NCBI GenBank assembly: GCA_964016885.1
Contig: OZ024755.1
Span: forward strand, 21,638,001 to 21,702,000
Source of the DNA: Eledone cirrhosa
Taxonomy: Eukaryota
DNA length: 64,000 nt
Reading direction: 5' to 3'
In this document: positions 1 to 64,000 of the stretch, in pieces
Position numbering within the stretch: position 1 is the stretch's first letter
How the letters are laid out: each line of letters opens with the position of its first letter
Program-made: the position numbers and the translations under genes
The notes under the pieces: generated by a model
The model's input: the letters and a program-made list of their open reading frames with translations, nothing else
Database searches by the model: none
Told to the model about the DNA's origin: nothing

Positions 1-229
1 AACTCTCACTCACATCCACACATGCACACACACACACACGTACACCTACACACGTACACCTACACACATACACACACACCACCTTCCGCCCTCCCGCTCG
101 AACCCCCTGTTTCCTTCTCCCCTCTCCCCCTCCATCCACCCACCATCACCTCTACACGCCTCGCACCCTTTCACCACTTGTTTTCATTTTTATTTTTTTA
201 CTCTCATTTTAATTTTTTTTCCTTTCCTT

Positions 230-420
230 TAATCCCCACCCCCTTTTAATGTCTTTCCACCACTCACCCTCACACCCTCGGAACTCTTTTCCTTCCCACT
301 TTTCTCCTGATGAAGGGCCTATGTCCGAAACGTCGTCCCCCACCCCCCGCTCTCAAGCGTGGACCTAATACCAACAGTTTGTACTGCATTCTTCGTTAGT
401 TTTTGTTTTTTGTTTTTAAC
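230..420 (+). mobile_element. Penelope-like pLTR fragment with minimal hammerhead core (family HH-1)
   Basis: CTGATGA-A-GGGC-ctat-GTCC-GAAACGTC at 307-334. A homologous copy lies at 21261-21485 (-). Abuts a (TA)n tract. Confidence 0.6.
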
Positions 421-422
421 AC

Positions 423-486
<64 letters not shown>

Positions 487-1550
487 CTGTTTCTACTTTA
501 GGCACAAGGCCAGCAATTACCCAGTGCATTACTGGTACTTTATTTTATCGACCCCCGTAAGGATGAAAGTCAAAGTCAAACAGTCTATGATATATTAACA
601 TTGAACTCACCCTTGGATGCCATGACAGTATTGTAAAATTAACAAATTTCTTTGACGATTAATACTGGTTTCAATTATTAGTGCGGAAGTTCAACTCCCG
701 CCGAGGTTAACTTTGCCTTTCATCATTAAGGGGTCGAAAAATAAAGTACCAGAACGCACTAGAGTCTATTTAATTGACCCCCACCCTCCCAAAAATTGTT
801 GGCCTTGTGTCTAAATTAGAAACTGTTTTTAGTACGGAGAAACCTCATTGACATTGTGATATTGCACTCAGTTTATTTAAGTAAACTCGTAATTGCATGC
901 TACTCTTTATATCCAGAAGCTGTGTTCAGTGTCGTGGAATTAGTAACCAACTTAAATAGTCTTAATCACATGTGAATATGCAAAACTTTTACGATGCTAG
1001 AATAATATAAGCATAATTATGAAGTTAAAGCTCGCAGGTACGAATTCGTTTCCTGCTTTTCATCATTCGAGAATTGTGCCTAATCTCATTTGAAATATTT
1101 CTGTAACAGTTGTCGAACCACAATCTTTATGAATAGAATCTGGAATATTATTCACGTTATGTGGAAGATGAGAGATTTGTATCGTCTGCTTAATACCATG
1201 TTAACTTGAGACAAGCAGCAACACAGAAGGTGGTGGAATATCCGTGGAAGGACATCCTATGTTGTCACTTAAGGTCACATGGGACTGAAAAATCCGTGTG
1301 TCAAACGAAGACTAGTAACGCTCAAATAGAGGTGTTTTTTTTTAGCTGAATACCTATCCATTGTATAAATAATGGGCGCTGCCTTATCTCACTTGTGCTG
1401 ATTTAAATCATGTATAGATTTAAAGACAGTCAGACTGATTTTCCCTAGGTACGTAGATAAGGTCATCCGCCATGAACCAACAACCAATTAGATTTGGGTT
1501 CGGGGGCTCACTCTATTAACTATATATCTTTGACCCTCGACTGTATACTA

Positions 1551-1605
<55 letters not shown>

Positions 1606-1608
<3 letters not shown>

Positions 1609-1717
1609 ATAATAGTAATAATAATAATAATAAAATTGAAGACTAAAATCCAAAGAGGGCTCGTTAAGGGTGAAAGCAGCGATTCTTTGCTTAAACTTTA
1701 ATCTGTTATTTTAATAA

Positions 1718-1718
<1 letters not shown>
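1606..1718. repeat. Short (TA)n-embedded interspersed element (family TA-B); other copies 4471-4620 and 49797-50003
   Basis: Shared ACTAAAATC(C/A)AAAGAGGGCT...GTTAAGGGTGAAAGCAGCGATTCTTTGCTTAAA; every copy is flanked by (TA)n. Confidence 0.75.
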
Positions 1719-1766
<48 letters not shown>

Positions 1767-1771
1767 AAATA

Positions 1772-1958
1772 TAATTGTTTTTACTTTTGGCCCAAGGCCA
1801 GCAATTACGCAGTACATTACTGGTTCTTTATTTTATCGACCCCGTAAGGATGAAAGGCAAAGTTAACCTCGGCGGGATTTGAACTCATACCATAAATGGC
1901 CGTAACTCTATGCTGCAAAGCAAAGCGTCCGACCCTCTACCGATACTGCCAATCCACC
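1772..1958 (-). mobile_element. tRNA-derived SINE, family A (full length)
   Basis: Minus strand has A box TGGCAGTATCGG, B box GAGTTCAAATCC, body GCCTTTCATCCTTACGGGGTCGATAAAATAAAG and tail ending AAACAATT. More than 15 copies in the window. Confidence 0.9.
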
Positions 1959-2035
1959 GATATAATATAATATAATTGTAAACGATATGCGAGGATATAT
2001 CAACTGAGAAACAAACTAGCATTTTATACATATAT

Positions 2036-2107
<72 letters not shown>

Positions 2108-2210
2108 TGTAAATGAAGCTCTGAAAATCTGTTTTTAGCCCATATATTCATAGAGCTATTCACGGTGTATTGAAATTCTGACGGATTGAAATAATTCATT
2201 TTGAACTATG

Positions 2211-2255
<45 letters not shown>

Positions 2256-2258
<3 letters not shown>

Positions 2259-2375
2259 GGAAAATTTGAACAGGAACAAAACAGAGAGGCAATACAACGA
2301 ATGTTTATTATATATATATATATATAATGGAAAATTTGAACAGGAACAAAACAGAGAGGCAATACAACGAATGTT

Positions 2376-2416
<41 letters not shown>

Positions 2417-2463
2417 GGAAAATTTGAACAGGAACAAAACAGAGAGGCAATACAACGAATGTT

Positions 2464-2470
<7 letters not shown>
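2256..2470 (-). repeat. Three tandem copies of a ~52-bp HH-1 terminal segment separated by (TA)n
   Basis: ATGGAAAATTTGAACAGGAACAAAACAGAGAGGCAATACAACGAATGTTTATT x3; nearly the same as 21262-21315. Confidence 0.9.
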
Positions 2471-2547
<77 letters not shown>

Positions 2548-3171
2548 TTGTATGTATGTATGCAATACTTGATTGGAAATAGATACACCAACGGCTGTAG
2601 ACAATTGTTTTATTGTCTTGCAATGATGTGTTGAAAAGTTAATTTCCGCGAAAAATTTGCCTCGAATGCGTTTAATGAAAAATAAACCATTAATAAATTA
2701 GATACAGAGTAAATCTGAGAAGTTAGTGTAGCGACTGACACCTCGTTATAATTATATCTCACTTCACTCAATCGCTAACAAACACAGAAAATATTTTGAA
2801 TAAATAACAAATTTTAAAAATGTTGTGAGTTGAGACATAGAAAATTAATTATGATTCTATTTTAAACAATGTTTGTTAAATGCATTTTTTGTCATTTTCT
2901 TTTTAGATCAGTTGCAGAATTTTATATTTTATGTCAAGTTACTTCCGAAGCACAAATTATTTTTGCATGTTCGTTGAAGGCTTATATCTTTGTCGCTTAT
3001 TATCTGCCACATTTAAAGTACCAAAACGATTATTCGGATATTACATTTTATGCTGGGGTAAGTTTATTTAGTAACTATAATTTAATTCCCGTTAACCAAC
3101 AGATAGAAAATCTTATAAGCATAAAGCATTTTACGACTATATTATATGATTTCATAATGTGTGTGTGTATG

Positions 3172-3234
<63 letters not shown>

Positions 3235-3238
<4 letters not shown>

Positions 3239-3391
3239 GAGGAATTGTGGTAAGGAACTAGATGGACTATAACGCACCAGAGTACTCAATACTTAGGGTA
3301 GTAGAGTGGGAAATAGGAAAAAGTATGACCCCGACGGTACAGAGCTCTAGCCGTTTCGACGGCTATTTCTGGACTAAATTTGTCTAAATTC

Positions 3392-3395
<4 letters not shown>
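3235..3395. mobile_element. (TA)n-associated foldback element (family TA-C); other copies 4318-4425, 10131-10357, 26611-26818
   Basis: Shared GTGGTAAGGAACCAG...ATAACGCACCAGAGTACTC-ATACTTAGGGTAGTAGAGTGGG; the copies at 10.2 kb and 26.7 kb contain inverted repeats. Confidence 0.75.
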
Positions 3396-3478
<83 letters not shown>

Positions 3479-3774
3479 CCTGCATGAAATGAAAAATATA
3501 TATTCTAATATCAAAATGATCGATGGAGGGATGTCAGTTAAATTGACTGTTTATATTTTCTCTAAAACATCTTTTGGAGTTGCTTATTATTTTTTGTCAT
3601 AAAGAAAGACACTTTTTTCTTTCATAAACAAATCAATTTGGAGAGAAATTATCTGCTTTTCTTGTTTTTCTTGAAAGAAGCAGAAGAAACTAAGAAGCTA
3701 AATGATTTCTCATGACTAGAACTGTTTCATTCGTTGGAAATCGCCATAGGAACATATATATATATTTATATATA

Positions 3775-4242
3775 TCATCATCATCATCATCATACATCCA
3801 CTTTTCTCTGCTTGCAAGGGTGGGACGGGTCCTATTCAGCTCATCATCTCTCCATTCGTCACGGTCCTTTGTCCTCTCCTCCATGAGCTTCAGCGATCTG
3901 AGGTCAGCTCTCACCACCTCCACCCATGTTTTTCGTGGTCTTCCTCTACTGCGTCTTCTTCTACTGGGATTTCTTGGCACTTCTTTACCCACCAGTCATC
4001 CTCCATGCGCATCACATCTCCATACCAACGCAGTCTTCTCTCCCGCACACTACAGCCTATCCCTCTTATACACAGTTTTTCTCTCAACTCGTCAATGCTT
4101 GGTCGTTCACGCACATTGGCATTACACATCCAACGGAGCATGCCTGCTTCATGTCTCTCCAACCATCGCATATCCTCCGCAGTTGCTGCCAATGTCGCAC
4201 TACCATGCAGTATCGCGCATCTCACACGCGCATAACATCGTT

Positions 4243-4245
<3 letters not shown>
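3775..4245 (-). mobile_element. RTE-clade LINE, 5'-truncated 3' end
   Basis: Frameshifted ORF EAGMLRWMC...RERRLRWYGDVMRMEDD..VKKC...RRSRGRPRKTWVEVV followed by a (GAT)n tail. Confidence 0.9.
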
Positions 4246-4320
<75 letters not shown>

Positions 4321-4423
4321 CGAAGGAAGTTTGGTAAGGAATCAGGTGGGCCATAACACACCAGAGTACTCGATACGTTGGGTAGTAGAGTGGGTAATAT
4401 GAAAAGGGGGTCCTGACTCTTTT

Positions 4424-4474
<51 letters not shown>

Positions 4475-4613
4475 ATAATAATGAATGTGAAAACTAAAAT
4501 CAAAAGAGGGCTGGATAAGGATAAATATATATAAGAACCCTAGAGCAAATATTTGTTTCAGAAGATCCCGTTAAGGGTGAAAGCAGCGATTCTTTGCTTA
4601 AATTTTAATGTTA

Positions 4614-4734
<121 letters not shown>

Positions 4735-5425
4735 GAAATTAATGCATGCAAGATTTTACAGCTCTGGTATCACTCCTTCATAGTCAGCCTATGAACATTT
4801 CAGTCCACCTTCGTACTACTCCTTCATTAAAAATATGAAATTTAGTTGTAATTCTACAGTAAGAATAAAAAAGAAAGAAAGTCACTTTTAACAGCGTCTG
4901 TATCTTATAGCATATTGTCTTGAAATGACCACGACCAATATGTCTTAGTAGTTACTTCTTTCGTTGAATAAACGAAGAAAACTGGACATTTTTGTCAGAG
5001 TATTAATAATTCGGTATTATACTTGTGGCCTACTAATTATACAAGTCACCAATGATTGTTAGAAATTTGAATTAGTCTACTTAATCATATGTAATTAAAT
5101 GAATTAGAAATATGAGCAGAAAATGGTTTTGTAATTTGTAATCAAAATGAATACAACTACTAACATTTGCATCTCTCAAGAGGATGCGAAGTTAATTAAA
5201 TACGTCAAAATAAGTTTGGCATCACCAATCTAATCGATAGATCCTCAATAAGAATTACACTGAAATAGGTAAAATTACAGTGCTGGAAATGTTTAGACGG
5301 GGGCGCAATTCCACTGCTTGCCATAGGCGCTATTTTCCCTAGTTACACCTCTGAGTCTGTTCCTCACATTTAGTTGTGGTGGAGCTTACCTAACAAACTA
5401 CGAACGCTACTCTTCTGCTAAAATA

Positions 5426-5457
<32 letters not shown>

Positions 5458-5660
5458 CACGTACTCCTTGTTCCTCCATCCAGGAGCTACGAACGCTGCT
5501 CTTCTTCTTAAGATTATCCAATGAAAGAAATACATTTTTTTTTCTTTTTTCTTTTGTAGGTTTTCCTTTGATTCCGAATTTAATTTACGCAATTATTCGA
5601 GGAAAGTTGTATAATGAGAGGTATTACATATTTCTTTAACCACGATATTATTCAATTGTC

Positions 5661-5704
<44 letters not shown>

Positions 5705-6007
5705 GGGGGATATGTCTTTTGTTGGGCAAGTTTATATAAACAGTTGTGCATCTAGTTTCGTCTTTCATGCTTCTGATTTCATATTCCACTGAAACGCGCT
5801 TTATCTTTCATCTAACACTCTAGTTGGTATTAGAACCAAAACTCGGTAGGTACAAGTCTCAGAGAAAGAAGAATGTAAATCTAAGGTACTACACCCCCCC
5901 CCCCCTCCCCCCATCATGTTTTAAACAATCTAGTTAGTAATAAAGTATAAGAATTTCAAACATATTTTGAAACAGATAAGTTATATCATACTTTAATGTT
6001 GACTAAT

Positions 6008-7312
6008 AGGTGGTGAATTGTTAGAGTCGTTAGAACGTCGGATAGAATGCTTTGAGGTATTCGTTTCGACACTCTGCTCTCTGAGTTCAAATCCCATCGA
6101 GGTCAACTTTGCCTTTCATTCATTCGAGGTCGATTTAAAAAAAGTACCAGTTTAGTACTGGGGATCGATTCTTCCTCTATATCTCTTCGTCACTGGCATT
6201 ATTTCACTCACAAGGGCGGTGAATTGGCAGTATCAGTAGAGGGTTGGACGCCATGCTTTCTAGTATAGTTACGTCCCTTTATAGTCTGAGTTCAAATCTC
6301 GCCGAGGTTAACTTTGCCTTTCATCCTTACGGGGTCGATAAAATAAAGTACCAGTAATGTACTGGGTAATTGCTGGCCTTGTGCCTAAAGTAGAAACAAT
6401 TATTTCACCCACTCCTCTATCCTGCACTGGGAGAAATATGCTGTATTCTGAACTGGCTCTGCCACGTGTTTTTTTAATTCCCTAGAAACCCCGTATGTCA
6501 ATGCGGCGTTCCTACGACTCCACCAGAAGTTACGAGACCATAAATACATGTAATGTTGACTATATACACCAACTATATTACTCTGTAATATTGACTTTAT
6601 ACACCATCTATATTATTCTCTAATATTGACAATATACATCATCTATATTATACACTAACATTAACTATATACACCATCTATATTATACTGTTTTATTAAC
6701 TATATGCACCATGTATACTATGCTCTAATATTAACTACATACACCAACTATACTATACACCAACTCTATTATGTTCACGATAGAATATTTGAGTAGAAAT
6801 TTGGTGTGCTTTATATTTTGCTTATCGACTATTAGGGTGTCAGGCACCATGCTTTGCAGCATAGAGTTAAGGCCCTTTACGTTCTGAGTTCAAATCCCAC
6901 CTAGGTTAACTTTGCTTTTCATCCTTACGAGGTCGATAAAATAAAGCACCAGTAATACATTGGGGTAATTGCTGGCCCTGTGCCAAAAGTAGAAACAATT
7001 ATTATTACATTATAAATCTCAGTGAGATCAACTTTGCCTTTCATTGTTTTGAGGTCGATAGAATAAAGTACCAGTAAAGTATAATTTACTTTCTTCTATC
7101 TCGCTTCAAATTGCGGGCCCTGTGTTCGGTGGATTGGCAGTATCGGTAGAGGGTCGGACGCCATACTTTCCAGCATAGTGACGTCCCTTTACGGTGTGAG
7201 TTCAAATCCCGCCGAGGTTAACTTTGCTTTTCATCCTTACAGGGTCGATAAAATAAAGTACCAGTAATGTACTAGGACATTGCTGGCCTTGTGCCAAAAG
7301 TAGAAACAATTA
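6008..7312 (+). mobile_element. Cluster of family A SINEs (6008-6165, 6214-6402, 6835-7002, 7020-7080, 7128-7312)
   Basis: Repeated A/B boxes, body and tail, all in the same orientation. Confidence 0.9.
6555..6775. repeat. Degenerate ~35-bp minisatellite
   Basis: About 6 units of ATATT(G/A)ACTATATACACCATCTATATTATACTCTA. Confidence 0.8.
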
Positions 7313-7659
7313 TTACAATGCTCTAAGTGTATAATTCTTCACAGAGAAATCACGTAAGTTAATGTTATCTATTGTATGAAGTGACTTGGGAAATAATCAT
7401 ATGAACTTTAGCCAGACTAATGTAGACATATATAAATTTATCTTACAGTCAGACATGTCACATTTACTATATAATATAACATCTACTTAACATTTTTACT
7501 CCATCTTGTTTTGTCTTTTTTTCAATTTGCGCAGATGCTGGATGAACAATACTGGCGGGTATGAATGGATTCTTTATACTCCAAATCTACTTTGCCTTGT
7601 CGTAAGTAACGTAATGTTAATATATGTAGTTTAGAGATGTTTTATTTTGTTGATATCGG

Positions 7660-8040
7660 TGTACGAGAGACGGCGTGATGCTAAAGCTGTGAAATCTTGC
7701 AGGCATTAATTTCAACTCTTCTAATTAATAGATAACTACATTGTTTCTTTCCAGAGACAGGCATTAATTTCAACTCTTCTAATTAATAGATAACTACATT
7801 GTTTCTTTCCAGAGACTATGTTGAAAAATAAACCTCATTTGGTAATTCCCTTAGAGTATGTTGGCCAGCCTATGAAGGAGTGGTGCTAGAGCTGTGAAAT
7901 CTTGTATACATTAATTTTCAACTCTCTTCTTATTAATAACTGCATTGTTTCTTTCAAGAGACTTTGTTGAAAAATAAACCTCATTTGGTCATTCCATGAG
8001 AGAATCTTGGTCAGCTTATAAATTTTTCAGCCGACCCTCG
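7660..8040. mobile_element. Mariner-type MITE with internal duplications; relatives at 4740-4815, 11256-11690, 24767-25070, 57715-57896
   Basis: Family terminus GTCAGCCTATGAACTTTTCA-CCGACCCTCG-TA resembles a mariner TIR plus TA; a matching left TIR-like end is at 24769. Confidence 0.7.
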
Positions 8041-8360
8041 AATGGCTTAGTGGTTAATGTATTCGGCTCACGATCGTAAGGTCGTGAGTTCGATTCCCGA
8101 CGACTCGTTGTGTCCTTGAGCAAGAGACTTTATTTCACGTTGCTTCAGTTCACTCAGCTGGTAAAAATGAAGTTATATCTGTAAATCGAAAGGCCGGCTC
8201 TGTCACCTTTTGTGTCACGCTGAATCTCCCTGAGCGCTACGTTAAGTGTACACGTGTCTGTGAAATATTCAGTCATTTACACATTAATTTCTCGAGAAGT
8301 CAGTTCCGTTGACCGAATCAACTGGAACACTTGTCGTCTTAATCGACGATATACCAGTTA
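8040..8360 (+). mobile_element. tRNA-derived CORE-type SINE (family B); others at 18150-18410(-), 32900-33240(+), 43955-44205(+), 62610-62755(-)
   Basis: A box TGGCTTAGTGG, B box GAGTTCGATTCC, then TTGTGTCCTTGAGCAAGA. Confidence 0.8.
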
Positions 8361-8775
8361 TTGTTGTAAATAGCTGTGAGATTGCAGTAAATAAGCGCCA
8401 TCGCTTCCTACACTCACTTTCAAACAAAACTCCATTCCAAAGTCACTCCAAACTGCAATAAACTTACGTTCCTGTCGAGATAATATCTGCCGTCTACTTC
8501 TTTCTTAGTTTTTTACCAGTAACACTTCTAGTGTAGTTGTAGGGACATCATCATTGCATTCGTCGCTTTAAATTTGGCGAGACTCATCCCTTCTCGAGGT
8601 CGGAACACAGCTGATTTATTTCAGATAAGGAAAGAGGGGGAGATAGATAGATAGATAAATAGAGAGAGAGTCTGTGTGTGTGTGGGGGTGGTGGTGGAAA
8701 GAGAGAGCGGAGGTTAGAAAGAGACATTCATCACGCACAGACACACGCATTTATATATATGTATATATATATATA

Positions 8776-10112
8776 CTAGCAGTTTAGCCCGGCGTTGCTC
8801 GGGTTTGTTCATTTGCTATGAAAAGTTACATACAGGTAAACGTGGCTTGAAAGCGAATAAGCTTATCAATTAAGTGCATAAAGCAGTTGAACCGGTTATT
8901 AAAAGTTACGAACCAATTAGCATTTTGGACAATCAATGATGGGTTAATAATCTTCCAATAGCGAATTTAGCAGACCAAAGTTGCAAGATGGTGGCCCTGA
9001 TGCCGCTGGGTGTCAAGTGGGAGTAGCGAAAATTTCAATTGAACAGTGAATAAATGGAAAGTGAGTACTAAGTAAGTTGTATGAAGAATGCACGTCAAAT
9101 AGTAAGTCAAACCTGTAAGCCAAGCCCGTCTGAGTTATAGCACAAAAGAGCGTAAACAGGGGCGATATTTTGGAGCACACTGGAAAATAAATCATCGAAA
9201 TCGGAGGTTCCTGAAAATGTTTGTCTCATATTGCAAAAAACAAAGAAAAAAATTACGAAAAGGACAACAATAAAATATGTCTTTGTTGAGATTCAAGTAA
9301 ATGAATGCGTCGTTATGATTACGTTTGTTGTTTTATAAATTCATCTGTTGCTTTTGAATATTTGTTATTTGATGTAAAATGTAACGGTGAGAGAGGAGTA
9401 TGTATTTAGTGTTATCCGCTTTTTAAGTTTTGTTATTTGATGTATGAGCGTCGTTATGACTATGTTTGTTGTTGTATAAATTGATGTGTTGCTTAGTTAT
9501 CAAAGTTTATTTCGCGTTCCTGAACGAAGAGGGGGAATGATCTATTATAGAGAGAGGGAAGAGCGACAGAGAGAGTAAAGCTAAGAAACCATAAGGAGGT
9601 GTGTTAAACCTCGAAGCATGAAGAGAGTAAAGCAGTTAAATTATAGAGAGGGGGGATAATCTATTTTAGAGAGAGGGAAGAGCGACGGAGAGAGTAAAGC
9701 TATGTTTGTTGTATAAATTGATGTGTTGCTTAGTTTTCAAAGTTTGTGTCGCGTTCCTTGAACAGAAGTTTTGTCGCTGTTGTAAATTGTAATGGTGATA
9801 GGGTAGTAGACGGAGGCAGTAACCTTTTAAAGAGAGTTGCAACATGTATGTAGTTTCATAGATTGTTGATGGTAGTAGACAGAGTGAATAAGCGTGTAAG
9901 AGAGAGGGTTACGGCATGTATTTAGCTTTATCGATTTTTTTTTCATTCATAGAAGCGGGAAATTTTTGGTAAAGTTTATTAGGCGTTGACCATCCTTGAT
10001 AAATTTGGAGCACATTGGAAAAAAATCATCAAAATCGGTAGAGAAATGTGGAAATGCATAAAAATCATACACACACAGAGACAGACATCTTCCGTTTTAT
10101 ATATATTAGAGA
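8776..10112 (-). mobile_element. Non-autonomous Helitron
   Basis: Minus strand begins A|TCTCTAATATATATAAAA and ends with hairpin CCCGAGCAACGCCGGG then CTAG|T; no target-site duplication. Confidence 0.85.
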
Positions 10113-10354
10113 TAGAGAAGAGATATATATAACGAGGGAGTTGTGGTAAGGAACCAGATGAACCATAACGCACCAGAATACTCAATACTTAGGGTAGTAG
10201 AGTGGGTAATTTGAAAACGTATGACCCCGACGGCAGAGCTCAAGCCGTTTCGACGGCTATTTCTGGACTAAATTTTAATTTTGAAAAATTTCTAATTTAG
10301 TTCAGAAATAGCCGTCGAAACGGCTTGAGCTCTGCCGTCGCGATCATACGTTTT

Positions 10355-10412
<58 letters not shown>

Positions 10413-11255
10413 GGGAGACAGAGATAGTTTATGATATTGATGAAGTGGGGAGGGGAGTTGTTGATATAATGGTACTTTTATTATTGACCTTGAAAGGATG
10501 AAACTGCCAGCTACTTAATTTCGTCAAAATTAAGATATGATTCGGTACACCACCGCCTACTAGGCAGGTTCCTTCTCAATGGCCGATGATGTATCAGGGA
10601 TTCTGTTGTTAAGACTTTGTTTAAATCAACAACCCTCCACATGACAACAACGATAATGGTAATAATGATGATGATGATGATGATGATCCAAACTAGATAT
10701 TTTACTGAATCTATTTTAGTATCGAGAATACTGAGTTCAAGTCTGATTTAGAATAGGATTTGTTTTTCAGCCTTCCAGGTTCGATAAAATAAGAACCAAT
10801 CTATTGGATCGATAAATGCCATCGGTTAAATATAGCATAAAGAAATATTTATATGCCGAGAAATCATGGGAGGATGTCAGTATGCGAGTCTGGATGAATT
10901 ATCTCCCCTATTTATACTGAATTACTGTAGTTATTGTTGTTCTATTTTAGGGGAACTTTCTCTTCCTGATCTACATACTGGTTGTATTATTTAACCAGCT
11001 GCAAGCTCATCCAAATGAACCACATGATTATAGGTAAGTTCAGCAAATAGTTACTTCGACGCCATCTCTACATTGTTTTCTTTTTGTTGTCGATGTAAAT
11101 AAACTCTATGAATTATCAAAGGGCTGGAAATGTTTGAGATTTTGAAATTTGAAAATGTGAGCGTCCAAAAGGCAGAAGCTAACTATAATTGTTTCTATTT
11201 TTGGCACCAGCAACTTCCCTTCTACTGGTGCTTTATTTTATCTACTCCGTAAGGA

Positions 11256-11690
11256 TGAAATCTTGCCTGCATTAATTTCAACTCTTCTTAATAAATGACA
11301 GCATTGTTTCTTGCCAGGGACTATGTTGGAAAATAAACCTCATTTGGTCATTCCATGAGAGTATCTTGGTTAATCTATGAAGGACTGGTGTTAGAGCTGT
11401 GAAATCTTGCATGCATTAATTTCAACTCTTCTTAATAAATGACAGCATTGTTTCTTGCCAGGGACTATGTTGGAAAATAAACCTCATTTGGTCATTCCAT
11501 GAGATTATCTTGGTTAATCTATGAAGGACTGGTGTTAGAGCAGTGAAATCTTGCATGCATTAATTTCAACTTTTGTTAATAAATGACAGGACTGTTTCTT
11601 GCCAGGGACTATGATGAAAAGCAAACCTCATTTGATCATTTCATGAGAGTATCTTGGTCAGCCTATGAACTTTTCAACCGACCCTCGTAT
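11256..11690. repeat. Three 144-bp tandem units of the mariner-MITE internal segment, ending in the TIR
   Basis: TGAAATCTTGC recurs at 11256, 11400 and 11544. Confidence 0.85.
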
Positions 11691-12095
11691 ATATATACAA
11701 ATATACATTGATACGACAGGCTTCTGTACAGTTCCTGTTCACCAATTTCTACAGACAAGTTATTGACGAAACTCGGGGTAGGCTACAGTTGAAAAATAAT
11801 TCGCCAAAGTACCGTGTAGTGGGATCGAAACCTACAGCGCACAGCTGTGCCTGAACATACACATATTTATAATTTACAATTAAATAGAAAGTGTGAATAA
11901 TATGAATAGAAAATTAATTTCTTTCTATAAGTAGCTAATTAATGAGTGACCTATGCCGGCTCCGGTAGATTCTAATTGACAATTGTGATTGGAAAATAAA
12001 TGTGCTGAAGGTGATGATGTCGGAGAAAATCGAAGAGAGATGAGAGAGGGGAAAGCATACTTTCTGTATTAACTGTTCAATTAATTTATAGATAA

Positions 12096-13332
12096 TGTAT
12101 GTATGTATGTATGTATGTATGTATGTATGTATGTATGTATGTATGTATGTATGTACGTATGTATGTATGTATGTATGTATGTATGTATGTATGTACGTAT
12201 GTATGTATGTCCGGGAGAAATGACCCCTTAGCCTTTGTCAAGGCAGAATTCTAGAAGGAAAACTCTGATATAACACCTGCAACCCTGATGGTATCCAATG
12301 ATGTTGACTTGTTCTTCTTTTTGGTAAATATCATCTTGGTTAAGAGAGTGGGACTGGCTTTGTGCAGTGCCTTTGCTCACTATAAAAGCTTCACGGCACC
12401 GGCATTGCTTTATATCTGGAGATCTCTGATCTCTCTGCACTATGGTACCATGGGCCCAGCACTATGTGTCAATGATTGTCACAAGTGTAGTGTTTGTACC
12501 AGAGTTTTCAAGTCGCTGGCTGGACTAAAAAGTCACACTCGTTCAGCGCATCGGTAGGGGTTTTCCTACATGGATATAAAGTAGTGGCCGTACTCGAAAA
12601 CCAGTTGGCAGCCACCATGTATGTATGTATGTATGTATGTATGTATGTATGTATGTATGTATGTATGTATGTATGCATGTATGTATGTATGTATGTATGT
12701 ATGTATGTATGTATGTCAGGTCACCAGTTGATGCTACTGGTAACATGTATCCCAGTACAACCTGTCTCATGGTCGGGTCGTTGGCGACTAAACTGGCAAC
12801 CCCACCAAGGTTTCTTGGCGCGGAGGGTGACTTTGGACATCCTACAGGACTAAAAACAAAACCTGTCAAAGGGCAAAGGAGCTCTTAAGAGTTAATGGCC
12901 ATCCAAAATCACCGGGAGAGATGACCCCTTAGCCTTTGTCAAGGCAGAATTCTAGGAGAAGGAAAACTCTGATATAACACCTGCAACCCTGATGGTATCC
13001 AATGATGTTGACTTGTTCTTCTTTTTGGTAAATATCATCTTGGTTAAGAGAGTGGGACTGGCTTTGTGCAGTGCCTTTGCTCACTATAAAAGCTTCACGG
13101 CACCGGCATTGCTTTATATCTGGAGATCTCTGATCTCTCTGCACTATGGTACCATGGGACCAGCACTATGTGTCAATGATTGTCACAAGTGTAGTGTTTG
13201 TACCAGAGTTTTCAAGTCGCTGGCTGGACTAAAAAGTCACACTCGTTCAGCGCATCGGTAGGGGTTCTCCTCCATGGATATAAAGTAGTGGCCGCACTCG
13301 AAAACGAGTTGGCAGCCACCATGTATGTATGT
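12096..13332 (+). mobile_element. Tandem pair of short non-autonomous RTE-derived elements with (ATGT)n tails
   Basis: 12211-12616 is nearly identical to 12912-13320. Carries the RTE 5'UTR-like motif CTAGGAGAAGGAAAACTCTGA and a C-terminal CSVCTRVFKSLAGLKSHTRSAH finger, with no RT. Confidence 0.7.
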
Positions 13333-13350
13333 AGAGAGGTTGTGTGAGTG

Positions 13351-14111
<761 letters not shown>

Positions 14112-14902
14112 ACGATGATGGCTGCAACTCGATTTCGAGTAATACCATCGCTTGAAACTTAAGCATGAGAACCAGGGACGTGGCTTTTTACTCCAGCAAT
14201 ACCTGGTAAAGATGAGAGAAGTTCGATGCTATCCAGTTTCCTAGATACAGCAGTAATTCAAAATCGGTTGAGGGTTTTCTCAGCCGTTGGGGAGTCTATT
14301 GAAGACTGTTAGGCTACGGGCTGCTGAGCTCAAAATGTATAAATAAAGAGAGAATAACCAAGTTATACTTAAAACATATGTTTCAATGCAGAGCGACGGG
14401 CCATACCACGATACATACGAGGAATCTGTCCCTCGCTCTACATATCTTCAGGAATTTAGATATTGTTAGAAGTTTCAAGAATATTACATACAAGAGATAA
14501 CTCCATACCAAAAATGAGGTTCATACCATACCAATTAATACATTGCAAATTACAGACACAATCAAAAGCAACACAGAAGCGGTATTAAAAACTATGTGTA
14601 TGTGTGTGTGTTTAATATATATTTACCTGTCAAGTATTTGTCTGTTTTTGTATACGTATTTCTGAATTTGATTTCTTTTTCTTTTTGTTTTATTGCAAGA
14701 CAAAAATGGTCGGGTTTTTTTCCTATTCCGGTGATTTGTCAAATAGACTAGGAACAGTTTTCAAATGGTCGTTTTCTAATTCCTCAGTACAAGACATTCA
14801 CAGACAACTGCCATACACATATGTATATAAACAACATTTGTTTTTGCTCTAACATGGTGGATACTTAAATGTATTCGTGAGTGATTAGCAATAATATAAT
14901 AA

Positions 14903-15078
14903 TAATTGTTTCTACTTTTTGGCACAAGGCCAGCAATTACCCAGTACATTACTGGTACTTTATTTTATCGACCCCGTAAGGATGAAAGGCAAAGTTAACC
15001 TCGGCGGGATTTGAACTCAGAATGGCAAGGGCCGTAACTCTATGCGTCCGACCCTCTACCGATACTGCCAATCCACCA
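14903..15078 (-). mobile_element. Family A SINE, deletion subfamily
   Basis: Diagnostic GAATGGCAAGGGCCGTAACTCTATGCGTC, shared with the array at 23907. Confidence 0.9.
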
Positions 15079-16061
15079 ATAATAATATTATTGATTTCTT
15101 TATTAGCCACAAGGGCGCAACAAGAAAGGGGACAATACAAAGACATGCCGGGGATTTTACATACAGTCGTGTATCCAGTTCGTTTGCTAGCAAAACAGCC
15201 TCATAACACTATGTGTAGGATATAGGCCCACCCCGAGCAAGATCGTTGGATAACATCCATGAGCTCGGCTGGTCTCTCTTGAAGGGATCCAGCTGGATCA
15301 ATGTGGAGATAGTTGCTTCTGACAGGACCTGCTGGGAGGAGTGTTTTAAGACTCCTCTTCCCCCCCCCCCCCATGACCTTCTCGGAAATAAATGAGCAAA
15401 GAAGAAGAATTAATGTTATTCTTTTTCTTTCTAATTCACACCATTCCTTTTACCTTATTTATATATATATATTATAGATATGATATATAACTGACACCTT
15501 GTGTCTTTCTGGGGGCGTGGGGCGGCAGATTGCAGTGGGGAAGAAAATCAATTTGCTATTATTTCTCTGATTCTCTGATTCTCTATATATTTTCAGACGA
15601 ACTCTGAAAGCTATTTTCATCATGATACCTCTTTTAGGACTCCAGCTGCTGTTTATCATCTACAAACCACATACATATTTTCATGAACTCCTTTCGGTTA
15701 TAATTGTCAATTCCCAAGCAAGTACTCTTTCTTTTTCTGATATAATTAACTGACAATAATACATCGTTTCTTTTCCTCTTCCTATTAAATATCTGCCAGC
15801 TACAATTCAGTTATTTCACAGATTCAGCTCATTTAAAAACAAATATGAAAAATATTTATTTGAATTTTTCATTTCAAGAAGATAAGGAATTCCAGGATGT
15901 ATAAAAAAATAATATTGTTGTTTGCTGCAAAAATAAAATATGGTGGATGAAAATAGCGAGAGATAATTGAAGAGTGGCTGATTGATGTAGATTATTTTCG
16001 GCAAAATAGAAACCATTATAAAAATAGTTAAATTTACAAACTCTAATGTTGCTGCTGCTGC

Positions 16062-16250
16062 TGTGGATTGGCAGTATCGGTAGAGGGTCGGACACCATGC
16101 TTTGCAGCATAGAGTTACGGTCCTTTACGGTCTGAGTTCAAATCCCGCCGAGGTTAACTTTGCCTTTCATCCTTACGGGGTCGATAAAATAGAGTACCAG
16201 TAATACACTGGGATAATTGCTGGCCTTGTGCCAAAAGTAGAAACAATTAT
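16062..16250 (+). mobile_element. Family A SINE (full length)
   Basis: A and B boxes, body, tail and (ATT)n. Confidence 0.9.
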
Positions 16251-17099
16251 TATTATTATTATTATTGTTGTTGTTGTTGTTGTTGTTGGGCGGTCGATTG
16301 GTAGAATCGGTAGAGCGTCAAACACCATGCTTTGCAACATAGAGTTATGGCCAGAAACACGAAATAACGAACCCGATACCTTAAAATGACTAATTCGATT
16401 CTATGATCGTTACTAGCTTTGTCGCACTAAAAGAGGACAATATCGGTTCTCCTAGGGCCTCATAATTATTAGGGTGTAATGATGTGAGGTGTTGTGGATT
16501 AGAGACTGTAGATCTATTTAATCTGATAAACATCAGAATCCTTCCATTCAAGCACAGAAACTTATTCATTCAACGAACCTCTAATATTCCAAATTTTAAA
16601 TTAATAAAGAAATTATGGAAACTACTTTTTTCTTGTTTCTTTCAGGGAGGACTTTTGGCTATTATGCTGTGTTTCTTCAACACTGAGGTAAGCATAAATT
16701 CAACAAACATTATACGCATGTATGTATAAGTTGCTGAAACCGCAGCAAAGTGATAGAAAGAAAATAAAAATAAAATAAAAATATATACAAATAAATTTAA
16801 GTTGGCAATAATCAAATTAAAATTAGTGGCGAAATTGAAGTTCACAGCAACGTAATCGATGTTGATGATGATGGGATTGGGATTGACGTTAATTTGGTTG
16901 ATAATGATAATTCTATATACATTTAGCATTTCTATATGATAAAATAATTAGTATTTAATAAATTTAAACATTACATGCTTTAATAAGAATTTCGTGTCTG
17001 CTTTGACCAAGTCAAATAAGTTGCTGAGAGCGACAGAGAAATATTTATATTTTAATCAGTCAATTGTGACTTCGTTTTGGTTTTGTTTTTATCAGTTTC

Positions 17100-18960
17100 G
17101 TGTCTGAAAATGTCCAAATCTGTACACTGTTACTTCACATGCGTGTGTTGTTCTGAAAGAATAAATCCAACTCTAGGCAAATTTTATTAGCTCTGATCGT
17201 CAGAAATTAATTACTGAGGGAAATTCATAAAATTGCATTTTTAATAATAAATTTTCTTTCAAATCGATAAGTTCCATGACATATTCCCAGTTTGCTATAC
17301 ACCGAATGAACACGGATTTAAATAAATCCGAGTGTAACAGTTTTCTACTTTCACGAAATTACGGAAACAACATTCAAATTATTCCAGGAATAATTGGATT
17401 GTTCGATATATTTTGTTAAAATTACTATTAACTTCAGTACATTCAATCTATTCTTTTGAAACTGGTTCAAATCCTCCAGAGATGAACTGTTGCATTTCAT
17501 TCTGAAATGCATTGATATCCATTACTAAAATTAAACTAAGAATCAATCCGTATATCCCCTCCAGTTTCAAATTTAGATTACTGAACTAAGCTGATCACAT
17601 CAACTAAAAATGCTAAATCAAATAGCCAATTGTTATCCCATTAAACAGCTCATCTTCCTTCGGGCAACTCATTTTTTCTTCTAGAAAATTATGAACAGTA
17701 TTTCTCGGTTTATAAAATCTACCAAAAGCCTGTACTCTAGAAAACCAGCACACCTCCCAATGGAAAACAAAATTGCTTTATTCCAAATATATTGTTTTAG
17801 CAATGTTCTCTGAATTTTCGTTTGTTTAATGTTCTTAATCTAATTATATTCACGTAGCGGGGGACGGCAGTCCACTCAACGATTCTTGGCATATAATTCA
17901 GTGATACTTCAGTAGCGAATCATCTCAAAAGTTTTCAAGCAAAGTTGAGTCCTAATGACTTTACCAATCATCGACGGAGATCTGTCAGTACTAATAATGA
18001 TGAGTTTACTAAAATTTACTTGTAGATTTTCCAAGTATAACTTTGCTTTCTCAAAAATTACCTAATGCTCTTCTTTTCCCGTAAAGTGACTGATGACCGA
18101 CAAATTCCTCAATGACGTTGAAAAACCCATCTTATAGAAATTAGCGAAAGTCTGTTCTAAGTCAGGCCAGTGCTTATCCTCGGGTTCTTTTGCGGTAAGT
18201 GACTGAGTACAAGACTCTTCCTGGACAGGTTGCCGGTCTATCGCAGGATTAATTCCCCAGCTACTGCTGTTATTCATCTCAGCTGGATATACTGAAGCAA
18301 CGTGAAATAAAATGCTTTGCTCAAGAACATAACACACAATCCAGTCCAGGAATAAAACTGATGTCATTAAGATCGTACGTCAAGCATCCTAACTATTAGG
18401 CCATGTAGATTGACCGAAATTAAAATACAAGTATAGCAAAGGCCTTTCATTTGCTCGGATACATCACGAGAAAGTTCTTCGGTGCATCTCATAAATGTTA
18501 TTACAGAGCAATTCCATTTACTTTTCTTGCAATATTTTTATCACCAAAACACCTTACAAATATTTGGAGACAAAACCTGACAATGTTATTCTCCGTCAGA
18601 AAAAAAGCTTCTGTTTTGGGACTAACACTAAAATAATATCACAGGAGGCTTCTTTCCTTTTCATCGCCACACTTTTACATCTTTCAGCAAACATATTTTG
18701 TCTTCTTCTGATACATTCCCTTTTCTTAATCGTCTTTCCGTAACTCAGGCCAAAGCCTTAGTTTCAGTTTTCCTTCTACTTTAGTATTGAGTTTTCTAGA
18801 CTGTATTATGATCACGTCATCTATTAGATTAAAAAAAAACAACCATTTTCCCCCAAACAACACACAATTGTTTTCTTGGAGGACTCAATATAAATAAAAA
18901 CTCGCTTTCTCACTTCATTGAATTCAAGTTTTCCTTTGGAAAGTAAAAATAAGGTTTAAT
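17100..18960 (-). pseudogene. Decayed hAT (Buster/Charlie, GTF2IRD2-like) transposase interrupted by a SINE
   Basis: Minus-strand translation fragments in the expected order: SDGE; ISTDRSPSMIGK (~TTDGAPAMVGK); FHWEVCWFSR (~YHTEVRWLSR); DNNWLFDLAFLVDV..NLNLKLEG. Many stops and frameshifts. Confidence 0.8.
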
Positions 18961-19876
18961 TTTCGGGGAAAAAAAAATATTATTCACAAATGACGAACTA
19001 GCAAAACACCGCGGTGAATAAGCAATGGCGGCAACCTCAAGATCAAATATATATCACACGAGTGAGCAGTTCTAATAATCATAATCGCCTTTTTGACGCA
19101 TGTGCCATGGGTTGGCCATCTTTGCTTTAAATGTTCATTTCATCTGCTAGAAATAACAACCACATTCCCTCCAAATCATACCCCCACCCTGTCTTAAATA
19201 AGGAAAAGAAGACGAATTAAATAATGTAGTTCAACATAAATTACTGAAATGCCTTTGATCATAAGTCTACCCAATCAAGGTTCACCTAGGGTTAAACAAC
19301 AACAACCAATCAACACCAATTGACGGTAATAATTAAAACGTGGTGAACGGCAATGATAATGAACGGTACCGTAAATTGCTGAATCCATGCCGAAGTGTAA
19401 AAATACACATGATTTTAGTTAGATGTTCTTATAATATAATATACACATAATTATAGATAAGTACTTGAAAAGTTTCAGAGACAGACGTGCTTATCACAGC
19501 AAAAACCTTCTCACGCTAAAGATATATGTTTTCAATTATACAAACTCCTTCGATATACATATATACGCCCCAATAATTACATGTAAATAAATATATATAT
19601 ATATACATTTACATATAATAAATATATATTAGTTCGTGTCTCCGACAACTAGTCATTTCTTTGGCATGACTGACTACTTGTGTAAGCAATCTGGCGTAGT
19701 TTTCTCAGTCGATGTTGTAGTAGATAAACTGAGTCTACCTATCGATTAGGTTATTTGCTATTAAACTTGGTGCCGCGGTCAGGATTTTTCACATATCTAT
19801 ACACACTCTATATCTCTCCATGTATCGAGTATTCACATGATTAGTGGTCTCCTCGGTTTCAGCGCCGCAGACTCTC

Positions 19877-19952
<76 letters not shown>

Positions 19953-20029
19953 GCTCGCTCTTTATATATATATATATAAATTTTGTCAAATGGTATTTTG
20001 ATTTGATTTTTAAATCTACGAATCTTATT

Positions 20030-22095
<2,066 letters not shown>

Positions 22096-22250
22096 AGATA
22101 AATCTACCAAAAGTTTACGGTAGTGTCCAATCCGTATGAAGAACTCAATGTAATCCGGATATCATGAAACGATCGTAAAATGATGAATTTTTTTAATATA
22201 AGGAACTGTTTCTTTGTTTATTCATTATTTTATTAATTTATATATATATA

Positions 22251-22299
<49 letters not shown>

Positions 22300-22329
22300 A
22301 GATCAAAAGATGGTTAAAGGAGTTCCATG

Positions 22330-22398
22330 TATTTTATTATGCACATTTCAAAAACAAACATCATCATGCTATAATATGTGTTTTCATCAGATAAAACA
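22330..22398 (-). ncRNA. Type I hammerhead ribozyme (family HH-2, inverted copy)
   Basis: TGTTTTAT-CTGATGA-stem II-GAAA-TGTGCA-TA-ATAAAATA on the minus strand. Confidence 0.7.
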
Positions 22399-22611
22399 GG
22401 AGAACATGATATGAAGGCTAAAAAACACTTGTGGATAGTGCAGTTTTAAATCAACATATGTTGATAATATTTGTGTTTTCATCAGATAAAACAGGAGAAC
22501 ATGATATGAAGGCTAAAAAACACTTGTGGATAGTGCAGTTTTAAATCAACATATGTTGATTTAAAACTGCACTATCCACAAGTGTTTTTTAGCCTTCATA
22601 TCATGTTCTCC

Positions 22612-22682
22612 TGTTTTATCTGATGAAAACACAAATATTATTGCATGATGATGTTTGTTTTTGAAATGCGTATAATAAAATA
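22612..22682 (+). ncRNA. Type I hammerhead ribozyme (family HH-2)
   Basis: Stem I TGTTTTAT/ATAAAATA, CTGATGA 22620-22626, AT-rich stem II, GAAA 22663-22666, short stem III, predicted cleavage after A22674. Confidence 0.75.
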
Positions 22683-22805
22683 CATGGAACTCCTTTAACC
22701 ATCTTTTGATCTTATATATTATGTATACTCCAGTCCTACAAACTGTAGAGTGCTTCTTATCCGATATCTGCATTGCTTTATTGTACTACAATAAAACTCA
22801 CCTCC

Positions 22806-22846
<41 letters not shown>

Positions 22847-23029
22847 GTAATAAACAACATAAGATAATTATTTCTGGGTTTGCTTCTTTTTTTTTTGTCA
22901 ACATAGTTTCATTAAAATATTGTTGTTGTAGGAATGCGGTTTTTTTTAGCTTCAAATTAAAGCGAGGTTGTCGAGGAGCTAATCATAACATACAATTGAA
23001 ATAAATTGCGACTCTAAAAAGTATCCTCA

Positions 23030-23526
23030 TATATGTGTGTGTGTGTGTACGCGCATGTGTGGGTATGCTTGAATGTGTGTGTGTGTGTGTGCGCGCGCAT
23101 GTGTAAGTATGTATGTTCGTATGTGTGTGTATGTATAAGTATTTATGTGTGTGTGTGCGTGCGCGCGCATGTGTAAATATGTATGAATGTGTGTGTGTGT
23201 ACGCGCATGTGTAAATATGATTGAATGTGTGTGTGCGCGCATGTGTAAGTATGTATGTTTGTACGTGTGTGTATGTATGTGTGTGTGCATGCGCGCGCGA
23301 ATGTGTAAGTATGTATGTTTGTATGTGTGTGTATGTATGTGTAAGTATTTGTGTCTGTGTGTGTGTGCGCGCGCGCGCTTGTGTAAATATGTATGAATGT
23401 GTGTGTGTGTGTACGCGCATGTGTAAGTATGCTTGAATGTGTGTGTGCGCGTGCGCGCATGTGTAAGTATATATGTTTGTATGTATGTGTGAATGTATGT
23501 GTGTGTGTAAGTATGTATGTGTGTGC
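23030..23526. repeat. Compound (TG)n(CG)n/(TATG)n alternating purine-pyrimidine repeat
   Basis: Higher-order units such as GAAT(GT)n(GC)nATGTGTAAGTAT. Confidence 0.9.
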
Positions 23527-23906
23527 ATATATTTGTCTACTTCTTTGAAAGTAGAAAGTAATAGCAAGTTATATTTCCCCGTCTATTTTCAGGTACACAA
23601 CCATGTAAGAAGTGCGTGCAAACGAATGAATTCTCCCGTGTGCCATGTAGAACGTAATTTGTTTATATCAACTCAACTGACAGGTGTACAATGTCACAAT
23701 AACCGTCCTACAGTGTCACGAAACGACAGTACAACAACTGAATTACCAAACAAAAAGAAATTAGAAAGATGCGCCGAGGAACACACCTACATCCCTTTAC
23801 ATAAACTGAGAGATGAAACGTGTGAAGTCAATTGTAAAACTTAAATTAGGACTTGAAAATATTTGACCAAGAGACACAAATCAACCAAGAATTGAAAAAT
23901 ATTCAA

Positions 23907-24627
23907 GCTAATAATTGTTTCTACTTTAGGCACAAGGCCAGCAATTATCCAGTGCATTACTGGTACTTTATTTTATCAACCCCGTAAGGATGAAAGGCAA
24001 AGTCAACCTCGGCGAGATTTGAACTCAGAATGGCAAGGGCCGTAACTCTATGCGTCAAAAGCTAATAATTGTTTCTACTTTAGGCACAGGGCCAGCAATT
24101 ACCCAGTGCATTACTGGTACTTTATTTTATCAACCCCGTAAGGATGAAAGGCAAAGTCAACCTCGGCGAGATTTGAACTCAGAATGGCAAGGGCCGTAAC
24201 TCTATGCGTCAAAAGCTAATAATCGTTTCTACTTTAGGCACAAGGCCAGCAATTACCCAGTGCATTACTGGTACTTTATTTTATCAACCCCGTAAGGATG
24301 AAAGGCAAAGTCAACCTCGGCGAGATTTGAACTCAGAATGGCAAGGGCCGTAACTCTATGCGTCAAAAGCTAATAATCGTTTCTACTTTAGGCACAAGGC
24401 CAGCAATTACCCAGTGCATTACTGGTACTTTATTTTATCGACCCCGTAAGGATGAAAGGCAAAGTCAACCTCGGCGAGATTTGAACTCAGAATGGCAAGG
24501 GCCGTAACTCTATGCGTCAAAAGCTAATAATTGTTTCTACTTTAGGCACAAGGCCAGCAATTACCCAGTGCATTACTGGTACTTTATTTTATCGACCCCG
24601 TAAGGATGAAAGGCAAAGTCAACCTCG
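23907..24627 (-). repeat. Tandem array of 4.7 x 154-bp truncated family A SINE
   Basis: Units start at 23907, 24061, 24215, 24369 and 24523 and are near-identical. Confidence 0.95.
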
Positions 24628-25979
24628 AAGAGAGATAGAAAGAAGAAAATAAAGGAGAGTTGAAGTAGATGACTTCGTTTTCAGAAAAAATTGGAAAGGA
24701 TTCTGTTTGAACTGAAGTTTAGGGAAGCAATTTAGTGACAGAAAGATTACTGGGATTTAAATATAACCTACAAGGCTTCGGCTGAAACGGTCATAGGCTG
24801 ACTATGGAGTGATGTCAGAGCTATGAAATCTTGCATGCATTAATTTCAACTCTTCTTATTAATTGTTTCCACTTTTGGCACAAGGCCAGCAATTAACCCA
24901 GTGCATTACTGGTGCTTTTTTTATTTTATCGACCCCGTAAGGATGGCGGACAAAGTTAACCTCGATGGGATTTGAACTCAGATCGTAAAGGGCCGTAACT
25001 CTGTGCTACAAAGCATAGCGTCCGACACTCTAAATAACTGCATTGTTTCTTTCTAGGAACTATTTTGCGTTATATTTCAAGCGGAAATATAACTAGAATG
25101 GTTTCAAACTGCTTTCTCCGTGTGCAAATGGGGTAGCAGTTACTTAATTAGTACTTTTGGCTATCTCATATGACATTAGGAAGATCCAACCGTAGAAACC
25201 AAGCCAACATCAGTTGTGTGTGAATAAAACACTGTTCCAACTAGGCATGTCTCACAACGGGACAGCTCATCTAACCCATGCTAGCGTGGAAGATGGACGT
25301 TAAAGTATGATAATGATGATGAAGGAGGGTTGAGTGTCTTGATCATGGAACAAGTCACGTACTGAGGTTAGCTCGGTTGGCTGACCACGTCTCACTCATA
25401 CGGTCTGTTTTTTTTATTGGCTTTTCCACAGCTGGATGCCCTTCCTAACGGAAATCACTAGAAAATTCTCTTGGTACTTCTCTCTCTTTCTCTCGGCAGC
25501 AGATTTTGGCTGTGATAACAGCCCAGCCATTTCAGCTGGCCACCAAGCGACTAATATAAGTCAGTTATAATATGAGACAACACACTAAGTTCACCTCTCT
25601 ACATTCATGCATATAATTTCTCTCTCTCTAAAACCTCTATACGAAACAGTTTGCTAACAAGTTCCTCTACACCTAAATATATTTACATTCAAAGAAAATA
25701 CTTTTCTTTTCTACGAACTCTATATTTTACTATAATCTCAATGAAAACATTATGATTGTTGTTATTTTCAGGTGTTGCATATTTCTGGTGTGCTACATGG
25801 ATTTGTTGTATTCCATGACTAAAAATAAATATATAATTAGCAGTATTGCTTCCTTGTTCCTATTCACTCGAAACCAATGCGTTGGAGCAATCACTTCCAT
25901 AGCATTGATCACATCAACAATACATTAATACATTATGTAATTGACTCGAGTATAATGTTATATACTGCTTTTTGATCAT

Positions 25980-26050
25980 CTAGTAGTTTTGGCTCGTTTT
26001 CGTAAACATAGGATCATATCCTGTTTACGAAAACGAGCCAAAACTACTAG
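25980..26050. repeat. Perfect 29-bp inverted repeat with 13-nt spacer
   Basis: CTAGTAGTTTTGGCTCGTTTTCGTAAACA (25980-26008) pairs with 26022-26050. Confidence 0.95.
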
Positions 26051-26815
26051 GTCTTTTAAGCTGTATGAAGTTTCTCGCATAATTTCACTCCTTAGGTCAT
26101 AAAGATTAGTTCTATCGGTGCGAGAAAGGCCTAATAAAAGCAGGGCAGGTCCATTTATTTCCGCCACTTAGTCTTCAATCGCGATAGCCTGTTTAACAGT
26201 GGAAACGATATGCTGATTTGGGCATGTCAGAGGTCATTGTAATTGTTGGTGATCTATGAAAACTTAAAATATATATATGTATAAATATATATAAGTATAC
26301 ATACATGTATAAAGAAATGTGTATGTACACAGTTATCGGCAAATAGAGTAAATTAATCTAAAAATGTATAAGTGAGTAACGCCCCTTGGACTATTACTAA
26401 TTTTATTTTATTAGTAATTAAAAATGTAAAAAAATATTGAAAAAAAATCCATTAAAATTGAACTAAACACCAAGAGAGAAAAAGACACAGTGGGATAGAG
26501 CAAGCGAGAGCGGTTTTAGACAATACTTTAATTATTACCAATGTATTCAGGATTTCGTGTAATTGCCGGTCAACAAACCATCAAAGCTACAAACTTCCTT
26601 TTATATATATAACAAAGAAAGTGTGGTAAGGAACCAGGTGGACCATAACGCCCCAGAGTACTCGATACTTAGGGCAGTAGGATGGGTTATATATGTGTGT
26701 GTGTGTGTGTGTGAAAAATTCGGGACCACTCCGGCTGTTTCAACAGCTAGATCCGAACTCAAGTATCGAGTACTCTGGTGAGTAATGGTCTAACTGGTTT
26801 TTACCACCTCCATTT

Positions 26816-26856
<41 letters not shown>

Positions 26857-27394
26857 TTTGGTGTATCACGTAGATATATTGATAAATGGAAAACTGGTAT
26901 TCCGATACCGGAAAACAAAGGGGGCAGAAAAAGAAGGAAAAATAAAAAATAAATTGAAAAGGAGACAAAGAAAGAAGGGTCAAGAAACGAGAGAGGGAGG
27001 GACAGACATTTAGCTGAAATACTTTGTTGGTATGGCTGGTATTGAATATCCTTAAGTATGGAATAAATTTGTAGGCTACGTGTTTATGTTTTTAGTCCGC
27101 GTGGAAGGATCCGAAAGCAAATTTAAACTTGTAATAATGGTTTATTCTCTTTAAAACGAATTAACACCGTGAAGTAAGCTGCATGAAAGTTAGTAAGGGT
27201 GAAACCTGGAATGCAACTGGTCTGAATAGATATTTTGGAGCGAATTTCCTAGCTGGGACGGAAGTTACTGCTTGGTATTCCTGCGCCGCCGACTTAAAAG
27301 CTTGGCGACTGACCAAGGACGACCCAATTATTCCGCCGCGACAAGGTAGTGCCATTGCTTACTACACCCCAGTCTGAGCAGTGCCTCAGCCGCG

Positions 27395-27677
27395 CCCCTC
27401 GGACAAAAGCGTTACCGCAGAGAATGGCGAAAAACACCCATTGCAACAATCACCCCACCTCACGGGGTTCCCTCCTCAAGCGGGTTGCTGTCTCCGATTT
27501 TACGGGGGAAATCAGCGGAGCAAAGAAGGACATTAGCGCTCTCAACAGAAACCGGTACAAGTCAGGTCCCGGTATTTTACCATCTTCCTTTCCTTTGCAT
27601 TGCGAGTACCGGAGCCCGGGTTTGTGGCCAAAGCAACATTGTTGGTGGCGGAGAACGAGTCTAGTCGTTGCACGTAA
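27395..27677 (-). mobile_element. CRE-like non-LTR retrotransposon, decayed C-terminal restriction-like endonuclease region
   Basis: Minus-strand fragments DSFSATN..NAKERKMVKYRDL and REPREVG*LLQWVFFAILCGNA resemble AE.RK..KY..L and D.RE..FL.QRLS.AIQRGNA. Confidence 0.7.
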
Positions 27678-27899
27678 TTAATTTTAGACATAATAGTTGT
27701 GAATAGTTGCAGATAATATCGTCACTTATCACTGGTTGAAGCTTGTTGATATTTCCGTCGGTAAGTGACAAGGGCTAATCAAGGGAAATAACTTCTGCAT
27801 GCGTGGTCCTCCGTCCTGCTAGAAATAGTAGCCAAATCTTCCTTGAATCACAGTTTTTTTCAAAAAGGAAAATATAATTCTAGATATGCAAAAAGTTGG

Positions 27900-28465
27900 G
27901 ATGTTCACGGTTGGAATGTCTTTGATCATCAGCCAGCTCAATCAATGATGACTTGTAGTTAAACAACAACCTTGACCTCCAGTCCCCGGTCTCACTGATT
28001 TTGGCCGCGTTTCTTTCTTTGGTAACCTCTTGCTGCATCCTCATCAACAATGTTCTCCAAAACAAAATGGAAGCCACTGTGATCGAGGAACGTAAGGCCG
28101 CCTGCAAGACGTGGAACTGGTTAGGTCTCAGCCCAGTAGACAGACAACCCTTCTCCTTCTCTCCCTGTTGATGTCAAGTCCCACTAGAGCATATGGGATG
28201 CCACCCAGTGCAACCTGGCCTTGGACAGGCTAGTGCACCAGTTCGACCGGCACTGACTCGCAACCCCACAGCAGTGCCTGTCTCCATGCCTTACTCTCCT
28301 TTTCTACTGGCATGCAACTAGACAATGATAGCCTGCACATCGGGGTTTCTCTGAGGTTCAGCCTCCAGATCTGCAAGTCACACAAATGTCGTTGCAGATC
28401 CACCGTAGACTCTCTCGGCCTCCATCTATTCTCATGCCGCTACAGTGCCAACCACCTTCCATGCT
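27900..28465 (+). mobile_element. CRE-like non-LTR retrotransposon, decayed post-RT / zinc-knuckle region
   Basis: SACLHALLSFSTGMQLDNDSLHIGVSLRFSLQICKSHKCRCRSTVDSLGLHLFSCRYSA resembles SGAWL.A.P...G..LD...RI.V.LRLG..C..H.C.CG..VD..G.H.LSC..SAG. Confidence 0.75.
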
Positions 28466-28662
28466 CATGGTAGTGAGAGATGGGGGGGGGGGGGGGGGGG
28501 GACGAGAAAGACGGAGATAATGACAGTGGGAGTTCGGCTCCCTTGTGTCCAGACCTGGTGTATATGTTTACTTCTATTCACCAGCTTACCTACTTGATTG
28601 TCACTTGGAACAACAGCAGACTCTCTCTCTGTCTATCTTTCCCTACTCATTATATATATATA

Positions 28663-28731
<69 letters not shown>

Positions 28732-30916
28732 ATATATGTAGCGAGAGAGAGAGATAAAACATAGACTCTGTGATCATTGTTAATTAAATTGGATCACCTG
28801 TGCATACTATTTATCTATGAAATAACTTTCTTAGTTTTCATAAACATGAAGTCTACATGTGATGATGTTATTGTCTTTTCTAAGCAACATGGAGCAATTC
28901 CAACACATTTACTCAAAATATTCTGTACACAGTGTGGATGATGATCATTGGGGAACAGAAGTAACAGGTTTACTAAACAGAATAAAGCCACAGAAGTAGT
29001 GAAAGCTGCAGACCCTCACAAAGAAGATGACAAAGGAATACGTTGTGAGATGCCGTGATACAGAGGACCCTTCTAACCCATGGAAAAACAGGCACAAAGA
29101 TGGCAATTGTTTTTTTTTTGGGGGGGGGGGTTACATACAACATTCCACACATCATGTCTTAAGTCATAACAATAGATGGACATTTTCTTCAAGATTTCAG
29201 TTTTAGAATTTATTTTTTAAAAAAGTAAAATATTTAACAATATTAAAATATTTTTAATTCTAATGTCTCATAAATCATAATTCAACTTCTTATGGAACAT
29301 CAATATTTTTCAAAACAATTTTAAAATAACTTCTTGCTTCACACACACACAAATATTATAACAACTGGGGAGGGAAGAAAAAAAGGTTAATTAAAGAGAA
29401 TATATGTTGTTTTATTTTATTTATATACTACTATCATCAATACATGATTAAAATTTCAAATATCATCTTAAGGCTTTTGATGATACCTGCTGATATCTTT
29501 AAACAATAAAGCTTCACAACCATCCAATAGCAAAGATATAGCAGTTAGTTAACAGAAAAGAGTTAAAAGAAATAAAATGATAACAGGTGTAGCTGTTCTT
29601 CCTATGAAACCTCTCATTATCCAACAACAGTTATATGTAAAACAAGTATCACTTCATAACAAGATCTTTTCTTCTGGTCCCCATAAACTGCCTATAGCTT
29701 TTCACTGGCTCAAATCACAGGAAAATATTTCAATATTAACACTTCCGTTGCCAAACAAAATTTATCATAAATATGTATATATTGTTTTAAAAGCTATGTA
29801 CAATAATTATGGATTTTGGGGGCAAAAAAAATAATAATAAATAAATTAAATAAAAGGGGCAAATGAATTATAAATTTCAATGTCAACATAACAAAACTGT
29901 AACAAATTACATTTTTTTTTTCTTCTTCTTCACTCACTTATTCTTGTGAGGGTTGTGGGGCTAGAGTCCTCAAACACTCCTTCCAGCGAGTCCAGTCAGA
30001 AGCAAACATCACCAACTGATCTTGCTAAATCCCCAAGCAAGACCAGCCAAGCTCATGGACGTTATCCAACTATCTTGCTCAGGGTCTACCTGCCAGTTGG
30101 TCTTGCCCGTAAATTTTTTTTTTTTGGGGATAATGACAAGGGTTTGACAAAGACATTAGCTCTGAAAGTGTTAATGGTACAAATGCAAATAAAACCGTAC
30201 ATGAGAAAATATAACAAGCATATTCCTGAGATGAGTAAAACAGTTGAATATTGCAGTAGTACTGGAATTCATATATTGGTTATTGTTTTGCAGGCTTTAA
30301 TATTTACATTGGAAATTATTATACAAAAAGACTATCTCATCATCGTAATCTAAAGCGGACATTAAACGATGACGATAAAACTGTTTCTGTAAATCATCTA
30401 TTTTACCATATATGAAATTCTAAAATATAAACATTCATTCTTTTGTATGAAATATATATGCCACAAATTAAATCACAAATTTGTTTTTTTTTTTCTTGTT
30501 TCTTTTTCAATGACTTTATCTATCAAATCGATCGACAAGATGCCAGACCTCATTCGCTTACCAAGTGAGGTGGAACTCGTCAAATCAGACCCAAGAAAGA
30601 ATGTTTCCATTGCTAATACTATATACCAGTCACAATTCCTGACAGAAATGACTTTATATAAACCTGTATTAAACTCAGTCCATTAGTTCGTTTATATGTC
30701 TTAACAATAAAAATGAAAAACAACTTTTTACTCCAACATGTCATCATATGTGAAAAGTAAAAACCTAATTTTTCAAGGCATTACACTTCTTTTTGTAACA
30801 AAAACTTTTATTCTTTTACTGATTCTAATCAATATGACTGTCACCATAACTGCATGCATTTTTGTATTATTTTCCTAACAACAAAAGAAGGAAGAAAACG
30901 AAGTAGTATATATACA

Positions 30917-32010
30917 CAGGGTGCTTAAGGTATTTGACAGCATACTTTTTGGGGTTACTGCTACATTTTACTAAACCTTATATCATATTTTCGGAAAACA
31001 ATAATAGCAGACACCCAGCTTACTCAAGAAGTGAAAAGATATACTGTAATTGTGGCTTTAAAGGTAGAGCATAGCTATTTAGAGACACCTCAATTTTTAA
31101 AAGTTGACAGGTCTTTCATCCACAAAGTTCATAAGGAGTTAGAGACTGAAGATGTGAACATATCAGCAGTATCAGAGCGTAAAAAGCATTCCAAATGCTC
31201 TGACATCATCAGAACACCTGAATTTATCCAGCAATTTCAGCAGACCATTGATGAAAAGACTAGAAAATCCATGAGGTCACTTGCAAAAGATTTCCATGTA
31301 TCAAAAGGAACAATCAGAAATGCTGTCTATGGAGACATCAGATATGTCTTATGTGATGAGGAAAGGTCAATTTATGTCAGAAAAAACAAAAGAAAATCAC
31401 TTAATTAGCTCTATATGGCTCTTAAACAAACTTTAAAATCCAGCAGATGATTATGTGATTTGGTTTTTCTCATACGAGAAAAACTTTGACCAAGATCAGA
31501 AATGACAGATGGGTATGTGCAGACCCTTCTGAAGTTCCAACAGTTATGTACACAAAATTTCCTGCAACTGTCATGTTTTTGGGGGTTGTCAACAATGAAG
31601 GACATGTGACACCTCCTCACTTTATTCCACAAGGCCTTAAAGTTAACCCTGCTGTCTACATTGAGGCCATGGAAACAGTTAAGCCCTGGATAGACAGTAT
31701 TTCTCATGGAAGGCCTTATCTGTTTCAGCAAGACTCTGCACCATCACACAAGACTCAAGTAACTCAGGATTGGATGGCTGAAAATTTTCATGATCACATA
31801 ACACTTAACATTTGGCCTCTTAACTCCCCAGATCTCAATCCATTGGACTACTAAGTGTGGAGCATTGTAGAGAGAGAGAGGTCAATGAAAACCCCCTAAC
31901 ACCAAAGATTCTTTGAAAGCCACCATGGTCAGAATAATGTCCAATATGAATCAGGACCATTTAATTCAAGCATGTAGACGATTTCAATCTTGCATAGAAG
32001 CAGTTATTTA
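30917..32010 (+). pseudogene. Tc1/mariner DD37D (maT-type) transposase pseudogene
   Basis: ORF fragments 31031-31408 (HTH-like) and 31486-31854 (FQQDSAPSHK...WPLNSPDLNPLDY), with 37 residues between the last two D. Contains frameshifts and stops. Confidence 0.85.
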
Positions 32011-34719
32011 TTTTTATGCCTATAGGATATGTTAGGTATTTGAGAACAGCCATTAAAACTGCCAGTGTTTTATACCTTGGATCTGTTAACAGTAATACGT
32101 ATTACAGTAATGCAGATTCCTCACCATTGATAACTTTTTTCTCTTCCTCCCTATTAATTTCTTTCTGGTGAAGTGCAATAATTTATTATGTAATGCATAC
32201 GATTGAGCATAGGACTATCAGTGCATGTAGACAATAATTGGTACAGAAATATATGTTAAAGATCGAATACTCAATAAATTTCTCCTGCTGGACAATTCTT
32301 CCTGCCTAGTTATTCCTGTTTTTCCTGGTACCCTACTTATTAATTATTATTATAAATACTCTGTGATCTCTTTGGAAATTGTACCATAACCTTTTTAACT
32401 GAATACATACCATACGCTTTGGAAGGAACACGTTGAGAAAAAAAAAATATTTGGTAAGCAATCTTCCATATTTATTTTGTTTGCGCATCTGATCTACAAA
32501 ATTTAATTTGACTTATCTCCATGTGTATGTATGTATGTATATATATATTTGTGTATATATGTATGTATGTGTGTGTAATGGAAGGAATTTTAAATGGTAT
32601 GTTGAATAAATGCTGTATTATCACAATTACCATATATACTCGAATATAGGCCAAGGAATATGTGACCAAAAAAATAAATGGTAGAAGGGAGAGATCGGTA
32701 TATACTCAGGGTCAACTTCAAATTCTATGTAAATAAAGTTTAGATTTTTGCTCATTTCTCAAACCAAAAATAGTAGGGTTGGCTTATATTCGAGTATATA
32801 TAGTATATAAATATATATATATTTACAGAGAGAGAGTTTCTCCCTTCACTATCTGAAATACATGATTAATAGTATTTCTTGAGTTGTATATACATGGACA
32901 CCAGCATGGCTGAGTGGTTAAGAGGTTCACTTCACAATCATGAGGTCCTTAGTTCAATCCCCATTGCATGGCCTCTTGAGCAAGTGTCTACCATAACTCC
33001 CAGGTCAACCAAAGCCTTGTGTGGGAAATTGGGTGAGTGGGGAGAAAACTATATGGAAGCCCATTGGATGGATTGTACCTGTAATTCAAATATCCAGCCT
33101 TGTCTTATATCATGTCACAATGATTTGGTTCAATAATCATGTGAAGGGTATATATGTCTAAGGAATACCCAGCCACTTATTGAGTCAGACGTTCAGTTGG
33201 TTGAACAACAGAATGTTCATCATTAAAACAAACAAAGGATCCATCAGCAGTTGAAAAAATAATAAAAATCTATATTCACCTGAAAACCTCAAGCCATATC
33301 ATCATCATCATCACCACCTTTTAATGTCCATTTTCCATGCTAGCATGGATTAGGTGAGGTGTTGTGATGTTGTGAGACATGTCAGGTGACAGTGTCTTGC
33401 TCATACACAACTGTTTCTAGTTTGGTTTCTATGACTGGATGCCCTTTCTAACACCAACGAATTTACGAGTATTTCAGCAGTCCATCACCTGGTTGGTTAG
33501 TTTTGTTTGATTAATCTTCCAATAGTTCAATGTACAATGTTTCTCATTATTATATATGCACCTTTGACGAGTTGTAGTGCACCTGAGCACTTTACACAAT
33601 AATTTCATTATTATTATTATTAATATAAAATTAAATACACATTGTTAAACCATTCCATAAACTGTCCAAAATCTATAAGTACCTATTAAGCTGTAAATAT
33701 AAATACATACTTCTATTTAAATATTGAACTTACTTGGTAAACTATAAGCAGTAAATAGAAATATCTTCTATTGCGATCCTGAACCTATTTGGTAAACTAC
33801 CAAATTATAAATGTTCAAGCAAAATGATAAAAAAATTATAGAATCTGATCTAGTTCCAGATCAAAAGATATTTTAAAAAAAACAATAATAAACACTAAAT
33901 ATACAGGCCAATGTGTATGCAACAGGCTAAACCCGTGAACTCTTTCATTACAATATTTCTAATGAAATGCACTGTATTTGAATTACTTAATGAAGAATTT
34001 GGAATGATTTGATAAAATTATTAACTATTTCATTATTAAGATGGTATTTGTAATATAACAAAAGGTTCTTATGTCGAACTATGTTGTAAGATTTTAATTT
34101 AAATGAAAACCCTTTAAAATGGATGGTTTTTGTTTCATAGAACCAAGGAAGTTTTGGGTAGACTGGCATGAAAAGTATGAAATTAGAATTCTTGAATTGA
34201 AAATAATTTCTTCAATTAATTTTTCAGTTGTAGACATTTTAACAGTAAAGAAAACAAAATAAGTCAGTGCTCAAGTATCGTATGAGGGGTAGAAAACCTA
34301 GTTTGTATATAGCAGTTATGGGATAGAAAACCTATCATATCCATATATATATATACCAGTCATGGATAAACTGCAGCTCATTTGGCTTTCTAAATGGCAC
34401 ACCTAATATCTTATGAGTTATGGGATGGAAAACCTAGCATATATATACCAGTTATGGATAGACTGCAGCCAATTTCGCTTTCTGAATGGCCTGTTTTATG
34501 ATGATACATCTCATATGGCTCCCTGCATAAAAACAGTTTCTCACACTTGGTATATACTTTGTATTGTTATATGGAATCTAATGGATATCTTTTTTTAAAT
34601 CTAAATATTTAAAAACAAAGATAAAAAAAATCTTCCCCATAACATGTATAAGTACAACTTTCACTCCAAGAAAAGTTAACTTGACAAAGTCACAAAACTC
34701 CCATGTTCATTTGCTACAT

Positions 34720-35550
34720 TCAAATTGGAACCATCTGGAAAAGTTTTTCACATATCTGAAACTGGAAAGATTTATCCCCCGTGTGTGATCTCATATGTAC
34801 ATTAAGGCTAGAATTATGAGAAAAATTTTTGCCACATAGTTCACAATGAAATGGTTTTTCTTCATTATGGGTCCTCATATGTTTTGTTAAATGTGAATTT
34901 TGTGAAAACCCTTTACCACACACTTGACAACAAAATGGTCTTTCACCAGTATGTATTCGCATGTGTTTTGTTAGATGTGAATTTTGAGAAAAATCTTTTT
35001 CACATATCTCACAATGAAATGGTCTCTCTCCAGTGTGTGTTCTCAGATGTTGCGTGAGGTAAGAATTCTGAGAAAAGTCTTTACCGCAAACTTCACATAA
35101 GAAAGGTTTTACCCCAGTATGTATCCTTAGATGTTTATTCAGAGTAGAACCATCTGAAAAATCCCTTCCACATACACCACAAGAGAAAGGTCTTTCGCCA
35201 GTATGTGTCCTCATATGCTGTGTGAGATTAGAACTGTGAGAAAAATCCCTCCCACAAATTTCACAGTGGAAAGGTTTTTCTCCTGTATGTACTCTCATAT
35301 GTTTAGTTAGATTGGAACTTTCTAGAAAGTCTTTCCCACATACTCCACAGAAAAAGGGTCTTTCCCCAGAGTGTATTTTCATGTGTCTTGTAAGATTAAT
35401 GTTTCTTAAGAAGTCTTTACCACATGTATCACAATGGAAATGTATTTCCTCTGTTGTTGATCTCTCTCTTCCTTTTTCATTGTATTCCAATGGTGAATCA
35501 TTTTCTTCAACGTCACTGTGAAAAGAATCTTTTCCATTGCAAATTTCCAT
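34720..35550 (-). CDS. C2H2 zinc-finger protein, 8 tandem fingers (276 aa)
   Basis: Open frame with 8 CxxC-x12-HxxxH units and TGE(K/R)PF linkers. Probable upstream splice acceptor (tttccag) puts the exon start at 35832. Confidence 0.92.
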
Positions 35551-35607
35551 GTGCCCTCCAATAATCAGTAGAAAGGCTTTGTTCAGTATTTTACATTAAA
35601 TAACAAC

Positions 35608-35685
35608 TGAAGACCCTACAGCTAAAAGTGCTTAAGTCACATTGATTTTGGTGTGACTTAAGCACTTTTAGAACAAGGGTCTTCA
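35608..35685 (-). ncRNA. Candidate pre-miRNA-like hairpin in the inferred zinc-finger 5' UTR
   Basis: 10-bp basal stem, 4x4 internal loop, perfect 20-bp stem (35622-35641 with 35652-35671) and 10-nt loop. Confidence 0.45.
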
Positions 35686-37349
35686 ACTTAGCCAATTTGT
35701 TCACAAGTGAATGTTAAACTCTTGGAGAGGATTTGATTTTTTTTTTTTTTTAGCTAAGAAGAAAATAACTTACATTCAAACATATTCCATAAAATGTACT
35801 GTACTGATACAATTTGTATCCAGTGATGAGTTCTGGAAATAATAATAATAAAAAAAGAAATATTAATAAACAATGTTCACACAAAATAACAAGCTTTCTT
35901 TAAGATCCACACTAAACAGTATAGCATTTATAAACACACAGTTCGACAGCAAATATATACTCACTGAGACAAAATATACACTCACATACAAAATAACAAA
36001 CTTTCTTTAGATGTTCACACTAAATAGTATAGCATTATTAACACACAGTTCGACAGTAAAAATACACTAACTTTTTACTTTAACCAACAGTTATAATCCT
36101 AAAATAGGAATTTCAAATGAACATGATTGACATTACATTCTTTCCTTCAAAGTAGTGTCTTCCTTCAACCTTTTCTATTACCATCACAACAGTCAAACAA
36201 TGAATCATCTGCTGTTCTTCTACTGCAATATTTCTACAACCTGTACTTCAAACATATCTGTTAGAAGATTGTAACAGGATTCACTAATACAAATAGCAGC
36301 TAAATTTCCTCCAAATCTAACTATTATCATTCGTTTGTTCAACGTCTGCCTTCCCTACTAGCAAAGGTCTACTGATCTACTTAGTACTGAAGCAGGGTTA
36401 CTGACCTCCCAGACAGGCCGAGGTCTGCATCTCACTTATATATGGTCATACGTTCTATCAAGTTCACAGAAGAGGTTGTCATGTCTTTTGACACTGAAGG
36501 GTCCTCCCAACCCCTTGTTTGTAAAGCTTGCTATAGTTGGAAGCACTTCCTAACACCAACCAATTTACAGCATGTAATGGGTGTGTTTATCATGTAGATC
36601 ACCAGCGCTAGAAAGGTTGCCATGTCTTGACACAACTGAAGCGTCCTCTCAACCCTTTGTTTGGCAAGCTATATATATATTAAATAAAAGGACATGTTGA
36701 ATAATGCTGGAATGACTTTGACTTTCAATCTTTTCAACAAATGTTAACCTGTGGTTAAATATAAATAATATATGGGAGGTCAGTGGCCTGGCTTCGGTAA
36801 TGACTTGGTCTATGTAAACCCATCCAACCCTTGCTAACAGGGAAAGCAGGCATTAAACAATGATGATGATGATGATGATAACATACCAGTTATAGCAATT
36901 TGACTTTCTTCTGTAAACTACACAGCTTCTTAGTGTCAGATCTTCATCTTTATACTAAAGACTGCCCTCATCTTCATCTAAGAAAACCCACCTCACAGCC
37001 AATGTCTTCCTGCCAAATATTGACCTACAATTTAAACAAAACATTAATCATACAATCTTGCAAGTGGGACACATTTTATAAATGGTTTTCAACTCTGTGA
37101 CATGCTTGCAATAAAAAACATACACACATAAAAATTATAATTTGTTCTCAATATAATACAAACTATCTAATATGATATTTTTAAAGTAAGTTGAAGGAGG
37201 GGCAGTGGTTATGATGTATGACTTATGGGGGCAGTGGCTATAACATATGACTTATGGGGGCAGAGACTCTTTGTCAGATGTAATAACTACTTAAACTCAA
37301 ACCGAAAAAGAAGTCTCTACATTCTCGAACAAGCAACTAAAAATAGTCA

Positions 37350-38635
37350 AATCTGTGTATTCTAGTCCAAAGTAAGACCTGTGTATTCTAGTCCAAAATG
37401 AGGCTTGTATTCTAGTCCAAAGACCTGTATATTCTAGTCTAAAGTAAGACCTGTGTATTCTAGTCCAAAGACCTGTATATTCTAGTCCAAAGTAAGACCT
37501 GTGTATTCTAGTCCAAAGACCTGTATATTCTAGTCCAAAGTAAGACCTGTGTATTCTAGTCCAAAGACCTGTATATTCTAGTCCAAAGTAAGACCTGTGT
37601 ATTCTAGTCCAAAGACCTGTATATTCTAGTCCAAAGTAAGACCTGTGTATTCTAGTCCAAAGTAAGACCTGTATATTCTAGTCCAAAGTAAGACCTGTAT
37701 ATTCTAGTCCAAAGTAAGACCTGTGTATTCTAGTCCAAAGTAAGACCTGTGTATTCTAGTCCAAAGTAAGGCCTGTATATTCTAGTCCAAAGTAAGACCT
37801 GTGTATTCTAGTCCAAAGTAAGACCTGTATATTCTAGTCCAAAGTAAGACCTGTATATTCTAGTCCAAAGTAAGACCTGTGTATTCTAGTCCAAAGTAAG
37901 ACCTGTGTAGTCTAGTCCAAAGTAAGGCCTGTATATTCTAGTCCAAAGTAAGACCTGTGTATTCTAGTCCAAAGTAAGACCTGTGTATTCTAGTCCAAAG
38001 TCAAATCTGTGTATTCTAGTCCAAAGTGAGGCTTGTATTCTAGTCCAAAGTAAGGCCTGTATATTCTAGTCCAAAGTAAGACCTGTGTATTCTAGTCCAA
38101 AATGAGGCTTGCATTCTAGTCCAAAGACCTGTATATTCTAGTCCAAAGTAAGGCCTGTATATTCTAGTCCAAAGTAAGACCTGTATATTCTAGTCCAAAG
38201 TAAGACCTGTATATTCTAGTCCAAAGTAAGACCTGTGTATTCTAGTCCAAAGTAAGACCTGTGTATTCTAGTCCAAAGTAAGGCCTGTATATTCTAGTCC
38301 AAAGTAAGACCTGTGTATTCTAGTCCAAAGTGAGGCTTGTATTCTAGTCCAAAGTAAGGCCTGTATATTCTAGTCCAAAGTAAGACCTGTATATTCTAGT
38401 CCAAAGTAAGACCTGTATATTCTAGTCCAAAGTAAGACCTGTGTATTCTAGTCCAAAGTAAGACCTGTGTATTCTAGTCCAAAGTAAGGCCTGTATATTC
38501 TAATCCAAAGTAAGACCTGTATATTCTAGTCCAAAGTAAGACCTGTGTATTCTAGTCCAAAGTGAGGCTTGTATTCTAGTCCAAAGTAAGACCTGTATAT
38601 TCTAGTCCAAAGTAAGGTCTGTATATTCTAGTCCA
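37350..38635. repeat. Minisatellite of ~50 units, 26-bp consensus CTGT(G/A)TATTCTAGTCCAAAGTAAGAC with 22- and 25-bp variants
   Basis: Direct head-to-tail repeats with no unique spacers. Confidence 0.95.
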
Positions 38636-39799
38636 ATCCAATTTTATTATATTCTATACACATCAAATTTGGCAGAAGGAACGATGGTGTACATTATTTA
38701 CATTCCATAAAATGTACAATTAACTTCTGCATCATCGACTTTAAGAGAAACTTTCTCTACAAGAGTAAAGGAACAAATAAGGTGCTTGTGTATAACAAAT
38801 GAGTCTGGTGGAGGCAACAGGTTAAGAAAAGAAGGCACAATTGCTTCAAACCTCAGCTAACTGCAAAATATTTCAACGTGGATCTAAGAAACTGGATATA
38901 ACTAACTATTGTTACATATAGAAAAATGTTTTCTGTAGTAGATTTTTCTTCTCTCAAAGAGGCTAAAACATCGGATGTTACAAAAACGCTAACAGGAATT
39001 AAACTAACTTTAAATACGAAGTATTTCTAATAAAACTCAGTCAGAAATTTATAATTTCAAGAGAAAGGCTTCCAATGACTTAGTATCTACCCTTCTTAAA
39101 TCAGTCAAGTTGGAATATTTTCTTGTGTCTTCACAATGATAATAAGCCCTACAGAAAGAAAATCATAAAATATAAAGTAGAAGCTTGAAAGAAAGATGAA
39201 AGTTAAGCTTTAGAACTTGTTGGATATTCCCAGAATCTAAACTTGATGCGGTATCAATTCCTTGCCAAGCCTTACATCATTTTAGATTAGATAGAAAGAA
39301 AACAGAATTTCACTGTTAATTCAATTTTAAATTTCTAGTGAACCCAAAACCAATACAAAGCTGAAACAATTTTGAAATCAATATTAAAATATTCTTTTCA
39401 ATGGAATTATTCTTCGCATATTTTTCGAGAAAATAAAAAAAATGACACATAAGTCTTCGATGATATTAAAAAACAAAAACTAGTGTCCGAAGCTAAACAT
39501 CTTAAAATTCCTTTTGATTTCCAATTTCCATATATTTTAGTGCAGCTTTAATTCTTTAAAATTTAATCGAAATAAAATAAAATAAAATACGGCTGCGATG
39601 TTTCACAATAATGGCTGGAATATATGGAAAGGTGTCACAAAGTGAGTGACCATAGATCATTTATTTTGGGATTTACATAGAATTTAACATATAAATATCT
39701 TCAACTTTACAAAAAAAATAATAATAATAATATTAAACCTGTCTAAGTTATATAAATGTAATTATTCGTGGAAATTTTCAGAATGAAAAAAAGAGAGAA

Positions 39800-40400
39800 T
39801 GTATAAATATTTATTGAAATGTTGACCATTACATGGTAGGGAAGGGTCGTACAATGGACGACCAGGCTTTGCCGTCGGTCAACTTGTAAACAAATATTTC
39901 GGTTCCAAGAATTCACCTGTTAACAGAACAATATCTAAATTTCTTACTCTCTAGGCGTTGCCACTGACATTACAAAACAGATCAGATGAAAAGAAAACAA
40001 AAACAAAACAGGTGAAAATCGAGAGCCTTGAAGCAAACGGAAAACTTTTAAAATTCGCAGAACTACGTCAAGGAGCTGACATTTTAATAAACACAGTTAC
40101 AGCTAAATTGTATTGGAAATTTGAATGAATTTCTACGGGAAAACGTTTTGATTAAACCTTTACTAAGTGTGGCTTTCACGTAAATTGTATTATTATCGAT
40201 AGTTTGAAAAATAATGAGAATAAATAATGACTTACTATTTGACAAGTAAAATAAGGATAGTAAAAATTACCGGTATAAGTTTCCGAGGAGAGTCCGAGGC
40301 AAACTGTGACAGTTGTTGTTGTAGTTGTTTACTTAATCTACGGAAGACCAAACATGTTATAAAATTATTTTACTACAACGTTTTAACATAATGAATATCT
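39800..40400. promoter_or_regulatory. Possible bidirectional promoter for the two zinc-finger genes
   Basis: Local CpG retention between CpG-poor flanks, TACGTCA (CRE-like) motif and minus-strand donor-like sites near 39916 and 40236. Inference only. Confidence 0.35.
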
Positions 40401-40624
40401 AAATTTAAATATAAGTACATACATATAATCAATTAATTGTGAAAATGTTATTTTGTTATACGTTAGGGTAATTGGAAATCTTTGAAAATTGTGTGATATT
40501 TAAAAATAACATTTTCCCCCATATATTTTATTTGCATCGTAAATTTTATTAAAAAGACTCTCTCAAGAAATTACTTTTGTAAACAATATATAATTCAATG
40601 GTTTATTTAATTTTCGTCATATCA

Positions 40625-41050
40625 TTATCATCATCATCACTATCACCGTTTAACGTCCATTTTTCCACGCTAGTATGGGTTAGACGAGTTGTCCTGTTGT
40701 GAGCAATGCCAGGTCAGGTGACCATGATATGCTCATACAGAACTGATTTTGGCTTGGTTTCTACAGCTGGATGCCTTTCCTAACACCAACCTTATTTCCA
40801 GTGAGTACTGGGTGCTTTTTGTCGTGACACCTACAAGACCACTTTAGATTGTGGACTGGGTGTTTTTTGTTGTGACACGTACATGACCACTTTACAGTGT
40901 AGACTGGGTGCTTTTTGTCATGTCACCATCACAACCACTTTACAGTGTGGACTGGGTGCTTTTTGTCATGTCACCTACACGACCACTTTACAGTGTGGAC
41001 TGGGTGCTTTTTGTTGTGACACCTACACAACCACTTTACAGTGTGGGCTG
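40625..41050 (-). mobile_element. RTE-tail-related SINE (family C) with an internal 48-bp minisatellite; relatives at 25150-25320, 33300-33470, 46440-46590, 47000-47440, 62440-62590
   Basis: (CAT)n-TTTAACGTCCATTTT-CCACGCTAG-ATGGG...GCTGGATGCC(C/T)TTCCTAACACCAAC; about 5 x 48-bp units at 40800-41050. Confidence 0.75.
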
Positions 41051-41179
41051 GAGGCTTCACTAGATGTTTGCTTCAACCTGTCCCCATGGGCGATGTATGC
41101 AAGGATTGGGTGGGGTGGTGAATACTATATATATATCTTTCAGCTTCAGCCTGTGCCCGTGGGAAGTCGGGTCTTCTAT

Positions 41180-41760
41180 ATTATTGCGTAATGCCAGAGA
41201 TCTTGATACTGTGTCATCATCTTTGAGAGGTGCAGTTGGGCAAGGTCAGCTTTTATCACCTCATCCCAAGTCTTCCAGGGTTTCCCCATTCCAAGGCTTC
41301 CATCGACTTGGAGCGCTCTGCTCCTTTTTATACAGCTGTCATCCTTCATATGCATCACAAGCCCACACCAATGCAATCTCCTCTCCTGCACATTGCATCT
41401 GATTCCTCTTATGCCTAGTTTCTCTTTCAGTTCGTTTATGCTTTGCCATTCATGTATATTACTATTACACATCCATCGGAGCATACAAGCTTCATTTATT
41501 TCCAATCTTCGCACACAGCACCCAGGTCTCATTACCATGCAACATTGCTGTTTGTATGCAGGCATCATACAGTCTATCTTTCATTTTGAGGGAAAAACCT
41601 TTTGTAGCTAGCAATGGTAGTAGCTCCCTCAACTTCTTCCATCCTGTTCTCACTCTGGCTACTGTACTTTCAGAACATCCACCTCCACTGCTAATTTGGT
41701 CACCCAGGTAGCAGAAGCTATCTACTGCTTCTACCGAACCTTCCAAGAATTTGATAGCAC
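41180..41760 (-). mobile_element. RTE-clade LINE fragment; others at 47560-47800(-), 51615-51915(-), 56635-56900(+)
   Basis: VDSFCYLGDQISSGGGCSESTVARVRTGWKKLRELLPLL...MLHGNETW and RRLHWCGLVMH...GKPWKTW. Confidence 0.88.
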
Positions 41761-41877
41761 TTGTTTCCTGTGGTTGTTTACTGCTTTTATATCTATCTAT
41801 AAATTCTAAGTTACTCTATTACGTGTTCCAGCTGACCGGCTGAGGCCATGCTGGGGCACCACCATTGAAAAAGGAAA

Positions 41878-41997
41878 TGCTTACAGCACCTATGTTTCCC
41901 AGGTGGTCACCCCATCTAAGTACTAATTAGGATTAAGTTGCTTAACTTCAGTGATTGGACAAGAATAGGGTATTTTCAGCATGATGTAACTGTAAAC
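41878..41997 (-). pseudogene. Full-length decayed 5S rRNA copy (possible 5S-derived SINE head)
   Basis: 120 nt collinear with 5S: GTTTACAG...ATCACTGAAGTTAAGCAAC...TTAGTACTTAGATGGGGTGACCACCTGGGAAACATAGGTGCTGTAAGCA, with heavy CpG decay. Confidence 0.85.
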
Positions 41998-44399
41998 TAT
42001 TTTTAAAAGATATCATTAATATTTAAATGTGCTGATTAAGATCTTCTAAGACGTTAATTTAAATTTTGAAATGGCAAATAAAATATCATTGTACGACTGC
42101 AATAAAAGCCAATTTGAGATTCACAGAAAAAATAAATCCTCTCGGAAACAGTATTCATTCCAGATAGAATATTCAGAGAGCTTGGGACTATATTTTGATA
42201 TGAAGGAAAATATAATTCTCTGAATAGACTAAATTTTACTGTTGGTACTCTTCACAATGGAAATTATCCTCCAAAGGATTTTACTATTGGACTACTGTGA
42301 TTTTAACAGCAAAATCAAGTAGTATGAGAATTCATGTCTTCATTCACAACAGAAACATTCACTTTCTGTCAGAATTGATCCAGATTAGTATAGATTGATA
42401 GATCTGTACAGTGTACTTAGACAAATCTTGTCATCTTAAACATGTTTTTAAAATAGTGATTATTTTTCTTTTTACCTCAACTTTTGATTCTTTCTTTCAA
42501 CAGTTCACATCACTTTCTTTCACACACACACACCATTCCTACCATACATAATAAGTTCCTACTAGCAGACCCATTTTGTATAGTATTGTATACACTAAAT
42601 AGAAATTGGTCGATAGCTTCTGCTATCTAGATGACCTAATTAGCAGTGGAGGAGAGTTCTCCAGAAGTGTAGTAGTTAGAATAAGAGTACAATGGAAGAA
42701 ATTTAGCTTTGCTTTTCAACCTTATGGGGTCAATAAAATAAAGCACCAATAATGTACTAGGGTAATTGTTGGCCTTGCACCTAAAGTAGAAACAATTATT
42801 AGTTGACACCCACCCACCTCCAATTGTTGGTTTTTGTACCTATATTAGAAACAATTATATTATTGTAAAGATAAACCCTATTTTAATTATAATTAAAGCT
42901 AACCTCGGCGGAATTTGAACTTAGAACGTAAAGGACCATAACTCTATGCTGCAAAGCATGGTGTCTAAGGTTCTATGCACAAAGCCAACAATTTTTTAGG
43001 GGAAGGTAAAAAAAGTCGATTAAATCAACCCACGGTGAATTACTGGTGCTTTGTTTTATCGACTCCCAACCATGTTGCCTCAAACATTCCCGATGACCCT
43101 TGTAGTGATGGGGGTTTTTTTTCGCTTTGATTGTAAATCTTTGTGTATTATATTTATAAGGTTCTTATATATTTGTTATATGATAATAAAAATTTGATAT
43201 AATAAGCAAAAAAACAGTTGATTGTCAACGGATTGTCACCTGTTGAACAAAGTTAATAAAAAATAAAATAACTCTTTAGTCAATTTTGATCTTCCATAGT
43301 TCTTATCAAACAATCGTTATCACTTGACAATTATTTACACCAATTTGACAGCCTCTCTTATTAAGGTATTCCTTCAATTCCTGTAAGTTATGTTCATAAA
43401 GGTTTTATAATATTTTTACTACAACGAACAGCTTCATTAAAAAAAAAAAAACAGATAGATGCATCATATAATATTACAGAAAAAAAACAATTAATGTTAA
43501 AATGTCAACTTTTTAATGTTGTTACGAATTCTACAAAAGTTGTTGTTTATCCAAGACGTTGTCGCCTTAAAAAAATATTTAAAAAAACGAGAAGAAACAC
43601 TGGTCTGAAAAGTTATACCAAATCTTTTCTATATATTTTCCTCACTAAATCTAGATATTTCTTTACAAATGACTGTCAACTATTTTCATCTATTGGTCAG
43701 TCAACTTCTTAACATTTCACTTCATTCTATTTTATCTTATTTAATTGTTACTTTGCTCATCTATTTAATTATGTAATGTTAATTTAATTTCGTTATTCTA
43801 AATATTATAATTTTATTCGTTACATTTTTTCCTTTTCTTTTTCACTACACCTCTTTATATTCTTTCGAATATAATGTTAAATTACTATTTTTATAGACAC
43901 GAAATCTTTTCCCACAGGTCTCCGATTATATATATATATGTATATGTATGTGTAGGCACGTGTCATAGTGGTAAGGGTGTGGGACTTACGATCATAATGG
44001 GTAGCGTGTTGTTTTCTTGAGCAAAACACTTCATTTCACGTTGCTCCAGTATACTCAGCTGAAAATGAGTACCAGCAATAGCTGGAGTTTTAACCCTGCA
44101 ATGGACTGGTGTCCTGTCTAGGAGGAGTCTTGTACTCTCAGTCGCTTCACGCCATGAAATCGAGATAAGCACCGGCCAAATGAGCCTTCTGGCTTAAGAC
44201 AAACTTTATATATATAATATATAATCCTATTGTTTATTCGCTCTATACAAACTACGAAGATTGGAGCTTAACGTTGGCTTATAACACACTAAGGAAGTAG
44301 GTGTGATATAATCCCCACCCCCTTAACAGAACCTAACTTTCAAATGTCTTGGTACCTATTCTATTAGCTATTCAACTTGAATTAAGGATGAGACACCTA

Positions 44400-44770
44400 C
44401 CTCTTACCCAAGGACAAAGGGTAAGGCCGTCTGGTCTCTTCCTATCACTTCTGGATAAGCCAGCCGGCTTCAAAACTGAGGGATTATCTACTCGAGCTAG
44501 GGCCTGTTTAAAGATCAGGTTTAGCTTGGTGTGGCAGGCAATTCAGGTGGCAGGGCAAATCATGTAAGCCTGTGGAACCAACTGGGTGGTTGCGGAACCA
44601 GATCTTGCATTTGGAACTGTTGACGTGAAGGCCCCCATAACTCATTTCCTCAATCATCATCATTGTGGTTGCAAGGACTTTGTCTGCAGGACCCCCACTG
44701 AACAAGCATCATCCACACATGTTATTGTGCATCTGGTACCACTTGTACACCAATTTATTTACACTTTGCA
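44400..44770 (-). mobile_element. Decayed CRE-like reverse transcriptase fragment
   Basis: CVDD followed after a frameshift by GGPADKVL...GGLHVNSSKCKIW, resembling YLDDGTLGG...GL.LN.SKCE. Confidence 0.55.
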
Positions 44771-45119
44771 GTTGATCATCTCAATTTTCATATGAGCTGG
44801 GACATAACAATTTATGAGATGTTGATGTGGGGTATGGTGCACGAGAGGTTGGGGACCACTGATCTAGTTGCTGCACTAGAAATATCCTATAGCTACAATA
44901 TAATCCCACTTTACATATTGTTGACTTGTATATGTTGCTGATATAGTTTGTTTAATTCTGTTTTGCAGATTGAGGCATTGGAAAGAATATAGTTACCCTG
45001 GAACTAAATAAAGCCAATTACATTGCAATGATTTCGAGGGTGAAAGACATTGATGATTTTCTTTGAAATTCACCTGGGATATCATATATATGAGAATTAT
45101 TTATTATAATTTCTAGGAA

Positions 45120-46346
45120 ATGTTTTCTTCACAAGACTGTGAGTCTTCAGAACCAGAGATACAATCTGACAAGAGATTATTTCCTTGTTCAACATGTGGC
45201 AAAAAATTCTTAAACAGAACTCATTTTAGTATACATCAAAGGACACATACAGGAGAAAAACCTTTCAGCTGTGAAAGTTGTGGTAAACAATTTTCCCAAA
45301 AATGTCATCTAATACAACATATACGAATTCATACAGGAGAGAGACCATATCATTGTGGTGCCTGTGAAAAGACATTTGTACAAAGTTCACATCTTAAAAA
45401 CCACTTTAAATCTCATTTAGGCGAATTCCCCTTTACATGTGAGATATGTGGTAAAGGGTTTTCAGAAAAGGAGGTTTTAAATGGACATATAGAAACACAT
45501 GAAAGAGAAAAATGGACTAAACAGAATATACTGACAAAGAATTCACTAAGTTCTCTTGTTAATATGGAATATATGATGTCCTGTCAAAAAGCAAATATTC
45601 CATGTTGTGAAGTTTGTGGAAAAGACTTTCCAACAGTTTCAAAGCTTAAAACTCATAAAAGATTTCATGTTAAAGAGAAAAGAGTCTCTTGTCAAATATG
45701 TGGGGGAAAATTTTTTAATGGATCTGATTTAAGTATTCATGTAAGAACACATACAGGAGAGAAACCATTTCATTGTGAGGTGTGTGGGAAAAATTTCTCA
45801 CAAAGCCCTCATCTTATACAACACATACGGATTCACACCGGTGAAAACCCTTTCCCCTGTGAGATATGTGGGAAAAACCTTTCTTCTAAATCACATTTAA
45901 AAATTCATAAGAGGTCACACACAGGAGAAAGACCATTTCATTGTCAAATATGTGGGGATTCTTTTTCATGTAGTTCTCATTTAAGTGCTCATATTAGGAT
46001 ACATACAGGAGAGAAACCCTTTAAATGTGATATATGCAAAAAATATTTTTCACAAAATTCCCATCTTACACAGCACAAGAGAATACATACTGGAGAAAAA
46101 CCATTTACCTGTAAAATGTGTGGTAAAAAATTTTCTTTAAAGTCTGGGTTGAAATTTCATCTGCAGAAACATTCATGTTCAAAGACACTTCATTGTGAAT
46201 TTTGTGAGAAAATATTTACAAATAATTTTCGTTTTTTACAACATAAAAGAACCCATACTAAAGAAAGACTTTTTCTCTGTGAAATATGTGGAAAGAAATT
46301 CTCTCAAAATTGTAATCTTAAATTACATATGAAAATACATTATTGA
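45120..46346 (+). CDS. C2H2 zinc-finger protein, 13 fingers in 4+9 arrangement (408 aa)
   Basis: Intact ORF with TGEKPF linkers; probable upstream acceptor ttttgcag|44969. Confidence 0.93.
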   Translation: MFSSQDCESSEPEIQSDKRLFPCSTCGKKFLNRTHFSIHQRTHTGEKPFSCESCGKQFSQKCHLIQHIRIHTGERPYHCGACEKTFVQSSHLKNHFKSHLGEFPFTCEICGKGFSEKEVLNGHIETHEREKWTKQNILTKNSLSSLVNMEYMMSCQKANIPCCEVCGKDFPTVSKLKTHKRFHVKEKRVSCQICGGKFFNGSDLSIHVRTHTGEKPFHCEVCGKNFSQSPHLIQHIRIHTGENPFPCEICGKNLSSKSHLKIHKRSHTGERPFHCQICGDSFSCSSHLSAHIRIHTGEKPFKCDICKKYFSQNSHLTQHKRIHTGEKPFTCKMCGKKFSLKSGLKFHLQKHSCSKTLHCEFCEKIFTNNFRFLQHKRTHTKERLFLCEICGKKFSQNCNLKLHMKIHY

Positions 46347-49340
46347 AAGAAAGTTTTTCCTTCTTTTTATTAAATATTTCCTCTTCAATATTATTTATTT
46401 TAGTTCTCAAATGGCAAGGTCTGTTTAACCTTTCTGCAGGATCAAGATGTTACACAGTATCCCTGCATGTCATGAGAAGCAACTAAAAGGGTCAGTGTGA
46501 GGAAGGGCATCCAGCTGTGAAACATTGCCTCAAGAAGTCCCATCCAACCCATCTCAGCATGGAGCAGTTGACATAAAAACGATGATGATCTAAGCCTACC
46601 AGATGTACTTACCTCTCATCATTTTCTTATGAGGGCAGTGGCTCTTTATTTAAATTGCTGTACATTACTTAAGAGTTGTACAATTACGAGGAAGTAATAT
46701 TAAAGTGCGCTTAGTAAAGGTCTGGAGATAAGACACAAAAATAGTTTCTGATTTAGGCATAGGGCCAACAATTTTGGCGGAGGGGAAAGTTGAGTAAATT
46801 GACTCCATTGTGTTACTGGTACTTTATTTTATCAGTGGTGTAAGAATGAAAGGTAAAGCTAACCTTGATAGGATTTGAACTCAGAACATAAAGGGTCATA
46901 ACTCTATGCCACAAAACATGTTTAACGCTCTAACGGTCCTACTAATCAACTGCCTTAATAATGATGACAAAATGAAAAAAGATAAGTACATATGGTGGGC
47001 TTAGATTATCATCATTGTTTTTATGTCAAATGTTCCATGCAGACATGGGCTGGACGGGAATTTTTAAGGCAATGTTTTACAGCTGGATGCCCTTCCTCAA
47101 ACTGACACTGACTCTTTTAGTTGCTTCTTATGACATGCAGGGATACGGTGTACCTGTTTTAACTGGAATCACACACATCATCATCATCGTTTAACGTCTA
47201 TCTTCCATGCTAGCATGGGTTAGACGGGAATTGTCCCACTTGAGACAAGATTGGTCGGGTGACCGTGTCTTGCTCGTATAGGACTGTCTGGCAGGTTTTC
47301 TACGGCTGGATGTCCTTCCTAACACCAACCACATTTACAGTGTGGACTGGGAGGTTTTTACCGTGTTACCTACACAGCCACATTACAGTGTGGACTGTGT
47401 TTTTTTGTTGTGACACCTACACGACCTCATTAGTTTGGACTGGATGTTGTGGTACCAACATAACTCTACAGAGAAAGGGTGGTGTTGGTGGGAGTGGGAG
47501 TAGGTGTAGTGGGTTGGGGTGTATATTTGGTTAAGAGGTGCCTACTGACTGCTTCGCTTTGTACTGCGTGGCACCAAAGATCTCGGTCCAGTGACATTGT
47601 CTTAGAGAGGTGCAAGTGTGTAAGGTCGGAATTTATCAAATCGTCACAGGTTTTTCTGGGTCTACCTACTCCGTAACTTCCATCAATTTTGATCACGCTG
47701 CACTTTTTTATACAGCTGTCGTCTTTCATGCGCATCACGTGACTTTACCTACATAGTCTTCTCTCAAGTAAACAGCATCTGATCCCTCTTATTCCTAATT
47801 TATCACACAGTATGTAGAAAATACGGTGAACCTGTTCTAAACTGGAATTACACAGTATATAGACAATATGGTGAACCTGTTCTCAACTGGAATCACATAG
47901 TATATAGATAATATGGTGTACCAGAATCACACAGTATGTAGATGATACAGTGAACCTGTTCTAAACTGGAATCACACACAGTATGTAGACAAAGACTGTT
48001 AAAGAAATTTCAGATGAGCAGAGATAATAGTAGAAGTAATAGACTTGGTATAGGTAGGTTCTAACTTGATTGAAGGCTAGGCGTTTCTCGGATGCAGTCT
48101 AGTATTTGAGGAAATGTAATGAATGCATTTGTTTCCATATAAGAGCAGTATACTTGGTACATATCTGTACCATGAAAAAAACATTTTTGTGTGTGTGTTT
48201 GTTTTTTTAAATGTATTTTGCAGCTGTAACCTTGGAATGCTGGGATCAACCTAGTGGAATGAGAAATCATCAAAGATGGTATATGTTGTATTCACTGAAG
48301 GGAAATACTGCTGAAAGAGTAGAACATAACAAAATTATAAAATTGTTGTCAAAGTTTACAAGCTGGAAAAGTATTCCAAATGAATTTTATAAGTTGTTAT
48401 CATTAAAATACTTTGATAGTTTTTAAAAATTATAATTTGTATAATTATTATCAAACTAATAAGAGGATTAATGGCACATTCACACAAATGCTGAAAAAAT
48501 TCAGAGCATCTCCTGAAAAACACATGTAGCATAGCAAATAAATCACTCTCAAGTACACACTCTTGCCTTTCTGACATTGTAAGGCATAGGAGGCTCACAC
48601 TAACCGGTCATGTAAAACGTTACAATAAACCTGCTGGCAGAATTCTTTTCTGGAAACCAGATGTATGCAGACACATTGGGAAATAGCAGTCAAATCTCCC
48701 TTAAACCACAATAAAACTGTCGCCCACCTACAATAGCTGTCATCTACGTGGTCACTTAACCAGTCAGTCTTTTAAAATAAAACGAAAGATGTATTAGGCA
48801 ATAAAGTCTTAGGTACAATGTGGTTAAAACTAATTCAAGATGGTCCAAAATAAAACATGTTTGTTCTGCTAGATCAAAGCTGACCATCAGCTAAACTATA
48901 ACAACCAAAACGTTTTCCGGGACAATTGTATAAAAATATACAGAAAAAGAAAGCAGTTTTGGAAAGGACTATAAATGCCATAAATGAAGGGAAAGGGAGG
49001 GGAAAAGCAAGGAAGAAAGAGGGGCGTGCAGGGAAACGTCTTCTCCATTCTGTCCACCAGGGCAAAGAAAAACTAAAATAATGAGGAAACATGAGAGCAA
49101 CCAAACCTCTCAGTAAAAACTTAACATAATTGTGTTTTGATCTTTGTTTGTATGGATGGAATCTCTTAAATACTAAAACGAAACACCGCTGTCTTTCCGA
49201 TTTTACGGAGGAAATCACTCATCAGATAAAATAAGATGATGCATGACATACCCTGATATAGTAGATGGTTAAGATCCAATCATGGTAGTTATGACTGGAT
49301 CTTAACCATCTACTATGTCAGGGTATGTTATGCATCATCT

Positions 49341-49407
49341 TATTTTATCTGATGAGGACGTACTGTTGAAGTTAGCTCAGTACCTCTGAAATATGTATTA
49401 TAAAATA
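49341..49407 (+). ncRNA. Type I hammerhead ribozyme (family HH-3)
   Basis: Stem I TATTTTAT/ATAAAATA, CTGATGA 49349-49355, stem II GGACGTACTG/CAGTACCTCT, GAAA 49388-49391, short stem III, predicted cleavage after T49399. Confidence 0.75.
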
Positions 49408-49738
49408 TACTTGATCACAATGAAGTTCTATTTTTGTTAATATTTTGAATGAATATATATATATATATATATATATGTCCATTAGTCTCTCTCGTTCTGT
49501 AAATATATATGTATAGTATAAACAAAGTTTCCTACAATTAACAGGTATGTGCGACCAAAACCCGAAAGATGACAGGTTTAAAAATGCCTCCTCCAATATA
49601 GAGTGGTGGCCATAACTGGACCCCGAAACCAATTGTCGCACATACATGATAAGTGTTTGAAACTTTGTTTATACTAAATAAGGTCTCTTGCATTGTTTTC
49701 CTTGATCTTTCATCTACGGATTTCTACACACACACACA

Positions 49739-49803
<65 letters not shown>

Positions 49804-50920
49804 TAAAATAACAGATTAAAGTTTAAGCAAAGAATCGCTGCTTTCACCCTTAACGGGATCTTCTGAAAGCAACGATTCTTTGCTTAAACTTTAATCTGTT
49901 ATTTTAATAAATATTTGCCCTACGGTTCTTATATATTTGATATATATTTATCCTTATCGAGCCCTCTTTGGATTTTAGTCTTCAAATTTATTATTATTAC
50001 TATATATATATTGATGTCTCCTTCGACGCGGGCGTATATGACGTAATACCTTATTGTTTTCAAAAAGTTTTTCGTAGGTGTCGTTGTTTGTTATAATTAT
50101 TCTACAGGTAAACAACGCCACTTTTTTTCTCAGATCATTTCATACAAATATTACTTTGAAAAAACATCTTGTATGAAATTACTTATATACAAGCAGTAGT
50201 TCAAACTCTATTAATAATTGTTTTAAACTCCTGGGCTGATCTTTTATCTTGGAAGATATTTCGTGTTTATCTTCAGCAGTATAAAAGAAAAAAAACTGCA
50301 TGAAATAACTTCAATTTTTAATTAAGTTTTCGATTTCTTCCGTTTTAGACCGGTTTTCTCAAGAAATATTCTCTCGTTATGAAGATCTGTATTTCATATA
50401 CTAAATCAACGTCAACATAGATGTGATGAAGTTAGACACATCTAAATAAGTCTGACCCTTAAATATCATCTATGTTGGTTGAAAGGGTGAAAGTCGGTGA
50501 AATCGAACTCTGTACAGTACTGGTACTTTATTTTATCGACCTCGTAAGGATAACAGGTAAAGCTAACCTCTGTAGAATTTGAACTTAGAAAGGGACATAA
50601 CTCTGCCTCACCGAATACATTTAGGTATCCACCACGTTAAGAGCGAAAACAAATAATACAAGAATTTTTTTTATTTTTTTTATTAAAGGATTAAAATAAT
50701 AAACAGGAAGAGAGCAAAATAAAAGGCGGCGGGTAAAGGAAATAATGAAAAAATAGGAAGGGGCAAGGCAGGAAATATTACACCCTTAGAAAAGTCATTT
50801 TCTAGCCATTAATAGAAAATAGGCAATAAAAAGAATATGATTGTATGGAGAAAAACAACCAAAAAAAAAGCACACATACATAGAAAAACTGACATACAAA
50901 CACATATTTGTACATTATTA

Positions 50921-51105
50921 TGGTGGATTGGCAGTATCGGTAGAGAGTCGGACGCCATACTTTTCAACATGGAATTACGGCCCTTTACGGTCTGAGAAAA
51001 ATCCTGTTGAGGTTAACTTTGCCTTTCACCTTTACGAGGTTGATAAAATAAAGTACCAGTAATGCACTGGGGTAATTGCTGGCCTTGTGGCAAAAGTAGA
51101 AATAA
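50921..51105 (+). mobile_element. Family A SINE; further copies 46740-46955(-), 53444-53628(-), 55221-55437(+), 58043-58230(-), 59858-59957(+)
   Basis: Same A-box, body and tail motifs. Confidence 0.85.
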
Positions 51106-54025
51106 TAATTATATTGATTATATGCCAGTATGTAAAAACTATGATTCACAGTCATACTTACTACCATATATATCACTCAAAATATCAATATGGAAGATAT
51201 GTAATTAATAGTCTGATAGTAAAATTTTATCTGTTAAAAAACTGCAGGTATTATCTCAACACATCATAAATAAACCTGGCGACCATACTGTAGAATCAGT
51301 GATGCCAGAAATAATTCTTATTCCTCACTAATTGCATCACCAAATTTAAGGAAATCATTTGACCAAAGTATTTAAACCTAACCTGGCTAGAAGAGGATAT
51401 TTTTAGACATATTGCTCTGCTTCCTACATGAGATGTATTCTTCAAAAAGGAACCAATGTATATGAAAGAAACAGAGACTGCTCCCCTTTCTTAAATACAA
51501 TTTTTTCTCTCCTATTTCACATTACTGCTTTACATCTGAATTAATGATGAGTAGGCCGGTGCACTTGTGATTAAAGTTGATTAATTTAACCTGGTTCAAT
51601 TTTTTATAACATTATATCATCATCACCATAATCATTTTACGCCAGCTTTTCCCTGCTTGCAAGGGTGGGACGGGTCCTATTCAGCACAGCATCTCTTCAT
51701 TCGTCACGGTCCTTTGTCATCTCCTCTGTGAGCTTCAGCCATCTGAGGTCAGCTCTCACCACCTCCATCCATGATTTCCGTGGTCTTCCTCTACTGCGTC
51801 TTCCTTCCACTGGGATTTCTTGGCACTTCTTTACCCAGCGGTCATCCTCCATGTGCATCACATGTCCATGCCAATGCAGTCTTCTCTCCCTCACACTACA
51901 GTTTATCTCTCTTATACACAGTTTCTCTCATAATTAATTAAAGTTGTTTTCTCTTTCATCATAGATGACATGGTTCTTTCTTATAGACTTCTTCAATTTT
52001 TCCCATGTCTTTCTTAGTCTCCTCTTTTTCACAGGTTCTATCTACTTTAAGGACTTGGTACTTTATACACCTGACATCTGCCATACATCACACGCCCATA
52101 CAAATGCAGTCTTCACTTTTGAACATACTACATGTCATTCCTCTTAGCCTATGCTTGCTTCATACACATCACATGCCCATACTAATGCAGGCTTCTCTTT
52201 TGCACACTACATTTGATTTCTCTTCTTATATTCAACTTTCTCTCAGCATTTTTTTTTTTCATTTCTTTCCAGACATTGCTAATCCTGCTCCTTCATAACC
52301 CATGCAGCATTGTAGTTTGTACACAAGCATCAGAGAAGCAACAGAGAGAGACCTTTTCTTGACAACAAAGGTAACAATTTCTTTAAGTTTTCCTGCCTCA
52401 TTCTCATAGATCACTTAGGTATCAAATGCTATCAACTACTTCTATTGAGATTTCCAAGCATATAAAATAATTTATTTTGCCTATATTCCTACTGCTAATT
52501 ACTTTTGTGCTTTTGTCATATATAAATGCTATCTTATCTGTCAACCTACAAATGTGATGAGATCACTACCCCTCTTATGTATCCATAGTTTACACTGGGT
52601 ACACTATGTGGAATTTCTGCCAATCAGGCAGGGTCATTTCCTAGATAGTACCAGAGATCTGTCTTTGTTCATTCTTACTAAAACTTTAGCCTTTGCTAAG
52701 GCCTTTCAATTCCAGATTTTGCTTCCATGTTTGGAAATTTTTCTCTAAATCTTCTGCAGATTCAGCCATAAGAACCATGTCATCTACATGCAGAAGAGTT
52801 CAGGGACAGTTGATCTTAAACTCCCAATGGACCCTTAACTGCATTCTAAATTCCTTCTATATATATATATATATATATTATGGAAGAGGTGTTAAATTTT
52901 CATTACATTTATTGCGGTGTGACATACAATTCGTGATTGATCAGTTCAAGGTTCGATCTGAATTGATTGGGCCCGACTCTGGAATAAAAGTTCATCAGAT
53001 TTTTGTTATGGTAATGAAAGAATGATTCCCTTACACCTTTAAGAAAAAAAAAAAAAAAAATTTTTTTATTCATCGCCTATATATATATGTATTATATATG
53101 TATATATATATATAGGCGATAAATAAAGGTATATATCAGACCCATTCATTACCAAATGGGAAAAAGCTCAATATATCAATCACTTATGGAAGAATAATGA
53201 GCATAATAATTTATATCAAGTGACAACTGAAGATGATATTTCAAGTCATTTTTGGTTGTCACTTAATTTAAATTATGTATATACATACAAACACATACAT
53301 ACATACATATACATACACACATATACATACACATACATACACACACACATACATACATACATAGACACATATACATACATACATACACACACACATACAT
53401 ATGAAGCGAAGCAATGGTTAGTAAGTGTTGTTAGAGGTGAAATAACTGTTTCTACTTTAGGCACAAGGCCAGCAATTACCCAGTGCATTACTGGTACTTT
53501 ATTTTATCGACCCCATAAGGATGAAAGGCAAAGTCAACCTCGGTGGGATTTGAACTCAGATCGTAAAGGGACGTAACTATGCTGGAAAGCATGGCATCCG
53601 ACCCTCTACCGATACTGCCAATGCACCGAAATAACATGACAAAATAAATGGTTTCATTTAAATATAAAATTTTCTTCACTTCAGTTAATAAAGGAACAAG
53701 AATGAGATTACTACAAATCATAAAAGTTGACAATGTTTTTGAGTAGGTGAGAGTCTGTAAGACCCGGAGAGAGTAATAGTCTGTAGACCCCAAGGCGTCT
53801 GTAGAAAGCAAATGTTTTACATCGTTAGTCTATCAGGAACTGCTCCGAACTGCCTTTTGCTTGGTCTGAGACAAGCTATTTACATCTGTCGCTTCCTCTG
53901 TCTCCTGCCTCGAGATATCGCCCACGCATCAACTTGTTTATGCCAAAAAGCAGGTAACCCAGAATTTGACCATTAAATGTTACCCAGGGGTCAAGGTGTG
54001 GACAGATTTTGCTACACATATACAT

Positions 54026-54056
<31 letters not shown>

Positions 54057-54136
54057 AAGCAATATATATATATATAAAGCACATATTAATATCTTTGTCT
54101 TTTGTTTATAGAGGAATAAATAATTACCAAACGAAA

Positions 54137-55063
54137 ATGTTACCCAATCCAGTATTGAAGGGAAAGATACAACGGAAATACCCAATCAATAACTTGAAAG
54201 ATTCCAAATATTGTTTGCCGTTAAAGAATAATGACTACATAACTCAAAGATCAAATTCTTTTACAATTCGAAATTATAATATTGGTGGAGTAACTCCTGT
54301 TGTTTATCCAAAGGTCGGTGCCAACAAAACAAGCATCAAACCAATAAAATTGAAAACCTTTACTGATACTGGTGGAGTGTTTCCTGCTATACCTGTGACT
54401 GTCACCAACACCAAAGGAACCACCAGGTCAGCAGAAGAGATTGTAGGCAATCACAAATTTCATAAAATCCAGTTTCAATCTCTACCCGAAATTGGAATCC
54501 GTTCTCCAACAAAATCTATAAGTCGCACATCTATACTGGAAAGAATTGAGGCAAATGAAAGGTTTCTAAAAAAACCAAAGAGAAGAGCAACCGGTATGAA
54601 TAAAAAAATTATAAAGCAAAATAATGTTCAAAAGAAACAAACACGTAATTGTTATTTACTCCCTGAGATGACAGAAGACATAGAACAAGAAGTTAAGAAA
54701 GTAGTCTTCAGTGAGCCTCCGAGCAATAAATTACATCCTAAATATTGTAGTGATAGTGACATACGCCAAATTGCAAATGACTTTTATAAATGGCTGAAAT
54801 CAATTGGCCCCCAAGAACCCATTACGACAGTGAATTCAGTGTTTAAACTTTTGTTAAGTAGTTTTGAGATAAAACCAGCATTGGCTATAAATCTAGAGAT
54901 AATCACTGAAAAGGAAGTGGCTGTTGACAATCGGAAATATTCTACTTTACAAAAAATGGTGATTGCTTTTGATAATGACATACCTTCTTACTTTCAATAT
55001 TATAATAAGACAAAGAAAACATTGGCGGATGAATTAAAGAGACTCTACATATCACAAGAGTAA
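54137..55063 (+). CDS. 308-aa single-exon basic protein with a FAM47-like C-terminal region
   Basis: 927-nt open frame in AT-rich DNA after acceptor tttatag|54112. IRQIANDFYKWLKSIG...VFKLLLSSFEIKPALAINLEI resembles the FAM47 motif (F..W...LG...I..LF...YE.KPAL) from memory. Confidence 0.65.
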   Translation: MLPNPVLKGKIQRKYPINNLKDSKYCLPLKNNDYITQRSNSFTIRNYNIGGVTPVVYPKVGANKTSIKPIKLKTFTDTGGVFPAIPVTVTNTKGTTRSAEEIVGNHKFHKIQFQSLPEIGIRSPTKSISRTSILERIEANERFLKKPKRRATGMNKKIIKQNNVQKKQTRNCYLLPEMTEDIEQEVKKVVFSEPPSNKLHPKYCSDSDIRQIANDFYKWLKSIGPQEPITTVNSVFKLLLSSFEIKPALAINLEIITEKEVAVDNRKYSTLQKMVIAFDNDIPSYFQYYNKTKKTLADELKRLYISQE

Positions 55064-58000
55064 GAAAAACAGAAATAATGGCCAAACACTAAAAATTTTA
55101 ATTTGTTATTTGATAGATCAATATCTCATTTATTGATTAGTTGAATGTTATTTATTCAAACATATTTTTAAAAGTGATCGTTCACAATTTTATATAAATA
55201 TATATTTTGGACAATTCCTAGGGCAGTAGATTGGCAGAGTTGTTACTGTCAGACATGCTTTACAGCATAAAGTTACATCCCTTTATGTTTTGAGTTCAAA
55301 TCCTGCCGAGGTTGGTTTTGCCTTTCATCCTTACGGTGTTGATAAAATAAAGCACCAATACTGCACCGGGGTTGATTTAATCTATTTTCCCTGCCACCCC
55401 AAAATTTCTGGCCTTGTGCCTAAAGTAGAAACAATTATTATTATTATTATGACCTTGATTCCTGCTGGAGTCATAGAGGCACTATTGTGACAGAGCATTT
55501 CTTGGGCATTAAAATCTGATGGAAACCACCCCTCTCAGCTTTGGCCACTGATGACTTCTTTCAGCAAGATAGAAAAACAGAGAGAGAGTGAAAGACTCAA
55601 ACTCTGGTGTTTTATTTCTCGACTACAAAAATTCAAAGTTGACTTCAGTAGGATTTGAACTCAAAACACAAAGCTGAAATAAATAACCCAAGACCCAAGA
55701 CCCATTTGATGCACTCATGATTTTACTAAGTTACTGCCTTCTAAATGTTCAGTAAATCCTACCATATAATAATAATAAAATAAAATTCATCTTCAACAAG
55801 TGTTACACAATTTTGTATTTAGAAAGATATAAAAAAAAAAAAAGCTTTGGGAAATAATATGTACAATGTACTGATATAAGTCTACAAATTCTTAGAATCT
55901 TCATATAGATGCTTCATCTCTGGAAAATGTATCTACAGCTAGATTAAATTCAATTGTAATAATCTTGAACTATATATTTGTTATGTGTATCAGCATTATT
56001 AACCCTTTTGTCAGAAGAATGCCACCCTACTCCTACCCAAATATATTGTCTGCCTCATGTTCCTGGCCAACAGGATGGAGGAGACACTGACATGGAAGAT
56101 GGCGAGGGAGACACACTGGAACAGCCACTCCACCTCATGGGGGCTCACACCTTTAGGCAACCAACTCCCCTTTGATAGCAGTGAGCAGGGATGTGGTCCG
56201 AGGGTCAAGAATGCTGGAAGTCTCCACAGCCACAAGCTCAACCACAAACCTATCAGGGAGCAGTTGATACTTTGAGTTTGCCCTCTTTGGCGTGGCAGGC
56301 AGCAGAGCCCGGGCTGGTAGCTGGACGCACCAGGTTGCTGCTAGAGAAGGTTATCCTTTTATTTTTGTGTGTGAATGTGTTTAGAGAATAAGGAACCATT
56401 GTAGTAATGATAGAAGAGACAGATTGCAGACACACCATGTCAGTGTGTAAATAGTTGTTGTTGTGTCTTAGGAAGTGAATGCTTATAAATTACTTAGATC
56501 TTGTTGTTGTTTTGGCTGGATGGAGGACTGTGACAGCTGGTATGTGACAGATATGTGACAGTGTAATGTGAAGCTTGGTGGAGGACAGTGGCAGCTGGTG
56601 TGTAAAGTTATTTAGTTGTAGAAATCATCATATGAGAGAAATCAGATGTAGCGTGCAAGAAAGAAGACTGTGCTAGTAGGGATGGTGATTGTTGGGTGAA
56701 GAAATGCCAAGAAATCCCAGTAGAAGGGAGATCAAAGAATACCTGGGCAGTTGTGAGAGCTGACCTCAATTTACTGAAGCTCACAGTAGAGTTGACGAAG
56801 GACCACAACAAATGAATGCTGTGCAGGAAAAGATCTGTCCACGTCATGCAAGCATGGAAAAAAAAATCTATGTAAAACGGTGATGATGATGATGATGATG
56901 AATAATTTTCTGCAACCAGTAAATAAATCATTAAACATCTTTGCCCCTTTGGAGCATTATGGAAATATCCAAAGAGGTGGAGAGGGTCATATGGTGTTAG
57001 AACTAGTCACATGAGTGTGGACTGTGTAGAAGAAAATGCAGGCTTAGTAATTTTCTCAGTGTGGTCAAAGCAACAAGTTGAAATTATTTTATTTGGGAGA
57101 ACATTCGATAGTCAAGGGTGCTAAATATCAAGGTACTGGTCCTAATTAATAGATGTAGTAACCGGTTGGCTGAGAAGTGATATAAATATATTAGGATCTT
57201 GGTGATAATTATTTCACTATTATCTTTTTAACTAGTGTCATATAATTTAACTAACAATTTTAATATAAAATTTGAAGAATTGTTCAGTTCAGTAAAATAT
57301 TACTAACATGGTACCAGATCATATCTGCCGGTGCTTGTTGCGACAAACGAAACATTTCTAGCATTGATATAGATATTGTCAAAAATTCACTTGAAATTCT
57401 TTCTTGTAAGTTTCATATAATTTACAGAAAACAATGTGTTTTTGTTATATTTTATTCATAGTTTCGATGTGTATTATTTTCCCCTTCTTCTCCACTGGCA
57501 GTAAAAATTACTGTGGATCTGAAATTAGTAGAAACCAACTGATTGAAAACAGATCGAAGTCAGTTGAAAAGTTTGGTAAATTGTTCTTGTGAAGTGTAAA
57601 CAGAACATTAGAAACCTATTTCTTGAATTAGTATAAAATTTAACTTTTTAAAATAATCAGAAAAAAACTTAACAAGCACCGAAAATTTGATGTCCCCCAC
57701 TCCTGTGTGTATTTACAAGGCTAGGCTGACAATGAAAGAGTGATGCTAGAACTGTGAAATCTGGCATTAATTTCAACTCTTCATATTAATAGCTGCATTG
57801 TTTCTTTCCAGGGACTAATGTTGAAAAGTAAACCTCATTTGGTGATTCCATGAGAATATCTTGGTCAGTCTATGAACTTTTTATCCGACCCTCGTATTTA
57901 CAGTCACAGTACTGACTCGAATTATTTTGTTTTTGACAACCAGTTAATAAATCTTTTATTTTATTCATTGTAAAAAAAAAAATAACTTGATAGGAAAAAA

Positions 58001-58294
58001 GAACGAAATAACTTTGAAATCCAATAATATTTTTATAAAATATTTGTTTCTACTTTTGGCACAAAGCCAGCAATTATCCCAGTATACTTCTATTGCTTTA
58101 TTTTATCAACCCCGTAAGGATGAAAGGCAAAGTTAACCTCGGCAGGATTTGAACTCCGACCGTAGAGGGCCGTAACTCCATGCTGCAAAGCATGGCGTCC
58201 GACCTTCTACCGATACTGCCAATCCACCGCATATTCGATAGAGATTCCACGTGCTTACGTACGTTACTTCCGTATTACCCATAATTCCTTTTAC

Positions 58295-58342
58295 AAAACC
58301 GGAAGCCAGTCTTTCTCTTAGCACCGTGATCGGGATAGAACG
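58295..58342 (+). promoter_or_regulatory. RPS12: RPS12 TCT/5'TOP start and non-coding exon 1
   Basis: CCGGAAG (ETS-like) at 58299, pyrimidine tract CTTTCTCTT at 58311, donor G|GTATGT at 58343. Confidence 0.7.
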
Positions 58343-58488
58343 GTATGTATGATTTGTTCAATCCATTAATGTATTTCCCCGTATAGTCAGCATCATTGAA
58401 ATTTTTAATAATCTGTGTGTAAATAACATTATATTATATTTATTTTGTGATTTCTTTTCTTGAAACTTTCAGTGAATAACCCGAAATA

Positions 58489-58505
58489 ATGTCTGATACT
58501 GAAAG
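58489..58505 (+). CDS. RPS12: 40S ribosomal protein S12, coding exon 1 (MSDTE)
   Basis: Acceptor ttcag|58473, ATG at 58489, donor AG|GTATGT; phase fits the next exon. Confidence 0.8.
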
Positions 58506-58751
58506 GTATGTACACGTTTATTTCTGTTTTTACCTCCATATTCTCATGCTTTATATTAAATATAATGTTAATATCTTCGTAACGTTTTGTTTGTAGAAAC
58601 CTATATGTAGATATCAAAGTACGCCTTCAATCAACTGTTTAAACTCATCTAAAAACCTTTAATAGTTATAATAAATTTGATCTGTATATTTATGATTATA
58701 TTGCTGAAAGACGTTCGTCCGTACAGTTGATAATGGTGTTTCTTTTTCTAG

Positions 58752-58877
58752 GGAAGATGCCCCAGCACCTGCTGGATCTCTCGATCTGTACTCTGCCTTG
58801 CAGGAAATTTTGAAGACCTCCTTAATCCATGATGGTTTAGAAAGAGGACTCAGCCAGTGTTGTAAAGCCCTAGACAA
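58752..58877 (+). CDS. RPS12: 40S ribosomal protein S12, coding exon 2
   Basis: [41 protein letters not shown](K), bounded by AG and GT. Confidence 0.97.
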
Positions 58878-59019
58878 GTAAAGTTTTGCTTTCATTTTAA
58901 ACTTTTGGAGCGAGAAAAAAATTGGTTCAGCCGACATTATTAATTCAGGAAGTCTTAATTAAACTATATTTCATTTCACATCAATATGTTAAAGCAATTT
59001 ATATGTTTAATAAAGAATA

Positions 59020-59420
59020 CATTTATTTATTTCTGCGAGGATCGTGGGGTCAGAATCCTCTAACATTCTTGTCGGAAGCAACCATCTCCAATTGATCTGG
59101 CTGGATCTCCAAGCGTGACCAGCCAAGCTCATGGATGTTATCCAACTATCTTGCTCGGGGTCTACCCTGGGTACCGTACCGGTTGGTTTTTGCCCGTAAA
59201 ATCTGTCCAGCGAATCTTTCCTGAGACATTCTAACAACATGCCTATAGTATCGGAGAAGTAGCAGCTCTACTTGGAGTGACTCTTATCCCTGATCTATGC
59301 ACTCTATCGAGTAAATTTATTCCAAAGACCCTTGGGAGGAATCCCATTATTCACGATCGTATTCTTTCAGTCATTACGCAATATTCATGACCATAGGCAA
59401 AGGTTGGCACAAAAACCGAT
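59020..59420 (-). mobile_element. RTE (Expander/Rex3-like) LINE 3' fragment in an RPS12 intron; relatives at 15180-15400(+) and 29945-30110(-)
   Basis: Minus strand SVFVPTFAYGHEYCVMTERIRS resembles SIYVPTLTYGHELWV.TER.RS. Confidence 0.75.
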
Positions 59421-60180
59421 AAATTTATTTAAACTTTTAATTTCTATTTAATTTACTTATATTATAGAACAATACATCAAAGGTCTTGCAATCGTGAATT
59501 TAAAAAATATATTTAAGGGCTTATAATTAACCATTCTCAATAATAATTGGTGTATGTTGTCAAATATCAGTTTGTGTATCTTTTAAAAAGCCGGTAGTTT
59601 CAGCGACATTTCGAAGTAAAAAGGCAGTATTAATAACCTCATGGGTGTGAATCCTTCATTCAGTATACTTTAATGTTTATTATACACACATGTATGTGCG
59701 TGTATATATATATATAGTGTTTATAGTATTCACGAAGCTAAATATTCTTTCGTTTTAAGTAGGTGTCTGTCGCTGAATTCCGACAATAGATTTAAAATGA
59801 AGGCAAATCCGGCATTAAATGAAACGGAACGATACCCGATTAATCTATATATGGATATAACTTTGCCTTTCATCCTTAACGGGGTCGATAAAATAAAATA
59901 AAGTACCAGTCATGTACTGGGTAATTGCTGACTTTGTGCCAAAAGTAGAAACAATTTATTATCAAAAAGAAATGTTTAAATTTAAATTATATAATAATGA
60001 TTAAATGAATATAGAATTAAGACGATTCTATTATGATATTTATTGCTAAGATGTAATGTTTGGGAGAATATATTTTTGGTTTCATATGAGTTTCGTTAAT
60101 AGTACTAGCTGTTACAAAACTAATCATACCCAATTATTTATGCCATGTAAACAGTATATGTTTTTGTTTTTCTTTGACAG

Positions 60181-60283
60181 GCGAAAGGCTCATTTATGTA
60201 TCTTGGCAAACAGCGTAGATGAACCGAGCTATACTAAATTAGTGGAAGCTCTTTGTACTGAACATGGCATCAATTTGCTTAAA
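60181..60283 (+). CDS. RPS12: 40S ribosomal protein S12, coding exon 3
   Basis: [34 protein letters not shown]; 103 nt, bounded by AG and GT. Confidence 0.98.
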
Positions 60284-60530
60284 GTAAGAACAAATATGAA
60301 TTTATTCGATTTTTAAAAAAATATCTTGGGTTGGTGGGGTGTTTGCTTAATAATTAAAATTTAACTTAGTTTTCTCGTTTGTAAAGACGTTTTCCCCCTC
60401 AGATCAACTGATAGTAGATTACTATTACTGTGGTAGATCTTTATATAGTGTGTGTAGTAACACATAATTTGCTCTTGGTAGTTGCACATGTTTTCTATAT
60501 TTATCTTTCATTACATTCTAATAAGTTAAC

Positions 60531-60597
60531 AGTGGTATGATGATAACACATGCTCCCTCTGCTGACAACAAATGAGGACTGCACTGACTGACCCACT
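60531..60597 (+). ncRNA. SNORD100: C/D box snoRNA, SNORD100-like, copy 1 (divergent variant)
   Basis: Terminal stem AGTGG/CCACT, C box ATGATGA, guide CATGCTCCCTCT, D' CTGA, C' ATGAGGA, D CTGA. Confidence 0.85.
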
Positions 60598-60745
60598 TGA
60601 TAACACAATATCTGTAAACTATGGTAGATGTCTAGTAAAATGACTCTCACTGTTGATTGTCTTGCACAATATTGTCAGCTACATATTGTTTAAATTTCAA
60701 TAATTTTACTAGTATTAGCTCTTTTATTTATTTTCTGTTGTGTTG

Positions 60746-60800
60746 AATATGATAACACATGCTCCTACTGAAAGACAATGAAAATTGCATTCACTTATGT
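60746..60800 (+). pseudogene. Decayed SNORD100-like copy
   Basis: ATGATAACACATGCTCCT-ACTGAAAGACAATGAAAATTGCATT: guide partly deleted, C and D boxes broken. Confidence 0.65.
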
Positions 60801-61157
60801 ACCAGGGTTGTGTTTGTGTAAGAATTTGGAAGGTTATTGTTGCTGGTTTAACATTTTCATAGATGTGCTGGTTGCATCTGAAGTACCAAGCATTTAATCT
60901 AGTGAAATCTGAGCTTTAACCTCATTATTGCTGCTAAATCTGTCATGGAGTACATTCTGTTTGTGGGTTGATATATCAAATAGACCCAATCTATGTAGAA
61001 TCAGTGTAGAATTCCAATTATCTTATGACTAATCAATATCAGGCTTGGTTGAGATATTGTTCTCCATGTTTAATGAATTTATTCTAAGTTTACATATTGT
61101 TGTAGCTACAAATAAACTGTTTTAATACCTCTTTCTGACATATAATAGTATAGAATT

Positions 61158-61228
61158 GTTGGGTATGATGAAAAATACATGCTCCCTCTTCTGAAAAACT
61201 TATTGAGGATTGCAGCGTCTGACCTAAC
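61158..61228 (+). ncRNA. SNORD100: C/D box snoRNA, SNORD100-like, copy 2
   Basis: Stem GTTGGG/CCTAAC; C, D', C' (TTGAGGA) and D boxes; same guide. Confidence 0.85.
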
Positions 61229-61506
61229 TATATTTCTAATCCTTGCCTGACTATATTTCTAACAATACACAGTTCATGTTTTGTTTTTATTAACCCTAAC
61301 CCCTGCACAGCATTGGATTTGGCAGAGTTTAATGAGAAAGGACTGCAATGTGTTCAGCTGGGGCAGAACCACATTTAGCCAAACTTTGTAACTGACATTC
61401 TTGTGGACAAGAATTTCAATAAAGACATATTTCAGCTGTTTTTCATTAGAAATTTTTCCATCCTAATTTTCACAAATGTTATTCCTTCAAATAGACCTAC
61501 AGAATT

Positions 61507-61577
61507 GTTGGATATGATGAAAAATACATGCTCCCTCTTCTGAGAAACCTATTGAGGATTGCAGTATCTGACCTAAC
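61507..61577 (+). ncRNA. SNORD100: C/D box snoRNA, SNORD100-like, copy 3
   Basis: Same boxes and guide; one mismatch in the terminal stem. Confidence 0.83.
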
Positions 61578-62077
61578 TATTTCTAACTCCACAAGTAATG
61601 TATAGTGTAAACATTTATACTCCCATTCAAGACAAAAGATTTCTATACTCTGTTGTTTCTGAATACTGAGACTAGTATTTCAGACTCTTGCAGTGGCCTA
61701 GTGGTTTGGGTCCTTAGTTTGTTTCCATGACAAGACTGCATTTCACATTTCTATCATTACGGCCCTTTATAATATAGTAAACAGCCTTTATTTTTCTCCA
61801 ATATTTTGACCTTTTGTGTGGAGTATTGATGCTTTTTTCAACCTGAATTATACCAATCATAGTTTAATGTAGGACATTTTACATTAAAACCACTTTCACT
61901 GAGTTTCTTCGTTTGAGACCCCTTCTAGTATATTTAGTTTTGGTAGCCCTTGACATTATTTAGACAAAGGGCTGGAAGGACCCCTCAGGCATGTCAAGGA
62001 CACGACAGCTTCCCAGTTTATTATGTATTAAAGACGCATTAACAATAAGACCCATATTTCAGGTGTAAACTAAAATT

Positions 62078-62148
62078 GTTGGGTATGATGAAAAATACAT
62101 GCTCCCTCTTCTGAAAAACCTATTGAGGATTGCAGTGTCTGACCTAAC
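62078..62148 (+). ncRNA. SNORD100: C/D box snoRNA, SNORD100-like, copy 4
   Basis: Same boxes, guide and stem. Confidence 0.85.
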
Positions 62149-62321
62149 TATATTTCTAACAATACACAGTTCATGTTTTGTTTTTATTAATTAAGAATTG
62201 GTGAGTGAGTTAATTATGCTGTGATGAAGCCAGTTTGACTATTTATAGGGCTCTAAGGAGCCCTCAGGCATGTCAAGGACATGACAATAAGACCCATATT
62301 TCAGGTGTAAACTATAAAATT

Positions 62322-62392
62322 GTTGGGTATGATGAAAAATACATGCTCCCTCTTCTGAAAAACCTATTGAGGATTGCAGTGTCTGACCTAAT
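62322..62392 (+). ncRNA. SNORD100: C/D box snoRNA, SNORD100-like, copy 5
   Basis: Same boxes and guide; stem GTTGGG/CCTAAT. Confidence 0.85.
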
Positions 62393-62950
62393 TATATTTC
62401 TAATCCTTGTCTGTCTTTATTTCTAACAATACACAGTTCATCATTTTATGTGCGCTTTTCCCTGCTTGCAAGGGTGGGGCGGGAACTGGTTCTGGCTTGA
62501 TTTCTACAGCTGGATGCCCTTCCTAACACCAACCTCATTTACAGTGAGTGCAGGGTGCTTTTTTTTTTGCCGTGGCACCTACACGATCACTTTGCAGGGG
62601 AATGATATGGACCTCAGCTGTAGAAATGAGTAAACTGGAGCAATGTGAAATAAAGTGTCTTGCTCAGGGAAACAACACATCACCCGGTCTGAGAATTGAA
62701 CTCACAACCTTTCGATTGCAAGCCCAATGCTCTAACCACTAAGCCATGTGCCTTCATGTTTTGTTTTTATTAATTAAGAATTGGTAGGAGTGGGTTAGTT
62801 ATGCTGTGATGAAGCCAGTTTGACTATTTATCCAGTTGTAGAAAGCTAACTAGACAAAGGGCTGGAAGGAGCCCTCAGGCATGTCAAGGACATGACAGCT
62901 TCCTAGTTTATTATGTATTAAAGACCCATATTTCAGGTGTAAACTATAAA

Positions 62951-63027
62951 ATTGTTGGGTATGATGAAAAATACATGCTCCCTCTTCTGAAAAACCTATT
63001 GAGGATTGCAGTGTCTGACCTAACAAT
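62951..63027 (+). ncRNA. SNORD100: C/D box snoRNA, SNORD100-like, copy 6
   Basis: Same boxes and guide; extended stem ATTGTTGGG/CCTAACAAT. Confidence 0.85.
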
Positions 63028-63267
63028 ACACAGTTCATGTTTTGTTTTTATTAATTAAAAATTGGTGAGTGAGTTAATTATGCTGTGATGGAATCCAGTT
63101 TGAGAGGGGGGGGGGGGGGGGCATAGGCTTTTAATATGGATAGTTTTGTATCATAGAATGGTGGCAGTCTTAATTTGGAATCAATACAGATACATTTCAA
63201 GTATTTTTCATTAGTAATTTTGATAATGTAATGTTCCTGGTTGAAAGATTATTTAAACTATCGAATT

Positions 63268-63338
63268 GTTGGGTATGATGAAAAATACATGCTCCCTCTT
63301 CTGAGAAACCTACTGAGGATTGCAGTGTCTGACCTAAC
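63268..63338 (+). ncRNA. SNORD100: C/D box snoRNA, SNORD100-like, copy 7
   Basis: Same boxes (C' CTGAGGA), guide and stem. Confidence 0.85.
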
Positions 63339-63502
63339 TATGATTTAATGTCTTTTGTTTATGATTGTCTGCTGCATCTACTAGGAGATATTTTTAATGC
63401 ATCCTTCTAATATGCTGACTGTTCTGTGCCCGAACTGTTGTAAAACCTCTATGGAGATGTTTAAATTTTGACCTTTCTTACGGTGTACTTAATCTTTTTT
63501 AG

Positions 63503-63604
63503 GTGGAAGACAGCAAGAAATTAGGTGAATGGGCTGGTCTTCGTCGTATTGACGTTGAAGGTAAAGCCAGGAAAGTAAATGGATGTGGCTGTGTTGTTGT
63601 AAAG
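63503..63604 (+). CDS. RPS12: 40S ribosomal protein S12, coding exon 4
   Basis: [34 protein letters not shown]; 102 nt, bounded by AG and GT. Confidence 0.98.
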
Positions 63605-63929
63605 GTAATGCAACTTTTCTATTAATGATGATGAGTATAAAAAAAATGACTTTGGTAATGAGATATGTGGGTGGGGCAATATTGGTTCACTGCATTTGTG
63701 ACAAGTGTATGCAACTTGGGAAGAAAAAAAATCTCGTATTTTTTTTTTGATTTATGAGATCTAGTGGTCTTTAAACACATATCTCCTACTTGGGTTTTTT
63801 TTTATTTTTTTTTTTTTACTATTATTAAACTGTAACATCACTTAACAGTAGTTTCAGGTATGGGGCAACTATTTTCACCCTTGTAGATGTGTGTAATCTA
63901 GAGAGTTCTTTGTTTATTTTCTATTTCAG

Positions 63930-63992
63930 GACTATGGAAAAGAATCACAAGCACTTGATGTTTTGAATGAATATTTCAAGTCCAAGAAATAA
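63930..63992 (+). CDS. RPS12: 40S ribosomal protein S12, last coding exon
   Basis: DYGKESQALDVLNEYFKSKK*; the spliced CDS totals 411 nt (136 aa). Confidence 0.97.
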   Translation, partial: DYGKESQALDVLNEYFKSKK

Positions 63993-64000
63993 ACTATGGA

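What the first reader, a model, noticed from the sequence alone, without database searches (positions are those of the whole stretch)
22290..22810. Large palindromic element with hammerhead ribozymes on both strands, inserted in (TA)n
Seen: an inverted repeat centred at 22552/22553 with no spacer, whose left arm carries a ~95-bp tandem duplication. Complete type I hammerhead motifs lie at 22612-22682(+) and 22330-22398(-). Their stem III segments TGCGTA and TGTGCA each differ by one transition from the self-complementary TGCGCA. Known: Penelope-like pLTRs encode minimal type I hammerheads with palindromic stem III that cleave as dimers, and they often integrate with an inverted partial pLTR. 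Inference: a non-autonomous Penelope or retrozyme-like family able to self-cleave from either strand and form long dsRNA.
Basis: partly seen in the sequence, partly recalled or inferred. Interest (0 to 1): 0.72.

Follow-up and report, generated by a model that had tools for sequence, protein, structure and literature searches.

The report
Cap-stopped stub of Hydra Penelope retroelement
This palindrome is one of more than 1,500 short mirror-image insertions left in TA repeats by an abundant Penelope-like jumping gene, and its sister copies suggest it was likely made by copying the capped front end of an uncut RNA twice, whereas gene-bearing copies likely come from a continuous, probably circular RNA.

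Summary
Observation confirmed. It is not a separate non-autonomous family. It is two 5'-truncated ends (pLTRs) of a Hydra-clade Penelope-like element, joined head to head in (TA)n. The family has 11,783 exact hammerhead-core matches in this genome and ORF-bearing RT + GIY-YIG-type copies. Inverted pLTRs with a one-sided tail are known.

The copies add mechanism. 52 of 56 pairs have one short and one tailed end. Both arms share a haplotype (472 of 484 sites). At least 38% of copies start at one base, the palindrome centre, often after an untemplated G. None of 43 more-than-unit-length copies that reach that base stop there, against 38 of 87 arms of inverted pairs.

Best reading (inferred): reverse transcription starts at two internal sites. 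On capped, uncut RNA it runs off at the cap and gives this stub. On a continuous, likely ribozyme-made circular RNA it gives the ORF-bearing tandems. Each strand here has only one, decayed hammerhead, and read-through RNA would bury it in a hairpin. Cleavage and expression were not tested. The scan already noted similar stubs on other DNA of this genome.

The parts
22239..22290 (.). Left (TA)n target microsatellite
   Evidence: 122 of 125 element ends in the sample are followed by TA repeats
22291..22459 (-). Short arm: pLTR from the fixed 5' stop (arm position -1) to the short 3' end (arm ~170), no tail
   Evidence: 171 of 177 identical to the right arm
22330..22398 (-). Type I hammerhead motif, stem III TGTGCA (CpG-type transition), 2-nt deletion in stem II; predicted cut between 22338 and 22337
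22460..22463 (.). 4-nt linker at the first junction; fits a short fold-back or slip of the cDNA end (inferred)
   Evidence: similar linkers at other junctions
22464..22554 (-). Second, partial copy of the arm (positions -1 to 89, ends in the stem II loop); makes the 95-bp duplication; incomplete hammerhead
22551..22554 (.). Palindrome centre: both arms begin at the same base and overlap by ATAT; inferred capped transcription start of the element
   Evidence: 795 loci with this centre, 768 with 0-12-nt linkers; base counts
22551..22810 (+). Long arm: pLTR from position -1 to the tailed 3' end (arm 258)
   Evidence: 98.5% identical to the 5' pLTR of ORF-bearing copy L031
22612..22682 (+). Type I hammerhead motif: stem I 22612-19/22675-82, core 22620-26, long stem II, GAAA 22663-66, stem III TGCGTA; predicted cut after 22674
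22723..22810 (+). ~83-88-nt tail (limits blurred by TA homology); in full elements it is the start of the 5' UTR; opens with a bulged hairpin
22811..22846 (.). Right (TA)n target microsatellite

Best explanation
The element is two 5'-truncated ends of a Hydra-clade Penelope-like retrotransposon joined head to head in (TA)n, likely written in one event by the element's reverse transcriptase copying the capped front end of an uncut RNA twice. Shown: identity with the pLTR of ORF-bearing copies, two fixed 3' ends, one of each per insertion, a fixed 5' stop with extra G, and no stop at that base in more-than-unit-length copies. Inferred: (1) the endonuclease cuts both strands of (TA)n; (2) each DNA end primes synthesis at one of two internal RNA sites ~85 nt apart, each followed by a small hairpin; (3) on a linear capped transcript that starts in the pLTR and whose hammerhead has not cut, both cDNAs run to the cap, often add a C opposite it, and join through ATAT or a short linker, giving a ~430-bp stub like this one; (4) on transcripts with two pLTRs the hammerheads would pair through the palindromic stem III, cut out a unit-length RNA that is circularised, and the same two start sites then give ORF-bearing and tandem copies. 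This copy is likely inert debris.
For: Family and partner: 11,783 core matches; pLTR-ORF-pLTR copy L031 with a 3,513-bp period and an 818-codon frame in L034; 195 pLTR-to-5'UTR junctions; 19 of 68 sampled tandem arms have an ORF of 795 aa or more. One event, one template: 52 of 56 inverted pairs are short+tailed (p 5.5e-12 against 50%); 472 of 484 diagnostic sites agree within pairs against 63% expected, and 7 of the 12 misses are in one long+long pair; 34 of 35 classable pairs agree on stop versus read-through. Fixed 5' end: of 12,419 matches to the first 19 bases, 4,746 have a non-template base before them (2,329 G; 2,417 A or T, with A in 24 of the first 100 listed) and 5,068 read through. 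In the first 50 of 768 linker junctions (tallied by eye), 22 have a single C:G pair; in 26 longer linkers C is the first added cDNA base at 31 of 52 ends, where the template would give G; none continues the templated sequence. Two template classes: 0 of 43 tandem arms that reach position -1 stop there, against 38 of 87 paired arms (p 7e-9). Weak sign of cleavage: about 134 junctions begin exactly at the predicted cut against about 29 two bases upstream (26 of 50 vs 8 of 40 checked). Literature: internal initiation at two sites and extension of both target strands in vitro (PMC11167929); start site inside the pLTR (PMC2377424, PMC8557442); circle model proposed (PMC4209133).
Against: No RNA evidence for the start site, cap, cleavage or circle. 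The single C:G linker, the commonest one, can also be read as one templated base. AT microhomology inflates the cut-site count, and only one control position was used. Some arms that start at the cut site are paired with arms that pass through it. One pair is mixed and 4 of 56 are not short+tailed; 13 termini stayed unpaired and 21 pairs had an arm too short to class. In PMC11167929 ribozyme cleavage was not needed for insertion in vitro and no RNA-seq reads ended at the cut. No scar at the supposed ligation site (columns 121-122 conserved at 0.99). The hairpins are weak (-4 to -8 kcal/mol) and some variants break them. Samples come from the first listed matches on contigs C1-C3 and need exact motif matches, so they lean to young copies.
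Confidence: 0.65

Rival explanations
1. Same origin of the stub, but ORF-bearing copies come from linear full-length RNA: the cDNA jumps from the RNA 5' end to the 3' pLTR, like retroviral strong-stop transfer, or reads through long host-driven transcripts. No circle is needed.
For: Explains 0 of 43 stops in tandem copies equally well if the jump is efficient whenever a 3' pLTR is present. Ribozyme cleavage was dispensable in vitro (PMC11167929).
Against: Independent jumps should give many mixed pairs; 1 of 35 was seen. Read-through arms keep the template C at -2 (62 of 62; first 100 listed), with no cap scar.
Confidence: 0.17
2. One reading: the stubs are a self-propagating non-autonomous family, transcribed outward from the centre by an internal promoter and mobilised in trans.
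For: Stubs are very common; arms start at the inferred start site; D. virilis Penelope has promoter elements in the pLTR (PMC2377424).
Against: No stub-specific lineage: the main haplotypes occur in both classes. Centre junctions vary from locus to locus, so they are made afresh. Stubs lack the hairpin behind the tailed end, yet nearly all have one tailed arm. There are no tandem monomer arrays as in retrozymes.
Confidence: 0.12
3. The centre is only a microhomology or DNA-breakage hotspot (the 6-bp palindrome CATATG), not an RNA 5' end.
For: 795 loci join by the ATAT overlap; many T bases at -2 fit AT microhomology.
Against: It does not explain the untemplated C:G, the agreement between arms, or why tandem copies never stop there.
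Confidence: 0.05
4. Assembly or read foldback artefact.
For: A perfect 89-bp palindrome without spacer; no read spanning this locus was available. L095 has mirrored flanks and may be such a case.
Against: Arms are unequal and carry separate mutations, flanks are not mirrored, and the anatomy recurs at hundreds of loci.
Confidence: 0.01

Closest known systems
Hydra clade of Penelope-like elements (Craig et al. 2021, PMC8557442; section 11, passages and supplement searches read), including Hydra-1_Obim and Penelope-13_HM
   Same: C-terminal endonuclease, DKT, CxCX5C linker, CxxC and CxH, no CCHH, (TA)n targets, hammerhead in the pLTR; inverted 5'-truncated copy and one-sided tail are described for PLEs in general.
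   Different: A different family from Hydra-1_Obim: its listed hammerhead differs and our core motif was not found in the supplement. The unit is 3.5 kb rather than under 3 kb, the tail ~85 nt rather than 30-40, RWT replaces RWK. A fixed 5' stop with extra G was not in the passages read.
Poseidon element of Anolis (PAc; Frangieh et al. 2024, PMC11167929; parts 1-2 of 4 read)
   Same: Two internal start sites that define the tail, located at the pLTR-ORF junction; AT-rich target; both strands extended.
   Different: Other clade; hammerhead overlaps the ORF start there. The paper does not, in the parts read, split templates into cap-stopped and continuous classes.
PLE hammerheads (Cervera and de la Pena 2014, PMC4209133; parts 1-2 of 4 read)
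   Same: Type I motif, long helix II, short palindromic helix III, pairs on opposite strands 100-700 bp apart noted; circle model proposed.
   Different: Helix II opens here with A-U-rich, imperfect pairs rather than the conserved G10.1-C11.1 pair; no genomic test of the circle model was given there.
Metazoan non-LTR retrozymes (PMC7229834, passages; bioRxiv 10.64898/2026.07.22.740005, part 1 of 5 and passages)
   Same: Non-coding, hammerhead-bearing, PLE-related.
   Different: Retrozymes are head-to-tail monomer arrays with a hammerhead in each unit. This is a head-to-head pair of pLTR ends that match an autonomous element at 98%.
Untemplated 5' G of full-length LINE-1 insertions (bioRxiv 10.64898/2026.02.19.706876, one passage; its origin from the cap is recalled, not read)
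   Same: Extra G before the first transcribed base.
   Different: In LINE-1 it marks full-length copies; here it marks the shortest class and is absent from ORF-bearing tandems.

Membership tests
Penelope-like element (EN+) | Single ORF with RT and C-terminal GIY-YIG-type endonuclease in autonomous copies | tested here: met
   P0001 has FDI and YRDD RT motifs and an IYEC...YFG endonuclease motif, aligned with 11 of 59 homologues. Pfam gave no hit for P0001 and one weak GIY-YIG hit among 12 members.
Penelope-like element (EN+) | pLTRs from partial tandems, inverted 5'-truncated copy, tail at one end | tested here: met
   L031 structure; 52 of 56 pairs short+tailed
Hydra clade | DKT motif, CxCX5C linker, CxxC and CxH around E/N, no CCHH | tested here: met
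   Read from P0001 against PMC8557442 section 11
Hydra clade | RWK motif | tested here: inconclusive
   RWT in P0001; RWK or RWR in 9 of 11 aligned homologues
Hydra clade | (TA)n insertion preference | tested here: met
   122 of 125 termini
Hydra clade | Placement in the Hydra clade on an RT tree with named members | not tested
   Only compared by eye with Hydra proteins printed in the supplement
Type I hammerhead ribozyme | Core CUGANGA / GAAA / UH with stems I and II | tested here: met
   core columns 0.98-1.0 conserved in 100 arms, partly because the core was in the selection pattern
Type I hammerhead ribozyme | Covariation in stems | tested here: inconclusive
   Within the family only one-sided G-U/A-U changes; other hammerhead families in the same loci show different paired stem I sequences and the palindrome TATATA, but they were collected with a pairing filter
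Type I hammerhead ribozyme | Self-cleavage | not testable with these tools
   Only an indirect excess of junctions at the predicted cut
Non-LTR retrozyme | Head-to-tail tandem monomers, each with a hammerhead | tested here: not met
   Head-to-head arms; the duplicated 95 bp holds an incomplete hammerhead
Non-LTR retrozyme | Abundant small circular RNA | not testable with these tools

The most novel reading that the evidence does not exclude
This family keeps a genome-wide record of two RNA templates used by one Penelope-like enzyme: capped, uncut transcripts give strong-stop palindromes ending at the cap, and hammerhead-cut, circularised unit RNAs give all ORF-bearing and tandem copies. The hammerhead dimer would then be the switch between dead and productive insertions, and would explain how pLTRs are regenerated.
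Probability: 0.45. Interest if true: 0.72.

Novelty: new member of a known kind. Interest (0 to 1): 0.45.

Why it matters
The locus itself is ordinary transposon debris. How Penelope-like elements make tandem and inverted ends, and what their hammerhead is for, is still called open in the papers read (PMC2377424, PMC8557442, PMC11167929). This young, abundant family gives exact predictions: a capped start at one base, two initiation sites, a 3.5-kb circle joined at a named cut, and many intact ORFs for in vitro work. Literature searches listed no paper that, by title or abstract start, describes a cap-stopped class in PLEs; subscription papers were not searched and most hits were not read in full.

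Tried and rejected
1. An apparent link between the tailed arm and stem III TGCGTA (37 of 39) was query bias: unbiased arms are TGCGCA and genome counts are 30 vs 6,169.
2. Rfam found no hammerhead model among 56 weak matches; hits were miRNA-type hairpins below threshold.
3. Pfam and PDB sequence searches gave nothing firm for the ORF. The structure job did not finish, so no fold comparison was made.
4. No RNA holder listed among public runs. Laid contigs came from runs of unknown kind and none spans the whole locus.
5. The palindrome centre is not the ribozyme cut; it lies 123 nt upstream.
6. An RNA-structure stop at the centre was rejected because tandem copies pass it. A splice acceptor was rejected because no AG precedes it.
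7. The bacterial promoter scan is not applicable and was at chance level.
8. No ORF fragment of the element lies elsewhere in the window.
9. Earlier-finding look-ups by sequence and by words returned nothing.

Full report
Observation. The element reads: (TA)n, a short arm on the minus strand (22291-22459), a 4-nt linker, a partial second copy of that arm (22464-22554), and a long arm on the plus strand (22551-22810), then (TA)n. The long arm has a tail of about 85 nt that the short arm lacks. Arm positions below count from 22553 = 1, so the arm starts at -1, the predicted cut follows 122, and the two 3' ends lie at about 170 and at 258.

Family. The host is a 3.0-Gb animal genome; cephalopod-like is my inference from the assembly, the zinc-finger ORFs and an Argonauta homologue. 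A 29-mer of the hammerhead has 11,783 exact matches, with 0 for the reversed control. L031 is pLTR-ORF-pLTR with a period of 3,513 bp and frameshifts; L034 has an 818-codon frame, P0001, which lacks three residues of a conserved RT motif. The window's long arm is 98.5% identical to the 5' pLTR of L031. There are 195 exact pLTR-to-5'UTR junctions. I fetched 60 regions from that list; with six earlier arms this gave 68 arms, 19 with an ORF of 795 aa or more. P0001 carries DKT, CxCX5C, CxxC and CxH, lacks CCHH and has RWT for RWK, which fits the Hydra clade as defined in PMC8557442 section 11. The listed octopus member Hydra-1_Obim has another hammerhead. No tree was built.

Hammerhead. The family stem III is TGCGCA. 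The 8-mer dimerises at -10.5 kcal/mol; the window variants at -6.5 and -6.0, and -3.7 with each other. Each strand of the stub holds one complete sense motif. A read-through RNA folds into one hairpin of -299 kcal/mol that pairs the motif away. So this copy is unlikely to work as a double ribozyme (inferred). Cleavage was not tested.

Anatomy of insertions. I took 64 loci around the first 100 matches (contig C1; one region had no hit). 122 of 125 termini run into TA repeats. 56 head-to-head pairs were found: 52 short+tailed, 3 tailed+tailed, 1 short+short; 13 termini were unpaired. In 41 pairs with enough overlap, arms differ by 1.1% within and 3.9% between pairs, and 472 of 484 diagnostic sites agree against 63% expected. 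Both arms therefore come from one RNA or one source, in one event (inferred). This matches the in vitro finding of two internal start sites and extension of both target strands for an Anolis element (PMC11167929). A similar small hairpin follows each end by 4-6 nt (a lead from earlier notes); the second one exists only where the tail runs into the 5' UTR.

The centre is a fixed 5' stop. Of 12,419 exact matches to the first 19 bases of the arm, 5,068 continue into the upstream template, and 4,746 have a base other than the template C before them: 2,329 G and 2,417 A or T (A in 24 of the first 100, by eye). 795 loci have the window's exact centre and 768 have both arms complete with a 0-12-nt linker. 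In the first 50 of those 768 (by eye), 22 linkers are one C:G pair, one is one A:T pair, one is empty and 26 are longer; in the longer ones the first added cDNA base is C at 31 of 52 ends, G at 9, A at 9, T at 3, and none continues the template. An untemplated 5' G is noted for full-length LINE-1; that it copies the cap is recalled knowledge. PLE start sites lie in the pLTR. I infer a capped start at -1. The single C:G linker alone could also be one templated base.

Two template classes. Among the 56 pairs, 20 read through -1 on both arms, 14 stop on both, 1 is mixed, and 21 have an arm too short to class (p 2.7e-9). Among 68 more-than-unit-length arms, 43 pass -1 (42 by script plus L151), 25 end before it, and none stops there (p 7e-9 against 38 of 87). 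So ORF-bearing tandems are not copied from a linear RNA that ends at -1. The simplest source is the unit-length circle proposed in PMC4209133; an efficient template jump or long read-through RNAs are rivals. Stop and read-through arms share their main haplotypes, which argues against a separate non-autonomous lineage. Both arms of the stub run across the intact cut site, so its template was uncut or re-ligated.

Sign of cleavage. 258 copies break from the template exactly at the cut against 144 at a control two bases upstream. Of those inspected, 26 of 50 and 8 of 40 are true junctions, about 134 against 29. AT microhomology confounds this, and it is about 1% of arms. It is a hint only.

The 95-bp duplication. 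It reads as a full short arm, a short fold-back, and a restart at arm position 89. Similar rearrangements at the centre occur in L082, L088 and L100. A later slippage cannot be excluded.

Against my reading. There is no RNA evidence. In the Anolis system cleavage was not needed and no reads ended at the cut. No ligation scar was seen. Samples lean to young copies on three contigs. bioRxiv supplements were closed and could hold related structures.

Verdict. A new family of a known clade, with a known kind of insertion; the locus is likely inert. The scan had noted similar stubs elsewhere in this genome; I had the cap reading before seeing the note that states it. The added value here is the contrast between stubs and tandem copies at the same base. 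Interest 0.45.

Noticed in passing
window 22095-22238: Another TA-flanked repeat directly beside the element; its two halves recur in other loci, sometimes in opposite orientation, like a second two-armed stub family.
   Followed up: partly
window 21255-21482, 249-387 and 2250-2468: A further TA-flanked repeat with copies in several fetched loci at 72-96% identity.
   Followed up: partly
window 49343-49405 (+) and about 20479-20521 (+): Two more type I hammerhead-like motifs from other families; the first has stem III TATGTA and lies ~45 nt before a TA repeat.
   Followed up: no
fetched loci, e.g. L005, L020, L028, L081, L085: 26 distinct hammerhead motifs of several other families, mostly with the palindrome TATATA in stem III, turn up near copies of this family.
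   Followed up: partly
L197/L198 (G000:C1:244900703-244900750): A miniature palindrome whose two arms both begin at the predicted hammerhead cut.
   Followed up: partly
L007:1-978, L034:8929-9999, L035:2-880: ORF pieces of other Penelope-like families next to copies of this one.
   Followed up: no
L095: Short+short pair with identical flanks on both sides; a larger inverted duplication or an assembly foldback.
   Followed up: no
window 34723-35595 (-) and 45117-46343 (+): C2H2 zinc-finger ORFs; whether the element lies in an intron was not determined.
   Followed up: no
window 23905-24627: 154-bp tandem repeat, 4.7 copies at 98%.
   Followed up: no
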